Source: Mobula hypostoma (lineage: Eukaryota). From it: a stretch of 64,000 nucleotides of DNA. A model generated the notes under the pieces. The model saw nothing but the letters and a program-made list of their open reading frames with translations. It was not told the origin of the DNA and searched no databases. A program made the position numbers and the translations under genes. The stretch covers positions 35,094,001 to 35,158,000 of the forward strand of contig NC_086108.1 of the NCBI RefSeq assembly GCF_963921235.1, in the 5' to 3' direction. Within the stretch, counting starts at the first letter, position 1. The number at the start of each line of letters is the position of its first letter. Below, in pieces: positions 1-64,000 of this stretch.

Positions 1-183
1 GATTGAAGGGAAGAAAGCAAGAGGAAGACAAAGACAAATGATGATGGAGACAGCAGCCAGAGAACTGGAAATGAATACCAATGAATTGATCCACTTGACC
101 GGTAACAGGAGTGTGTGGGCCATGGCAGTCAAAGCTCAAACTGGGCATGGCAGCTGCTGATGATGATGATGATGATGATGATG
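1..183 (+). mobile_element. RTE-clade LINE 3' end with (TGA)n tail
   Basis: Frame from nt 2 reads IEGKKARGRQRQMMM...NRSVWAMAV...*, like the RTE/BovB C-terminus (IEGxRxRGRQ...DRxxW); the stop runs into a (TGA)n tail at 158-183. Confidence 0.8.
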
Positions 184-489
184 TTTTCTAACTGTAAATA
201 CCTCAGCATAACACTTCATGGGCAGAGAAAAGTCTCATAAAAAAGACAAAGGCTCGCAGAGAGGCTAGCTTGAACTATAAATGGCCATTGCTTAGGATGC
301 TCTGGGAAATGTGCATTGTTCTTATTCAAGATAAAATTGAACTCATAGAGGAAAAGGAAAAACTAAAATGAAAATCTGAAATGATGATTGAGAGGTTATA
401 ACTGCCCCAAAAGATTGCATGTTTGTCGCCCACTAAAACTGCTAATGTTGAGGAATGATTTATTAGTGGTTTAAAATTACGTAGTGTTA

Positions 490-793
490 GAGTCATAAAG
501 ACATATATCACAGAAACAGACCATTGAGTCTACTGTCTACATTGACTATCAGGCACCAACTTACAGAAATCCTACTAATCCCCACAATCCTATCAACTGC
601 CTTCAGATTCTATCTACACACCAGGGACAATTTACAATGGCCAACTCTCTGAGATGCGAGAGGAAACCAAGGCACCCGAAGGAAACACAAGCGGTTACAG
701 GGAGACTGTACAAACTCCCTGTCACTTTACTGGTCGGCAGGCTTGAACCCAAGTTGCTGGATCTGTAAGGAAGCAGTTCTACTACCAGCACCT
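490..793 (-). mobile_element. V-SINE/HE1-like tRNA-derived SINE, degraded
   Basis: ggaaaccaaggcacccgaaggaaacac...acagggagactgtacaaactcc is the V-domain (reverse complement); B-box-like gggttcaagcc on the minus strand. Confidence 0.7.
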
Positions 794-2042
794 GAATAGA
801 AGTAAATGCTTCCACTTCCTGAGGTCAACAAAACCAAAGGCCATAATACAAGAGAATACAATAAATCCAAATGGAAAACCTTATCCAGGGAGGGATTAGA
901 AAGTAATAATTAATTTCAAAGGAGTGAGTGAGTGAGGCAAATAGTAAAGATACAATTACATGGAGATGTGATAATTTCATGAGAGCAATATATATATAAA
1001 TGTACATATATATCTACATACACAAGGATCCTGATTGTTTGAAGATGAAAAAAAGTGAAGAAAGTTCATATAAGAAGAAAATGACTCTCAGGGTTATATA
1101 TGGTGACATATATGTACTTTCATAATAAACTTACTTTGAGCTTTATAGTGCATAAATGTTGACATGGAACAGTTGGGCTGAATGTCCTATTTCACTGCTG
1201 TACCTGTTAAGAAAATCTATTCACTTTGGACAATACTTGGATTGTGCAAAGAAAACACAATCTGTTCGATATGTTGGTGACTAGATGTCACCACCCCTGT
1301 AGCAGTCAGTGGCCGTGAAGACTGCTTTGGCAGTAGGTGTGGCACCCTGCACACTATTGGTAATGTATAAGGGAGGAAGCTGGCTGACTGATTTTTGTAA
1401 AGGCGTTAGTACTTTTCACAACATTATTTAAAGGCACACAACCAGATTTGTTTCAAGCTTCTCACCACCCCTGCCATTTTGGGGGCTAAGACCTAATGGT
1501 TACATTTCCTAAGCAGTTTGTGGGGCCTCCTCAACTTCTAAATATGTTGCTGCTTTGTGACAGCACTCCAGCCTACACTGGGTGATTATACATTTATTAT
1601 AATCTTAAACCGTTTAATGTCTGCAACCTATTTCAATGTAATCACTACCACCTCCATACACTCCACTGTGATTAGCAGATTGCAGGTTGTCATGACTTAT
1701 CTTTCTCTGCAGGGTCATGGGCCATAATTTACAAATCATGAGTCTGTAAACAGTATTGCAGCTTCTAGTAAAAGACATATTGCATTGTTTCCTTGGAGCT
1801 ACGCAAAAGTATGAATGATTACTGTTAGGGTTATTAGGTTGCTTTCACTTTGATAAGACGAGCGGGCTCTCTTTGTAGCAGAAATGGAATAAAAATAGTG
1901 CTATCTCTGAATGTTAAGTGCTTGAGGATCTGCTTCTATGCTATATGCCTTAATATCAAGTCTAGCACTACATAATTATAAACCAAAATTAAGTCATTCC
2001 TCGTTAACATATTCCTTATGTTAAAAACTAGAGTTCTTAATC

Positions 2043-2345
2043 ATTGGTCCAGAATATGAATCTGAACCCCACTAAAGCAGCTAAGAAATAAGTACTTAAA
2101 TATGGAATTTGAAAAAAAATAGCTCGTGCCAGTTATGTTGACCATGAAACCGTTGAATTGTTGTAAGTGCTCTGATTCACTAATGTCCTTCAGGAGAGGA
2201 AATCTGACATTTTAGTTCCGTCTGGTTTATAAATGATTCTTGCCTCACCATGCAGCTCTTAATCAGCTCCTCAGTTCAGGGGCAACTGAAAATAGGAAAT
2301 AATTACTGCCTTTCCCAGCAACATTCATATCCTCTAAGTAAATAA
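2043..2345 (+). mobile_element. Old chondrichthyan SINE remnant
   Basis: gaccatgaaac...ttcactaatgtccttcaggagaggaaatctg...ctcagttcaggggcaact motifs recalled from shark SINEs. Confidence 0.5.
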
Positions 2346-2361
2346 ATTCAACCTAAAAGAA

Positions 2362-2595
2362 GAGAGTGTAGTGAATCTCTGGAATTCTCTTCCCTTGAGG
2401 GTGGTGAAGACCAGATCATTAGATATATTTCAGGTAGAGATAGATTTATGTCTGAAAGATCAAAGAATTGAGTGTTGTGGAGAACCATCACAGAAGAGCA
2501 GTTGAGGCCAGGTCAGCTTGTCCAGGATCACATTGAGAGGTGGAACAGGCTTGAGGGACTTGTAGGCCTACTCCTGCTCCTGTTTCCTTGTGTTG
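2362..2595 (+). mobile_element. CR1 LINE 3' fragment, degraded
   Basis: gtgaatctctggaattctctt (VNLWNSL) and the 3'UTR motif ggcctactcctgctcct. Confidence 0.8.
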
Positions 2596-3092
2596 TTGTG
2601 GAAGGTCTTGGGTTTGAACCTGGCCTGTACTTTGTTTAATCTTTGCACAGCAAATCATTGACTAAAGAGGTTCTTCAGCTAAGGTTGAAGGTATGATCTT
2701 CATCTTTTACACTGATGGTCCCTCACTGAGAAAATGTGTGTGATTGTGTGCCAATGTTTTAATCAACCCTTCTCCCACTGTCCTTCTGCAAGTATTTGTC
2801 TGGTGGGGTGATACAGAATTGCAACTGATATTGAATGAGGGCTCAGTGAATTCGCAAGCCTGACATTGGTGAAGATGTTTTGTCTAGCAGATACAAATCA
2901 AGCCAATTAGATGCCTTTAATGTGAACCCTTTTGGTCCAGAGGAACAACAGGGCAGAATTCAGGCAAACAGCTGTTGGAGAATGGATTATTGTTGTGAAA
3001 TTATCTAGAAACCAATTTCTGTGGGATACCAACAGAAGGAGGAAGAGTGGACAGAGACTGAAGACCACAACAGTGAGGACTGTGAAGATATG

Positions 3093-3737
3093 CTGGAAAT
3101 GGTTACATCCCGACACGCGGGACAGAAGCAAGGTCGCATTGTGTATTCCACGGACCAGCAAATACCGGCCAGTTTAGCGAACAGAGTGGTGGACACCCCT
3201 GCTGAAATCCGGAGGAAAACACACAGAGGATGCAGAGGGGGATCACAAAGCTGAGGAAGGAGGACCAGGTCGAGACAACAGAGACTTATGGAGAAGAGGA
3301 GCTCGGTGGGTAATACTGTTCTGGCTGACCGGAAGTGCACTGAGAGCGGTAAGCGTAAAGGAGTTGGGTGCTTACTGATCTGGTTAACAACGGATGGTGC
3401 AATCCGGGGCATATTACGATCGAGGAACGTGTTTGCATACTGGATATTGAACTTTTTACTGTTGGACTTCGGCCACGTTCTACCGTGATACAACACTTGG
3501 TGGCATGGGAGGTCGTTCCTGCCTGTGGCCATTGAACGTGCAGCTCCTCCTGTGGAGGGTCAGACACCCTGAGCCAATAGACTGGTCCTGGACTTATTTC
3601 CCATCTGGAATAGTTTGCATTTTGTTGTTTGATTGTTGGGGGGTTTTGTATTGCTATATTTACGCTCTATTCTTGGTTGGTGCGGCTGTAACGAAACCAA
3701 ATTTCCCTCGGGATTAATAAAGAATATCTATCTATCT
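3093..3737 (+). mobile_element. Internally deleted non-autonomous Rex1/Babar mini-element
   Basis: ATATG TSD at 3088-3092 and 3738-3742; ORF N-terminal piece, endonuclease pieces, then a 3' end shared with the 8781-9603 copy; (TATC)n tail. Confidence 0.8.
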
Positions 3738-4924
3738 ATATGTTCAAGGAAGGAAGAGGAGCGTTTACAGGTTTGCATTGAATCGGTGGGCCAGACCACA
3801 TTCAGTGAAATTAATATGCCACAGTTGTCACTGACTTCATCAAGACCTACTTGACTAGTCTGTGCCTTCAAGAACATACCAACAGAACCAAACCAGAAGC
3901 CGTGAAAGAACCAGGAGCTTCACAGTCTTTAAGGGCTAGATCTGCGGCATTCAAAACCGGCAATCCCGAAACCTACAGGAAGTCAGGTATGAGTTATGAA
4001 AGGTCATTGGAAGAGCAAAAAGGCAATTCCATATAGTTAGAGACACAATTAGATGTATTACAGCTGTGCCAGTGTTCGTACGCCCTTACTTCCTATAAAT
4101 GGCAGTGATGCCTTGCTCCCCGATGTATTCAACGTCTTTTATGTTTGCTTTGAAAGGGAAAAGCAAACTACATCTGTGTGAATTCCCACAGCATCTGATT
4201 ATCCTGTGATCTCAGTCTTAGAGGCCAACGGCAGAACGCCCTTCATGACAGTGAACACTCAAAAGACATTGGGCCCTGATGCTGTACTTGGCAGTGCACC
4301 AAAAACCTGTGCGGACCAACTGGCTGGAGTGCTTAGGAATGTCTTCACCCTCTCACTGTTGCAATTGGAGTTTCCCACCTGCTTCAAAAAGGCATCAGTC
4401 ATACCAAGAAGAGTAGGGTGATCTCTATCAATAATTATAATCCAGTAGCTCTCTCATCTACTGAGATGAATGCTTTGAGAGATGCCTGAGCACAGACCTG
4501 GACCTGCTGTATTTTGCCTCACAGGTCTACAGCTGATACAATCTCATTGGCTGTTCACTCTGCTTTGGACCACCTGGACGACAACAAAACATATCAATTT
4601 ATCGATTACAACTCAGCATTCAACATCATCTCCCAGCTAATCAACAAGCTTCAAAAGCTGGGCCTCTGTAACTGGTTCCTTAACTTCCCAGTCGGGACGA
4701 CAGTCAGTGCCAGTCAGTAATATCATCTCCTCCTCTTTGACAATCAACACAGCAACATTTTAAGGACGCCGCTTAGCCCAGTATTCCACTCTCACTACAC
4801 TCGTGTCTGTGTGGCTAGGCACAGCTCGAACGCCAGCTATACCATTTGTTGATACCACTGTGCTGGCGGAATCTGAATACACAATGAGGAGACATTCAGA
4901 AGCAAGATAGATTGGAGAGTTGAG

Positions 4925-5216
4925 TATTATTAAGTATTAAGGCATCCATTAGTCTTGCGAGAGTCTTCACTCTCTAGGGCACAGGCCTGGGCAAGGTTGT
5001 ATGAAAGACCAGCAGTTGCCCATGCTGCAAGTCTCCCCCCTCCACGACACCAATGTTGTCCAAGGGAAGGGCACTAGGGCCGATACAGCTTGGCACCAGT
5101 GTCGTCACAGAGTACTGTGTGGTTAAGTGCCTTGCTCAAGGACACAACACGCTGCCTTGGCTGTGGCTCGAACTCAGGTCGCTAGTCGAATGCCTTAGCC
5201 ACTTGGCCACATGCCC
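4925..5216 (-). mobile_element. CORE-type tRNA-derived SINE inserted in Rex1
   Basis: Minus strand: A-box tggccaagtgg, B-box gagttcgagcc, CORE motif gtgtccttgagcaaggcacttaacc (5121-5145). Confidence 0.75.
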
Positions 5217-6609
5217 GTACGTGGTGTCACAGCAACAAATTTACACTCATCTAAAGCAAGGCCAAAGAATTAATTGTGGACATTACGAAGGGGGAGTAAG
5301 GAGATCATGCACCAGTCATCATTGAGAAGGCATGCCAACAGCTATGCAGTATTAGGAATTTTAGGAGACTTTTATATCACCAAAAACTCTAGCAAATTGC
5401 TACAGGGCGTACCACGGAGAGCATTCTGACTGGCTGCATCACCAATTGAATGGAGGCTCCAATACGCAGGGTTCAAAAATGCTGCAGAGGGTTGTAGGTT
5501 CAACCACCTCCATCATGGGCACAACCATCAGATCATCTTTAAAAGGTAGTGCTGCAACAAGGTGGCATCCATCATTAGACCCTCGCCATCCAGGAAATGA
5601 AATGCCCTGTTCTCAATACAGCCATCGGGGAGGAGGTACAGGAGCCTGAATACCCACAGTCAACCTTTTCAACACAGCTTCATTTCCCTCCGCCATCAGA
5701 TTTTTGAATGGTACATCAATCCAGGAATGCTACTTCACACTTACGCTTTAGCACTATTTATTTATTTGTAACTTATGGTGATTATTTTATGCCTTACACT
5801 ATGCCAGTGGCACAAAGCCACAACGTATGTCAGTGATAATAAACCTGATTTCTGATTTTCTAAACCAGCACATAAAATTTATTACAAGTGACAAATAAAT
5901 ATGCATGTGCCTGTTCCAACTTCATAAGTGTTTGAATTAAAACTTGACAACTCTGTATTTTTATTAAAGACTAAATAATTCAGTTCAGTTACTGTACATA
6001 AATCTGCTGTCACTGAGTGCTAACAAATGACAGGAAGGTTATTTAGTTTGATAGGATCTGATAGTATCTATTTAGTCATCAAATTGAGAAATTTACAGCA
6101 GTGCGCAGTGTTCCTGATGACAATTGTCTGCACTGTAGCCAGACGAACAACGACATCAAACAGTTTAATAACAACCTTTGGTACAATTAATTACACTGAG
6201 TCAGAGGAAGATTACCTCAGTGTTATTTAACGTGCATATTATACTAATAACTTAGTAGTTAAGTAGGGGACGATTTGTTTATTTTTCAAGGCATTGCAGT
6301 AACATTGACAATAGTTGTCAGGCTCACATTCAACGATAATTGTCTGCTGAAGAAGTGCCTTTCTTTGACCCTGTCAGCTTTATGTTCCGACTGCCATCAG
6401 CCTCCTCTCATTCTTTTTCCGTTTGTTTTTGTCCCTCTGTCCTTTTCTATCTCAATGCTCACCCACACCTGCTGCTCACCCACCTCTTCCTCTCTCTCTA
6501 CATCCTCTTCTTTCAGCTCTTTGACTCTCCTTTTGTGAGGGCCTCTTCGGGGATTGTGTTTGCATTAACTATCTCAAAGAAACTATTTTGTTTATTGAAA
6601 ATGTCAACT

Positions 6610-6720
6610 TCAGAACCAGAATCAGGTTTATTATCACTGGCATCTGTCGTGAAATTTGTTGTTTAGGGGACAGCAATGCAATACATAAAATATATTATAA
6701 ATTATAATAAGAAAAATTTG
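6610..6720 (-). mobile_element. Rex1/Babar-type 3' tail
   Basis: tcagaaccagaatcaggtttattatcactg is the reverse complement of the tail at 5830-5860. Confidence 0.65.
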
Positions 6721-6794
6721 ATATAAATATATAGAATATATATACATACATATAAATGTGTGCATGTATGTATATTTATATATTATATACACAT

Positions 6795-7430
6795 TAAATT
6801 CCATTTAAATGGGTCATTAGTTAATCGGGGAAGCTGCTTATTTGGACAACTCTTAAAGAACAAAAGCTAATCGAGAAAATAGACAGGTTGTCTTTGTTTA
6901 TTTGGCACACCTTGCCACTTAATTGGGACAGGAGTCTGTTCCATAGTTTCTAGCTAGCGTCAGTCATGTACATTTGTGTAGCTGTTAGACACTACACTGT
7001 GCTAAGAGAGAACAGTTTTAAAATAGTGTCAGATGCATGTGTTTGTCTTCAAAAAGCAGTTCCATCACTGATAGTTGGTAAGAAATAAACAGTAAGAGAA
7101 TTCAGAACTGTTTTGCTCACTGCGGTTTCAAGCATTCAGGCTTGGAGATGCCAGAAATGCTGGGAGTGGAAATGAAACAATTTCCCTACTTCAAGAAGTT
7201 ATGAAGAATTTGAAGGTATTAACAATCATCCTGAATGTTACAATGAATGATGAAGATGCAGTTGTTGAATTCATAGAGTGACGTAGTCCATTGTCTGCAC
7301 TGGTATTGTTCATGCACAGTCAATTCAAAGAGCATGGCAGCGTTAACTGGATGAATTCATCCATCTATAACAATTACAAACAAATGCACACTTTTATAGT
7401 GCTGTAGTAGTATTGCTAGTGTTCTAACAT
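6795..7430 (+). mobile_element. Tigger/pogo-derived non-autonomous DNA transposon remnant
   Basis: ~7067-7157 reads TDSW*EINSKRIQNCFAHCGFK, matching the end of the DDE_1 domain (W...TI.NCF..GF). Confidence 0.65.
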
Positions 7431-8139
7431 CTGATGATTTCTGTGCCTGAGATCAGGTAGAGTGTAATTGAGCCCTGGGACAGAATTGGTGGAAGAAATA
7501 AATTTCTTTCAGTGAGTAGCTTTACTGGCATGTAAAAACAAACAAAACAGTATTCCCATATTTCAATTTCTAGTAAACTCTGAGAAGAGCTAGGATAGGT
7601 AGTTCATGTTTTCTTGAAATGATACCATAGATTGTAATGTATAACATAAACATAAGCAAAAGCTCTATAGGATCCTATATTTGTTTATGCTTCTGTTAAA
7701 CTTCCCATTTGTAGTGGCATGTAGAAGTGTTTGGGATGTGGATGTACACCAGCATGGAACAGTAAATAGGCAGTCAGTCCATGGAGAACCTGGCCCAGAG
7801 GTACTTACACAATTAACTGGAAATGCCCAGCTCAGTCTTGTTTTATAAATACCATTGATTGCTTAGTTGTTTTACAACCTTTAATGCAATCTTTTCAAGG
7901 AAGCAGAAACTTGTGGCCATTTGCTGCTAACATGGAGCACCACCTGCCCAGCACTAAATTCTATTGTGAATCATGTCGAAACCACTTCAGTGCCTGGTAA
8001 TGCAGACCCCAGCAAAATAGTTCTGCTCTGTGACTAAGAAATTGCATAAAATATTGTTGATCCAGGTAACAGTAATTTAACTGCAATCCAATGTAATCGT
8101 CTCAATCTTGCTGGTTCCAGTCTTACTTGAGCAATACAG

Positions 8140-8415
8140 TGATCCTATGGCTATTGCTGCAATACCTTCAGTGACCAAGGTTCGTTTCTGACTTCTGACT
8201 GCTCTGTTTGCCCATTCTCTCCTTAATTGTGTGGCTTTCCTGTGGGTGATCCAGTTTCCTCTTGCATCCCAAGGAGTGCTGGAATGCTAAATTAGCTGCT
8301 ATGAATTATCACTGGTATAAATGGTTTAGCGAAATAAGTAGGGAGTAGGACAGATGGGATTGCTTTGAGAGCTGGCACTAACCCTTAGAGCCAAATGACC
8401 TAATTCTATATCTGA
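8140..8415 (+). mobile_element. V-SINE/HE1-like SINE, degraded
   Basis: B-box-like ggttcgtttc; tgtgtggctttcctgtgggtgatccagtttcctc V-domain. Confidence 0.6.
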
Positions 8416-8780
8416 GAAACATATAAATAATGATATTGTAAACATATAAAAATTAAAATATAATGACTTTGGCTTGTAGTATTCAATCACAATAACAGTC
8501 ATAGGTGAAACATGACTGGCAATTGTTTTTATGTTGGTTAAATTTATTTTATGTATTTCCAGTGCTGAGGGCATTTGGTAACATTTATTGTTTTTATTGG
8601 TTAATAACATTAGTTTGTTTTTAATTTTTTTTGCATTTAAAATCCACTGATCCTCTGTCAGGCTGCTTTCTTTCTGGCCAAATAATCCTAACAATCTCTG
8701 ATCTCTTTTCCAAATCAGCTTCATTCATACAGTTGTTTTTCTGTCTTTCTTACTGTTAATGATACCTCTTCTTTCTGCCT

Positions 8781-9603
8781 CTGAGTACAGGGCTACGGTA
8801 GGAAACTTTGTCACATGGTGTGAGCAGAATTATCTGCAGCTTCATGTGAAAAAGTCTAAGGAGCTGGTGGTAGACCTGAGGAGAGCTAAGGTACCGGTGA
8901 CCCCTGTTTCCATCCAGGGGGTCAGTGTGGACATGGTGGAGGATTACAAATACCTGGGGATACGAATTGACAATAAACTGGACTGGTCAAAGAACACTGA
9001 GGCTGTCTACAAGAAGGGTCAGAGCCGTCTCTATTTCCTGAGGAGACTGAGGTCCTTTAACATCTGCCAGACGATGCTGAGGATGTTCTACGAGTCTGTG
9101 GTGGCCAGTGCTATCATGTTTGCTGTTGTGTGCTGGGGCAGCAGGCTGAGGGTAGCAGACACCAACAGAATCAACAAACTCATTCGTAAGGCCAGTGATG
9201 TTGTGGGGATGGAACTGGACTCTCTCACGGTGGTGTCTGAAAAGAGGATGCTGTCTAAGTTGCATGCCATCTTGGTCAATGTCTCCCATCCACTACATAA
9301 TGTACTGGGTGGGCACAGGAGTACATTCAGCCAGAGACTCATTCCACCGAGATGCAGCACAGAGCGTCATAGGAAGTCATTCCTGCCTGTGGCCATCAAA
9401 CTTTACAACTCCTCCCTTGGAGGGTCAGACACCCTGAGCCAATAGGCTGGTCCTGGACTTATTTCATAATTTACTGGCATAATTTACATATTACTATTTA
9501 ACTATTTATGGTTCTATTACTATTTATTATTTATGGTGCAACTGTAACGAAAACCAATTTCCCCCGGGATCAATAACGTATGACTATGACTATGACTATG
9601 ACT
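8781..9603 (+). mobile_element. Young 5'-truncated Rex1/Babar LINE
   Basis: Open RT C-terminus (YKYLGIRIDNKLDW, RLYFLRRLRSF, KSFLPVAIKLYN) and (ATGACT)n tail. Confidence 0.92.
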
Positions 9604-9675
9604 CCCTTGTCGCTATCTATCAGAACCCCTTTGAAATGCTTTTAGCTATTTTCTTACATTATAAACACCTCTCAA

Positions 9676-10011
9676 GGGCTGGCTGGTGGTGCGATGACAT
9701 CAGCGGCAGACTCCGGGACGAAGGTTCCCGGGTTCGAGTCCAGTTGAGGCCACTCCCGAGTATGCTTACCATCCGTGCCAGGTTGAGTGTTGAGATGGCA
9801 ACTCGACCTTGTAAAACAAAGGGAAAAATACTGCGAGATGTCTGTGTGAGGAGTGGTGTGCCATGCAGTCTCTCTCTCGCTCCGAGCCTTGTAAAAGCAT
9901 GAAAAAGACATTGTCCCGCTAACATCGCACGTGCACGCACGGACGGACGCATGCACGCACGCGCAGACGCACAAGCACAGATGCACACGCATGCACGCAC
10001 ACGCCAAAAAA
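9676..10011 (+). mobile_element. tRNA-derived SINE with poly(A) tail and 13-bp TSD
   Basis: TSD aaacacctctcaa at 9663-9675 and 10012-10024; A-box-like tggtgcgatga, B-box ggttcgagtcc; (GCAC)n tract before the poly(A). Confidence 0.88.
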
Positions 10012-10034
10012 AAACACCTCTCAACATTACCCTA

Positions 10035-10135
10035 ATACAGGGTTTTGACCTGAAATGTCAACAATTCCTTTAATCCTACAGATGCTGCTTGACCCACTAA
10101 GTTGCTCTAGCAGTTTGGTTGTTGCTCCAGGTTCA
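10035..10135 (+). mobile_element. Penelope pseudo-LTR remnant
   Basis: gggttttgacctgaaatgtcaac...gatgctgcttgaccc, a degenerate version of 17429-17500. Confidence 0.6.
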
Positions 10136-10814
10136 AGCACAAGATTTTCTTGTGACTCCAAACTCTTTCCTGCTGTGTGGTTCACCTGCCCGCTTTGCAT
10201 CATTACTCTATATAACTCCAATTCTTTTCTTTGCATTATTTCTCTTTTCTTAATTGCCCTGATATTGTAAGTTGCTGCTTTTAAATGGATTTCACATTTG
10301 TCGAGCTGTATTAGATCACACCTTGTCTGGATTACAAATGATTACTGATTTTTGTCCTGAGGTGGTATCTGTCTACATTTCAAGGACGATGCAGTATATC
10401 AAGCTAGTAGGTTGGAAGTAACAATATTGTAAGAGTCGAAGTGCAAGCTTACTTTTTAATATGAAAATAATGTTATTATTCCTTCCTTCTGCCCTTTAAT
10501 ATGTTGCAATAAAATAATTCTCTTTAAAAAGTTTACATCCTAATGATATTTTGTTAAGTAAAGTGATATATAAAGTCAAGAATATATGTCCAGCAAAAGC
10601 TCATAGCGAGATCAGATACCCTATAAATACACATTATTGAAAATTAAGGATTCAAGTATATTTATTATCAAAGAATATATGCAGTATAGAACCCTGAGAT
10701 TTGTCTTCCTGACAGACAGTCACAAAACAAGGGAGAGCCACGAAACCAATTTGTTCAAGGAAAAACATCAGTCTTTTTGACTTTGAATCTTTTAATTTGT
10801 GTGCTGTAAAATCT

Positions 10815-11170
10815 TAGAGTGGCCTAGATAGAGTGGTCTTGCAGAGGATGTTCGTAGTGGGGGAGTCTAGGACCAGAGGGCACCACTTCAGAATAGAGGG
10901 ATGCCCATTTAGAACAGAGCTGAGGAGGAATTTCTTTAGCCAGAGGGTGGTGAATCTGTGGAATTCATTGCCACATACAGCTCTGGAGGTTAAGTCATTG
11001 GATATACTTAAAGTGGAGGTTGATAGCTTTGTGATTAGTAAGAGTGTCAAAGGTTGTGAGGAGAAGGTAGGAAAATGGTGTTGACAGAGATAATAAATCA
11101 ACCATGATGGAATGGCAGAGCAGACTCAATGAGTTGAATGGCCTCATTCTGCTCCTATGTACTATGGCCA
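10815..11170 (+). mobile_element. CR1 LINE 3' fragment
   Basis: ESRTRGH...RRNFFSQRVVNLWNSLP plus CR1 3'UTR. Confidence 0.9.
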
Positions 11171-11779
11171 GATGGTCTAACTTATTTCACCTGCTCCCTT
11201 ACTTGGTATAGAATAAACATAATAAAAAGAGAATACTAGAGAGGAACATTTCATTTGTTGGACCAAGAAGGAGCCAAGAGCTTAGTCTTGCTCCTGAAAT
11301 GTTGAATCTTTGCATACATGCCATTAGGAAAACTATGAATGCAAGTCTCTCACTCACCTTCTCCGCTACTGAAGAGCAAGTTACTGACGACCTTTACAGA
11401 AGTAAAGAGGAATTCAGTTAAACTGAAAATAATTCAAAATTGTTTATTGTCATTCGTCAGTACACAAGTATAAAGGAGAACAAAATGATTGTTACTCCAG
11501 ATCTGATGCAGCATAGAAAAACACAGTAACCTTCAAGAACACAGTAAAAACACCATAAATATAAACACATAAGATTAGCTTATATAAACTAATTGTATGT
11601 ACATAAAGTGACATTGTCACCTTATGAAACAAACTATCTTTGTGTAACAAAATTAAAAACAAAGTTATTGTAACCAGCTTAGTTGACTTTTTACAGAAAC
11701 AGTTTTCAATTATTATTCATTTTGCTTCTCCACCTAAATCTGTTTGTTATTGATGAACCAAAAACATATCTCACATTTA

Positions 11780-12276
11780 TGGTTGTCCATCGTATCTGAC
11801 GATAACAGGAAACCTGTGAGGGAGAGTTTTTAAAGTGGAAATGCCATTGCACAGGCAGTTCCACTGTCTTGACCTCAGAAGTCCGGGTTCAGTGCTACGA
11901 ACAAGCGTCACAAATTGGGCTCTTCTTTGGTTGCAGTGGACAACCATGACGTCGTCCGTGCCTTGTCATGCCCTTTGCCTCCAAAGGAGCACTGCAGTAC
12001 CACCTTCCTAGTCTTTGGATTTTGCTGCAGATCATCTACCGGAGCTGACGTTTCATGCTAGGTCAAGCATATTCCTATCTCACTGGGGTATGAGGCCGTG
12101 GGCTGCCCTGCCTGTCAAAGCGGTGTGTGGGGCCGTGGCTGCTGTCGCATGCAAACAGCTACTTGGAGCCACGGGTGAGAGCTGAGTGTCCAGTGGGGAC
12201 CAAAGGAGAGTGAGCTGCCCCAGAATGGACACGACAAGCCCGTTCACCGGAGGTGCTGCCCTTCCCTGAACACCCC
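11780..12276 (-). mobile_element. Non-autonomous RTE-derived element (probable)
   Basis: GC-richer block with RTE 5'UTR-like sequence; recognised as an interspersed repeat from memory only. Confidence 0.4.
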
Positions 12277-12282
12277 ATGAAC

Positions 12283-12670
12283 ATTTATATAATTCCTTTA
12301 ATGTAACAAAGTATCTCACAGGAGCATAAGGAAACTAGGATCTGACATGGAACACCTATAAGGTAGATGATCAAAACTTGGTCATAAAGCTAGGCTTATC
12401 GAGTATCTGAGAGGGTGAAAGAATTAGACCAAGAAGAAATTCCAGAGCATTCAGTGGTGGGTCAATCGGAACTGGGGACATCCAGACTTGGAGGACTGCA
12501 GATATCATGGAAGACAATGGGTTTGGAGGATATAACAGAGAGAGCAAGAAGTGGAGCAACTGAAGGGCTTGGAGATAGAGAAGGGAATTTTAAAGTTGAG
12601 GTGGTACATACGTAGGTAAGCAAGTGCAGTTTGGGCACAGGTGAGGGTACAAGTTGCAGAGTTTAGAATG
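12283..12670 (-). mobile_element. L2 LINE 3' fragment, degraded
   Basis: atttatataattcctttaatgt..gatcaaaacttggtc..gaaattccagagc..gggaattttaaagttgagg is the reverse complement of an L2 3' end. Confidence 0.6.
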
Positions 12671-12959
12671 GCCAAGTGTGTGCCTAACAATAGTGGATTC
12701 CAGTGGGAGCAAAGCATCGTTAGGATTTCAGCAGTAGACAAGACTGGAATGGATATAGCAACGTTTATGGGACTCCAACTGGACAGCCTCTGTGATGTTG
12801 TTGGGGTTGCCAATGACAACAGTGTTGCAAAGATATAATGTACTCATCAATCCCATTTATTGAAACACTGCAGAAATTCTATATCTGACAAAATTAAATG
12901 TATTATAAAAGACTTTACATGGAAGCAGAGGTTTTTGTTTTGGAATCACAGGTAGTGTG

Positions 12960-13265
12960 GTTCTGTGAATTGTGAGCTGGCTGCTGATGCCAATATGGCA
13001 CCCATAAGCTGTGCTGTGCCACAGATGGGGTAGAGTGTATATTTTGTGATAAAGTGTGCTTGCACTGAGCTTCCCCTCATCCCAAAGAGGCTCAGTGCCA
13101 TCCTGCATGTCCAATCTGAGATGTTGTAGGTCAAGGATGTCCACATGGAAACTTTAAGTACATCTTGGAGGCTTTTACTCGGTTCTGACAATCGCAATTA
13201 CACAGCACAACTGGACGTGGAATGCCAGTTTACCAGAAAGACAGAGCAACTGCTTTGAGAAGGTT
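12960..13265 (-). mobile_element. RTE LINE C-terminal fragment
   Basis: Minus-strand pieces SKQLL, KSLQDVLKVS, PICG...HIGISSQLTIH resemble the RTE C-terminal C2H2-like motif. Confidence 0.6.
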
Positions 13266-13809
13266 AGGATTAATGACTCACAAAATATGAAACCCGCTTT
13301 CTGCCTGCCTGCTACAACATTATGGAAAAGAAGACCTTGTATCAAATTTACAGACACATCTATCGCAAAAGGATTCAAAGTACCTTTACAAATAGCTCAT
13401 CAAATCCTGTTATATTCTCTCATATCTCATCTCTTTAGTATTCCAGCTGAAGATAAGAATTACCCATGGGCAGTATTAATTCTGTACAGTTTTGCATGGG
13501 TCTGGGTTGCAGTGGGAATTACGGCTCGCTCTTAAGATGAAGCATTCTAGAACTATGAATCATTCTGTCCAGCAGCCTAGCAAAGAACTACATAATGTGC
13601 TCATCTGAGGATGATCAAGTGATTTGAACAAAGGCTTTATCTTGAGAAGTCAGCACTCCCTCAGCAGTGCACCCAACAACTTAATCCTTTATGTGCTGAG
13701 AAAAAAATGTACAGTAGTTCAGTAAAATAATTATAACTACGGTAATATTTTGTTCACCAAGTCAACGTAATATATATATATGTATATTTTGTTGCCAGAC
13801 TTTTGAATA

Positions 13810-14058
13810 GACCACCTGCATGATAAGATGGACTCTTGGCCTCACGATCTACTTCATTATGATTTTGCACTTCATCATTTACCTGCACTGCACTTTTTTG
13901 GCAGCTTTTGCACTTTATTCTGCAATGTTACTGTTTTAACTTATTCTTAGCTCAATGCACTAAGTAATGATTTGATCTGCATGAACAATATGCAGGGCAA
14001 GCTCATCACTGTATTTTGATACATAGGACCACACTAAACCAATATCAAATCCAATACT
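13810..14058 (+). mobile_element. Rex1/Babar-type 3'UTR/tail
   Basis: Related to 14340-14545 (+) and 35810-36200 (-). Confidence 0.6.
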
Positions 14059-14085
14059 AAATGGTGGATTGACTCAAGGAATCTC

Positions 14086-14235
14086 ATCTTTTTTTTTTCT
14101 CCAGTCCTGAAGAAGGGTCTTGGTCCGAAACATTGACTGTACTCTTTTCCATAGCTGCTGCCTGGCCCGCTGACTTCCTCCAGCATTTTGTGTGTGTTAC
14201 TTGGGTTTCCAGCATCTGCAGATGTTCTCTTGTCT
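14086..14235 (+). mobile_element. Penelope pseudo-LTR with degenerate hammerhead motif
   Basis: cagtc CTGAAGA agggtcttggtcc GAAAC att gactg followed by gctgcctggcccgctgacttcctccagc. Confidence 0.8.
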
Positions 14236-14339
14236 GAGCCCGTAACTTCTCATGTACAGTACATAGTACACGCTTTACATGTTGGACAGCCAAACACAAG
14301 GGATTGGTGACAGTCAGGAGTCCCTAAGAACAAAATACA

Positions 14340-14545
14340 ATAAGATGCACTATTGGTCTCATAGTCTATCTGGTCATGGCCTAGCACCAGCACTCTAATA
14401 CTTCATTCTGCATTCTGTTATTGTTTTTTTACCTAATACAATCTCAATGCACTGTTAAAATGATCTGTATGGGCGGCATGCAACACAAGTTTTTCACTGT
14501 ATTTTGGTACATGTTACAACAATGAACCAACTTACCAATTTACAG
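14340..14545 (+). mobile_element. Rex1/Babar-type 3'UTR/tail
   Basis: ctcaatgcactg...tgatctgtatg...ttttcactgtattttggtacatg...aaccaacttaccaattt. Confidence 0.6.
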
Positions 14546-15438
14546 GTATTAGTTTAAACCACAAACTGATTTTTAATGTGATTTAAGCATTGAGAACTAC
14601 TGTAGTTAAAGAAAATTGTTGCAGCATATTTTCCTAATTACATAAAATGAACACATTAACTTCTCAACTATTCAAGTAAGGACAATTCTTTACTTGTGAA
14701 ACTATTAATGACCTTCACCTTCTTTATCTGGGTTACAGTCATCGTCTCTGACTGGACTGCAATTCAGTATGAGCCAAAAAGGGAAAAGAAGTGTAAAAGA
14801 TTGATAAAAAGAAAATTGGAGGCACTGTGGCATGGAAGCTCAGCTGACCTGTGAAAGTTTTCAGGGAGCAGCACAACTGCCTGAGCCTCCCAACAGGAGA
14901 GCAAGAGAATGCAGGCCCCATTTTGGGTAGAATGGTGGTGGTGGGTGACAGGAAACCAGGTTGTGAACATTCAGGGATGGAAGTCGTTCATATAAAGCAG
15001 CTAATGGGAAGGAAAAAGTTAGAACAGCAGCCAGGAATGTCTTCATACAAGGTACAAGGAGGCCATTCGGCCCATTGAGGCTATGCTGACTCCACTTCCC
15101 ATCTGCACAGCACAACATGGTACTAATTGACAGCTAGGCCTCCATTCAAACCTGATTCCCCCACAGCACCTTGACTTTCACCAGCGTTCATTAGAGCTGT
15201 GGAGAGGCAGTGTTAGAGACCAGGCTGTGAAGCTGGGAACTGCTAGCAGCTGCTGATCCTGACCTGCTGACATAACAGGAGGGAGGCTCTGCACTGGCAT
15301 GAAACCTGTGTTCTCACTTTTGCCAGCAATGCTTTGTTGAAGTTACCCAGTCAAGTTTTCTCTAGCGTGATTAGTTGCTCATTAGTTGCTGGCACATATT
15401 GTGAGATCCCATGACACTCAGCATTCCTGGCTGCTGTT

Positions 15439-15443
<5 letters not shown>

Positions 15444-15469
<26 letters not shown>

Positions 15470-15470
15470 C
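15444..15470. repeat. (CA)n microsatellite
   Basis: Direct reading. Confidence 0.95.
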
Positions 15471-16130
15471 TCCTTGCTGATGTTAAAGGCCTGTATATCT
15501 GCCTGAGGTAAATCTATGTAGCAAGATTACACATGAATCAAGTTGCATTTTATTCCTATTATAGGAAAAAACATCAAGCTTTATCAGAAAATGGATCTAC
15601 ATTGAAACAATATATCCATCTAAGGAGCTGAAACAATACAACTCGAGAGGAGGGAGAGGATAATGAAGGAGTGAAAATAAAATTTATAAAATCATTCAAC
15701 TAAGAGTTAGCTGACCTTTTGACACGCCATTGGCTTGCTATGATATGCTATGATATGATATGATATGGCCTGTGATCCCATGTCCAATTACCGCTCAGCA
15801 CCAATTCAGTCCATGCCCATTAGGGCTTGGGTGTTCCAAGATTCCAGCTCTCACACAAAACTGGGGTAATTATACTGATTATTCATTCAGTTCTGAACTG
15901 TAACCACTACCTCACCATATTCAGTGAAGATAAAGTATTTGCAGTCAAAAGAGAGGCAAATTCTGGAACACACATGGAAGTTGCTGGTGGACGCAGCAGG
16001 CCAGACAGCATCTCTAGGAAGAGGTACAGTCGCCGTTTCAGGCCGAGATCCTTCGTCAGGACTAACTGAAGGAAGAGTGAGTAAGGGATTTGAAAGTTGG
16101 AGGGGGAGGGGGAGATCCAAAATGATAGGA

Positions 16131-17150
16131 GTACCGCAAGGCTCAGTGCTGGGACCCCAGTTGTTTACAATATATATGAATGACTTGGATGAGGGAATTA
16201 AATGCAGCATCTCCAAGTTTGCGGATGACACAAAGCTGGGTGGCAGTGTTAGCAGTGAGGAGGATGCTAAGAGGATGCTGGGTGACTTGGATAGGTTGGG
16301 TGAGTGGGCAAACTCATGGCAGATGCAATTTAATGTGGATAAATGTGAAGTTATCCACTTTGGTGGAAAAAATAGGAAAACAGATTATTATCTGAATGGT
16401 GGCCGATTAGGAAAAGGGGAGGTGCAACGAGACCTGGGTGTCATTATACACCAGTCATTGAAAGTGGGCATGCAGGTACAGCAGGCGGTGAAAAAGGCGA
16501 ATGGTATGCTGGCATTTATAGCGAGAGGATTCGAGTACAGGAGCAGGGAGATACTACTGCAGTTGTGTAAGGCCTTGGTGAGACCACACCTGGAGTATTG
16601 TGTGCAGTTTTGGTCCCCTAATCTGAGGAAAGACATCTTTGCCATAGAGGGAGTACAAAGAAGGTTCACCAGATTGATTCCTGGGATGGCAGGACTTTCA
16701 TATGAAGAAAGACTGGATGAACTGGGCTTGTACTCGTTGCAATTTAGAAGATTGAGGGGGGATCTGATTGAAACGTATAAGATCCTAAAGGGATTGGACA
16801 GGCTGGATGCAGGAAGATTGTTCCCGATGTTGGGGAAGTCCAGAACGAGGGGTCACAGTTTGAGGATAGAGGGGAAGCCTTTTAGGACCGAGATTAGGAA
16901 AAACTTCTTCACACAGAGAGTGGTGAATCTGTGGAATTCTCTGCCACAGGAAACTGTTGAGGCCAGTTCATTGGCTATGTTTAAGAGGGAGTTAGATATG
17001 GCCCTTGTGGCTACAGGGGTCAGGGGGTATGGAGGGAAGGCTGGGGCGGGGTTCTGAGTTGGATGATCAGCCATGATCATAATAAATGGCGGTGCAGGGT
17101 TGAAGGGCCGAATGGCCTACTCCTGCACCTATTTTCTATGTTTCTATGTT
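16131..17150 (+). mobile_element. Young 5'-truncated CR1 LINE nested in a Penelope element
   Basis: VPQGSVLGP, FADDTKL, RPHLEYCVQFWSP, NFFTQRVVNLWNSLP; (TTTCTATG) tail. Confidence 0.95.
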
Positions 17151-17416
17151 AAGACAGGAGGGGGAGGGATGGAGTCAAGAGCTGGACAGGTGATAGGCAA
17201 AAGGGATATGAGAGGATCATGGGACAGGAGGCCCAGGGAGAAGAAAAAGGGCGGGGGGAAACCCAGAGGATAGGCAAGGAGCATAGTCAGAGGGAGAAAA
17301 AGGAGAGAAAGAGAAAGAATGAGTGTATATAAATAAATAACTGATGGGGTACGAGGGGGAGGTGGGGCATTAGTGGAAGTTAGAGAAGCCAATGTTCATG
17401 CCATCAGGTTGGATGA

Positions 17417-17452
17417 AGTCCTGATGAAGGGTCTTGGCCCGAAACGTCGACT
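17417..17452 (+). ncRNA. Minimal type I hammerhead ribozyme motif (Penelope pLTR)
   Basis: AGTC-CTGATGA-A-GGGT cttg GCCC-GAAA-C-GTC-GACT: stem I agtc/gact, stem II, both conserved core boxes and a GUC triplet. Confidence 0.75.
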
Positions 17453-20004
17453 GTACCTCTTCCTAGAGATGCTGCCTGGCCTGCTGCGTTCACCAGCAAC
17501 TTTGATGTGTGTTGCTTGAATTTCCAGCATCTGCAGAATTCCTCGTGTTAAGGCAAATTCTGGATTCTGATTTGTGCTGTGGAAGCCTCAGGCACAGACC
17601 TCTAAATGTTGAGGCTGCGCTTTATGGGAAGGTTTCCTCCTGGGAAGAGGAGAAGAACAAACTGTTTGGATTTAGTCTGATTTCTCGAAGTGACCACTAG
17701 ACAGGAGATGTTGAAGATAGAAAGCTAATGCGAATATCGTCTTGGCCGGGATGCATAAGTTATTGATAAATTATAGTGTGGACAAGGGAATCTTCCAGCC
17801 TAGCTCTCCTTCATCAAATCTCTGATAATTCAATACTCTTTCAAAGGAATTCTGCAGAGTTTCTGTTTGAAGCTTTTTTAAAATTTTGAATTGGACTTGA
17901 ACGTCACAATAAAGAGAGCTGCTTTCTAATTGTCATTATCGATTTCAAAATTATGTGAAGAATGATATGCTGACTTGTTTAAGATTGTACTTATACAGTC
18001 ACCACAGTATCATTATTGGAATATTCAATTGATATCGGTTCTTAATGAATTAGTGTTCTTAATTTTTTGTGGAGAGGTTTTGCTGAAACCATTTGCACAG
18101 GCATTTTTCTGCAAAAAGGTCTCAAACACCCCATGGGTTCTTATCAACAATTTAACAACAAGCAAAATATAATCATTTGTTTTGTACTGCTGTAATTTTG
18201 CTATTTTGCCCATGTTTTTTAGAAAATTATTTAATTAGAATTCCTGCTGTAGAATTAAATGACTTAAATTAGACAATGGCATAAAATTCATGAATGCAGA
18301 GAAAAGCTACAGGAATACACTTTGGCTACGATTTTTATCAAGATATTTGTCCGATTGCATACTTGAACCCATGAGTTTTAGTTGTTGCTACTACATGCCA
18401 CACAATCGCCATTGCATAATATGTCATTATATGAGAAATGCTATTACCAAGTGTTGGATTGTAAATTACTATCTGTTGACAGTCGGGTAACCATGCCATA
18501 ATAATCAATCCTTTTAGAGTGTTGCAAGGAACAGTAATGTCACTGGTTTGATATCTATGGTGACAGCTTCTTTGGGACAGATGACAGACATGAAATATGC
18601 AGTCCTTATGGAGTTCACAACGTGGTAAAAATACTGTACAGCAGTAGTTCCCAAAGTGGGCAAAATCACTCTCCCCCCCCTTAAAAACTCTCTTCGGACC
18701 ATGGGAGTTTTTAAGGGGCAATACAGATAAAAGAGGCTGTGGGGTGGATGTTGGTAGCAAGGAGGGAGGTCAGCTGAGGGAGTATAGGTTTGATTTATGA
18801 AATGAATTACATGATGAGCATTTGATCCTCAGTGCCTCATAATTGATTCCACTGATCACATAATCACCTCATCTCTTGCAAACCCATCGTACTCATAGAC
18901 TTTGCTCTTCAACAACTCTAACGTGCTTCGAGCAATGCGACACTTGATATTCAGCATAGCATGAGAAACATAGACTGAAGAAACGGTGTTATTTCTAGGC
19001 ATTACTGCCATTCACTACTGTAACTTGGTGTTAGCTCGTACGAATCCCAGACTCTAATCCCTCAGTAATGTAATTCCTGTGAATTAGCGTATGAATTTCA
19101 TTGGGGTAAAGTTCCGAATCTGCCCTTTTGAATAGTTTTGACTGCATTTCGCTAGCCCATGGCCCAACCAAGATGTTCCTGCCCCACTCTATGTACCTGC
19201 AGGTGGGGAGTCAGATTTTGCCTGAGCTATGTTGGGGTCATAACTTTCCCCTTTATTGCTCGTTGCTAAATCTGGAAAGCCCAACACAACTGGAGAAGAG
19301 TGGACTCTGCCAGCAGTAAGGGAGATTTTGAGTGCAGTTTCGCATAACTCACCAGACCAAATAATTAAAGCGATTCTGTTCAGCAACAACACAGTTCAAA
19401 GGCAAATGAGTGAAATGTCTGAGAATGTGGAAGACACTTCGTGTAAAATACTTAGGACAAGAGAATTTGCTCTGCAGTTGGATGAGTCAGCTTTTTCAGG
19501 CAATGGATCATTGCTTCTTGGTTATGGTCCCTTCATAAAAGATAACAACATGGTTTCAGAGTTGTAATTTGCAAGAGGACAAGACATGGATATGAAGGAG
19601 GAGTCAATTTTTCGGGTTGTTGAGCAATTTTTCAAAGAGGAGGGCAATGCACTCACCAACATTCTGGCTTGTGCAACAGTTAGGACACCATCAATGACAG
19701 GATGCCACCATGGGGTTATTACATGTTAAATAAAGCTGTGTCTAACATATTTATTATTCACTGCGTAATTCACAGAAAACAGCCTGTTACAAAAAACCCG
19801 AGTGATTGACTGCACAAATCACTAAGTACTGCTATCATAACAGTAAATGAAATCAAAACCCATGCTCTCAATTCTCAACGATTTTGAGGACTTTGTATTG
19901 AGAATGATGGACAGTTTGAACACTTGCTGTTGCACATACAAGTCAGGTGGCTCTCAGAAAGAAGCTCTCTGAGATGCTTTTATGTTCTTTTTGAAATTAT
20001 GATA

Positions 20005-20727
20005 TGTAGCCCCTGGTAAACCGCAGGCTCGCTCAACTCGCTTTCGTCTGGGGGAGCAGCCTTTGGCCCCGCCAAACTGGGTAATCAAGTTTGGGTGGAT
20101 GCTGTGCGATGTACCCCATCACGCCAAATAACAGACCAATTGCAATTAAATGATTACACTTTATAGATTTTACTGGAACTATGTAGATAGTAAAGAAGCA
20201 AAATAAGAACTGTTTAATTGTTTAATAAAAAGAAAAAGGCGCCATTATTATTAACCAGTTCGTGCACTCAACGTTGGAGCTCTTAGCGAACTGGGTCCCC
20301 CTTCCTCCAGTCGATGTCCTCCGAACTCCACCGACCCTTGAATGGGACCACCCTCGGTGATCGACCAAATGTTCTACTCGAGTCTGTCCGTGTCTCCTCT
20401 CTTCATCGAAGACCCTGGGCCTCGGACTCCAGCACAGGATCCCTTCAGTAGCCCAGCTTACAGCATCGCGTCTCCTCTCTCTGTCCTCACCACGCCTTCT
20501 GCCCCAAAGCCCGTAAAACACAATAGCTTACAGACACACAAGAAAGAATAACATCCATCCCAATTGGTTCGTTCCTTTTCATATGAATAATATAACCCAA
20601 ACAAGCAGAGAGAGAGAGAACTCCTTACATCGCAGTTATTATTACAGAAAAGCCATTTTGATTATAACATAACAAAGAAGCCATTTTGTTAGCCTTTCCA
20701 GTAACATAAAAGAAGAAACCCCTTACA
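20005..20727 (-). mobile_element. Solo LTR (probably Gypsy)
   Basis: TGTA...TACA termini; 4-bp TSD GATA at 20001-20004 and 20728-20731; interrupts the hAT transposase; orientation tentative. Confidence 0.85.
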
Positions 20728-20808
20728 GATAAAATTATTTGAAGACTTGAATGCTTCATTCAGTAATCTACTCAAGAATAATAGCCATGACATTTATTTG
20801 TCAGAATT

Positions 20809-21210
20809 AGACCATAAGTCCATAAGACAAAGGAGCAGAAGCCAGCCATTCGGCCCATCGAGTCTGCTCCACCATTTTATCATGAGCTGATCCATTCTCC
20901 CATTTTGTCCCACTTCTCACCATAATCTTTTGATGCCCTGGCTACTCAGATACCTAGAAATCTCTGCCTTAAATACACCCAATGACTTGGCCTCCACTGC
21001 TGCCTGTGGCAACAAATTCCATATATTCACCACCCTCTGGCTAAAAAAATTTCTTCGCATTTCTGTTCTGAATGGGTGCCCTTCAATCCTTAAATTATGC
21101 CCTCTCCTACTAGACTCCCCCATCATGGGAAACAACTTTGCCACATCCACTCTGTCCATGCCTTTCAACATTTGAAATATTTCTATGAAGTCTCCCCTCA
21201 TTCTTCTAAA
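20809..21210 (-). mobile_element. CR1 LINE 3' fragment nested in hAT
   Basis: MRGDFIEIF...RRNFFSQRVVNIWNLLP; (CCATAAGA)-type tail. Confidence 0.9.
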
Positions 21211-21944
21211 TTGTTGGAAAGTTTAATGAAATCAGTCTTTAATTGCAAGGAAATTATGTGAATCTTATCAGAATCAAGTGAGTCATCCCCACATTTTTGT
21301 CCAAGTTAACCCTGTTTAAGTGGAATATTGGCCGTCACAATCTTTTCCAATTTCCAAGCCTCTGTGAGTTGGAAGAGAAAGGAAGAATACCAGATAATCT
21401 TCAAATATGCTGTGCCAACTGGGTGAGCTGCATAAGGACATGTCAGAGAGATTTCAGGATCTTCTCTCAATCCAGATTCCAGATTGGGTAATAACTCCAT
21501 TCCTGAACACTTATGATGAGGAATTAACAGGGAAGATGGAGGAAGAACTGATTTCACTACAAAATGACTTTGAGCTGAAGCCAAGGTTCAAAAAATCATA
21601 TCAAGACTTTTATTTGCAGAAACAAATCTATATTGTCTTATTGGAGTGCAGTTTCAGTGAAGTCATCCAACTTATTTCAAAGCAACAAAACAGACTGCAA
21701 AGTATTGAACGTGGGGATCTGAGCCTCCTTGTGAGTGACATTCAGAGAAGCTGATATCACTGCACCAAGCCCATCCATCTCACTGAAAGGAGAAAAAGCA
21801 ATGAAGTAGTGAATAGTTGAACTACACATGTACGCTCTAAAATTGTTTGTGAAAATAATTTTTACTGTCATTAAATAAAAAAAATTGTAGCTTTAAGTAC
21901 ATTTGAATAATTTTTGCAATTATTTGTCACTACTTTAAATTTAT

Positions 21945-22294
21945 TATTACTATTTCTTTTTCTCTCTCCTTTTTCTCCCTCTGTCCCTCTCACTATACTC
22001 CTTGCTCATTCTCTGGGCATCAGACCTCCCCCTTTCTTTCTCCCGAGGCCTCCTGTCCCATGATCCTCTCATATCCCTTTTGCCAATCACCTGTCCAGCT
22101 CTTGGCTCCTTCCCTCCCCCTCCTGTCTTCTCCTATCATTTCAGATCTCCCCCTCCCCCTCCCACTTTCAAATCTCTTACTATCTCTTCTTTCAGTTAGT
22201 CCTGATGAAGGGTCTCGGCCGAAACAACGAATGTACCTCTTCCAATAGATGCTGCCTGGCCTGCTGCGTTCACCAGCAACTTTTATGTGTGTTG
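21945..22294 (+). mobile_element. Penelope 3' fragment/pseudo-LTR with 12-bp TSD
   Basis: TSD ctttaaatttat at 21933-21944 and 22295-22306; agtc CTGATGA agggtctcggcc GAAAC with a mutated cleavage triplet. Confidence 0.85.
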
Positions 22295-22450
22295 CTTTAA
22301 ATTTATAGTTCCTATTTTCTTTTACTGTGCATCATAACTCAAATTATTTTTTTTAATGGAATGGCTGGAAAGGAAGAGGGGTTGCTGAGGTCAAGAGGGT
22401 GGTAACAAAGTGAGACATAGATGGTTAATCTAAAGAATGGGACACAAACA

Positions 22451-22911
22451 CAAGAGATTCTGCAGATGCTGGAAATCTTAAGAATACAGACAAAATGCTG
22501 AAGGAACTTAACACGTCAGGCAGCATTTATGGAAGAGAGTAAGCAGTCGACATTTTGGGTTGAGTTCCTTCAACATCACTGGAAAGGAGGATTGCAGAAA
22601 CCAGAATAAGAAGGTGGGGGAGGAAGGATGAAGTAAGAAGCTGGGAGGTAAGAAGTGGAAAAGGTAAAGGGCTGTAGAAGAAGTGAATCTAATAGGAGAG
22701 GACAGTGGATCATGGCTATAAGGGTTGGAGAAGGTGAATCAGAGGGAGATGATGGGCAGGTGAAGAGTAGAGAAAGTGAGACGGTAACCAGGTGGGAAAT
22801 GGAAAAAGAGAGTAGGTAGGAATGGGGGAATAATTACCAGAAGTTAGAGAAATCGGTGTTCATGCCTTCAGATTGGAGGCTATCCAGACAGAAAATGAAG
22901 TGTTGCTCCTA
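22451..22911 (-). mobile_element. Penelope 3' fragment with ~10-bp TSD
   Basis: gacacaaaca at 22441-22450 and 22912-22921; GIY-YIG C-terminal end (EQHFIFCLDSLQSEGMNTDFSNFW) plus pLTR. Confidence 0.8.
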
Positions 22912-24340
22912 GACACAAACAAACTAGTTTTTATATTTCATTTTGAATAAGGGTACTTAAGTGGTTTGTATTCTTACTAATTAAATTTTAATTACCTAAT
23001 TTTTGTATTAACTATTTGAAATATGTTGGTTGTGAATGATATCATTGTTTCAAGGCTGTTGACTTTAAGGTCATGTTATGTGACTAGTTGTTCTCTAGCC
23101 TGCAAATATACAGCATATATCAAAATTTACAGACGCAGCCCGTGAAAAGCCCTTGAATAATCTGTGTCTACCTCTTCCTTTGAACCTCTTGCGTCTAATG
23201 TGCATCATCTGTACATTCTGTAAAGGCCTTCACTACAGGATAAGCATTCACTAGGCACGTGCCTTTGCAATTATCCACTTTGCATTCAAAAAATAAGGAT
23301 TTCTCCTGTTAAAAAAGTAGGAGATTCTGGACCTTGGTACATCTGACAAGGTCTGTTATGAAATATAAAAAGTCTCATGAATTTGGAAGTTATTCAATTA
23401 ATAATTAGAATAAGAGTGATTCCATGATTTGAACTCTAGAATCATTCATTAAGTCTGTGCAGGGATGAAAATGCAGATTCTTAATGAGAGTGAAGTTAGA
23501 TACAAACCCTTTTCTTTTTGTTTTCATCTCAATACTGAAATGAGCTTTAGATTCCATTTTCACTTTTCCCTTATTTTTGGAAAAGAAGTTCTTGAATTGC
23601 GAGGGAATAGTGATAACTTTTGAACATTAATCCATGTACAATTAATCCATTAATCCACATGGTAATTCATGTATGGTTATGATGCAATCTGGAGGGCTGC
23701 ATTTCTGAGGGGCTGATATTTTTGAAATACACGTTGCAAGTTTTATTGAGTGATACGCAGTTAAGAATAGTAGATGTTGTTTATTCATTAAAGGCTAAAT
23801 AATAATATTATTTACAAATGATTTTATAACTTATACATTGTTTGATAATAAATAAATGTTCTTTGAAATGCATCTGCTTACATTGATGTGACATAAAAGA
23901 ATGTGAGTAGAGGCTGAAGTATAACTTCAGATCTGTGAACATCCTGAAAACGGGGAATGATCTAGATATAATTTTAGTTCAAAGAAGCTGACGGAATGAA
24001 AACAAAAGATGGGCTGTCTTATACCTTGCTTCAATGTAATTAAACTGATGTATGCGCAGTAGGAGAAACTGAGCTTAAAGTTTGAAACTAATGTTTGAAG
24101 GAACTTTGTAAATTATTAAAATTTCTTTTGGAAATCTTTAAGCTCTGTTGCTAGAAAAAACTTTTCCATGTATACCACTATTTCTGAAACAGAAGCCAAG
24201 TTTAATGTCATATGCACAAATACATGTTTGCACAGGTGTAATAAAATTTTACTTGCAGCAACATCACAAGCATGTAACATCAGATAAGCATCATTCACAA
24301 GAAAACGTAAACTAAACGTGAATTATCAATAATTTTTCAA

Positions 24341-27300
24341 GGGGGTGGACCTCGGGAGATGATGGCGTCTACTGGCAACTCCTTTGCTTGAATCTTTGAC
24401 AACAGCTCAATTTCTATCTTTAATGTCCCCATTTTTCCCTTTCAGGGTTCTTTTGAAGACCCTGACCTGGAGTTACACGCTGACTTCAGTTCTTTGCGGG
24501 AATGAGACTGGCTGTCGGGGTCTCACGACTCGGCACTATTCGATGTACCAAGGGCAAGGCCTGGAAGACGAGTGCGCCTTCAGGGTTCCGGGATTTTGTG
24601 GCTCTGGAGACAGGCGGACTTGAGATCGTGAATCTGGTTTGTCGAGGGAGACGGAAGATTGAAAGCAGCAAGCCGGCTGCTGGCTGTGGGCCCAGAGGCC
24701 TGAGTTCTTTGGGCACAGAGCTCGGAAAAAGTGACGCAACAGACTTTGAACATCATAAATCAGCGATTTGTTTGTTATAGAAAGATAGAAACATAGAAAA
24801 TAGGTGCAGGAGTAGGCCATTCGGCCCTTCGAGCCTGCACCGCCATTTATTATGATCATGGCTGATCATCCAACTCAGAACCCCGCCCCAGCCTTCCCTC
24901 CATATCCCCTGACCCCCGTAGCCACTAGGGCCATATCTAACTCCCTCTTAAACACAGCCAATGAACTGGCCTCAACTGTTTCCTGTGGCAGAGAATTCCA
25001 CAGATTCACCACTCTCTGTGCGAAGAAGTTTTTCCTAATCTCGGTCCTAAAAGGCTTCCCCTCTATCCTCAAACTGTGGCCCCTCGTTCTGGACTTCCCC
25101 AACATCGGGAACAATCTTCCTGCATCTAGCCTGTCCAATCCCATTAGGATTTTATACGTTTCAATCAGATCCCCCCTCAATCTTCTAAATTCCAATGAGT
25201 ACAAGCCCAGTTCATCCAGTCTTTCTTCATATGAAAGTCCTGCCATCCCAGGAATCAATCTGGTGAACCTTCTTTGTACTCCCTCTATGGCAAGGATGTC
25301 TTTCCTCAGATTAGGGGACCAAAACTGCACACAATACTCCAGGTGTGGTCTCAGCAAGGCCTTGTACAACTGCAGTAGTACCTCCCTGCTCCTGTACTCG
25401 AATCCTCTTGCTATAAATGCCAGCATACCAGTCACCTTTTTCACCGCCTGCTGTACCTGCATGACTGGTGTATAATGACACCCAGGTCTCGTTGCACCTC
25501 CCCTTTTCCTAATTACCACCATTCAGATAATAATCTGTTTTCCTATTTTTGCCACCAAAGCGGATAACTTCACATTTATCCACATTAAATTGCATCTGCC
25601 ATGAATGTGCCCACTCACCCAACCTATCCAAGTCACCCTGCATCCTCTTAGCATCCTCCTCACAGCTAACACTGCCACCCAGCTTCGTGTCATCCGCAAA
25701 CTTGGAGATGCTGCATTTAATTCCCTCATCCAAGTCATTAATATATATTGTAAACAACTGGGGTCCCAGCACTGAGCCTTGCGGTACCCCACTAGTCACT
25801 GCCTGCCATTCTGAAAAGGTCCCGTTTATTCCCACTCTTTGCTTCCTGTCTGCTAACCAATTCTCCACCCACACCAATACCTTACCCCCAATACCGTGTG
25901 CTTTAAGTTTGCACACTAATCTCCTGTGTGGGACCTTGTCAAAAGCCTTTTGAAAATCCAAATATACCACATCCACTGGTTCTCCCCTATCCACTCTATT
26001 AGTTACATCCTCAAAAAATTCTATGAGATTCGTCAGACATGATTTTCCTTTCACAAATCCATGCTGACTTTGTCCGATCATTTCACCGCTTTCCAAATGT
26101 GCTGTTATCACATCCTTGATAACTGACTCCAGCAGTTTCCCCACCACCGACGTTAGGCTAACCGGTCTATAATTCCCCGGTTTCATTCTCCCTCCTTTTT
26201 TAAAAAGTGGAGTTACATTAGCCACCCTCCAATCCTCAGGAACTAGTCCAGAATCTGATGAGTTTTGAAAAATTATCACTAATGCATCCACTATTTCTTG
26301 GGCTACTTCCTTAAGCACTCTAGGATGCAGACCATCTGGCTCTGGGGATTTATCTGCCTTCAATCCCTTCAATTTACCTAACACCACTTCCCTACTAACA
26401 TGTATTTCGCTCAGTTCCTCCATCTCACCGGACCCTCTGTCGCCTACTATTTCTGGAAGATTATTTATGTCCTCCTTAGTGAAGACAGAACCAAAGTAAT
26501 TATTCAATTGGTCTGCTATGTCCTTGCTCCCCATAATCAATTCACCTGTATCTGTCTGCAGGGGACCTACATTTGTCTTTACCAGTCTTTTCCTTTTTAC
26601 ATATCTATAAAAGCTTTTACAGTCAGTTTTTATGTTCCCTGCCAGTTTTCTCTCATAATCTTTTTTCCCCTTCCTAATTAAACCCTTTGTCCTCCTCTGC
26701 TGAACTCTGAATTTCTCCCAGTCCTCAGGTGAGCCACTTTCTCTGGCTAATTTGTATGCTTCTTCTTTGGAATTGATACTATCCCTAATTTCTCTTGTCA
26801 GCCACGGGTGCGCTACCTTCCTTGATTTATTCTTTTGCCAAACTGGGATGAACAATCGTTGTAGTTCATCCATGCAACCTTTAAATGCTTGCCATTGCAT
26901 ATCCACCGTCAATCCTTTAAGTGTCATTTGCCAGTCTATCTTAGCTAATGCACGTCTCATACCTTCAAAGTTACCCCTCTGTAAGTTCAGAACCTTTGTT
27001 TCTGAATTAACTATGTCACTCTCCATCTTAATGAAGAATTCCACCATATTATGGTCACTCTTACCCAAGGGGCCTCTCACGACAAGATCGCTGATTAACC
27101 CTTCCTCATTGCTCAAAACCCAGTCCAGAATAGCTAGTTGAACTCTAGTTGGTTCCTCGACATGTTGGTTCAAAAAACCATCCCACATACATTCCAAGAA
27201 ATCCTCTTACTCAGCACCTTTACCAATTTGGTTCACCCAATCTACATGTAGATTGGAGTCTCCCATTATAACTGCTGTTCCTTTATTGCACACATTTCTA

Positions 27301-27858
27301 ATTTCCTGTTTAATACCATCTCTGACCTCACTACTACTGTTAGGTGGCCTGTACACAACTCCCACCAGCGTCTTCTGCCCCTTAGTGTTACGCAGCTCTA
27401 CCCATATCGATTCCACATCTTCCCGGTTTATGTCCTTCCTTTCTATTGCGTTAATCTCTTCTTTAACCAGCAAAGCCACCCCCTTCTCGCTGTGAAATGG
27501 GGAAATCTCTTTTTCCCTTATTAGGGAGAGAGAGAGCGAGCCTGTGGTATGTTGAATTACCAGGTGAATGAGTAGTCTTTGCAGTACTGCAAGTCTGTGT
27601 CTTTATTGATACTCTGTTGCATGTTAGAGTGCTCAGGGGCGCTGATGCTTTTTTTGCTACTGGGGGAGGGGGGATCGTTGCTTTGCTGCTGCTTACACAT
27701 GGGAGGAGATCTTGTGGGGGGGGTTTTGGGGGTCTACCATTTAACTGTCATTCATTCTTTGGGGCACTCCTCTGTTTTCATGGAAGAAAAAGAATTTCAA
27801 GATGTATATTGTATACATTTCTCTGACAATAAATGTACCTTAGAAACCTTTGAAACCA
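24341..27858 (+). mobile_element. Non-autonomous retroposon with Rex-type tail, split by CR1 (parts 24341-24776 and 27484-27858)
   Basis: GC-rich non-coding body; ends gaatttcaagatgtatattgtatacatttctctgacaataaatgtacc...tttgaaacc, like the tail at 31405-31475. Confidence 0.6.
24777..27483 (-). mobile_element. Young CR1 LINE ORF2 (partial endonuclease + RT), frameshifted
   Basis: VGVVYRPP, SDHN, NYRPVSLTS, YLDFQKAFDKVPH, GVPQGSVLGP, FADD; three ORF pieces; (TTTCTATG) tail. Confidence 0.96.
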
Positions 27859-28179
27859 TTAAAACTGTCTATTTTAAGGCAAAGTGGTCATAGAGTTGCT
27901 ATGCTGAGGTAGTGTTTACAGCTGTGCAGGTTGTTTCAAGAGCTGTTTCATTGTAGAAAAGTAACTGTTCTTGATCCTGGTGATCAACAAACAACTCTTC
28001 AGTTTTAGAGTTTTCAGTGACATACTGAACCTCCTTAACCTCCTATGAAAGTAAAGGTGCTAGTAAACCATAACTTACCTCCCACCTTTAGAAGGGTGTA
28101 ATAGGCCAGAAGATTTTGATGATCCACCTTCATACACAATTTGTATTAATATACATGCTCAAGTTGAGTTAGAAAATAA

Positions 28180-29095
28180 AGCATTGAACACTACAGCACA
28201 ACACAAGTCCTTTGGCCTACAATGTTGTGCCAGTATTTTAACCTATTCTAAGATCAATCTAACCCTTCCCTTTTATATAGGTCTCCATTCTTCTATCATC
28301 AATATGCCTATCTAAGAGTTTCTTAAATGTCCCTGATGTATCTGTCTCTGTCACTACCCATGGCAGGGTGTGTCATGCACACACCACTCTCTGTATGAAA
28401 AAAAAACAACTTTTCTCTGACATATCCCCTATTCTTTCCTCCAAATATCTTAAAATTATGCCTCTTGTATTAGCCATTTTTGCCCTGGGCAAAACTCTCA
28501 GGATATCCACTGCCTCTATGCCTCTTATCATCCCGTACACCTCTATCAAGTCACCTCTCATACTCCTTTGCTCCAGAGAGAGAAGCCCTAGCTCGTTCAA
28601 CCTATCCTCATAAGACGTGCTCTCTAATCTAGGCAGCATCCTGGTAAATCTTCTCTACATCCTTTCTAAAGCTTCTGCATCCTTCCTACAAGGAGTTGAC
28701 CAGAACTGAACACAATACTCCAACTGTGGTCTAACCAGGGTTCTATTGAGCTGTAACATTACCTTGCAGTTCTTGAACTCAATCTCCTAATTAATGAAGG
28801 GGAAAACACTGTACATCTTCTTAACCACCCTACCAACTTGCATTGCAACTTTGATGGACCCTAAGATCCCTCCGTTCCTCCACACGGCTGAGAATCCTGC
28901 CATTGACCTTGTATCCTGCCTTCAATTTTGACCTTCTACAGTGAATCACTTCACACTTTTCTGGGTTGAACAATATCTTCCATTTCCGCCATTTCTCAGC
29001 CCAACTCTGCATCTTGTCAGTACCCTTTTGTAAGCCACAACTATCGTCTACACTATCCACATCCCCAGCAGCCTTCGTATCATCTGCAAACTTAG
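28180..29095 (-). mobile_element. Old CR1 LINE fragment
   Basis: FADD (tttgcagatgat on minus), FNPEKCEVIH, MRGDLIEVY. Confidence 0.85.
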
Positions 29096-29686
29096 TAGTT
29101 GGGAGCTTTTGTCCTTTTTTTGGAGGCAGCTAGAAGGTGAAGGCATTCCTATGCATCTGGTGGTCTTGTCCTTTTGTTTGGCAAAGGTCACAGGTTTGTG
29201 AGATGCTGCAAAAGAAGCCTTTGGTAGATCACGACAGAACAATGTGCAGCAGGTTCCATTTAGTGCCCTGGTCGCGCAGGGATTTGGTTCTTAAGAACAG
29301 TTAAAAAAGCAGGCATTAGTTCTGCCAGTTTTAGTTGCTCCTATTTGGGATTGCAGCTGGTTAATGTCATAATGCCTAAACTAACAGGGGTCCTTAAAAG
29401 GAGTGATTTCAAATATCAGACTCTTAGCCATTGAACTTCCTGGTAAGGTGACTGTAATAAAGCCTAAGATATGTTATTTCTAACACTGTCCACTTGGCTG
29501 CTTAGTTTGCATTAGACAAAAGACTAAATTACAGCATTTATAAGTCCCATGTAGCTTTGATGAACTAATAAAAAAAGCTCTTAAATGCTTTTTTCCTTGT
29601 GTAATTTAATAATACATTTTCTCTTAAAATCTAAGTAACATCTCTCGAGGATTGTCTGCTTTGTAGTTTCTAGCTTCATGACACTT

Positions 29687-29699
29687 GTTACCTAGCAAC
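29687..29699. promoter_or_regulatory. RFX X-box motif (candidate)
   Basis: GTTACC-T-AGCAAC fits GTTRCC(N0-3)RGYAAC; lies in unique sequence. Confidence 0.45.
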
Positions 29700-31069
29700 T
29701 GTCAAATAGCTTCCCAAACACAAAAAGCGCATTGTGTTTGACCAGCAAAGAGCAGGAATGGGTTTTTTTCTTCTAAATAAAATATTCAGTATAGATACCC
29801 TCTTATCAAAAATGTCCTTGGCCATTGCCTGACATTGGACTTGTACCATAATGGGATGAATCACAGCATTGCAACAGGTGAAAGAAGTCCTACAGGATGT
29901 GAAACATTCTCACTCTGTGGTAAATGGTGATACACAGCAAAAAGTGAATTAATTCCTGGAAGAAATGATTTCAGAGACTGAGTTTCATCTGGAACTGTGC
30001 ACCAGACCAAGTGTTTATCAACTTCATGTCAAATATAATTTTAAAACATTCAAAGCTGCAGGCATCCATCTACACTCCTGTTCTTCTTTATTAGTCCCAC
30101 ACCAACACTTGAGCTGGTTGCTTGTGACTAAGTTTGGTTTGATCTGTCCCAAGCAATGCATCTGCATGGCTTACCTGAGGAACTGAAAAGAATGAAGATA
30201 TGGACTAGAGTGATGAGTTTAAGCAGAGGAATGATCAAATGAGCCAAAAAATGTGATAATAATTGAGGAAAGTAGTCAACCTGTTGACTGATCCTGGTGA
30301 TAAAGTCTATTCTCTTAATTAAGTAGTTCCGTGAGGGGCCAGAGCTGGAAGAACAGAATGCCTGAGAGCCAAAAGTAAGAAAACAAACTTCCTCTGTTTA
30401 AAAGGTAGTTGGATCAGTTTGCCATTGGGAGGCAAACAAGATGTAGCATCTGATTGCTGGATATTCCGTCAGACCATACTTCCCCTATGTTTCTAAGCTT
30501 CAGAGCTGGAGTATCTGTTTGGAAAATAGTACATCTGGGCTTGAATGACAGACAGCAGAGTCATGGAGTTTTGTCAGATTATTTGGCAAGGCCAGCTGCA
30601 GAGATTTTGAGTGAGGAATGGAATGATGGAACACCAGCCTATGTGTAGAAAATCCAAATTCTTCTTTGTCCCATCTTTTATTCTTTTCCCACAAGGATAC
30701 TGCTTGCATTCCATCTTCACTTCTTTTAACCAGAAATATTTTGGTGAACTTGCTCTCGTCCAGGTGTTTATCTAAATTACTCGATGGGTTTGTGTTCATG
30801 TCCAAGTTGCACATGGCTAAGCAAATAACTTACTAACACAATAAAAGGATTAATGGGTTTTCCTTAATATTTGCTCAGATCAAGGTTACCACATCAACGG
30901 GCACAAACAATTCAAACTGCCCAATCATCCATGCATTCCAAGGGGTAGAAAAAGATTGAAAGCATGCATTAATCCTCCGGTTGGTGTCATTTATGAGTTT
31001 AGTGTTCAACCTGCAGTGGAATTAAAGATAGAGTTACTGTTTAACTGTGTATGTGAGAAAAGAATATGC

Positions 31070-31475
31070 TCTCTTCTTGCTGTTGCCATCAGGAAGAAAG
31101 TACAAGAGCCTCAAGACTCACACCACCAGGTTTAGGAACAGTTACAACCCCTCAACCATTAGGCTCTTGAACAGAAGTGAATAACTTCATTCAACATGAC
31201 TTCCCCAATCATTGAAATGTTCCCACAACCAATAGATTCACTCTCAAGGACTCTTCATCTTATGTTCCTGATATTCATTGCTATTTATTTATATTTGTAT
31301 TTGCACAGTTTGCTGTCTTCTGTACTCTGGTTGAACGCCCTAGTTGGGCAGTCTTTCATTTAATATTTACTATTCTATAGATTTGTTGAGTATGCCCACA
31401 AGGAAATGAATCTCAGGTTGTAGATGGTGGCATACAGTATATGTACTTTGATAATAATATTTACTTTGAACTTTA
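31070..31475 (+). mobile_element. Rex1/Babar 3' end
   Basis: LLPSGRKYKSLKTHTTRFRNS; tail ctttgataataatatttactttgaacttt. Confidence 0.8.
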
Positions 31476-32375
31476 AAACACATACCCTGCATTGTATAGT
31501 GCTCCATGGGTTTATTTCTCAGCTGACCAGTGCTTTACTCTTCATTAAAGACTTAACTCCTAACTTTCCAGATGTAGATCAAACCATGATCAAATAAGAA
31601 AAAAGAACTGTATGAACCCTATATCCTGTAGTTTCATTGCAAACCATAATGAAGAAAGTTGTTAATTAGTATACTTATTGATGTGCTAACTTGCCTTTAT
31701 CAAAGACAGACTGGTCTTTCCCCACCACTACTTCCTTATGCTTACAGACTGACCTCATTTCTGTTAACAGACTGCGTTTCCTACAGGGGGAAACTATAGG
31801 CTGTGTCAGCATCACTCAGAGCAGTTCCAATCAAGGTAAATTTTCCCTTTCATAACTTTATGTTGACTTTGCCCAATCATGGTATTTGTTTTCAGTAAGT
31901 GCTCTCTTGCTGCATCCTTAGTGGTAGATTCCAGTAAATCCCTATAACAGAGGAAATGTAATGATGAACAGGCTGATGGTAGAGTAGGAACATCAAAGCC
32001 AATTAGCACTAGGGAGTGGGATTCTGGGACAATCAATGCTTGGGCCTTGGGTGAAAATGCTAACTTAGCGGACAATTAATTACAGCAGAAACTGAAGAAA
32101 GTAGATTTGGGATGACTGTTTGAGAGTAAATCCACATCTGACATGTGGGAGCTTTTGTAATGCTAGTTAATCAGGATCAGCATGTATCAGAGAAAACGTA
32201 ACATAAGAATGGCAAAGGTTGAGAACCTTTGAATGACAAGAGATATTTTAAGTGTAGTCAAAAAGTAAAGGAGACATATGTAAAGTTTAAGAAGCTGAAA
32301 AGGATGAGTATCTTGAGGATTTGGAAGCAAAGAGGAAAAGAAAGGAATTGTAAGGGCTAAGCGGAGCCCTTCTTT

Positions 32376-32746
32376 GGGGTGGTGGGGCAGAAATACATCT
32401 CTACCAAAGGAGGTGTAAGGCACTCCTTCCCTCTGCTAGCCTGTAGATCACCCTTGGGCGAAGTATAGCACCTGCTTAGCGCCCCCCCCCTCAGGGTCAC
32501 ATGGAGCCATGGGAGTAGGTGGTGGATAGTCACTACGAGCAGCTGGTGTAAATCACTAATCACTGATGCCAGGCAGACAAATTCTGAGAGTATTGATAAT
32601 GGCTGGGGTCACCCATCTTGTAAAGACACTGCCCAGAAGAAGGAAATGGCAAACCACTTCTGTAGAAAAACTTGCCAAGAACAATCATGATCATGGATAG
32701 ACAACGATCGCCAATGTCATACGACATGGCACATAACAAACAAACG
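32376..32746 (+). mobile_element. Short non-autonomous RTE-derived repeat (BovA-like 3' part)
   Basis: agaaggaaatggcaaaccacttc motif; three copies in the window (also 38384-38700 -, 57665-58020 +). Confidence 0.75.
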
Positions 32747-33627
32747 AAAAATAGCCAGGATGTATCCTTGGAAAGTAGAATTTGGGAAAATATGAAGGCA
32801 TCTTATTTGGAGCAAAAAGGCAGCTAGGGATGAGATGGGTTTCCTTCAGAACAAAGGTGGGAATTTATGCATAGAGCCGAAGGATGTGTGTGTGTGATTC
32901 TTAGTACTTTGCATCAGTATTAACCAAGGAGGACATGATGATGGTGAGATTAGGGATGGGAATGGTGATATTTTAATGCATTCCGATATTAAGGAGGAGC
33001 ATGTGTTGTATGGATTATCTTTTAGATGTGTAAATCCTTAGATCCTGATTCTGAGAGAAGCAAAGGAAGAAATAGCTGGGATTTCGACAGGGAACTGTGT
33101 ATCCTCTTTAGCCGTGGGAAAGGTGCCAATGACTGGAGAATGTTGTTCCCTTCATTAAGAAGGTCAAAAGGGGGGGAAAATCCCAAAAATATATATATAG
33201 TTCAGCAAACCTTGTACAAGTGGAAGGGAAATAATTGAAGATCATTTTTAGGGACGTGATTCCACTTGCATTTGGAAAAGGATGGGCATCTTAGGAATAG
33301 TCAACATGGCTTTACTGATCATTAGGAATAGTCAGTATGGTCCTATTTCACAAATTTGGTGGAGTTTTTGATGAAGAGACAAAGATGATTGAGGATAGGG
33401 CAGTAGATGTTGTTTACATGGACTTCAAAAGGCATTTGACACACTTCCTTGTGGTAGTGTGATCCCTAAGATTAAGTCACATGTAATCTTTGATGAGTTG
33501 GTAAATTTAGTCTTAATATTGGTATTCATAGAGCATAGTTGCAGAGGGGACCAATGATGTTCTGAAAGGATCAGTACCAAGACCTCTGTTGTAGATAATA
33601 TTTGGATGAAAATGTAGGTGTTCTGAT

Positions 33628-33753
33628 CGATACACACAAAATGCTGGAAGAACTCAGCAGGTGAGGCAGCGTCTGTGATGCTGGCCTGCTGAGTTCCACC
33701 AGCATTTTGTGTGTATTACTTTGATTTCCAGCATCTGCAGATTTTGTCTTGTT
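33628..33753. mobile_element. Palindromic Penelope pLTR mini-insertion
   Basis: 32-bp inverted arms 33630-33661 and 33685-33716 (2 mismatches); diverged TSD ggtgttctgat/ggtgctctaat. Confidence 0.75.
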
Positions 33754-33799
33754 GGTGCTCTAATTAGTAACTTTGTGTGGAATCAAGAGTCACAGCAGC

Positions 33800-34040
33800 A
33801 AAATTCAGGGCAAAGTTGAGAAGTAATTTCTTCACCCAGGGGGTAATGATCTAACCAGAGGACTCTGGAGGTTTTGTTACTGAGAATATTCAACACAGAG
33901 TGGAATGAGCTTTTAGATATTAAGAATAGGTGATTAGGGTAGGAGAATGACACCAAAATAAAAGATCATCCTTGACTTTTTTTGCATGGCAGAATGAACA
34001 TGGGGGCTGAACGGCCTACTGCTATTTCTTCAGGTCTCAA
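33800..34040 (+). mobile_element. Old CR1 3' fragment
   Basis: gaagtaatttcttcacccaggggg; gaacggcctact 3'UTR motif. Confidence 0.6.
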
Positions 34041-34934
34041 TTTTTAAGGAAGATGGAAAAAGTAGAGAAGAATTTGGCGCATAGAATATACGTGAGGCCA
34101 CCACTTTAAGAAGAAAAATTGAAGAATCTGAGTAGTTGTTAAAAGTGGAGTATTTTAGTGTTATTAAGGAGCAAAGTTAAAATGCGGGCATAAATATTTA
34201 GGAAGCAAACTGAAATAGTAACCTTTATGCCGAAGGGTCACAGTACAATAAAGATGACTTACTGCCATGATAAAACCTGGGCTGAGAATGCATCTAGAAT
34301 ATTGTTTATAGTTTTGATCTCCAAACCTGTGCAAAGAAATTTATTCACACAGAGGGTAGTGAAGATTTGTCATTCTCTGCTCAAGGCGCTGGAGTTGCTG
34401 ACATACTCAGCACAGACATCGATAAATTTTGGGCATTAAAGGAATCATGCAGAGAAGTGGCGCTGAGGTGAAAGGTCAGCTAGGCTCACCTTGGGAACAG
34501 TGGAGAAAAGGATTGTCAGCTTGATTACTGTATGAAAAGCGAGCAACTAAACTGGGTTGATGTTCTCAAGAGTTTGAGGAGTGAATCTAATTAATCATAA
34601 AATTCAAAGTCATGTAACAGGGTGGATGTTGAGAGAATAATTTCCAAGACTGGAGAATCTAGAAACTCCAGAACAGTACGAATCTCAGTGGTTTTTAATG
34701 CAGCCCATCTTAATCCTCTGTATTATTTGATTTGAAGCCTTTTCAGTGAAGAGCCTGCCACAATGATAAACACTTCACACTTTGAAAGGAAAGGAGTGTT
34801 AATTTGCAGCTGTCCATTACTTCCATTTCGACAAAACTATATTCTCAAATAATGCTGCACCCTCCATCATTTTAATGAATGTATCCACCAGCAAACAGTA
34901 ATATATAACCATTAATTTGCCTCTGTTTAGGTGA

Positions 34935-35075
34935 CACAAAAGATTCTGCAGATGCTGGAAATCTTGAGCAACACACACAAAATACCAGAGGAACTCAGCA
35001 GGTCAGGCAGCATCTATGGGTCTGATGAAGGCTCTCAGGCTGAAACAGCTACTGTTTGGAGAGATGCTACTCACC
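34935..35075. mobile_element. Inverted Penelope pLTR pair with degenerate hammerhead
   Basis: attctgcagatgctggaaatc...ggaactcagcagg, then CTGATGA aggctctcaggct GAAAC. Confidence 0.7.
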
Positions 35076-35809
35076 AGCCCTCTTACATGCTCATGATGCT
35101 TGGGCACCCTACAGCAGGCACCTCAAGACACCGGAGAGAGGACCTCCAAACCTCCGCATTCTCTGGGAGAATAAACAGACCTCATTGGTGTCCCCTCTTA
35201 CACCATCATCCCAGCACTGAGCCCTTAGCAGGACTTGAGTGGCTTTGATGGACAGGCCCCTTTCTATATGCGACTGATACAGGACTCTTAAAAACAGAGG
35301 CTCTATTTTAAGCCCTGTCATGGGAAGAGAATATTAAAAAAACAGCGCAGGGGAAAATTATGGATGTTCTAAATTTGTCCTTGGGAATTCAGTCATAGAC
35401 TTCCAATAGACTTGGTGATGTATGATTGTATGAGTTTAAGCATCTTTCACCATGGAAGCCAGGACAGATGCGTACTCTCATTACTGCAGAGTTTGAGGGC
35501 GATGTAGGCACAATGGCAGTAGTATACCAGCAGCTTGGATGACCACTCAAAGAGGAGAAGGAGCATTTGCAATGACAATTCCAGCTGCACATTCAGATGG
35601 AGATGTAGCATAAAGATTTTTACTCCTCATGTATGTGAAGGATGTAAGAATTCAATTCAATCAGAATCCCAAACCCATGTACCAGATGCACATGCAACCC
35701 CAAATAAATTGTTGCACCACCCCAACAATCTAACTGTCAATCCCTGAGACACCTCTGGCCCAGTACCTGTGCACAAGGCTGTAGGCCTTGTCTGTTGCTT
35801 TGCATCCAA

Positions 35810-36200
35810 AGTATTATTGTCACATGTACTGAGAAGGTGAAAAGCCAGGTTCTGCATGACATTCATGCAAATCATTTCTTTGAGGTACTACAAGGGAAAA
35901 CCGTAAGTGAATGTGAAATATAGCACTACAATTACAGTGGAAGTTCAGTACAGGTAGGCAGTAAGCTGCAAGAGCCATGACAAGTTGGGCTGTAAGATCA
36001 TTTATCATACGACAGGTCTGCTCATTAGCCTCATAACAGCAGGATGGAAACCATCCTTCAGCCTCAGGGTTTAGTATCCCCTGCCCAATGGGAGGGGTAG
36101 AAGAGGGAATATCCAGAGCAGGCTGTTATATTGGCCACTTTGCCGAGGCAGTGGGAAGTACAGACAGGGTCCATGGAAAGGAGACGAGTTTTCCAAGCAG
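35810..36200 (-). mobile_element. Rex1/Babar-type 3' fragment
   Basis: tattattgtcacatgtactgag...gtgaaaagc, reverse of the 13810/14340 tail family. Confidence 0.6.
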
Positions 36201-36374
36201 AAAGGAAGCATCCCATCCTTTATCCCTGAAGGCTTCCTAAAAAGGAGTGGAAGAACCAAGTGTATTTCTCCGACATTCCAGTTGCTGTGCTAAAAACGTC
36301 ATGGCAGAGAACCAATGCACATAAGTTGGGTGAATTACGTGAACGTCAGTAGTTGTGATAAAGGAGTGCCACAG

Positions 36375-37015
36375 CAGGGAGTGCTGCCGTTGCCACTGCC
36401 CCTCTACGCGGACCCAGGTCCAATCCCGACTTCCAGTGTTATCCGGGCAGCGTTTGCACACCCCGTGGCACATTAGATGGCAACCTCGACATTTCTTCTA
36501 GCGTGCAAGGGGCCGGCCGGATTCGAACCCGGGACCACTCACCTCAATGTCCAGTGAGGATGCCAGCACACCACTGGCTGCCGAACCTTCTCCCTGTGAG
36601 CTTATCGATTTCTGCCATTGTTCTCTGGTTTTCTCTCATTTCCAAAGATTTACCCATGGCTTAACTAGCTGCTGTAAGATTCCTATTTAGTGCAGGTAAG
36701 AGGCAAAAGAATTAAAGGGGGATTTGTGGGCTTATGACAGAGAGTGCTACAGGGGAATAGGACTCCAGGAATTGTTCTGCAGGAGCTCACAAGGGCTTGG
36801 TGGTTTCTTTCCACATTATAACAAGCTGGCAAGAATGCACTGCCTGAAGTGTGCTAGATGCAGATTCAAAGGTGGCTTTCAAAACAAATTTAAAATATAT
36901 TCAAAGATTTTTTTAAAAATTCAGATCAACCATGGGGCCAGACTAAAGATGTTGAGCTACAAAGAGCTAGCAGAGACCTGATGGGCCAAATGGGCACCAT
37001 CCTTCCTGTAATAAT
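36375..37015 (+). mobile_element. V-SINE/HE1-like SINE, split by a tRNA SINE
   Basis: gacccaggtccaatcccgac...gtttgcac|..ttctccctgtgag...; CR1-like tail gatgggccaaatgg. Confidence 0.5.
36460..36582 (-). mobile_element. tRNA-derived SINE head (related to 9676-10011)
   Basis: Minus strand: tggtgtgctgg A-box-like and cccgggttcgaatcc B-box. Confidence 0.7.
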
Positions 37016-37459
37016 TTTATAATTGACTGACTTTGAGTGTCTTTCACCATATAAATTATGCCAGATGTACACTCAACTTCCTACAGATTTTGTGGGTGAT
37101 GTGTGCAACATGCAGTTGTATACCAGCATGGGGATATCATTAATAGCTGCTTGAAACAGGAATGATGCTGATACAGAAGCTGCGCCATCTGCCCAAACTG
37201 TGCCCCAGGAGTTGGGATGTCAGGTGGTTCTTGGACACTTCATGGGTTGCACCTGTTTTGGGAATGGTCAACAAGAAAGAACCATTCTCCTTGGCCCCAA
37301 GTTCACAACTGCAGTCCATTAATTTCTGGATGAAAATTATGAAAATTGGAAATGAGCGGATTGTGTGGGAGTATGGTTAAGTTTGTTTAAGCTCCTCTGA
37401 AGTAACTTGGGATACTTGGCGTTAAAGATGCTTGTATAAATGCAACTTATTGTTCAACA

Positions 37460-38060
37460 AGAACATCAGAAATGGAAGCAGCAGCAGGTCACCATTCGTT
37501 ATGGTTATGGATGACCCTTACCTCTCCACCACTTAACCGCATAACAAGCATATCCCTTGATTCACTTAATATTCAAAACAATTCTGTTGATCTCTGCTTT
37601 TAAGTGGACTTGGTGTGGAAGCTGCACAGCTCCCTTGGAGAATTCCTGAGTGAAGAAATTTCTGAATGCCAGCTCTTTATTTTGAGACTGAATCTGGCTC
37701 ATGATAGCCTAGACAGCGGAAATATTAATTCTGTCTCTACCAAGTCAAGCCCCAGAAGAATTCAGTTTCTTTTTCTGACTACTCAGGCCTAATCTGTTCA
37801 ATCTTGTGAACCTTTGCTGCACTGCATCTACCTCATATGTAACATTCTTTCTGTGAGGCCTATACACAAAATTCCAAATCTTGTCTAACTGGAAGCCCAG
37901 ATAATTGGATTGGGGCATCCCTCTGCTCTTGTACTCAAACTCACTTGTATTGAAGACTATTATACTGTTTGTCTTACTAATTGCATTCAGTACCTGCATA
38001 AAAACTGGTCTCCCTGAACAACACCTTTTGATCTCTCTCCCCGTAAAAATAAATCATCAT
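37460..38060 (-). mobile_element. Old CR1 3' fragment
   Basis: MQVLNAISKTN..FEYKSR..AVQQRFTRL. Confidence 0.7.
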
Positions 38061-38063
38061 CGT

Positions 38064-38380
38064 TATAGAAACATAGAAACATAGAAAATAGGTGCAGGAG
38101 TAGGCCATTCGGCCCTTCGAGCCTGCACCGCCATTTATTATGATCATGGCTGATCATCCAACTCAGAACCCCGCCCCAGCCTTCCCTCCATACCCCCTGA
38201 TCCCCGTAGCCACAAGGGCCATATCTAACTCCCTCTTAAATATAGCCAATGAACTGGCCTCAACAGTTTCCTGTGGCAGAGAATTCCACAGATTCACCAC
38301 TCTCTGTGTGAAGAAGTTTTTCCTAATCTCGGTCCTAAAAGGCTTCCCCTCTATCCTCAAACGGTGGCCTCTCGTTCTGG
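38064..38380 (-). mobile_element. Young CR1 3' fragment
   Basis: Near-identical to 24777-25093. Confidence 0.93.
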
Positions 38381-38383
38381 AGA

Positions 38384-38700
38384 ATGTGCCATGTCATATG
38401 ATGTCGGCAATCATGGTCTCATGACTACTATTGTTATTGGCAAATTTTTCTACAGAAGTGGTTTGCCATTACCTTCTTCTGGGCGGTGTCTTTACAAGAC
38501 GGGTGACCCCAGCCATTATCTATATCCTTCAGAGATTGTCTGCTGGTGTTAGTGGTCACATAACCAGGTCTTGTGATATGCCCCAATTGCTCATACAACC
38601 ATCCAGCACCTGCTCCCATGACTTCATGTGACCCTGTTCAGGGAGTTAAGCAGGTGCTACATCTTACACCTGTAGGCCAGGAAAGGGAAGGAACCTTTTT
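38384..38700 (-). mobile_element. Short non-autonomous RTE-derived repeat
   Basis: Reverse complement of 32376-32746. Confidence 0.75.
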
Positions 38701-38704
38701 ACTT

Positions 38705-39005
38705 GCAGACACAAGAGGCAGTAGGTGTAGGAATCTGTAGCAAACATGAGCTGCTGCAGGAACTCAATGAATCAGGCAGCATTGTGGAAGGTTAGGATCC
38801 TTCATCTGGTCTGAAAGAGAAGAGGAGAGATAGCCAGTGTAAATGACGGGAGGTGTTCACCATGCCTTGCCTCTTTATACTGTCCATCCGTCCTTATTCT
38901 TCCAGTCCAGGTGTCGGGTATTGACCTGAAATGGCAACTGTCCGTTTTCCTCTCCAGATACTTCCTGAATTGCTGAATTCCTCCAGCATCTTTTTTTTTT
39001 GCTTC
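38705..39005. mobile_element. Old inverted Penelope pLTR pair
   Basis: ggaactcaatgaatcaggcagcat ... cctgaattgctgaattcctccagc inverted arms. Confidence 0.6.
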
Positions 39006-39462
39006 TGTTTTGGTTGTGTCTTGTGAAAGAAGGGAAGAAATTATCTAGGGTCATTGCTCCAGAAATTCATTTGCTTCTGCATGGAGGTGCATCATCGTTA
39101 AGTGAAGAAACATTGGAATTAATGCTGTAACAATATAGTTGAAAACTCTCTGATGCTCCTGGTTTCGGTTTTCAAATGAAGAATAAACACTTGGGTCAAG
39201 GCATCAGATGTTTGGATCTGTAGAATTGGGCGTCTTATCACTTTTAGAGGAAGTGATTGAATGTATACTTGTGTGCATTAATTTTTGCATTCCTTTTTTA
39301 GGAACAAAATAACATTCAAAACTGTTTTAAATGCATTTTCAGGAAATGCCATTATCTTTATTATAACATCTTTATGGCTATCAGATTAATGTGCCATAAA
39401 TTTTCATTAGTAAGTGGCAGTGTAGTCAAAGATCAGGAAGAGTGGGTAGAATTGTGCCATCA

Positions 39463-40370
39463 GTTCAACTACTGCACAGAGTCTTGTCATCTTCAGCAGT
39501 TTTCTGATGACTCTGCCATAGTTGGATGCATCAGCAAGGGAGATGAAGCTGAGTACAGGGCTATGGTTGGAAACTTTGTCACATGGTGTGAGCAGCATTA
39601 TCTGCAGCTTAATGTGAAAAAGACTAAGGAGCTGGTGGTAGACCTGAGGAGAGCTAAGGTACCGGTGACCCCTGTTTCCATCCAGGGGGTCAGTGTGGAT
39701 ATGGTGGAGGATTACAAATACCTGGGGATACGAATTGACAATAAACTGGACTGGTCAAAGAACACTGAGGCTGTCTACAAGAAGGGTCAGAGCTGTCTCT
39801 ATTTCCTGAAGGGACTGAAGTCCTTTAACATCTGCCAGACGATACTGAGGATGTTCTATGAGTCTGTGGTGGCCAGTGCTATCATGTTTGCTGTTGTGTG
39901 CTGGGGCAGCAGGCTGAGGGTGGCAGACACCAACAGAATCAACAAACTCATTCATAAGGCCAGTGATGTTGTGGGGATGGAACTGGACTCTCTGATGGTG
40001 GTGTCTGAAAAGAGGATGCTGTCCAAGTTGCATGCCATCTTGGACAATGTCTCCCATCCACTACATAATGTACTGGTTGGGCACAGGAGTACATTCAGCC
40101 AGAGACTCATTCCACTGAGATGCAACACAGAGCGTCATAGGAAGTCATTCCTGCCTGTGGCCATCAAACTTTACAACTCCTCCCTTGGAGGGTCAGACAC
40201 CTTGAGCTAATAGGCTGGTCCTGGACTTATTTCCTGGCATAATTTACATATTACTATTTAACTATTTATGGTTTTATTACTATTTAATTATTTATGGTGC
40301 AACTGTAATGAAAACCAGTTTCCCCCGGGACCAATAAAGTATGACTAAGTCTATGACAATGATAATGACT
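39463..40370 (+). mobile_element. Young 5'-truncated Rex1/Babar LINE
   Basis: FSDDSAIVG (RT catalytic motif) through the C-terminus; highly similar to 8781-9603. Confidence 0.92.
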
Positions 40371-40964
40371 AGTCAAGTTCACTTCTGAATCCTGAATTAA
40401 TATATTTTTAGTGTAGCATATATGCAAACACAATCTGTAGAATCTCTTGTTGGGTTTGAGGGGATATCTGATTGTGAGATCAGTGTTTGTCATAGTTGTT
40501 ACTATTAGCAGAATGTGAAGGCTGGATTTTCTTGGAGCAGTTGCTGTGGGGGTTGAAATGTGTAACTGCAGAGTGATTGCACTGCAGGGGAGACAGCTGA
40601 TTAAAATCACGGTACAGACTCAGCTGGATGATTTCTAAATCCAGTAAGTATTTACTCTTCAGCTCATTGCCTCCCAGGATGCGTCTGGCCAATAAAATTA
40701 GTAGCCAAAACTTGCTTGTCTGAAAGGAGTGGTGCATTTTGAATGCTGCATACACCATGTTCCACAAATGTATCTGGTCTGGGATATACAAACAGTTCCT
40801 GGGAAAGAGTGGGCTCCAAGCCATTAGATTGCTAATACGTTGCAGTTTAGGAGAAATTCTAGATGCGTGGGATGTCCTCCAGACATTGGTTCTAGGTGAA
40901 GTATCCGCGAGGTCAGTGCCAGGAGTTGAGCCCCCATGAATCTGGATGCAAAGTGTGGATGTGA

Positions 40965-41245
40965 TCAGAATCAGAATCAGGTTATTTATCGCTGCCAAAT
41001 ATGATATGGAATCTTTGTTTTGTGACAGCGATACAGTGCAAAGATATAAACACCTATAAATTACAGAATAAATAGATAGTGCAAACAAAAGGTCATTTTT
41101 CATGGTTCATGAACCATTCAGAAATCTGGGGGCCGAGGGGAAGAAAGAGTCTCTGAATTGTTAAATATGGGTTTTCATATTCCTGTACCTCCGCCCTGAT
41201 GATAGTAACAAGAGGAGACATGTCGGAGATGGTGAGGGCCAGGGA
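40965..41245 (-). mobile_element. Rex1/Babar-type 3' fragment
   Basis: atcagaatcagaatcaggtt tail; cctgtacctccgccctgatgatag. Confidence 0.7.
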
Positions 41246-41499
41246 CTAACCTACCCATTCACCTTCAAGCACTGCTCAGTCCACTGCACGCACATCACTT
41301 ACCCTTTCCCAAACTCCATCAAAGCCAGCCTGAGTTGAAGCATCAGGTATTCCACACTCAACACTGCTGCAAGGCTCGATGACGTTTCACACCCTGCACG
41401 TACTCCCAGCTGTTAAACCACAATGGACCCACTAACAAGCTGACATGCTTCCCACTCTTCAACAGGGGAGCACTCCAGAGGGCGATGGGCTCCTCAGAA

Positions 41500-41790
41500 A
41501 TGGAGCTCCCTTTCGTTTGTTGGGACAGAAAGGGGGCAGCAACTGAAAGTTGGAGAATTCAATGTTCAAGCTGATAGGATGCAGATTACCTTGGTGAAAT
41601 ATGAGGCCTTGCACTTCCGATTTGTGTTCAGCCTCAAACTGGCAGTGGAGGAGGCTGAGGGCATACTTGTCATCGTGGCATTGAGAAGGAGGATTAAAAC
41701 AGTTGGCCACCAGGAGATCCAGAGGGGCGCGGTGGATGGAGTGAAGGTGCTTGGTGAAGCAGTTGCCCAACCTACGTATAGTATTGCCAA
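41500..41790 (-). mobile_element. Old Penelope GIY-YIG C-terminal remnant
   Basis: RRLGNCFTKHLHSI...VANCFN...NIEFSNF. Confidence 0.8.
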
Positions 41791-41919
41791 CAAATCTACT
41801 TGCTTTCTTGCAACTTTGCCCCTCTATCCGGGCCTGAGATGGTGCAGCCCAAAGAAAGCCATGCCAAATTCTCAGAAGTTCCACATTATCTTCTAAGACC
41901 ACACGCAGAGTCCTGCCCT

Positions 41920-42220
41920 AGAACATAATACGTTTGTATATAGAACCGGTCCTTTAGTCCACTGTGTTGTTCTGACCTCTATAAACCTACTCCATGATCA
42001 ATGTAACCCTTCCCTCTTACATAGCCCTAACCCTCCATTTTTCTTAAATCAATATGCCTATCTAAAAGTCTCTTAAATGCCCCTATTGCATTAACCTCAA
42101 TCACTACCCCCGCTGACATGTTCCAGGTATTTATCACACTCTGCATTAGAATCCTTCCTCTGACATCTCCCTTGAAATTTCACCCACTCACCTTAAGCTC
42201 ATTCCTCTGGTATTGACCAG
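41920..42220 (-). mobile_element. Old CR1 3' fragment
   Basis: tgcctatctaaaagtctcttaaatgccc, related to 28180-28480. Confidence 0.7.
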
Positions 42221-43344
42221 AAGTCATTGGGTTTCTACCAGTCTTGCTTCAGCTACTGGGAGAGCACTGCATGTCAGGGGTGGTGAAAGTCTTTGGATAC
42301 TGAATTTGTGAGAGTAGTTACTGGAATTTTGAAAGCAACGGGGCACAATTAAAATTTTTGATCATGAATCTCTTTTGACCAATTGGTGGTGGCTTTTCCT
42401 GTGGTTAAGGGGACAGTGTTGTGCTGATACAGGGAATATAATATGAAGTACTGTGGTGATCAGGGATTTGGCATTACTCGGTGGTAATATGCTCAGTTGA
42501 ATTCTTGGACTGCCTAGGAGTGATTCAGTTTGTCTCCTCTCCTTCCTCTTCCTGCTCTCGTGCGCTGTGCAGCTACCGGTAGGGGTTTCCCCTGCTGGTT
42601 TGTAGCACTCTGCAGATGTCTCTGCTGAGGTAAGCCACCTGCAACACTTTGCTGATCATTGCTGCTCTGTAGTAGTCACAAAGCATTCAGATGACACATG
42701 GGGGAAGTTTTTAATTTTTGATAAATGAAAATATTGCAAAAGTTATATTTGTGTGCATACCGGAAAGCAATCACACAGACGCTTTCCTGCGGTACGTGTT
42801 CTCAGCAGAGAGAGATTGCCTCTTGTATGAAGTCATCAGAACTGGTTATTCTGTCCCCTCCTTACAACTGTAAACTACTCTGTCTGTATTGCATCCTCCC
42901 ACAGAGGGAGACCAGGCTGTGAACATTATAATCCAGATTCATCCAGCCAAAGCTCTAGTTAGTTGCAGGCAGAGCTATTCACTCTTGTGTTCCACGGGGA
43001 ATCGAAACAAGTCGAAATTTCTAATTACTTATTGAACCTGCATGTTACATTTCAGTGATCTGTGTGAACACTCACTATATGCTGATTCCACCCTTTCCAT
43101 CAAAATGGATGACCTTGCATTGTTTCACCCTGTGTTCTATCAGCCATCTCTGTATCTGTTCAATTAGCCTGTTTATATTTTCTTAAAGATCGTCTGTCCC
43201 ACCACAATCCACACTGCAGCCCAGCTTTGGAACATCAGCAAACTTTATGTAAGTTACAATTAGTACCCTTGTTGATAAATTTGTAAGCAGCTAGGACCCA
43301 ATAATCTCAGCTTCCCAAATCAAAAATGACCTGTATGACCTGTA

Positions 43345-43510
43345 AACACAAGAAATTTTGCAGATGCAGAAAATCCAGAGCAACACATACAAAATACTGG
43401 AGGAACTCAGCAGGTCAGGCAGCATCTATGGAAATGAATAAACAACCAACATTTCGGGCTAATACCCTTCTTCAGGGCTGAGTCTTGGCCTGAAATGCTG
43501 ACAGTTTGAC
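43345..43510 (-). mobile_element. Penelope pLTR with short inverted hammerhead half
   Basis: ggaggaactcagcaggtcaggcagcatc...tttcgggctaatacccttcttcagg. Confidence 0.75.
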
Positions 43511-44019
43511 CTACATATTTTTTTCTTTTGTTTCACTCTTTTGCCAGATGTGTACCTCCTGTATTTTCTTTCCTGTTTCTAATCTGATGAACACGGAACC
43601 ATTTCTCCTTTATCGGAAGGGCTTCCTAGTGTTTCTGCCTGTCATTGTTGAGCAGAAGCCCACTGAAACCAACTGGGGTTGTGGTGACCATGACCCTAGT
43701 TTAGATCGGTCTGCTTGAGGTTTGTATGAGAAGGTTGTGCAGCACTTTCTCCATGACTGCCTGAGAGATGCACCTGAACGCTTAAATACTGTTCAGTTAG
43801 TTTCCAGCATTTGTAAAATTGGCCTGTTTCAACAGTGAAAAACTTGGCCCAGTCGTTGAAGATTCCTTGAAGTTAAACTTTGAGTGATATTCATCAGCTT
43901 TGGACAAAACAGATGCAAAAAAAAGAACTGTATAGGTTCACAAAAATTAGATGGACCATATGACATTAATGACAGGCACAAACTCTCAATGTGAATTTGT
44001 GCATTGCTGGTTTTTGCTG

Positions 44020-44235
44020 TTGTGTGGATGTAAGGAGTTAGTATGTTCTCCAAGTGACCGTGTGGGTTTCCTCTGGGTGCTCTGATTTCCTTCCACAGCT
44101 CAAAGATGTACTGGTTGCTAGGTTACTGGGTCATTGTGAATTGTCCCGTAATGAGGCTACCGTTAAATAGGGGGTTGCTGGGCTGGAAGGACCCGAAGGA
44201 CCAGAAAGGCCGACTCCGCACTATCTCAATCAATC
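44020..44235 (+). mobile_element. V-SINE/HE1-like SINE
   Basis: gtaaggagttagtatgttctcc..gtgaccgtgtgggtttcctctgggtgctctgatttcc. Confidence 0.7.
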
Positions 44236-44389
44236 TCGAGCCCTGAACATTTTTACAACAGAATTTGCAACAGCCTTATTTCTAGGTTTCCACTGATTAA
44301 CCAGCATTTAATCACACTGTGCTTCTGTCTTTGGGGTGAGTAATGGTGTGACCATCAGGAGAAATGGAAATGGGCAGTGAGAGCAGAGC

Positions 44390-45045
44390 ACTCCTGTGGC
44401 CATTCCCCTCAAAAACAAGTATACCGCTTTGGATAATTTGTGGGGAATGATCTCCCTGGAGAATACCACGGCGACTGGGATACAGGCACTGAGCGTGGGT
44501 CCCTGGTGCAGAAGGGAAAGAGAGAGAAGAAGGGAGCAGTAGTGATAGGGGACTTGATAGAGAAGAGAACAGACAGGAGATTTTGTGGACGTGAACCTGG
44601 ATGGACACCTAGATGGTATGTTGCCTCCCAGGTGCCAGGGTCAGGGATGTCTCAGATCATGTCCACAACATTTTGAGGGAGGGAGAGCAGCCAGATGTCT
44701 TGGTACATATTGGTACCAATGGCATAGGAAGGAAAAGCAATGAGGTCCTGAAAAGAGAATTTAGAGAGCTAGGTAGAAAGCTGAGAATCAGGATCTCCCG
44801 GGTAGTAATTTCTGGATTGCTACTCGTGCCACACGCCAGTGAGGGTAGAAACAGGATGATTTGGCAGATTAATGTGTGACTGAGTAGCTGGTGCAGGGGC
44901 AGGGCTTCAGGTTCTTGGATAATTGGGATCTCTTCTGGGGGAGGTCTGACCTGTTCAAAAGTGACGGGTTGCACCTGAACCCGAGGGGGACCGATATTCT
45001 CATGGGCACGTTTGTTAAAGCTGTTGGGGAGGGTTTAAATTCACT
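44390..45045 (+). pseudogene. CR1 ORF1p SGNH/GDSL esterase domain, frameshifted
   Basis: AVVIGD(L), CCLPGARV, VHIGTN, DGLHLN correspond to SGNH blocks I, II, III and V. Confidence 0.85.
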
Positions 45046-45760
45046 TGACGGGGGCTGGGAACTGGAGTGAAGACAGATGGTAAAAAAGTGAAGATAGTGT
45101 GCAGTCAGATTGTCAGGAAGGGCAGGCAGGTGATGGGACTTAGTTGCAGCCAACAGGCTGAGTATCAAATCATTAGGGATGCAGAATCAGAAAGGATAGC
45201 AAATACGGTGCTCAAGGTGTTGTATCTAAATGCACGTAGTATAAGAAATAAAGTGGATGATCTTGTTTCAATATTACAGATTACCAAACATGATTTTGTG
45301 GCTATCACTGAATCGTGGCTGAAGGATGGTTGTAGTTGAGAGCTGAATGTCCAAGGCTACACGTTATATCGGAGGGACAGGAAGGTAGGCAGAGGGGCTG
45401 GTGTGGCTCTACCGGTAAAGAATGTCATCAAATCAGTAGAAGGATGTGACATAGGATTGGAGGATGTTTTAATCCTTGTGGGTTGAGTTCAGAAACTGCA
45501 AGGGTAAAAGGACGTTGATGGCAGTTATATACAGGCCTCCCAACAGTGGCTGGGAGGTGGACCACAGGTTACAAAAGGAAACAGAAAAGGCAAGTCAAAA
45601 GGGCAATGTTATGGTAGTCATGGGAGATTTTAACATGCAGGTTGATTGGGAAAATCTGGTTGGTAATGGATCTCAAGTTTATTGAATGCCTAAGAGATAG
45701 CTTTTGAGAGCAGTTTGTCATTGAGCCTACTAGGGGATCAGCTATACTTGATTAGGTGTT

Positions 45761-46353
45761 ACAGCAAATGTGTTTGTTTGCTGTTTTCATGTTTGCTGTT
45801 GTGGGCTGGGGCAGCAGGCTGAGGGTAGCAGACACCAACAAAATCAACAAACTCATTCGTAAGGCCAGTGATGTTGTGGGGATGGAACTGGACTCTCTGA
45901 CAGTGGTGTCTGAAAAGAGGATGCTGTCTAAGTTGCATGCCATCTTGGACAATGTCCCCCATCCACTACATAATGTACTGGGTGGGCACAGGAGTACATT
46001 CAGCCAGAGACTCATTCCACCGAGATGCAGCACTGAGCATCATAGGAAGTCATTCCTGCCTGTGGCCATCAAACTTTACAACTCCTCCCTTGGAGGGTCA
46101 GACACCCTGAGCCAATAGGCTGGTCCTGGACTTATTTCATAATTTACTGGCATAATTTACATATTACTATTTAACTATTGATTACTATTTTCTATTACTA
46201 TTCTATTACTAGTTATTACTTCTATGACTATTACTATTTACTAATAGTAATATTACTATTACTATTTCTATTACTATTTATTATTTATGGTGCAACTGTA
46301 ACGAAAACCAATTTCCCCCGGGATCAATAAAGTGTGACTATGACTATGACTAT
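45761..46353 (+). mobile_element. Young Rex1/Babar 3' fragment nested in CR1
   Basis: Same family as 8781-9603; expanded TATTAC-type repeats at 46162-46280; (ATGACT)n tail. Confidence 0.92.
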
Positions 46354-46747
46354 GTAATGAACCAGAGGCAATTAGGGAGCTTAAGGTAAAAGAACGCTGA
46401 GAAACCAGCGATCACAATATGATTGTGTTCAATTTGAAATTTGGTAGGGAGAAAGTCAAGTCTGATGTAGCAGTATTTCAGTGGAGTAAAGGAAATTACA
46501 GTGGTATGAGAGAGGAGTTGGCCAATGTAAATTGGAAGGAGCTGCTGACAGGAATGTTAGCAGAACAGCAATGGCGGGCGTTTCTGGGAAAAATGAGGAA
46601 GGTGCAGGGCATGTGCATTCCAAAAATGAAGAAATACTCAAATGGTAAAATAGTACAACCATTTGACAAGGGAAGTCAAAGCTATTGTAAAAGCAAAAGA
46701 AAGGGCATACAGTAAAACAAAGTAAAAATTAGTGGGAATATAGAGGA

Positions 46748-47244
46748 ATTCTTCTGAGGGGGGGGGCTGTAGTCGAGTGGTCCGTGACTTGGGCCGGCTC
46801 CCCCACTGGACTTAGTCTGGTGAGGAGGGTGTGAGGACACCCAGCAGGACTAAAAAAAAGCAAGACCTGACAAAGGATGGATGAGTTCCTTGTGAGTCAA
46901 CGGCCATCTTCAGTGGAAAAGATTAAAGCCTCACTGCGTATCTACGAATTGTATGCTATGCACCTGGTTAGAAGAGACATGATGAACTTGGGTGCTGCAT
47001 CGTGTGCCTGGACCTGCCCAAGGCCTCCGCCTAGGAAAGGCCGAACTTGAAGAAGCGGCCACGGCTGGAGGCCGACACGGCCTCGGGCTCAAGTTCAGCG
47101 GGGCGGCGGCAGGTGGTGCCAAGGCAGCCAGCGAGAACAAACTGGAGGAGAGGCTGTACTCGGTGCTGTCACAAGATCGAAGAAGATGGAGGTGCATAGC
47201 TGCCAACCCTGGATTTGGGACGGCACCCACTGACTGACTGACTG
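46748..47244 (+). mobile_element. Non-autonomous RTE-like element carrying a captured gene fragment
   Basis: TSD AGAGGA at 46742-46747 and 47245-47250; RTE-like C-terminus (QDRRRWR) and (ACTG)n tail. Confidence 0.8.
46992..47169 (+). pseudogene. CYHR1: Captured, circularly permuted fragment of cysteine and histidine-rich protein 1 (CYHR1/ZFTRAF1)
   Basis: 46993-47031 reads [13 protein letters not shown]; 47041-47168 reads PNLKKRPRLE...(frameshift)...[10 protein letters not shown]; as I recall CYHR1 reads PKKRLR...[25 protein letters not shown]. Confidence 0.8.
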
Positions 47245-48502
47245 AGAGGATTGGGAAGTTTTTGAAAACCTACAGAGAGCAACTGAAAACATCATTAGAA
47301 AGGAAAAGATGAAATATGAAAGCAAGTGAGCAAACAATATCAAAGTGGATAGTAAAAATTTTTTCAAGTATGTTAAAAATAAAAGAGAAATGAATGTGGA
47401 TATAGGACTGTGAGAAAATGAGGCAGGAGAAATAAAAACTGGGGACAGGGAGATGGCTGATGAAATGAGTTTTTTGCGTCAGTCTTCACAGTAGAAGATA
47501 CTAGTACTATGCCCGTGTGAAGGAAGAGAGGTAGAGAAGGCGCTCAAAAAGCTGAAAGGCCTAACGGAACATAAGTCACCTGGACCAGAGGAACTGCACC
47601 CTAGGGTTCTGAAAGAAGTGGCATTACAGACTGTGGTGGCATTAGAAATGATCTTTCAAAAATTATTGGACTCTGGCATGCTGCCAGAGGTCTGGAAAAT
47701 TGCAAATGTTACTCCACTCTTTAAGAAAGGAGGAAGGCAGCAGAAAGGAAATTATAGACCAGTTAGCCTGACCTCAGTGGTTGGGAAGATGTTAGAGTCA
47801 ATTGTTAAGGAGATGGAGTACTTGGTGACACAGGACAAGATAGTACAAGATAGTACAAGTCAGAATGTTTTCCTTCAGGGAAAATTCTGCCTGACGAACC
47901 TGTTGGAATTCTTTGAGGAGATTACAAGTATGATAGATAAAGGGGATGCAGTGGATATTGTATATTTGGACTTTCAGAAGGCATTTGACAAGGTGCCACA
48001 CATGAGGCTGCTTACAAAGTCAAGAGCCCATGGTATTACAGGAAAGTTACTAACATGGTTACAGCATTGGCTGATTGGTAGGAGGCAGCGAGTGGGAATA
48101 AAAGTGATCCTTTTCTGGTTGGCTGCCAGTGACTAGTGGTGTTCCACAGGGGCCAGTGTTGGGACTACTTCTTTTTATGCTGTGTATAAGTAGTTTAGAT
48201 GATGGAATAGATGGCTTTGTTGTCAAGTTTGCAGATGATACTAAGATTGGTGGAGGGGTAGGTAGTGTTGAGGAAACAGGTAGCATGCAGAAGGACTTAG
48301 ACAGATTAGGAGAATGGGCAAGAAAGTGGCAAATGAAATACAATGTTGGAAAATGCATGGTCATACACTTTGGTAATAGAAATAAATGTGTGGACTATTT
48401 TCTAAATGGGGAGAATATCCAAAAATCTGAGATGCAGAGGGACTTGGGAGTCCTTGTGCAGAACATCCTAAAGGTTAACTTGCAGGTAGAGTCGGTGGTG
48501 AG

Positions 48503-49370
48503 TGTTACGTACCCCGTAACTGGGTTGCCAAACCAGCAGAAATGGATCACTCAGTTGGAGTCTGGATTACTAGAACTAAGAAAGTTTTATTAAAGAAACA
48601 AGCAACACAGTAATCGAAAGGATAATAAATGCAACAGTTCAGCAATGATAAACACACATGTGCACAGAATTAAGATAACAGGATCAATCAAGCTCTATCG
48701 TTGTCTAGGGGTAAATGACCAATTTCAAAGTGACGCAAAGTTCAGTCCAATTTAGTTCAGTTCGCAGTAATTGTTGCCGTGGCGATGGATAACGTGGGGG
48801 GAAGGAGAGAGAGAGAGAACGGGAACGAATGATCATTCAAAACGGCTTCCACTCACAGACCGGCGATATTGCTCACAAGCAGCTTTCGGGCGAGTCCTTT
48901 GTGATGTCACCTGAGGTCACCGACTGTGACCCCTCCTCCAGATGTGGTCGATCCTCTGCAGTGAACCTGGCACCCAAGCAAGGGCGGACACACACCAGGT
49001 TCCCGCTGATCGTACCTTTCCACCCTGTGCGTCTATGGCTTGGTTCCGCCACCAGCCTTCCAAACAACTCCCGCCGACTTGCGGGGTGCACCACTTCCAG
49101 GGTCTCGTTACCTCGTGGTGTCGTGTGTGTCCTGCCTTAGAGAACCTGTCCCTTTTTATCCCCCTGCTGGGGTATCGCCTGTCCATCACTTCAAACAGTT
49201 CAGGGTTCAAAGGGGGAGCCGCTCTAGACAGCTCTCTCTCCCGTCCCTTCATTACACATCTCCAAATGCTGCTCCATTGTTTTCCTTATCTCTCTCTTGA
49301 AGACAGGTGGCAGACCAACTGCTGATCACACAGGACAGCTAATATCTTATCTATGTGTATTCTTGTCACA
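48503..49370 (-). mobile_element. Solo LTR (probably Gypsy) nested in CR1
   Basis: TGT...ACA termini; 4-bp TSD TGAG at 48499-48502 and 49371-49374; the CR1 frame VESVV|RKANAML rejoins; AATAAA on the minus strand near 48586. Confidence 0.9.
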
Positions 49371-50089
49371 TGAGGAAAGCAAATGCCATGTTAGCATTTA
49401 TTTCAGGAGGTCTAGAATACAAGAGCAAAGATGTGATGCTGAGGCTTTATAAGGCACTGGTGAGGCCTCACCTTGAGTATTGTGAACAGTTTTGGGATCC
49501 TTATCTTAGAAAAAATGTGCTGGCATTGGAGAGAGTCCAGAAGAGGTTCACAAGGATGATTCCAAGAATGAAAGGGCTATCATACGAGGAACATTTGATG
49601 GCTCTGGGTCTGTACTCACTGGAATTCAGAAGGATGAGGAGGGATCTCATTGAGACTTTTCGAATGTTGAAAGGCCTAGACAGAGTAGATGTGGAAAGGA
49701 TGTATCCCATGGTTGGAGAGTCTAGGACAAGGGGGCACAGCCTCAGGATAGATGGCCGCCCTTTCAAAACAGAGATGAAGAGAAATTTCTTTAGGCAAAG
49801 GGTGGTGAATTTGTGGAATTTGTTGCCACATGTAACTGTGGAGGCCAGGTCGTTGGGTGTATTTAAGGCAGAGATTGATAGGTTCTTGACTGGACATGGC
49901 ATCAAAGGTTACAAGGAGAAGGGCGGGAACTGGGGTTGAGGAGGAGATAGACAAAAGGATCAGCCATGATTGAATGGCGGAGCAGACTTGATGGGCCAGA
50001 TGGCCTAATTCTGTTCCTATGCCTTATGGTCTTATGATCTAACATCTGTAACATCTAACACCAGTATATATGTACATTAAATAGCTAAA

Positions 50090-50345
50090 TTAAAAATAGT
50101 CCAAAATCAGAAATAATAAAAGTGCAGTGGTGTTCGTGAGTTTAATGTCCATTTAGGAATTAGATTGCAGAGGAGAAGAAGCTGTTCCTGAATTTCTGAG
50201 TGGTGCCTTCAGGCTTCTGTACCACCTTCCTGATGGTAACAATGAGAAGAGGGCATGTCCTGGGTGATGGGGATTTTTAATAATGGATGCCACCTTTCTG
50301 AGGCACTGCTCCTTGAGGATGTCTTGGATACTACGGAAACCTGAA
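50090..50345 (-). mobile_element. Rex1/Babar 3' fragment
   Basis: QCLRKVASIIKNPHHPGHALFSLLPSGRWYRSLK. Confidence 0.85.
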
Positions 50346-51620
50346 CTGAAGACCTGGCCATGAACTCCAGAAGCGGATGGCATCTTATTGAAGGAGCTGT
50401 GCACACTTCCATAGAAGTCCACAGTCTGGGCTCTGAAAAATCTCTGCTCTGTTCTTTGCAAGAATATTTGGCAGTTTCTGGGGTGGAGATGGCTGTACCA
50501 TAGATGTTTTTCTATAATGCAGCCTGGTGTGTGTGGCATTGTATGAAACGTCCACCGAAACAGTTCATAGCAAAGGATTTTTGTGATCAGAGGCCTACAT
50601 TGATGACTCTTAGGGCAATGCCAGATGGTATTTGTATGCAGTTTTACATTTGCACTTTTAAAATTGTGTTAATGTGCAACAAAGTAATTCTACCCACATC
50701 AATAGCTGCCACAAAGTGCATGGGAAAGGGAAGAAAATGGAGTTCAGCAGCATTAAACTCTACAGCTCAGATCTTGACAACTGTAGAAAGAGCAATTAAG
50801 TCCTGAATATATGGGAGATAAACTGTTCTTGCTTAATAACTGTTTTTGAACAGGTTGATTCTGCAGGATCCCTCAAAAATATTTAATCTGGATACTAAAT
50901 TATTCAACCATACCAAGATGATCAAGTGTTAGTTAATAACGACAGGAAATGCAATGATTTTTACCTCTTACAGCGTACTAAGATTCTGAATGTAGAGGGA
51001 TTGCATAGAGAGGTCAATAAAATCTTCAAAGCTGAAGAAAACTTGGTTTGGAAGATGGTTACAAGTTATGGCCAAAAGCAGTTCAAACTCCATAACATGG
51101 TCACAAAATACTGGAAAACAGAACCAACTTAAGAAAGGGGAGTTTAGACCTTTTGAGCGATCCACATGCTCTTTGTCCAAATATGGTATTAGAAATTTTT
51201 TTTATGGAGTTTGAACCTTGATTAAATAATGTTCCCTCCACAGATAAATTTGCTAAATGTGCCAAAGATATCATGGAATGTTTCAGTGCAGGGAAAGTTA
51301 TTTGCCTCTCAAAGTGTTCTACTGTTTATTCTCTCATTAGTCACATATTCTAATCCCACCTGCATACTATTACCACTTGCCCTTAATCAAGCAATTTCTT
51401 AATTTTCCTCTATATGAATTTCTGATTTCTGCTTTTAAACACAGAATTAGAGGCAAACATGGAGCAAGCACATTCAAACAATTATTTTAACTGAAGTAAA
51501 CTCTAAGTGATCTGGATTGGAGAGGAGAAGTGGATAGTTGAGTTACAAACATGAAATTTACTCTCTGCAGTTCTCCAAACAAGAAATCAGTGGAGAAGGT
51601 TGAATTGGTTAGGCTATGTA

Positions 51621-52575
51621 TGTCATACGGAGGTGGCTGGGAACGGACCCAAGTGCAAGACACAGACACTGAAGGACTAGGAACAGGACTCGGATACAGG
51701 GTGAGAGCAAGGACATGGACACGAAAACGGGGAACCTGGAACAGGACTGGTCAAGAGAGCTAGGAGCCCGGGCTTGGACTCTGAGCCAGAGACTGGACAA
51801 GGACCCAGTACCTGGGTCTTGCCTCTGGCTCTGACCCCAGAACTAGGCAAGGACGAGGCTTGGCAGACAGGCAGGATAAGGCTGGAGTCTTCAGGCTTGA
51901 GGCTAGAGGTGAGGCTTGGCAGGAGGCAGGAGGCTGGAGTTTTCAGGCTTGAGGCTAGAGGCTAGAGACGAGGCTTGGCAGGAGACAGGAGGCTGGGGTC
52001 TTCAGGCTCAAGGCTAGAGGCTAGAGACTTGAGGCGAGGCTTGGCAGGAGGCTGGAGTCTTCAGGCTTGAGGATAGGCAGGAGGCTGGAGTCTTCAGGCT
52101 TGAGGATAGGCAGGCTCCTCCTGGGCAGGGCACGGATCACCACCCGACGGAGGCATGGGACAGGAAGGGAGCTAGGAACGGGGTAGCTCCAGGACAAGAC
52201 AACAAGACAAGGCAAGGCTTCAGGCAATGCAAGGCAAGACAGAACTTCAGGCAAGGCGAGAGTTACCGGCAAGACAAGGCAGGGCTTCAGGCATTGCAAG
52301 GCGAAACGAGAACTTCAGGCGAGGCGAGAGTTACCGGCATGGCCTCAGGCGAGGAAACAGAAGCAGAGGAAGGGATACAGGGAGTAAGGACAAGAACAAT
52401 CCAGCAGCCACGCCCTGGTCTCTGAAGGTATTTATGCAGCCAGTCCCAACAAGCATCAGCTGCCTCAATTAGAGCTCAACAAGAACAGAAACAGGGTAGA
52501 CAGGAAAACCTGGAGCAAGGGTCGATGGACTGGACCGTGAACCGGAATACAGACTTCATGGGCCAGACCATGACA
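51621..52575 (-). mobile_element. Solo LTR with internal tandem repeats
   Basis: TGTCAT...ATGACA termini; 5-bp TSD ATGTA at 51616-51620 and 52576-52580; TATA-like cataaata on the minus strand near 52430. Confidence 0.88.
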
Positions 52576-52834
52576 ATGTACTTGGAAATCAAGCAATTTC
52601 TATAGAGGAATCCATTACTTGTGGAAAGTGGTGTGAAATTGAATGGAACCATTTTTACAAACAAAACTCTAAAGCTCCTAACCCTAAACTTGTCCCTGGT
52701 TCCATTTTTGCTTGAGGCTCAAGACATGACAGTTATGTTCTAAAGGCACTCAGCTACTCCCTAAACTAGTTTACATGTCCCTTCATCCCACAGAAGTCAT
52801 CTTGGCAAAGTTCAATCCTAATTTGCCAATATCG

Positions 52835-53710
52835 CTAACGTAGCGGAGATGTTACAGAAGTAAGGAGGTAGAGAAGCTACAGAAGGATTTAAACAGATTA
52901 AGGGAATGGCCAAATAAATGGCAGATGGAATATAGTGTTGGAAAGTATATGGTCATGCTCTTCATGCACTTTGGTAGAAGAAATGAAAGGGAAGACTATT
53001 TTCTAAATGGAAAGAAAATTATAAAATCTGAGGCGCAAAGGAACTTGGGAGTCCTTGAGTAGGATTCCCTAAACATGCACTTGCAGGTTGAGTCTGTGGT
53101 GAGGAAGGCAAATGTGATGTTAGCTTTCATTTAAAGAGGACTAGAATATAATAGCAATGCTGAGGATTTATGAAGCACCGGTGAGGCTTCACTTAGAGTA
53201 TTCTGAACAGTTTTAAGCCCCTTATTTTAGAAAGGATGTGCTGACATTGGAGAGGTTTCAAAGAGGTTTGCAAAAATGATTCCAGGATTGAAAGGCTTGG
53301 CATATCAAGAGCATTTAGTGGCTCTTGGCCTGTATTCACTAGAATTCAGGTGACTGAGGGGTGACCTGTGGATACAGAGAAGATGATTCCTATAATGGGA
53401 GAGTCTAAACCAGAGGACACAGCCTCAGAATAGAGGTGTGTCCTTTTAGAAATGAGATGAGGAGGAATTTCTTTAGCCAGAGAACAGTGAATCTATGGAA
53501 TTTGTTGTTACAGGCCACCGTGGAGGCCATCTTTATGTATATTTAAGACAGAGGATAGATCCTTGATTGGTCAGGGCATAAAGGGATGCGGGGAGAAGAC
53601 AAGAGATTGGGGCTGAGAAGAAAAGTGGATCAGCCATGATGAAATGCCAGTGAAGGCTCGATGGGCCAAATGGCCTAATCTGCTCCTATATCTTATGGTC
53701 TTATGGTAGT
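52835..53710 (+). mobile_element. Old CR1 3' fragment
   Basis: tggcagatggaatatagt (WQMEY), aggaatttctttagccagag; tail tcttatggtcttatgg. Confidence 0.85.
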
Positions 53711-54562
53711 GGAATTGTCAACTTGCCTCCAGAGTGTGGGTTGGTTACCTGACCTTTTCTCTTGCCTCTAACTTGGGAAGGAAGCAGGCTAGAACTGGAA
53801 GGAGGTTTGAAATTTAGAGAATGTTGACATTTTGCCCAACCCCAATGACCAGAGACTACAGTTTAAAATTTGTGTCCAAACCTGAATGACATGAGATTCA
53901 AACTATTATACTGTCATTTCCTTTGTCCTTCAAATCACTCTTAAAAACTTTCCTGAGTTCCTTCTCTTCCTGACCTATTTGTGTAAGTTGTTTTTTTGTA
54001 ATTCCAAAATATGACTTCATTGAAATAACAGCCAGGATTCAACCAGGGAAGGATATTTATTAAAGTCAAAGAGTGGTTGGCCAATCAAATTAGTAGTGCC
54101 TCGAACAGTAATAGGTCTGGGCATTGATCTATTATTGGATTCAGGGGTGCAGACAATAATTCTTGGTGAGGGTCTGCACCATGAAGATTCAGTCATTTGA
54201 TGTCTTTGCGAAGAATTGCCCATCCCAATGACACAAAAGTTACTGTTTACCTAACATTCCTATATAAACCTAAACCAATTCTTTGTGCCTGAAGGTCTCT
54301 GCTGGTCAAATATTCAGCCCAACACTTGTGCTCTGTACTGAGAAAACACATCTCAGTACAGCTTAGATTTTCCAAAGATGTTCAAGAGTAGATTAAGCCA
54401 AAGGCACAACAATGGCAGAGGCAGAGAGAATTAGACAATCATAACAAGAGAAATACAGGAAGCAGCCACACATAGCCACATGGTACTGACTAGGCAATCT
54501 GAATTAATAACGGTGGTACAGACTGTAGTGAAGTGGGATTCACAAGGCCCACACATGCTTAT

Positions 54563-57043
54563 CTTTAATCTATATATAGATTGGGTGAACCAAATTGGTA
54601 AGGGTGCTGAGGAAGAGAATTTTTTGGAATGTGTGTGGGATGGGTTTTTGTACCAACATGTCGAGAAACCAACTAGAGAGCAGGCCATTCTAGACTGGGT
54701 ATTGGGCAATGAGGAAGGGTTAGTTAGCAATCTTGTTGTGCGAGGCCCCTTGGGTAAGAGTGACCATAATATGGTGGAATTCTTCATTAAGATGGAGAGT
54801 GACATAGTTAATTCAGAAACAAAGGTTCTGAACTTAAAGAGGGGTAACTTTGAAGGTACGAGACATGAATTAGCTAAGATAGACTGGCAAATGACACTTA
54901 AAGGGTTGACGGTGGATATGCAATGGCAAGCATTTAAAGATTGCATGGATGAACTACAATTGTTCATCCCAGTTTGGCAAAAGAATAAACCAGGGAAGGT
55001 AGTGCACCCGTGGCTGACAAGGGAAATTAGGGATAGTATCAATTCCAAAGAAGAAACATACAAATTAGCCAGAAAAAGTGGCTCACCTGAGGACTGGGAG
55101 AAATTCAGAGTCCAGCAGAGGAGGACAAAGGGCTTAATTAGGAAAGGGAAAAAAGATTATGAGAGAAAACTGGCAGGGAACATAAAAACTGACTGTAAAA
55201 GCTCTTATAGATATGTGAAAAGAAAAAGATTGGTAAAGACAAATGTAGGTCCCTTACAGTCTGAAACAGATGAATTGATCATGGGGAACAAGGACATGGC
55301 AGATCAATTGAATAACTACTTTGGTTCTGCCTTCACTAAAAAGGACATAAATAATCTTCCGGAAATAGTAGAGGACCGAGGGTCTAGTGAGATGGAGGAA
55401 CTGAGGGAAATACATGTTAGTAGAGAAGTGGTGTTAGGTAAATTGAAGGGATTAAAGGCAGATAAATCCCCAGGGCCAGATGGTCTGCATCCCAGAGTGC
55501 TTAAGGAAGTAGCCCAAGAAATAGTGGATGCATTAGTGATAATTTTTCAAAACTTTTTTGATTTTGGATTAGTTCTTGAGGATTGGAGGGTGGCTAATGT
55601 AACCCCGCTTTTTAAAAAAGGAGGGAGAATGAAGCCAGGGAATTGTAGACCGGTTAGCCTGACATCAGTGGTGGGGAAAATGATAGAGTCAGTTATCAAA
55701 GATGTGATAACAGCACATTTGGAAAGCGGTGAAATCATCGGACAAAGTCAGCATGGTTTTGTGAAAGGAAGATCATATCTGACGAATCTCATAGAACTTT
55801 TTGAGGATGTAACTAGTAGAGTGGATAGGGGAGAACCAGTGGATGTGGTATATTTGGATTTTCAAAAGGCTTTTGACAAGGTCCCACACAGGAGATTAGA
55901 GTGCAAACTTAAAGCACACGGTATTGGGGGTATGGTATTGATGTGGATAAGGAATTGGTTGGCAGACAGGAAGCAAAGAGTGGGGATAAACGGGACCTTT
56001 TCAGAATGGCAGGCAGTGACTAGTGGGGTACCGCAAGGCTCCGTGCTGGGACCCCAGCTGTTTACAATATATATTAATGACTTAGACGAGGGAATTAAAT
56101 GCAGCATCTCCAAGTTTGCGGATGACACGAAGCTGGGCGGCAGTGTTAGCTGTGAGGAGGATGCTAAGAGGATGCAGGGTGACTTGGATAGGTTAGGTGA
56201 GTGGGTAAATTCATGGCAGATGCAATTTAATGTGGATAAATGTGAGGTTATCCACTTTGGTGGCAAAAACAGGAAAACAGATTATTATCTGAATGGTGGC
56301 CGATTAGGAAAAGGGGAGGTGCAACGAGACCTGGGTGTCGTTGTACACCGGTCATTGAAAGTGGGCATATAGGTACAGCAGGTGGTGAAAAAGGCGAATG
56401 GTCTGTTGGCATTCATAGAAAGAGGATTCGAGTACAGGAGCAGGGAGGTTCTGCTGCAGTTATACAGGTGAGACCACACCTGGAGTATTGTGTGCAGTTT
56501 TGGTCCCCTAATCTGAGGAAAGACATTCTTGCCATAGAGGGAGTACAAAGAATGTTCACCAGAATGATTCCTGGGATGGCAAGACTTTCATATGATGAAA
56601 GACTGGATCGGCTAGGCTTATACTCATTGGAATTTGAAAATTGAGGGGGGATCTTATTGAAACGTATAAAATCCTAAAGGGATTGGACAGGCTAGATGCA
56701 GGAAGATTGTTCCCGATGTTGGGGAAGTCCAAAGCGAGGGGTCACAGTTTGAGGATAAAGGGGAAGCCTTTTAGGACCAAGATGAGGAAAAACTTCTTCA
56801 CACAGAGAGTGGTGAATCTGTGGAATTCTCTGCCACAGGAAACAGTTGAGGCCAGTTCATTGGCTATATTTAAGAGGGAGTTAGATAAGGCCCTTGTGGC
56901 TAAGAGGATCGGGGGTATGGAGAGAAGGCTGGTACAGGGTTCTGAGTTGGATGATCAGCCATTATTATACTGAATGGCGGTGCAGGCTCGAAGGGCCAAA
57001 TGGCCTACTCCTGCACCTATTTTCTATGTTTCTATGTTTCTAT
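54563..57043 (+). mobile_element. Young CR1 LINE ORF2 (end of endonuclease + RT), 5'-truncated
   Basis: ~600 open codons nearly identical to 25509-27197, premature stop at 56370-56372, later frameshifts, (TTTCTATG) tail. Confidence 0.96.
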
Positions 57044-57664
57044 ACTTGCTATCTCCCCTCTTTCTTTCCAGGAAGGATCTCGCTCTGCAACATCGACTGG
57101 CAATCACTCTCCACAGATGTTGCCTGACCCACTGAGTTGCTCCTGCACCTTTGTATATTCCTTACCTCCTGGTGTTTTGTCTGGCCTGATCCATTCAATT
57201 GAATGGGGACCCTGCGTGCAATATGACAGTGAAGATGAATGGTTTACTTTTTCTCTTTATATAGACAAACGTGGGGCTATTTTTCAAAACGTTATTGTTT
57301 GTAAAAAGAAACGAGAAATTCCAGGAAATGTTCGGCATTGGAGTTCCCTTTCCAGTGATTTCAGTCTGCCTCACCACCAAGCTCAATATTTTCAGGCAAC
57401 TGATTAATTCTGAAACACGTCTCAGCTTCTCAGAGCTGAGACATGCCTGCAGTCTGCTTATTTAACTCTTTCGGTGCCCCCTCTATTTATTTATTTTATC
57501 ACCTTGTGTAATTTCTATGTCTTGAACCATACTGCTGCTGCAAAACAACACATTTAATGACATACATCAGTGATAATTAACATTCTGTTTATGATTGGAA
57601 CCTTTTACCTATTTAATATTCATAGCCAATCTACAGCAATCTTTGCTATTTGATGTGCTTTGGT

Positions 57665-58020
57665 AACGGGGTGGAGATATGTCTCTACCAAAGGAGGTGT
57701 AAAGTGCTTCTTCCCTCCACTAGCCTGCAGGTTACCCTTGCCAACGTGTAGTGCCTGCTTAGCCCCCCGATCAGGGTCACATGAATCCATGAAAGCAGGT
57801 GGCGGATGGTCGTATGAGTAGCTGGTGCATATCACAAGTCCTGATTATGCGACCGCTGACACCAGGCAAATAATGGGTGGGGGTCGCCCGTCTTGTAAAG
57901 ACACTGTCCAGAAGAAGACAATGGCAAATCACTTCCGCAGAAAAATTTGCCAAGAACAATCACAGTCATGGAAAAACCATGGTCACCTACCTCATCATAC
58001 GACATGACACATAACGAGTG
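57665..58020 (+). mobile_element. Short non-autonomous RTE-derived repeat
   Basis: Homologous to 32376-32746 (tctctaccaaaggaggtgtaa...catacgacatg). Confidence 0.75.
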
Positions 58021-58087
58021 AATGAGAATTCTACATAACATTGGAAAATTAACTCAGTGAAATCAGTTGATCCACAGCACTAGTTTC

Positions 58088-58455
58088 AATAGACAATAGA
58101 CAATAGGTGCAGGAGTAGGCCATTCAGCCCTTCGAGCCAGTACCACCATTCACTGTGATCATGGCTGATCATCCACAATCAGTACCCCTTTCCTGCCTTC
58201 TCCCCATATCCCTTCACTCTGCTATCATTAAGACTTCTGTCTAACTCTTTCTTGAAAGAATCCAGAGAATTGGCCTCCATTGCCTTCTGAGGCAGAGCAT
58301 TCCACAGAACCACAACCCTCTGTGTGAAGAAGTTTTTCCTCAACTCCGTTCTAAATTATCTACCCCTTATTCTGAAACTGTGGCCTCTGGTTCTGGACTC
58401 CCCCAACATCGGGAACATGTTTCCTGCCTCTAGCATGTCCAATCCCTTAATAATC
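58088..58455 (-). mobile_element. CR1 3' fragment
   Basis: (CAATAGA) tail, ggtgcaggagtaggccattc, gtgaagaagtttttcct. Confidence 0.9.
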
Positions 58456-59278
58456 ATAAGGGATAATAGTAATAATAATAATCTTAATCTTAACACGGTT
58501 TCCTGCTGTGTTATGGTCTATTCCTCCAAACATTGGAAATATCAACTTAAGCCACAAGAAAAAATATTGGTACTACTCAGCAGCTGGAGATTCATGTCAT
58601 AGTCAGTCATAGAGAGATACAGTATTGAAAAAGGCCTTTGGTCCACCAAGATCATGTGGACCATCAACCACCCTTTACTTTACACTGATCATACCTGACT
58701 CATTTTATTTTCCCCACATTCCCATCAACTCAAGTCAAGTTGAGTTTGCTGTCATATGCAAAAGTGCAGTGAGCTATGGATACAATGAGAACTTGCTTGT
58801 AGCAGCGTTGCAGGCACATTAATTCCAACTGTGCACAGAGCATAATTATACATAAACTGTACAAGACTGTGAAGAAAAGCATTGTGCAAAACAAGACTTG
58901 AGTGCAAGAAATAACACACAGTCAGAGACAAGTCTGTGGTAGTCCAGGAGCTGGTCCATGGTGTTCCAATGAGGAGGTAGGGTTAGGGCTATGCAGATTG
59001 ATTCAGGAACCTGATGGTTATAGGAATGTGGCTGTTGTTGAACCTGGTAGTGTGGGGCATCAAGGTTCTGAAACTTCTGCCTGACAGCAGTGGAGTGGAG
59101 AGAGCATGTCCTGGGTGGTGGCTATCCCTGATAACAGATGCCACCTTCCTGAGGCTGTGCCTCCTGTAGATGCTCTAAATGGTTGGGGTTGGCGGGGGGT
59201 GCTGTGCCTATGATGAATCAGGCGGAACACACAACTCTCTACAGCCTTCTGCATTCCTGTGCTTTAGACTTGAAGTAA

Positions 59279-60758
59279 CATTGAGGTCATAAAATGGATT
59301 CAGCAGTGGCTGGATGGGAGACGCCAGAGAGTGGTGGTGGATAACTGTTTGTCAGATTGGAGGTCGGTGACTAGTGGTGTGTCTCAGGGATCTATATTGG
59401 GTCCAATGTTATTTGTCATATACATTAATGATCTGGATGATGGGGTGGTAAACTGGATGAGTAAGTATGCAGATGGTACTAAGATACGTGGAGTTGTGGA
59501 CAATGAAGTAGGTTTTCAAAGCTTGCAGAGAGATTTAGGCCAGTTAGAAGAGTGGTCTGAAAGATGGCAGATGGAGTTTACTGCTGATAAATGTGAGGTT
59601 TACATTTTGGTAGGACTAATCAAAATAGGACATACATGGTAAATGGTAGGGCATTGAAGAATGCAGTAGAGCAGAGGGATCTAGGAATAATGGTGCATAG
59701 TTCCCTGAAGGTGGAATCTCATGTGGCTAGGGTGGTGAAGAAAGCTTTTGGTACGCTGGCCTTTATAAATCAGAGCATTGAGTATAGGAGTTGGGATGTA
59801 ATGTTGAAATTGTACAAGGCATTGGTGAGGCTAAATTTGGAGTATTGTGTACAGTTTTGGTCACCGAATTATAGGAAAGATGTCAACAAAATATAGAGAG
59901 TACAGAGAAGATTTACTAGAATGTTACCTGGGATTCATCACCTAAGTTACAGAGAAAGGTTGAACAAGTTGGGTCTTTATTCTTTGGAACATAGAAGGTT
60001 GAGGGGGGACTTGATAGAGGTATTTAAAATTATGAGGGGGATATTTTATACTTTATACTTTATTGTCGCCAAACAATTGGTACTAGAATGTACAATCATC
60101 ACAGCGATATTTTATTCTGCGCTTCCCACTCCCTGGATTACAAATATTAAATGTTAAAAATACTAAAAATAGTTAAAATTAGTAAATATCAAAAAATTAA
60201 ATTATAAATTATAAATAGAAAATAGAAAAATGGAAAGTAAGGTAGTGCAAAAAAACCCGAGAGGCGGGTCCGGCTATTTGGAGGGTATGGCCCTGATCCG
60301 AGTCAGGATCCGTTCAGCAGTCTTATCACAGTTGGAAAGAAGCTGTTCCCAAATCTGGCCGTACGAGTCTTCAAGCTCCTGAGCCTTCTCCCGGAGGGAA
60401 GAAGATAGATAGAGTTGACGTGGATAGGCTTTTTCCATTGAGGGCGGGGGAGATTCAAACAAGAGGACATGAGTTGAGAGTTAAAGGGCAAAAGTTTAGG
60501 GGTAACTTGAGGGGGAACTTCTTTACTCAGAGAGTGGTAGCTGCGTGGAACGAGCTTCCAGCAGAAGTGGTAGAGGCAGGTTCGACTTTGTCATTTAAAG
60601 TTAAATTGGATAGATATATGAACAGGAAAGGAATGGAGGGTTATGAGGTGAGTGCAGGACGGTGTGACTAAGTGAGAGTAAGAGTTCGGCATGGACTAGA
60701 AGGGTCAAGATGGCCTGTTTCCGTGCTGTAATTGTTATATGGTTATTGTAATTGTTGT
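59279..60758 (+). mobile_element. CR1 LINE RT/3' fragment
   Basis: VTSGVSQGSILGP, LEYCVQFWSP, NFFTQRVV. Confidence 0.9.
60044..60403 (-). mobile_element. Rex1/Babar 3' fragment nested in CR1
   Basis: LPSGRRLRSLKTRTARFGNSFFPTVIRLLN; GATA duplication at 60040-60043 and 60404-60407; (TTTATAC) tail. Confidence 0.85.
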
Positions 60759-61469
60759 GACAGGCCATGGTGCAACCAATCAGCAGTGTATTTGTAGAAG
60801 TTTATTGTAGTATTTGGTAATGTGTTGAACTTCCCTACATTTATAAGAAAGTTCAGGTGCTGGCATGCTTCCTTTGTGATTACCACTCACATACGCACTA
60901 GTAGAAATTTACAGTGGGCAATTAACTTAAGTTTGGCATGTGGGTGGAAACCCATCCAGGCACGGAGGGAGGATGTGAAAACTCCACACAGACAGCCCCA
61001 GAGGGCAGGATGAAACCTGGGTTGTTGAAGCTGTACCGTGGAGAGGGAGCGCGACAGAAGCAGAGTTGATGTCTTGGGTTGGTGCCCCTGTATCAGAGCT
61101 GAGTATTTGAAAATAAAGCAAGTTATAAGTTGTAGAGAGAACAAAAAGGATGCCCTGTGACTGGCTGGAGATCAGGAGGGGCTGAATGACCGAAGTGGTA
61201 ATGGTGCCCACTGAGAGGAGGTAAAGAGATATCTGAAATCTAAAATACAGAGATGAGGGAAAGGAAGACATTGCTGCACGTAGGAGGTACGTTTTGGAAT
61301 TGCTGATCTTCTGAAATAATTAAGTTCAGATTAGAGACTTGATGGCTGTAGTATACCACGTCAGAAGATTAGGCAATCTCCTTGAACAAACTTGAGTTTT
61401 GTTGGAACTGTGCAGTAAGTTAAAGAGTGATAGGTCAGAGAGGAACAGAGAGCTGACTTGACAAGCTCG

Positions 61470-62897
61470 GAAACACAAAATAATCTGCAGATGCTGGGGT
61501 CAAAGCAACACTCACAACACACTGGAGGAACTCTGCAGGTCGGGCAGCATCCATGGAAAAGATCCGTCGACGTTTCGGGCCGGAACCCTTCGTCAGGACT
61601 GTAGGGGGAAGGGGCAGAGGCCCTATAAAGAAGGTGGGGGGAGGGTGGGAAGGAGAAGGCTGGTCAGTTCCAGGTGAAAAACCAGTAAGGGGAAAGATAA
61701 AGGGGTGGGGGAGAGGAGGCAGGGAGGTGATAGGCAGGAAAGGTGAAGAAAGAATAGGGGAAAACACAATGGGTAGTAGAAGGAGGCAGAACCATGAGGG
61801 AGGTGATAGGCAGCTGGGGGAGGGGGCAGAGTGACATAGGGATAGGGGAAGGGAGGGGGAGGGAATTACCAGAAGTTGGAGAATTCAATGTTCATACCAA
61901 GGGGCTGGAGACTACCTAGACGGTATATGAGGTGTTGCTCCTCCAACCTGAGTTTAGCCTCATTATGGCAGTAGAGGAGGCCATGTATGGACATATCTGA
62001 ATGGGAGTGGGAAGCAGAGTTGAAGTGGGCGGCTACTGGGAGATCCTGTCTGTTTTGGCGGACGGAGCGGAAGTGCTCGATGAAGTGGTCCCCCAATCTG
62101 CATCAGGTTTCACCGATGTAGAGGAGGCTGCACCGGGAGCACCAGATGCAATAGATGACCCCAACAGACTCACAAGTGAAGTGTTGTCTCACCTAGAAGG
62201 ACTGTTTGGGGCCCTGAATGGTGGCAAGAGAGGAGGTGTAGGGACAGGTGTAGCACTTGTGCTTACAGGGATAAGTGCCAGGTGGGAGATCTGTGGAAAG
62301 GGACGTGTGGACCAGGGAGTCGCGGAGGGACCAATCCCTGCGGAAAGTGGAGAGGGGTGGAGGGGGAAAGATGTGCTTAGTGGTGGGGTCCTGTTGAAGG
62401 TGGTGGAAGTTGCAGAGGATAATGTGCTGGATCCGGAGGCTGGTGGGGTGGTAGGTGAGGACAAGGGGAACTCTGTCCCTGTTGCGGTGGCGGGAGGATG
62501 GGGTGAGAGCCGAAGTGCGGGAAATGGAGGAGACGCGGGTGAGGGCATCATTGATGACAGCAGAAGGGAAACCACGATTCTTAAAGAAAGAGGACATTTG
62601 AGATGTCCTGGAACGGAAAACCTCATCCTTGGAGCAGATGCAGCTGAGACAGAGGAACTGGGAATAGGGAATGGCATTTTTGCATGTGGCAGGGTGGGAA
62701 GAGGTATATTTGAGGTAGTTATGAGAGTCAGTGGGCTTGTAGAAGATGTCAGTGGACAGTCTGTCTCCAGACACGGAGACCAAAAGATCGAGAAAGGGGA
62801 GAGAAGTGTCTGAGATAGACCAAGTGAATTTGAGGGCTGGGTGGAAGTTAGAAGTAAAGTCGATGAAATTGACGAGCTCAGCACCCTGCACCCATGC
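61470..62897 (-). mobile_element. Penelope-like element: RT C-terminus + GIY-YIG endonuclease + pseudo-LTR
   Basis: NFHPALKFT, PFLDL, FYKPTD, HP..CK.AIPYSQ, CxxC; GIY-YIG region with frameshifts; ends NIEFSNFW followed by the pLTR. Confidence 0.92.
61566..61600 (-). ncRNA. Minimal type I hammerhead ribozyme motif (Penelope pLTR)
   Basis: Minus strand: AGTC-CTGACGA-A-GGGT tccg GCCC-GAAA-C-GTC-GAC. Confidence 0.75.
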
Positions 62898-63574
62898 CCA
62901 AGCAACATTGGCAGCGCCTATCATTCAAGCCAGTCATCTTAATACACAATGGTGTTAAAGTGGGCAATCCTGATCAGAGACTAGTCGGTGAAAGGTTACA
63001 TCTTGTCTGTTGCACCAGGGTAGAAGAGGTTATTGGCATGTTGTTTTACATTCAGTCCTTCAGCTACTCTGCTAGCAAGACGTTGTCACAGGAGGCTACT
63101 GACAAGGGAGCAAGTATTGGAGAAAGGATTGCTCTGTAGTTGGGTATCACATAATTTAGTTCCTGTTGTTTATTTACTATCACTCATTGCCCCTTGTACT
63201 GAATGGCACGGTGGGTTACTTTCAATGCTGATTAAGAGCCAATCACATTGGTTTTAAAAAACATAACTGTTTCAAATATTCAGCAGGTTAGGCAGCATCT
63301 GTAGAGAAAGAAGCAAAAGTGAATGTGGCTGGCTAAAGATCTTTCAAGCAAGGACATTGATAGTTCTGGATCTGGATTGAAATAAAGGCCAGGTTGATTA
63401 AAGGTGAACTATTTTCTTCATTGAATGGCATTAGTCAACAAGATGGACTTAGTAAAAGAAGATATTGGAAGTGAAAACAAACTGCTGGAAACTCTCAGCA
63501 GGTCAGGCAGCATCTGCGGACAAAGACACACTTAGTGTTTCATGTCAGAGATCTTAAATTCAGTATTTTTTTCA

Positions 63575-64000
63575 ATTGATTGATGGGCAGAAGAATAGCA
63601 GATGGAATTTAATCTTGATAAGTGTTAGATGATGCACCGTCAAAAAACTAATAAGATGATTATTGAGGAATGGAGGGAGTTTGGTGTATAAGACCCAAGG
63701 AACCCTGAAGGCAGATGTGGTGTAAGGAAGATAAAAGGGAATAGAATATAGGAGCAAGGAAGTTATGGTACAATTTTATAAAACATTGGCTAAGCTACAG
63801 CTGGGGTATTATGTGCATTTCTGGTCCCTTTATTACAGGAATGATATGATGGGACTGGAGAGGGTGCAGAGGCGACTCACCAGGGCGTTGCCTGGAATGG
63901 AGCATTTTGGTTCAGAGCAGAGACTGCACTTTTTTGCCTTGGAGGGGTGAAAGGCAAAGGAGAACCTGACTGAGTTATACCAAATTGAAGGGAATAGACG
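63575..64000 (+). mobile_element. Old CR1 RT fragment (runs off the window)
   Basis: FYKTLAKLQLGYYVHFWS..LERVQRRLTRALPG. Confidence 0.8.

What the first reader, a model, noticed from the sequence alone, without database searches (positions are those of the whole stretch)
46748..47244. RTE-like mini-retroposon carrying a circularly permuted CYHR1 (ZFTRAF1) coding fragment
Seen in the sequence: a 497-bp insert in a CR1, bounded by an AGAGGA TSD. It consists of a ~245-bp non-coding head, a 178-bp GC-rich cargo (46992-47169), and an RTE-like C-terminus with an (ACTG)n tail. The cargo encodes [13 protein letters not shown] first, then PNLKKRPRLE...[17 protein letters not shown]. From knowledge: CYHR1 reads ...PKKRLR...[25 protein letters not shown], so the two pieces are in swapped order. 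Joining the cargo's last bases (tcggtgctGT) to its first (GTgctgcatc) through the shared GT restores S-V-L-C-C-I-V-C exactly. Inference: the fragment was captured from a small circular DNA/RNA or by a double template switch, then mobilised as a unit between LINE ends, a Pack-like gene capture by a non-LTR element.
Basis: partly seen in the sequence, partly recalled or inferred. Interest (0 to 1): 0.88.

Follow-up and report, generated by a model that had tools for sequence, protein, structure and literature searches.

The report
Retroposon carrying scrambled ZFTRAF1 exon piece
A small parasitic jumping element in a ray-like fish picked up a 178-base piece of an ordinary gene with its two halves swapped, and then copied itself hundreds of times, leaving a frozen record of how broken or circular RNA gets stitched into mobile DNA.

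Summary
Confirmed and extended. The insert is a 5'-truncated copy of a ~570-bp non-autonomous retroposon family with at least 648 copies. Its ends come from the 5' region and last 75 bases of an autonomous ~3.3-kb RTE-type LINE in the same genome. Between them lies a 178-base piece of ZFTRAF1/CYHR1 exon 1, circularly permuted, with 3 substitutions against the intact host gene. The halves abut exactly in the host: one cut, one unit. Corrections: the 'shared GT' is CpG decay, so the outer junctions are blunt; the head is RTE-derived. New: full-length copies start with a fold-back hairpin in which 15 of 23 parental A became G, against 0 of 75 in the other RTE-derived parts, an ADAR-like footprint fixed in the master. 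The inner junction lies 4 bases short of the exon-1 splice donor, two bases from a clean back-splice; no copy with that form was found. Best mechanism: end-to-end joining of broken RNAs (0.6); rival: a ~180-bp DNA circle (0.25). Expression untested. New variant of a known kind.

The parts
46742..46747 (+). left target-site duplication (6 bp) in the host CR1-like element
   Evidence: the CR1 frame reads through when the insert and one copy are left out
46748..46761 (+). bases at the truncated 5' end that do not align to the family (about 10 unassigned bases, then part of a G run)
   Evidence: all 39 other scored hits start at query base 15 or later; the consensus aligns from 46762
46762..46797 (+). 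remnant of arm 2 of the 5' fold-back hairpin, with A-to-G changes against the RTE parent; arm 1 and the loop are lost in this copy
46798..46993 (+). RTE 5' UTR and first codons (ATG at 46958-46960), with 7- and 10-base deletions against the parent
   Evidence: 3 substitutions between family and RTE consensus; the RTE frame opens at this ATG and runs into the endonuclease domain
46994..47033 (+). cargo piece A: the downstream 40 bases of the captured ZFTRAF1 exon-1 segment, ending 4 bases before the splice donor
47034..47169 (+). cargo piece B: the upstream 138 bases of the segment (136 in this copy), ending at the base that precedes piece A in the host
47170..47244 (+). last 75 bases of the RTE: end of the reading frame, stop at 47235-47237, (ACTG)n tail
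   Evidence: no substitution between family and RTE consensus
47245..47250 (+). right target-site duplication

Best explanation
Anatomy (shown): a bipartite non-autonomous derivative of a resident RTE LINE, about 570 bp: inverted-repeat head, RTE 5' UTR, permuted ZFTRAF1 exon-1 piece, RTE 3' end. Spread (strongly inferred): the RTE protein binds the shared 3' end and copies the RNA into new sites by target-primed reverse transcription; the cargo is a passenger. Birth (inferred, the contested step): it happened once, on RNA. A ZFTRAF1 exon-1 RNA whose 3' boundary was set at or near the splice donor was cut once in a single-stranded loop. That RNA was either a small circle closed from the donor to an AG inside the exon (later losing two bases), or a linear exon fragment held in one particle. 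Its ends were joined end to end between broken 5' and 3' pieces of RTE RNA, by template jumps of the RTE reverse transcriptase or by an RtcB-type ligase; this gives exactly one permuted unit with blunt joints. Separately, a 98-base deletion and then a fold-back duplication made a long hairpin at the 5' end; its RNA was hyper-edited by ADAR, and the edited RNA became the master copy. The confidence is for the RNA-level birth; the anatomy alone I put near 0.95 and the ADAR reading near 0.85.
For: Family and junctions. Parent LINE with the same 5' region and 3' end, endonuclease and RT domains; similar age (non-CpG divergence 3.5% for 28 element copies, 3.0% for 15 RTE copies). Common 3' end, staggered 5' ends, clean 7-18-bp duplications in 9 of 33 loci (8 had none, the rest doubtful). 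Cargo is wholly exonic, in the sense of the RTE transcript, and stops 4 bases from the true donor of a ~500-base exon. Donor-to-AG distance is exactly 180 bases, in frame, without a stop. No microhomology at either RTE joint (read). The opening point is predicted unpaired (0.98-1.0 at the first base of A) in 4 of 4 folds. A>G: 15 of 23 in the hairpin, on the sense strand of both arms, against 0 of 75 outside, Fisher p 2.7e-12. Precedents: double template jumps by LINEs (PMC2104539, abstract), end-to-end jumping by a non-LTR RT (PMC8857657, passages), RtcB ligation before retrotransposition (PMC6789731, abstract).
Against: No copy shows the clean donor-to-acceptor joint: 0 matches at up to 2 mismatches, and 0 of 72 copies carry extra bases within 4 of the inner junction. 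The AG in question follows a G, a rare acceptor context (own knowledge), and a better-looking acceptor with a pyrimidine run lies 24 bases upstream. First exons seldom back-splice (own knowledge). The two ends of the segment are not predicted to pair (0.0 in 3 of 3 folds). The donor proximity was noticed after the fact. Length and CpG-island origin fit a DNA circle equally well. No RNA data were examined. No unedited or cargo-less ancestor was found, so the order of events is partly open.
Confidence: 0.6

Rival explanations
1. DNA circle: a one-nucleosome microDNA (~180 bp) excised from the ZFTRAF1 CpG island in the germ line, broke once, and was patched into a double-strand break that deleted the inside of an RTE copy. 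That locus then became the master.
For: Length 178; source is a CpG island (GC 0.69, CpG observed/expected 0.95); a 3-base run is shared by the two host ends. Germ-line circles centre on ~180 bp, are enriched at 5' regions and form by microhomology (PMC10581685, passages). One cut in a circle gives exactly one permuted unit.
Against: It does not explain why the piece ends 4 bases from the splice donor, holds no intron and lies in sense. A join through the 3-base run would give 180 bases, not 178. It needs a ~3-kb deletion of the RTE to coincide with the insertion.
Confidence: 0.25
2. Independent internal template switches or stepwise DNA rearrangement: two separate switches onto ZFTRAF1 mRNA, or capture from a tandem duplication or rolling-circle multimer of the segment.
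For: The family has undergone several other rearrangements (98-, 7- and 10-base deletions, a fold-back). Template switches capture partial mRNAs in LTR elements (PMC5131818, passages).
Against: Independent break points would abut exactly only about once in the length of the segment (inference). No microsimilarity at the joints, against a median of 6 bp in PMC5131818. The host-order junction occurs once in the genome, so no tandem copy or retrocopy that spans it survives.
Confidence: 0.1
3. The cargo was kept because it does something: it preserves a 93-codon frame from the RTE start codon to the RTE stop codon, including a basic KKRPR motif, which could help the RNA meet ribosome-bound RTE protein. 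This is a rival about persistence, not about origin.
For: The consensus frame is open from RTE start to RTE stop. No cargo-less family with the same head was found. Raw ratio of non-synonymous to synonymous change 0.68.
Against: The ratio is 0.99 once recurrent changes are counted once; the other two frames give 0.83-1.26. Frame continuity has a one-in-three prior chance. L134 lacks the cargo by an internal deletion.
Confidence: 0.12
4. Assembly artefact or one-off chimera.
For: No raw reads were examined.
Against: 648 dispersed matches on many contigs with different flanks and target duplications.
Confidence: 0.01

Closest known systems
Bipartite non-autonomous RTE elements and RTE-mobilised SINEs (Bov-A, RTESINE1/2, WALLSI3, RTE-N2_Lch; PMC5786205, parts 1-3 of 5 read)
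   Same: 5' UTR part plus the extreme 3' end with a microsatellite tail of an autonomous RTE; no RT or endonuclease; high copy number.
   Different: A host protein-coding fragment sits between the two LINE parts, and the head is an inverted duplicate of the element's own 5' UTR, not a small RNA.
circRNA-derived pseudogenes, above all mouse circRFWD2 copies associated with MMERVK10C LTR sequence (PMC4897178, main text read, supplements not seen)
   Same: Non-colinear host coding sequence, multiplied in the genome in association with a retroelement.
   Different: There the joint is an exon 6-exon 2 back-splice, 33-42 copies of varying length, LTR context. Here it is within one first exon, two bases off a splice joint, exactly one unit long, between non-LTR ends, with at least 648 uniform copies.
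LTR-mediated retrocopies (PMC5131818, passages) and Pack-type gene capture (recalled)
   Same: A partial host sequence replaces the inside of an element and can move again as a non-autonomous unit.
   Different: Non-LTR carrier, no microsimilarity at the joints, permuted order, one cargo only.
Tripartite LINE chimeras and U6/L1 chimeras (PMC2104539 and PMC6789731, abstracts)
   Same: Direct fusion of unrelated RNAs during or before LINE reverse transcription.
   Different: Those are mostly one-off inserts with a foreign 5' part; here the product kept both LINE ends and founded a family.
snoRTE/PlatSINE1, MeloSINE, and the GC-rich-headed BuceSINE and ManaSINE2 (PMC7245038, PMC4844689, passages)
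   Same: RTE-mobilised families with host-derived or GC-rich parts.
   Different: Their host parts are non-coding RNAs at the 5' end. The GC-rich heads there are of unknown origin; here the GC-rich head traces to a fold-back with A-to-G changes.

Membership tests
Bipartite non-autonomous RTE element | 5' region from an autonomous LINE of the same genome | tested here: met
Bipartite non-autonomous RTE element | extreme 3' end and tandem-repeat tail of the same LINE | tested here: met
Bipartite non-autonomous RTE element | dispersed copies with a common 3' end, 5' truncations and target duplications | tested here: met
Bipartite non-autonomous RTE element | partner has one long frame with endonuclease and RT domains, about 3.3 kb | tested here: met
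   (PF03372, PF00078; one atlas cluster named craniofacial development protein 2)
Bipartite non-autonomous RTE element | partner falls in the RTE clade on an RT tree | not tested
   the clade label rests on architecture, atlas names and recalled C-terminal motifs
Bipartite non-autonomous RTE element | made only of the 5' and 3' parts of the LINE | tested here: not met
   178-base host cargo and inverted arm; hence a variant, not a plain member
SINE in the strict sense | head from tRNA, 5S or 7SL RNA | tested here: not met
   no such Rfam match in 6 long copies; the head aligns to the RTE
circRNA-derived pseudogene | non-colinear order against the host gene | tested here: met
circRNA-derived pseudogene | joint at a splice donor and a splice acceptor | tested here: not met
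   two bases missing against the donor-to-AG join; acceptor cryptic; 0 matches for the clean form
circRNA-derived pseudogene | matching circular RNA is expressed | not tested
   no reads were laid
Pack-type or LTR-mediated gene capture | host fragment between element ends, moved as a unit | tested here: met
Pack-type or LTR-mediated gene capture | terminal inverted repeats or LTRs; microsimilarity at switch points | tested here: not met
   LINE ends and tail; blunt joints
Pack-type or LTR-mediated gene capture | many different cargos in one scaffold | tested here: inconclusive
   none found by four exclusion patterns that cover only part of the possible junctions
Reinserted microDNA | about 180 bp, from a 5' or CpG-island region | tested here: met
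Reinserted microDNA | joint through microhomology of the two ends | tested here: inconclusive
   3-base shared run exists but the joint lacks two bases
ADAR-hyper-edited sequence | clustered A>G on the transcribed strand, confined to double-stranded RNA | tested here: met
ADAR-hyper-edited sequence | G depleted one base upstream of edited sites (PMC4365171, passages) | tested here: inconclusive
   by eye: 5 of 11 A after G changed, 10 of 12 after other bases; right direction, small numbers

The most novel reading that the evidence does not exclude
The family is the fossil of a first-exon circular RNA: ZFTRAF1 exon 1 back-spliced from its donor to a cryptic AG into a 180-base, stop-free, in-frame circle, which was nicked once and stitched into RTE RNA, then amplified several hundredfold. 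In the same master, ADAR editing of a fold-back built the GC-rich head, which would offer a general origin for the unexplained GC-rich heads of other RTE-mobilised SINEs.
Probability: 0.28. Interest if true: 0.88.

Novelty: new variant of a known kind. Interest (0 to 1): 0.72.

Why it matters
It shows that a non-LTR element thought to need its own 3' end can take up a piece of host coding RNA between its two ends, in permuted order, and carry it to hundreds of sites: a non-LTR counterpart of LTR gene capture, and a route to circular permutation of coding sequence. The joints are precise enough to test how circular or broken RNAs enter genomes, which PMC4897178 calls unresolved. The head gives a parent-versus-offspring record of RNA editing becoming heritable DNA and a testable idea for GC-rich SINE heads of unknown origin. 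Hundreds of ~93-95% identical copies of a regulatory gene's first exon may also yield antisense or small RNAs against it (untested), and will confuse read mapping and circRNA calls at that gene.

Tried and rejected
Protein search with the element's own frame found nothing among 1955 candidates; the atlas gave only RING-like leads for exon 1. My first idea that the head ends in the RTE C-terminus was wrong. Clean back-splice form: 0 matches. Cargo-less sister family: the 8 hits of three head patterns all carry the cargo (1+0+7); of 129 tail hits without the cargo end, the 30 fetched were RTE 3' ends. Unedited arm 2: all 6 hits were arm 1 of ordinary copies. Ongoing editing among copies: A at the non-CpG edited positions is 9 of about 265, near the 2.6% background, so not supported. 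Pairing of the segment's two ends: not predicted. Selection on the 93-codon frame: not supported. Rfam: no family at gathering score in 6 element copies or 4 RTE 5' ends, so no ribozyme or rRNA head was shown. Sequencing runs: no RNA holder listed; DNA or unclassified runs of five coded organisms held 0.21-0.52 of the words, but none was laid, and 60% of the query is shared with the RTE, so this does not show the family in other species. No reads were laid, so expression, raw-read support and species range remain open. Three look-ups among earlier findings returned nothing. Ten literature searches listed no description of this family or of an editing-derived SINE head; Repbase and Dfam could not be searched, and one paper on editing of retrotransposon DNA was not held.

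Full report
Observation. Piece A (46994-47033) and piece B (47034-47169) translate as stated.

It is a family. A search of the genome with the insert gave 2322 candidates; all 40 scored hits matched 458 or more of 497 bases at 90% or better. A 28-letter pattern across the inner, permuted junction matched 648 places, with 0 for the reversed control; this is a lower bound. Of 77 loci handed to one script, 4 were dropped as repeats of a place already held and 1 had no cargo or tail hit; 65 of the remaining 72 keep all three junctions. These loci were chosen by likeness to the window copy or by motifs, so they are not a random sample. Copies share the 3' end and start at staggered 5' positions. 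Clean target duplications of 7-18 bases abut both ends in 9 of 33 loci; 8 showed none and the rest were doubtful. The full consensus is 572 bases; a motif near its 5' end matched 110 places. The window copy lacks the first 92 bases.

The source gene. The host-order junction occurs once in the genome, on contig C5. It lies in a CpG-island first exon (GC 0.69, CpG observed/expected 0.95) with a 109-codon frame that ends at a GT donor. The last 60 residues found 184 proteins; the named ones among the 120 listed are nearly all ZFTRAF1/CYHR1, the best from a sawfish, so the genome is probably a batoid's (inference). That protein aligns in order to four exons over about 158 kb, covering residues 1-407, so the gene looks intact. 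The family cargo, 178 bases, aligns to the rotated host segment with 3 substitutions. The last base of B and the first base of A are neighbours in the host, with nothing lost or repeated. The 'shared GT' is a CpG transition: C in 56 of 72 copies, T in 13, C in the parent.

The parent. A pattern for the tail without the cargo end matched 129 places; the 30 fetched are 3' ends of a longer element. Two near-complete copies span about 3.2 kb, others extend further 5'. They carry endonuclease and RT domains in one frame that opens at the ATG kept in the small element. I call it RTE from this architecture, atlas names and recalled motifs; no tree was built. The small element's head outside the hairpin differs from the parent by 3 substitutions and deletions of 7 and 10 bases; its tail by none. 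Non-CpG divergence from consensus is 3.5% for 28 element copies and 3.0% for 15 parent copies, so they were active together. Neither outer joint shows microhomology (read). No cargo-less family with the same head was found, though the patterns cover only part of the possibilities.

The head. The 5' end of a long copy folds into a hairpin far more stable than shuffles (z -6.2, 0 of 200). Arm 2 is the parent's 5' UTR after a 98-base deletion; arm 1 is its inverted copy and spans the deletion joint, so the deletion came first. Against the parent consensus, arm 2 has 12 A>G and 1 A>T; arm 1 has 3 A>G, 2 G>A and 1 T>G. That is 15 of 23 A changed to G on the sense strand, against 0 of 75 in the rest of head and tail (Fisher p 2.7e-12; one CpG position of the consensus was set by hand and does not affect these counts). 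The cargo has no A>G either. Fifteen of 53 predicted pairs are G-U. CpG decay gives C>T and G>A, not this. Clustered sense-strand A>G confined to a duplex is the mark of ADAR editing; the known lack of G upstream of edited sites (PMC4365171, passages) is met in direction only (5 of 11 against 10 of 12, by eye). The changes are fixed across 30 copies chosen on arm 1, so editing preceded the burst. No unedited ancestor was found.

How the cargo got in. Three facts constrain it: one unit exactly, blunt outer joints, and an inner joint 4 bases short of the true donor. The join from the donor to an AG inside the exon would close a 180-base, in-frame, stop-free circle, and the element differs from it by a 2-base gap. 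Against this, no copy has the clean form, the acceptor context is poor, and a better one lies 24 bases upstream. The opening point is predicted single-stranded in 4 of 4 folds; the segment's ends are not predicted to pair. I favour a birth on RNA (0.6): a once-nicked circle or two fragments of one linear molecule, joined end to end by template jumps (PMC8857657, passages; PMC2104539, abstract) or by ligation (PMC6789731, abstract). I cannot separate those two forms and give each about half. A germ-line DNA circle of one nucleosome fits the length and the CpG island (PMC10581685, passages) but not the donor proximity or the sense orientation (0.25). Independent switches are unlikely to abut exactly (0.1).

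Function. The consensus keeps a 93-codon frame from RTE start to RTE stop, but copies show no selection on it once recurrent changes are counted once (0.99; 0.68 before). The cargo is most likely a passenger. Expression was not tested.

Comparison. Bipartite RTE derivatives are common (PMC5786205, parts 1-3 of 5; PMC7245038, passages), and those texts list host-derived parts only as non-coding RNA heads. Non-colinear host pieces multiplied with a retroelement are known from mouse circRFWD2 copies in an LTR context (PMC4897178, main text). Capture between element ends is known for LTR elements, with microsimilarity (PMC5131818, passages). GC-rich heads of unknown origin are reported for two bird SINEs (PMC4844689, passages). 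Ten searches listed no report of this family or of this combination; repeat databases and the papers' supplements were not seen and could hold it.

Verdict. Real, well supported in anatomy, and a new variant of a known kind: a bipartite RTE derivative with a permuted coding cargo and an editing-marked head. Interest 0.72.

Noticed in passing
L083 and L084 (G000:C2, about 2.1 Mb apart); window 60049-60391: Two RTE copies, 98% alike, share the same 339-base repeat inserted 60 bases before the tail junction but have different 3' flanks: an RTE lineage that moved with a nested repeat. The same repeat occurs in the window at 89% identity.
   Followed up: partly
L113 and L114, around 1500-1950 on the minus strand: A second, ~450-base family with a related RTE-like 5' part (81-82% to the parent), a different middle and a short ACTG-type end; 12 of the 40 hits look like it. 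Origin of its middle not examined.
   Followed up: no
L078/L085, L086, L095, L098, L101, L104, L106, L080: Many RTE copies have an inverted 5' segment, as in twin priming; this tendency could be the source of the element's fold-back head.
   Followed up: partly
L134:1483-1727: A copy with the full hairpin head and tail but an internal deletion that removes the cargo; its joint differs from the family's, so it is derived, not ancestral.
   Followed up: yes
L089:1500-2323: An internally deleted RTE copy (5' part joined to the last ~500 bases), an independent bipartite derivative.
   Followed up: no
element consensus positions 294 and 308: Recurrent variants (T in 19 and 14 of 72 copies) suggest subfamilies; T at 294 is the parent's state.
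   Followed up: partly
window about 45760-46353: Another insertion in the same CR1-like element, ending in a short tandem-repeat tail.
   Followed up: no
G000:C5, ZFTRAF1 locus: First intron about 91 kb, second about 63 kb.
   Followed up: no
L117 and L118 (G000:C12, 101 kb apart): Identical element copies with identical flanks: a recent segmental duplication or an assembly duplicate.
   Followed up: no
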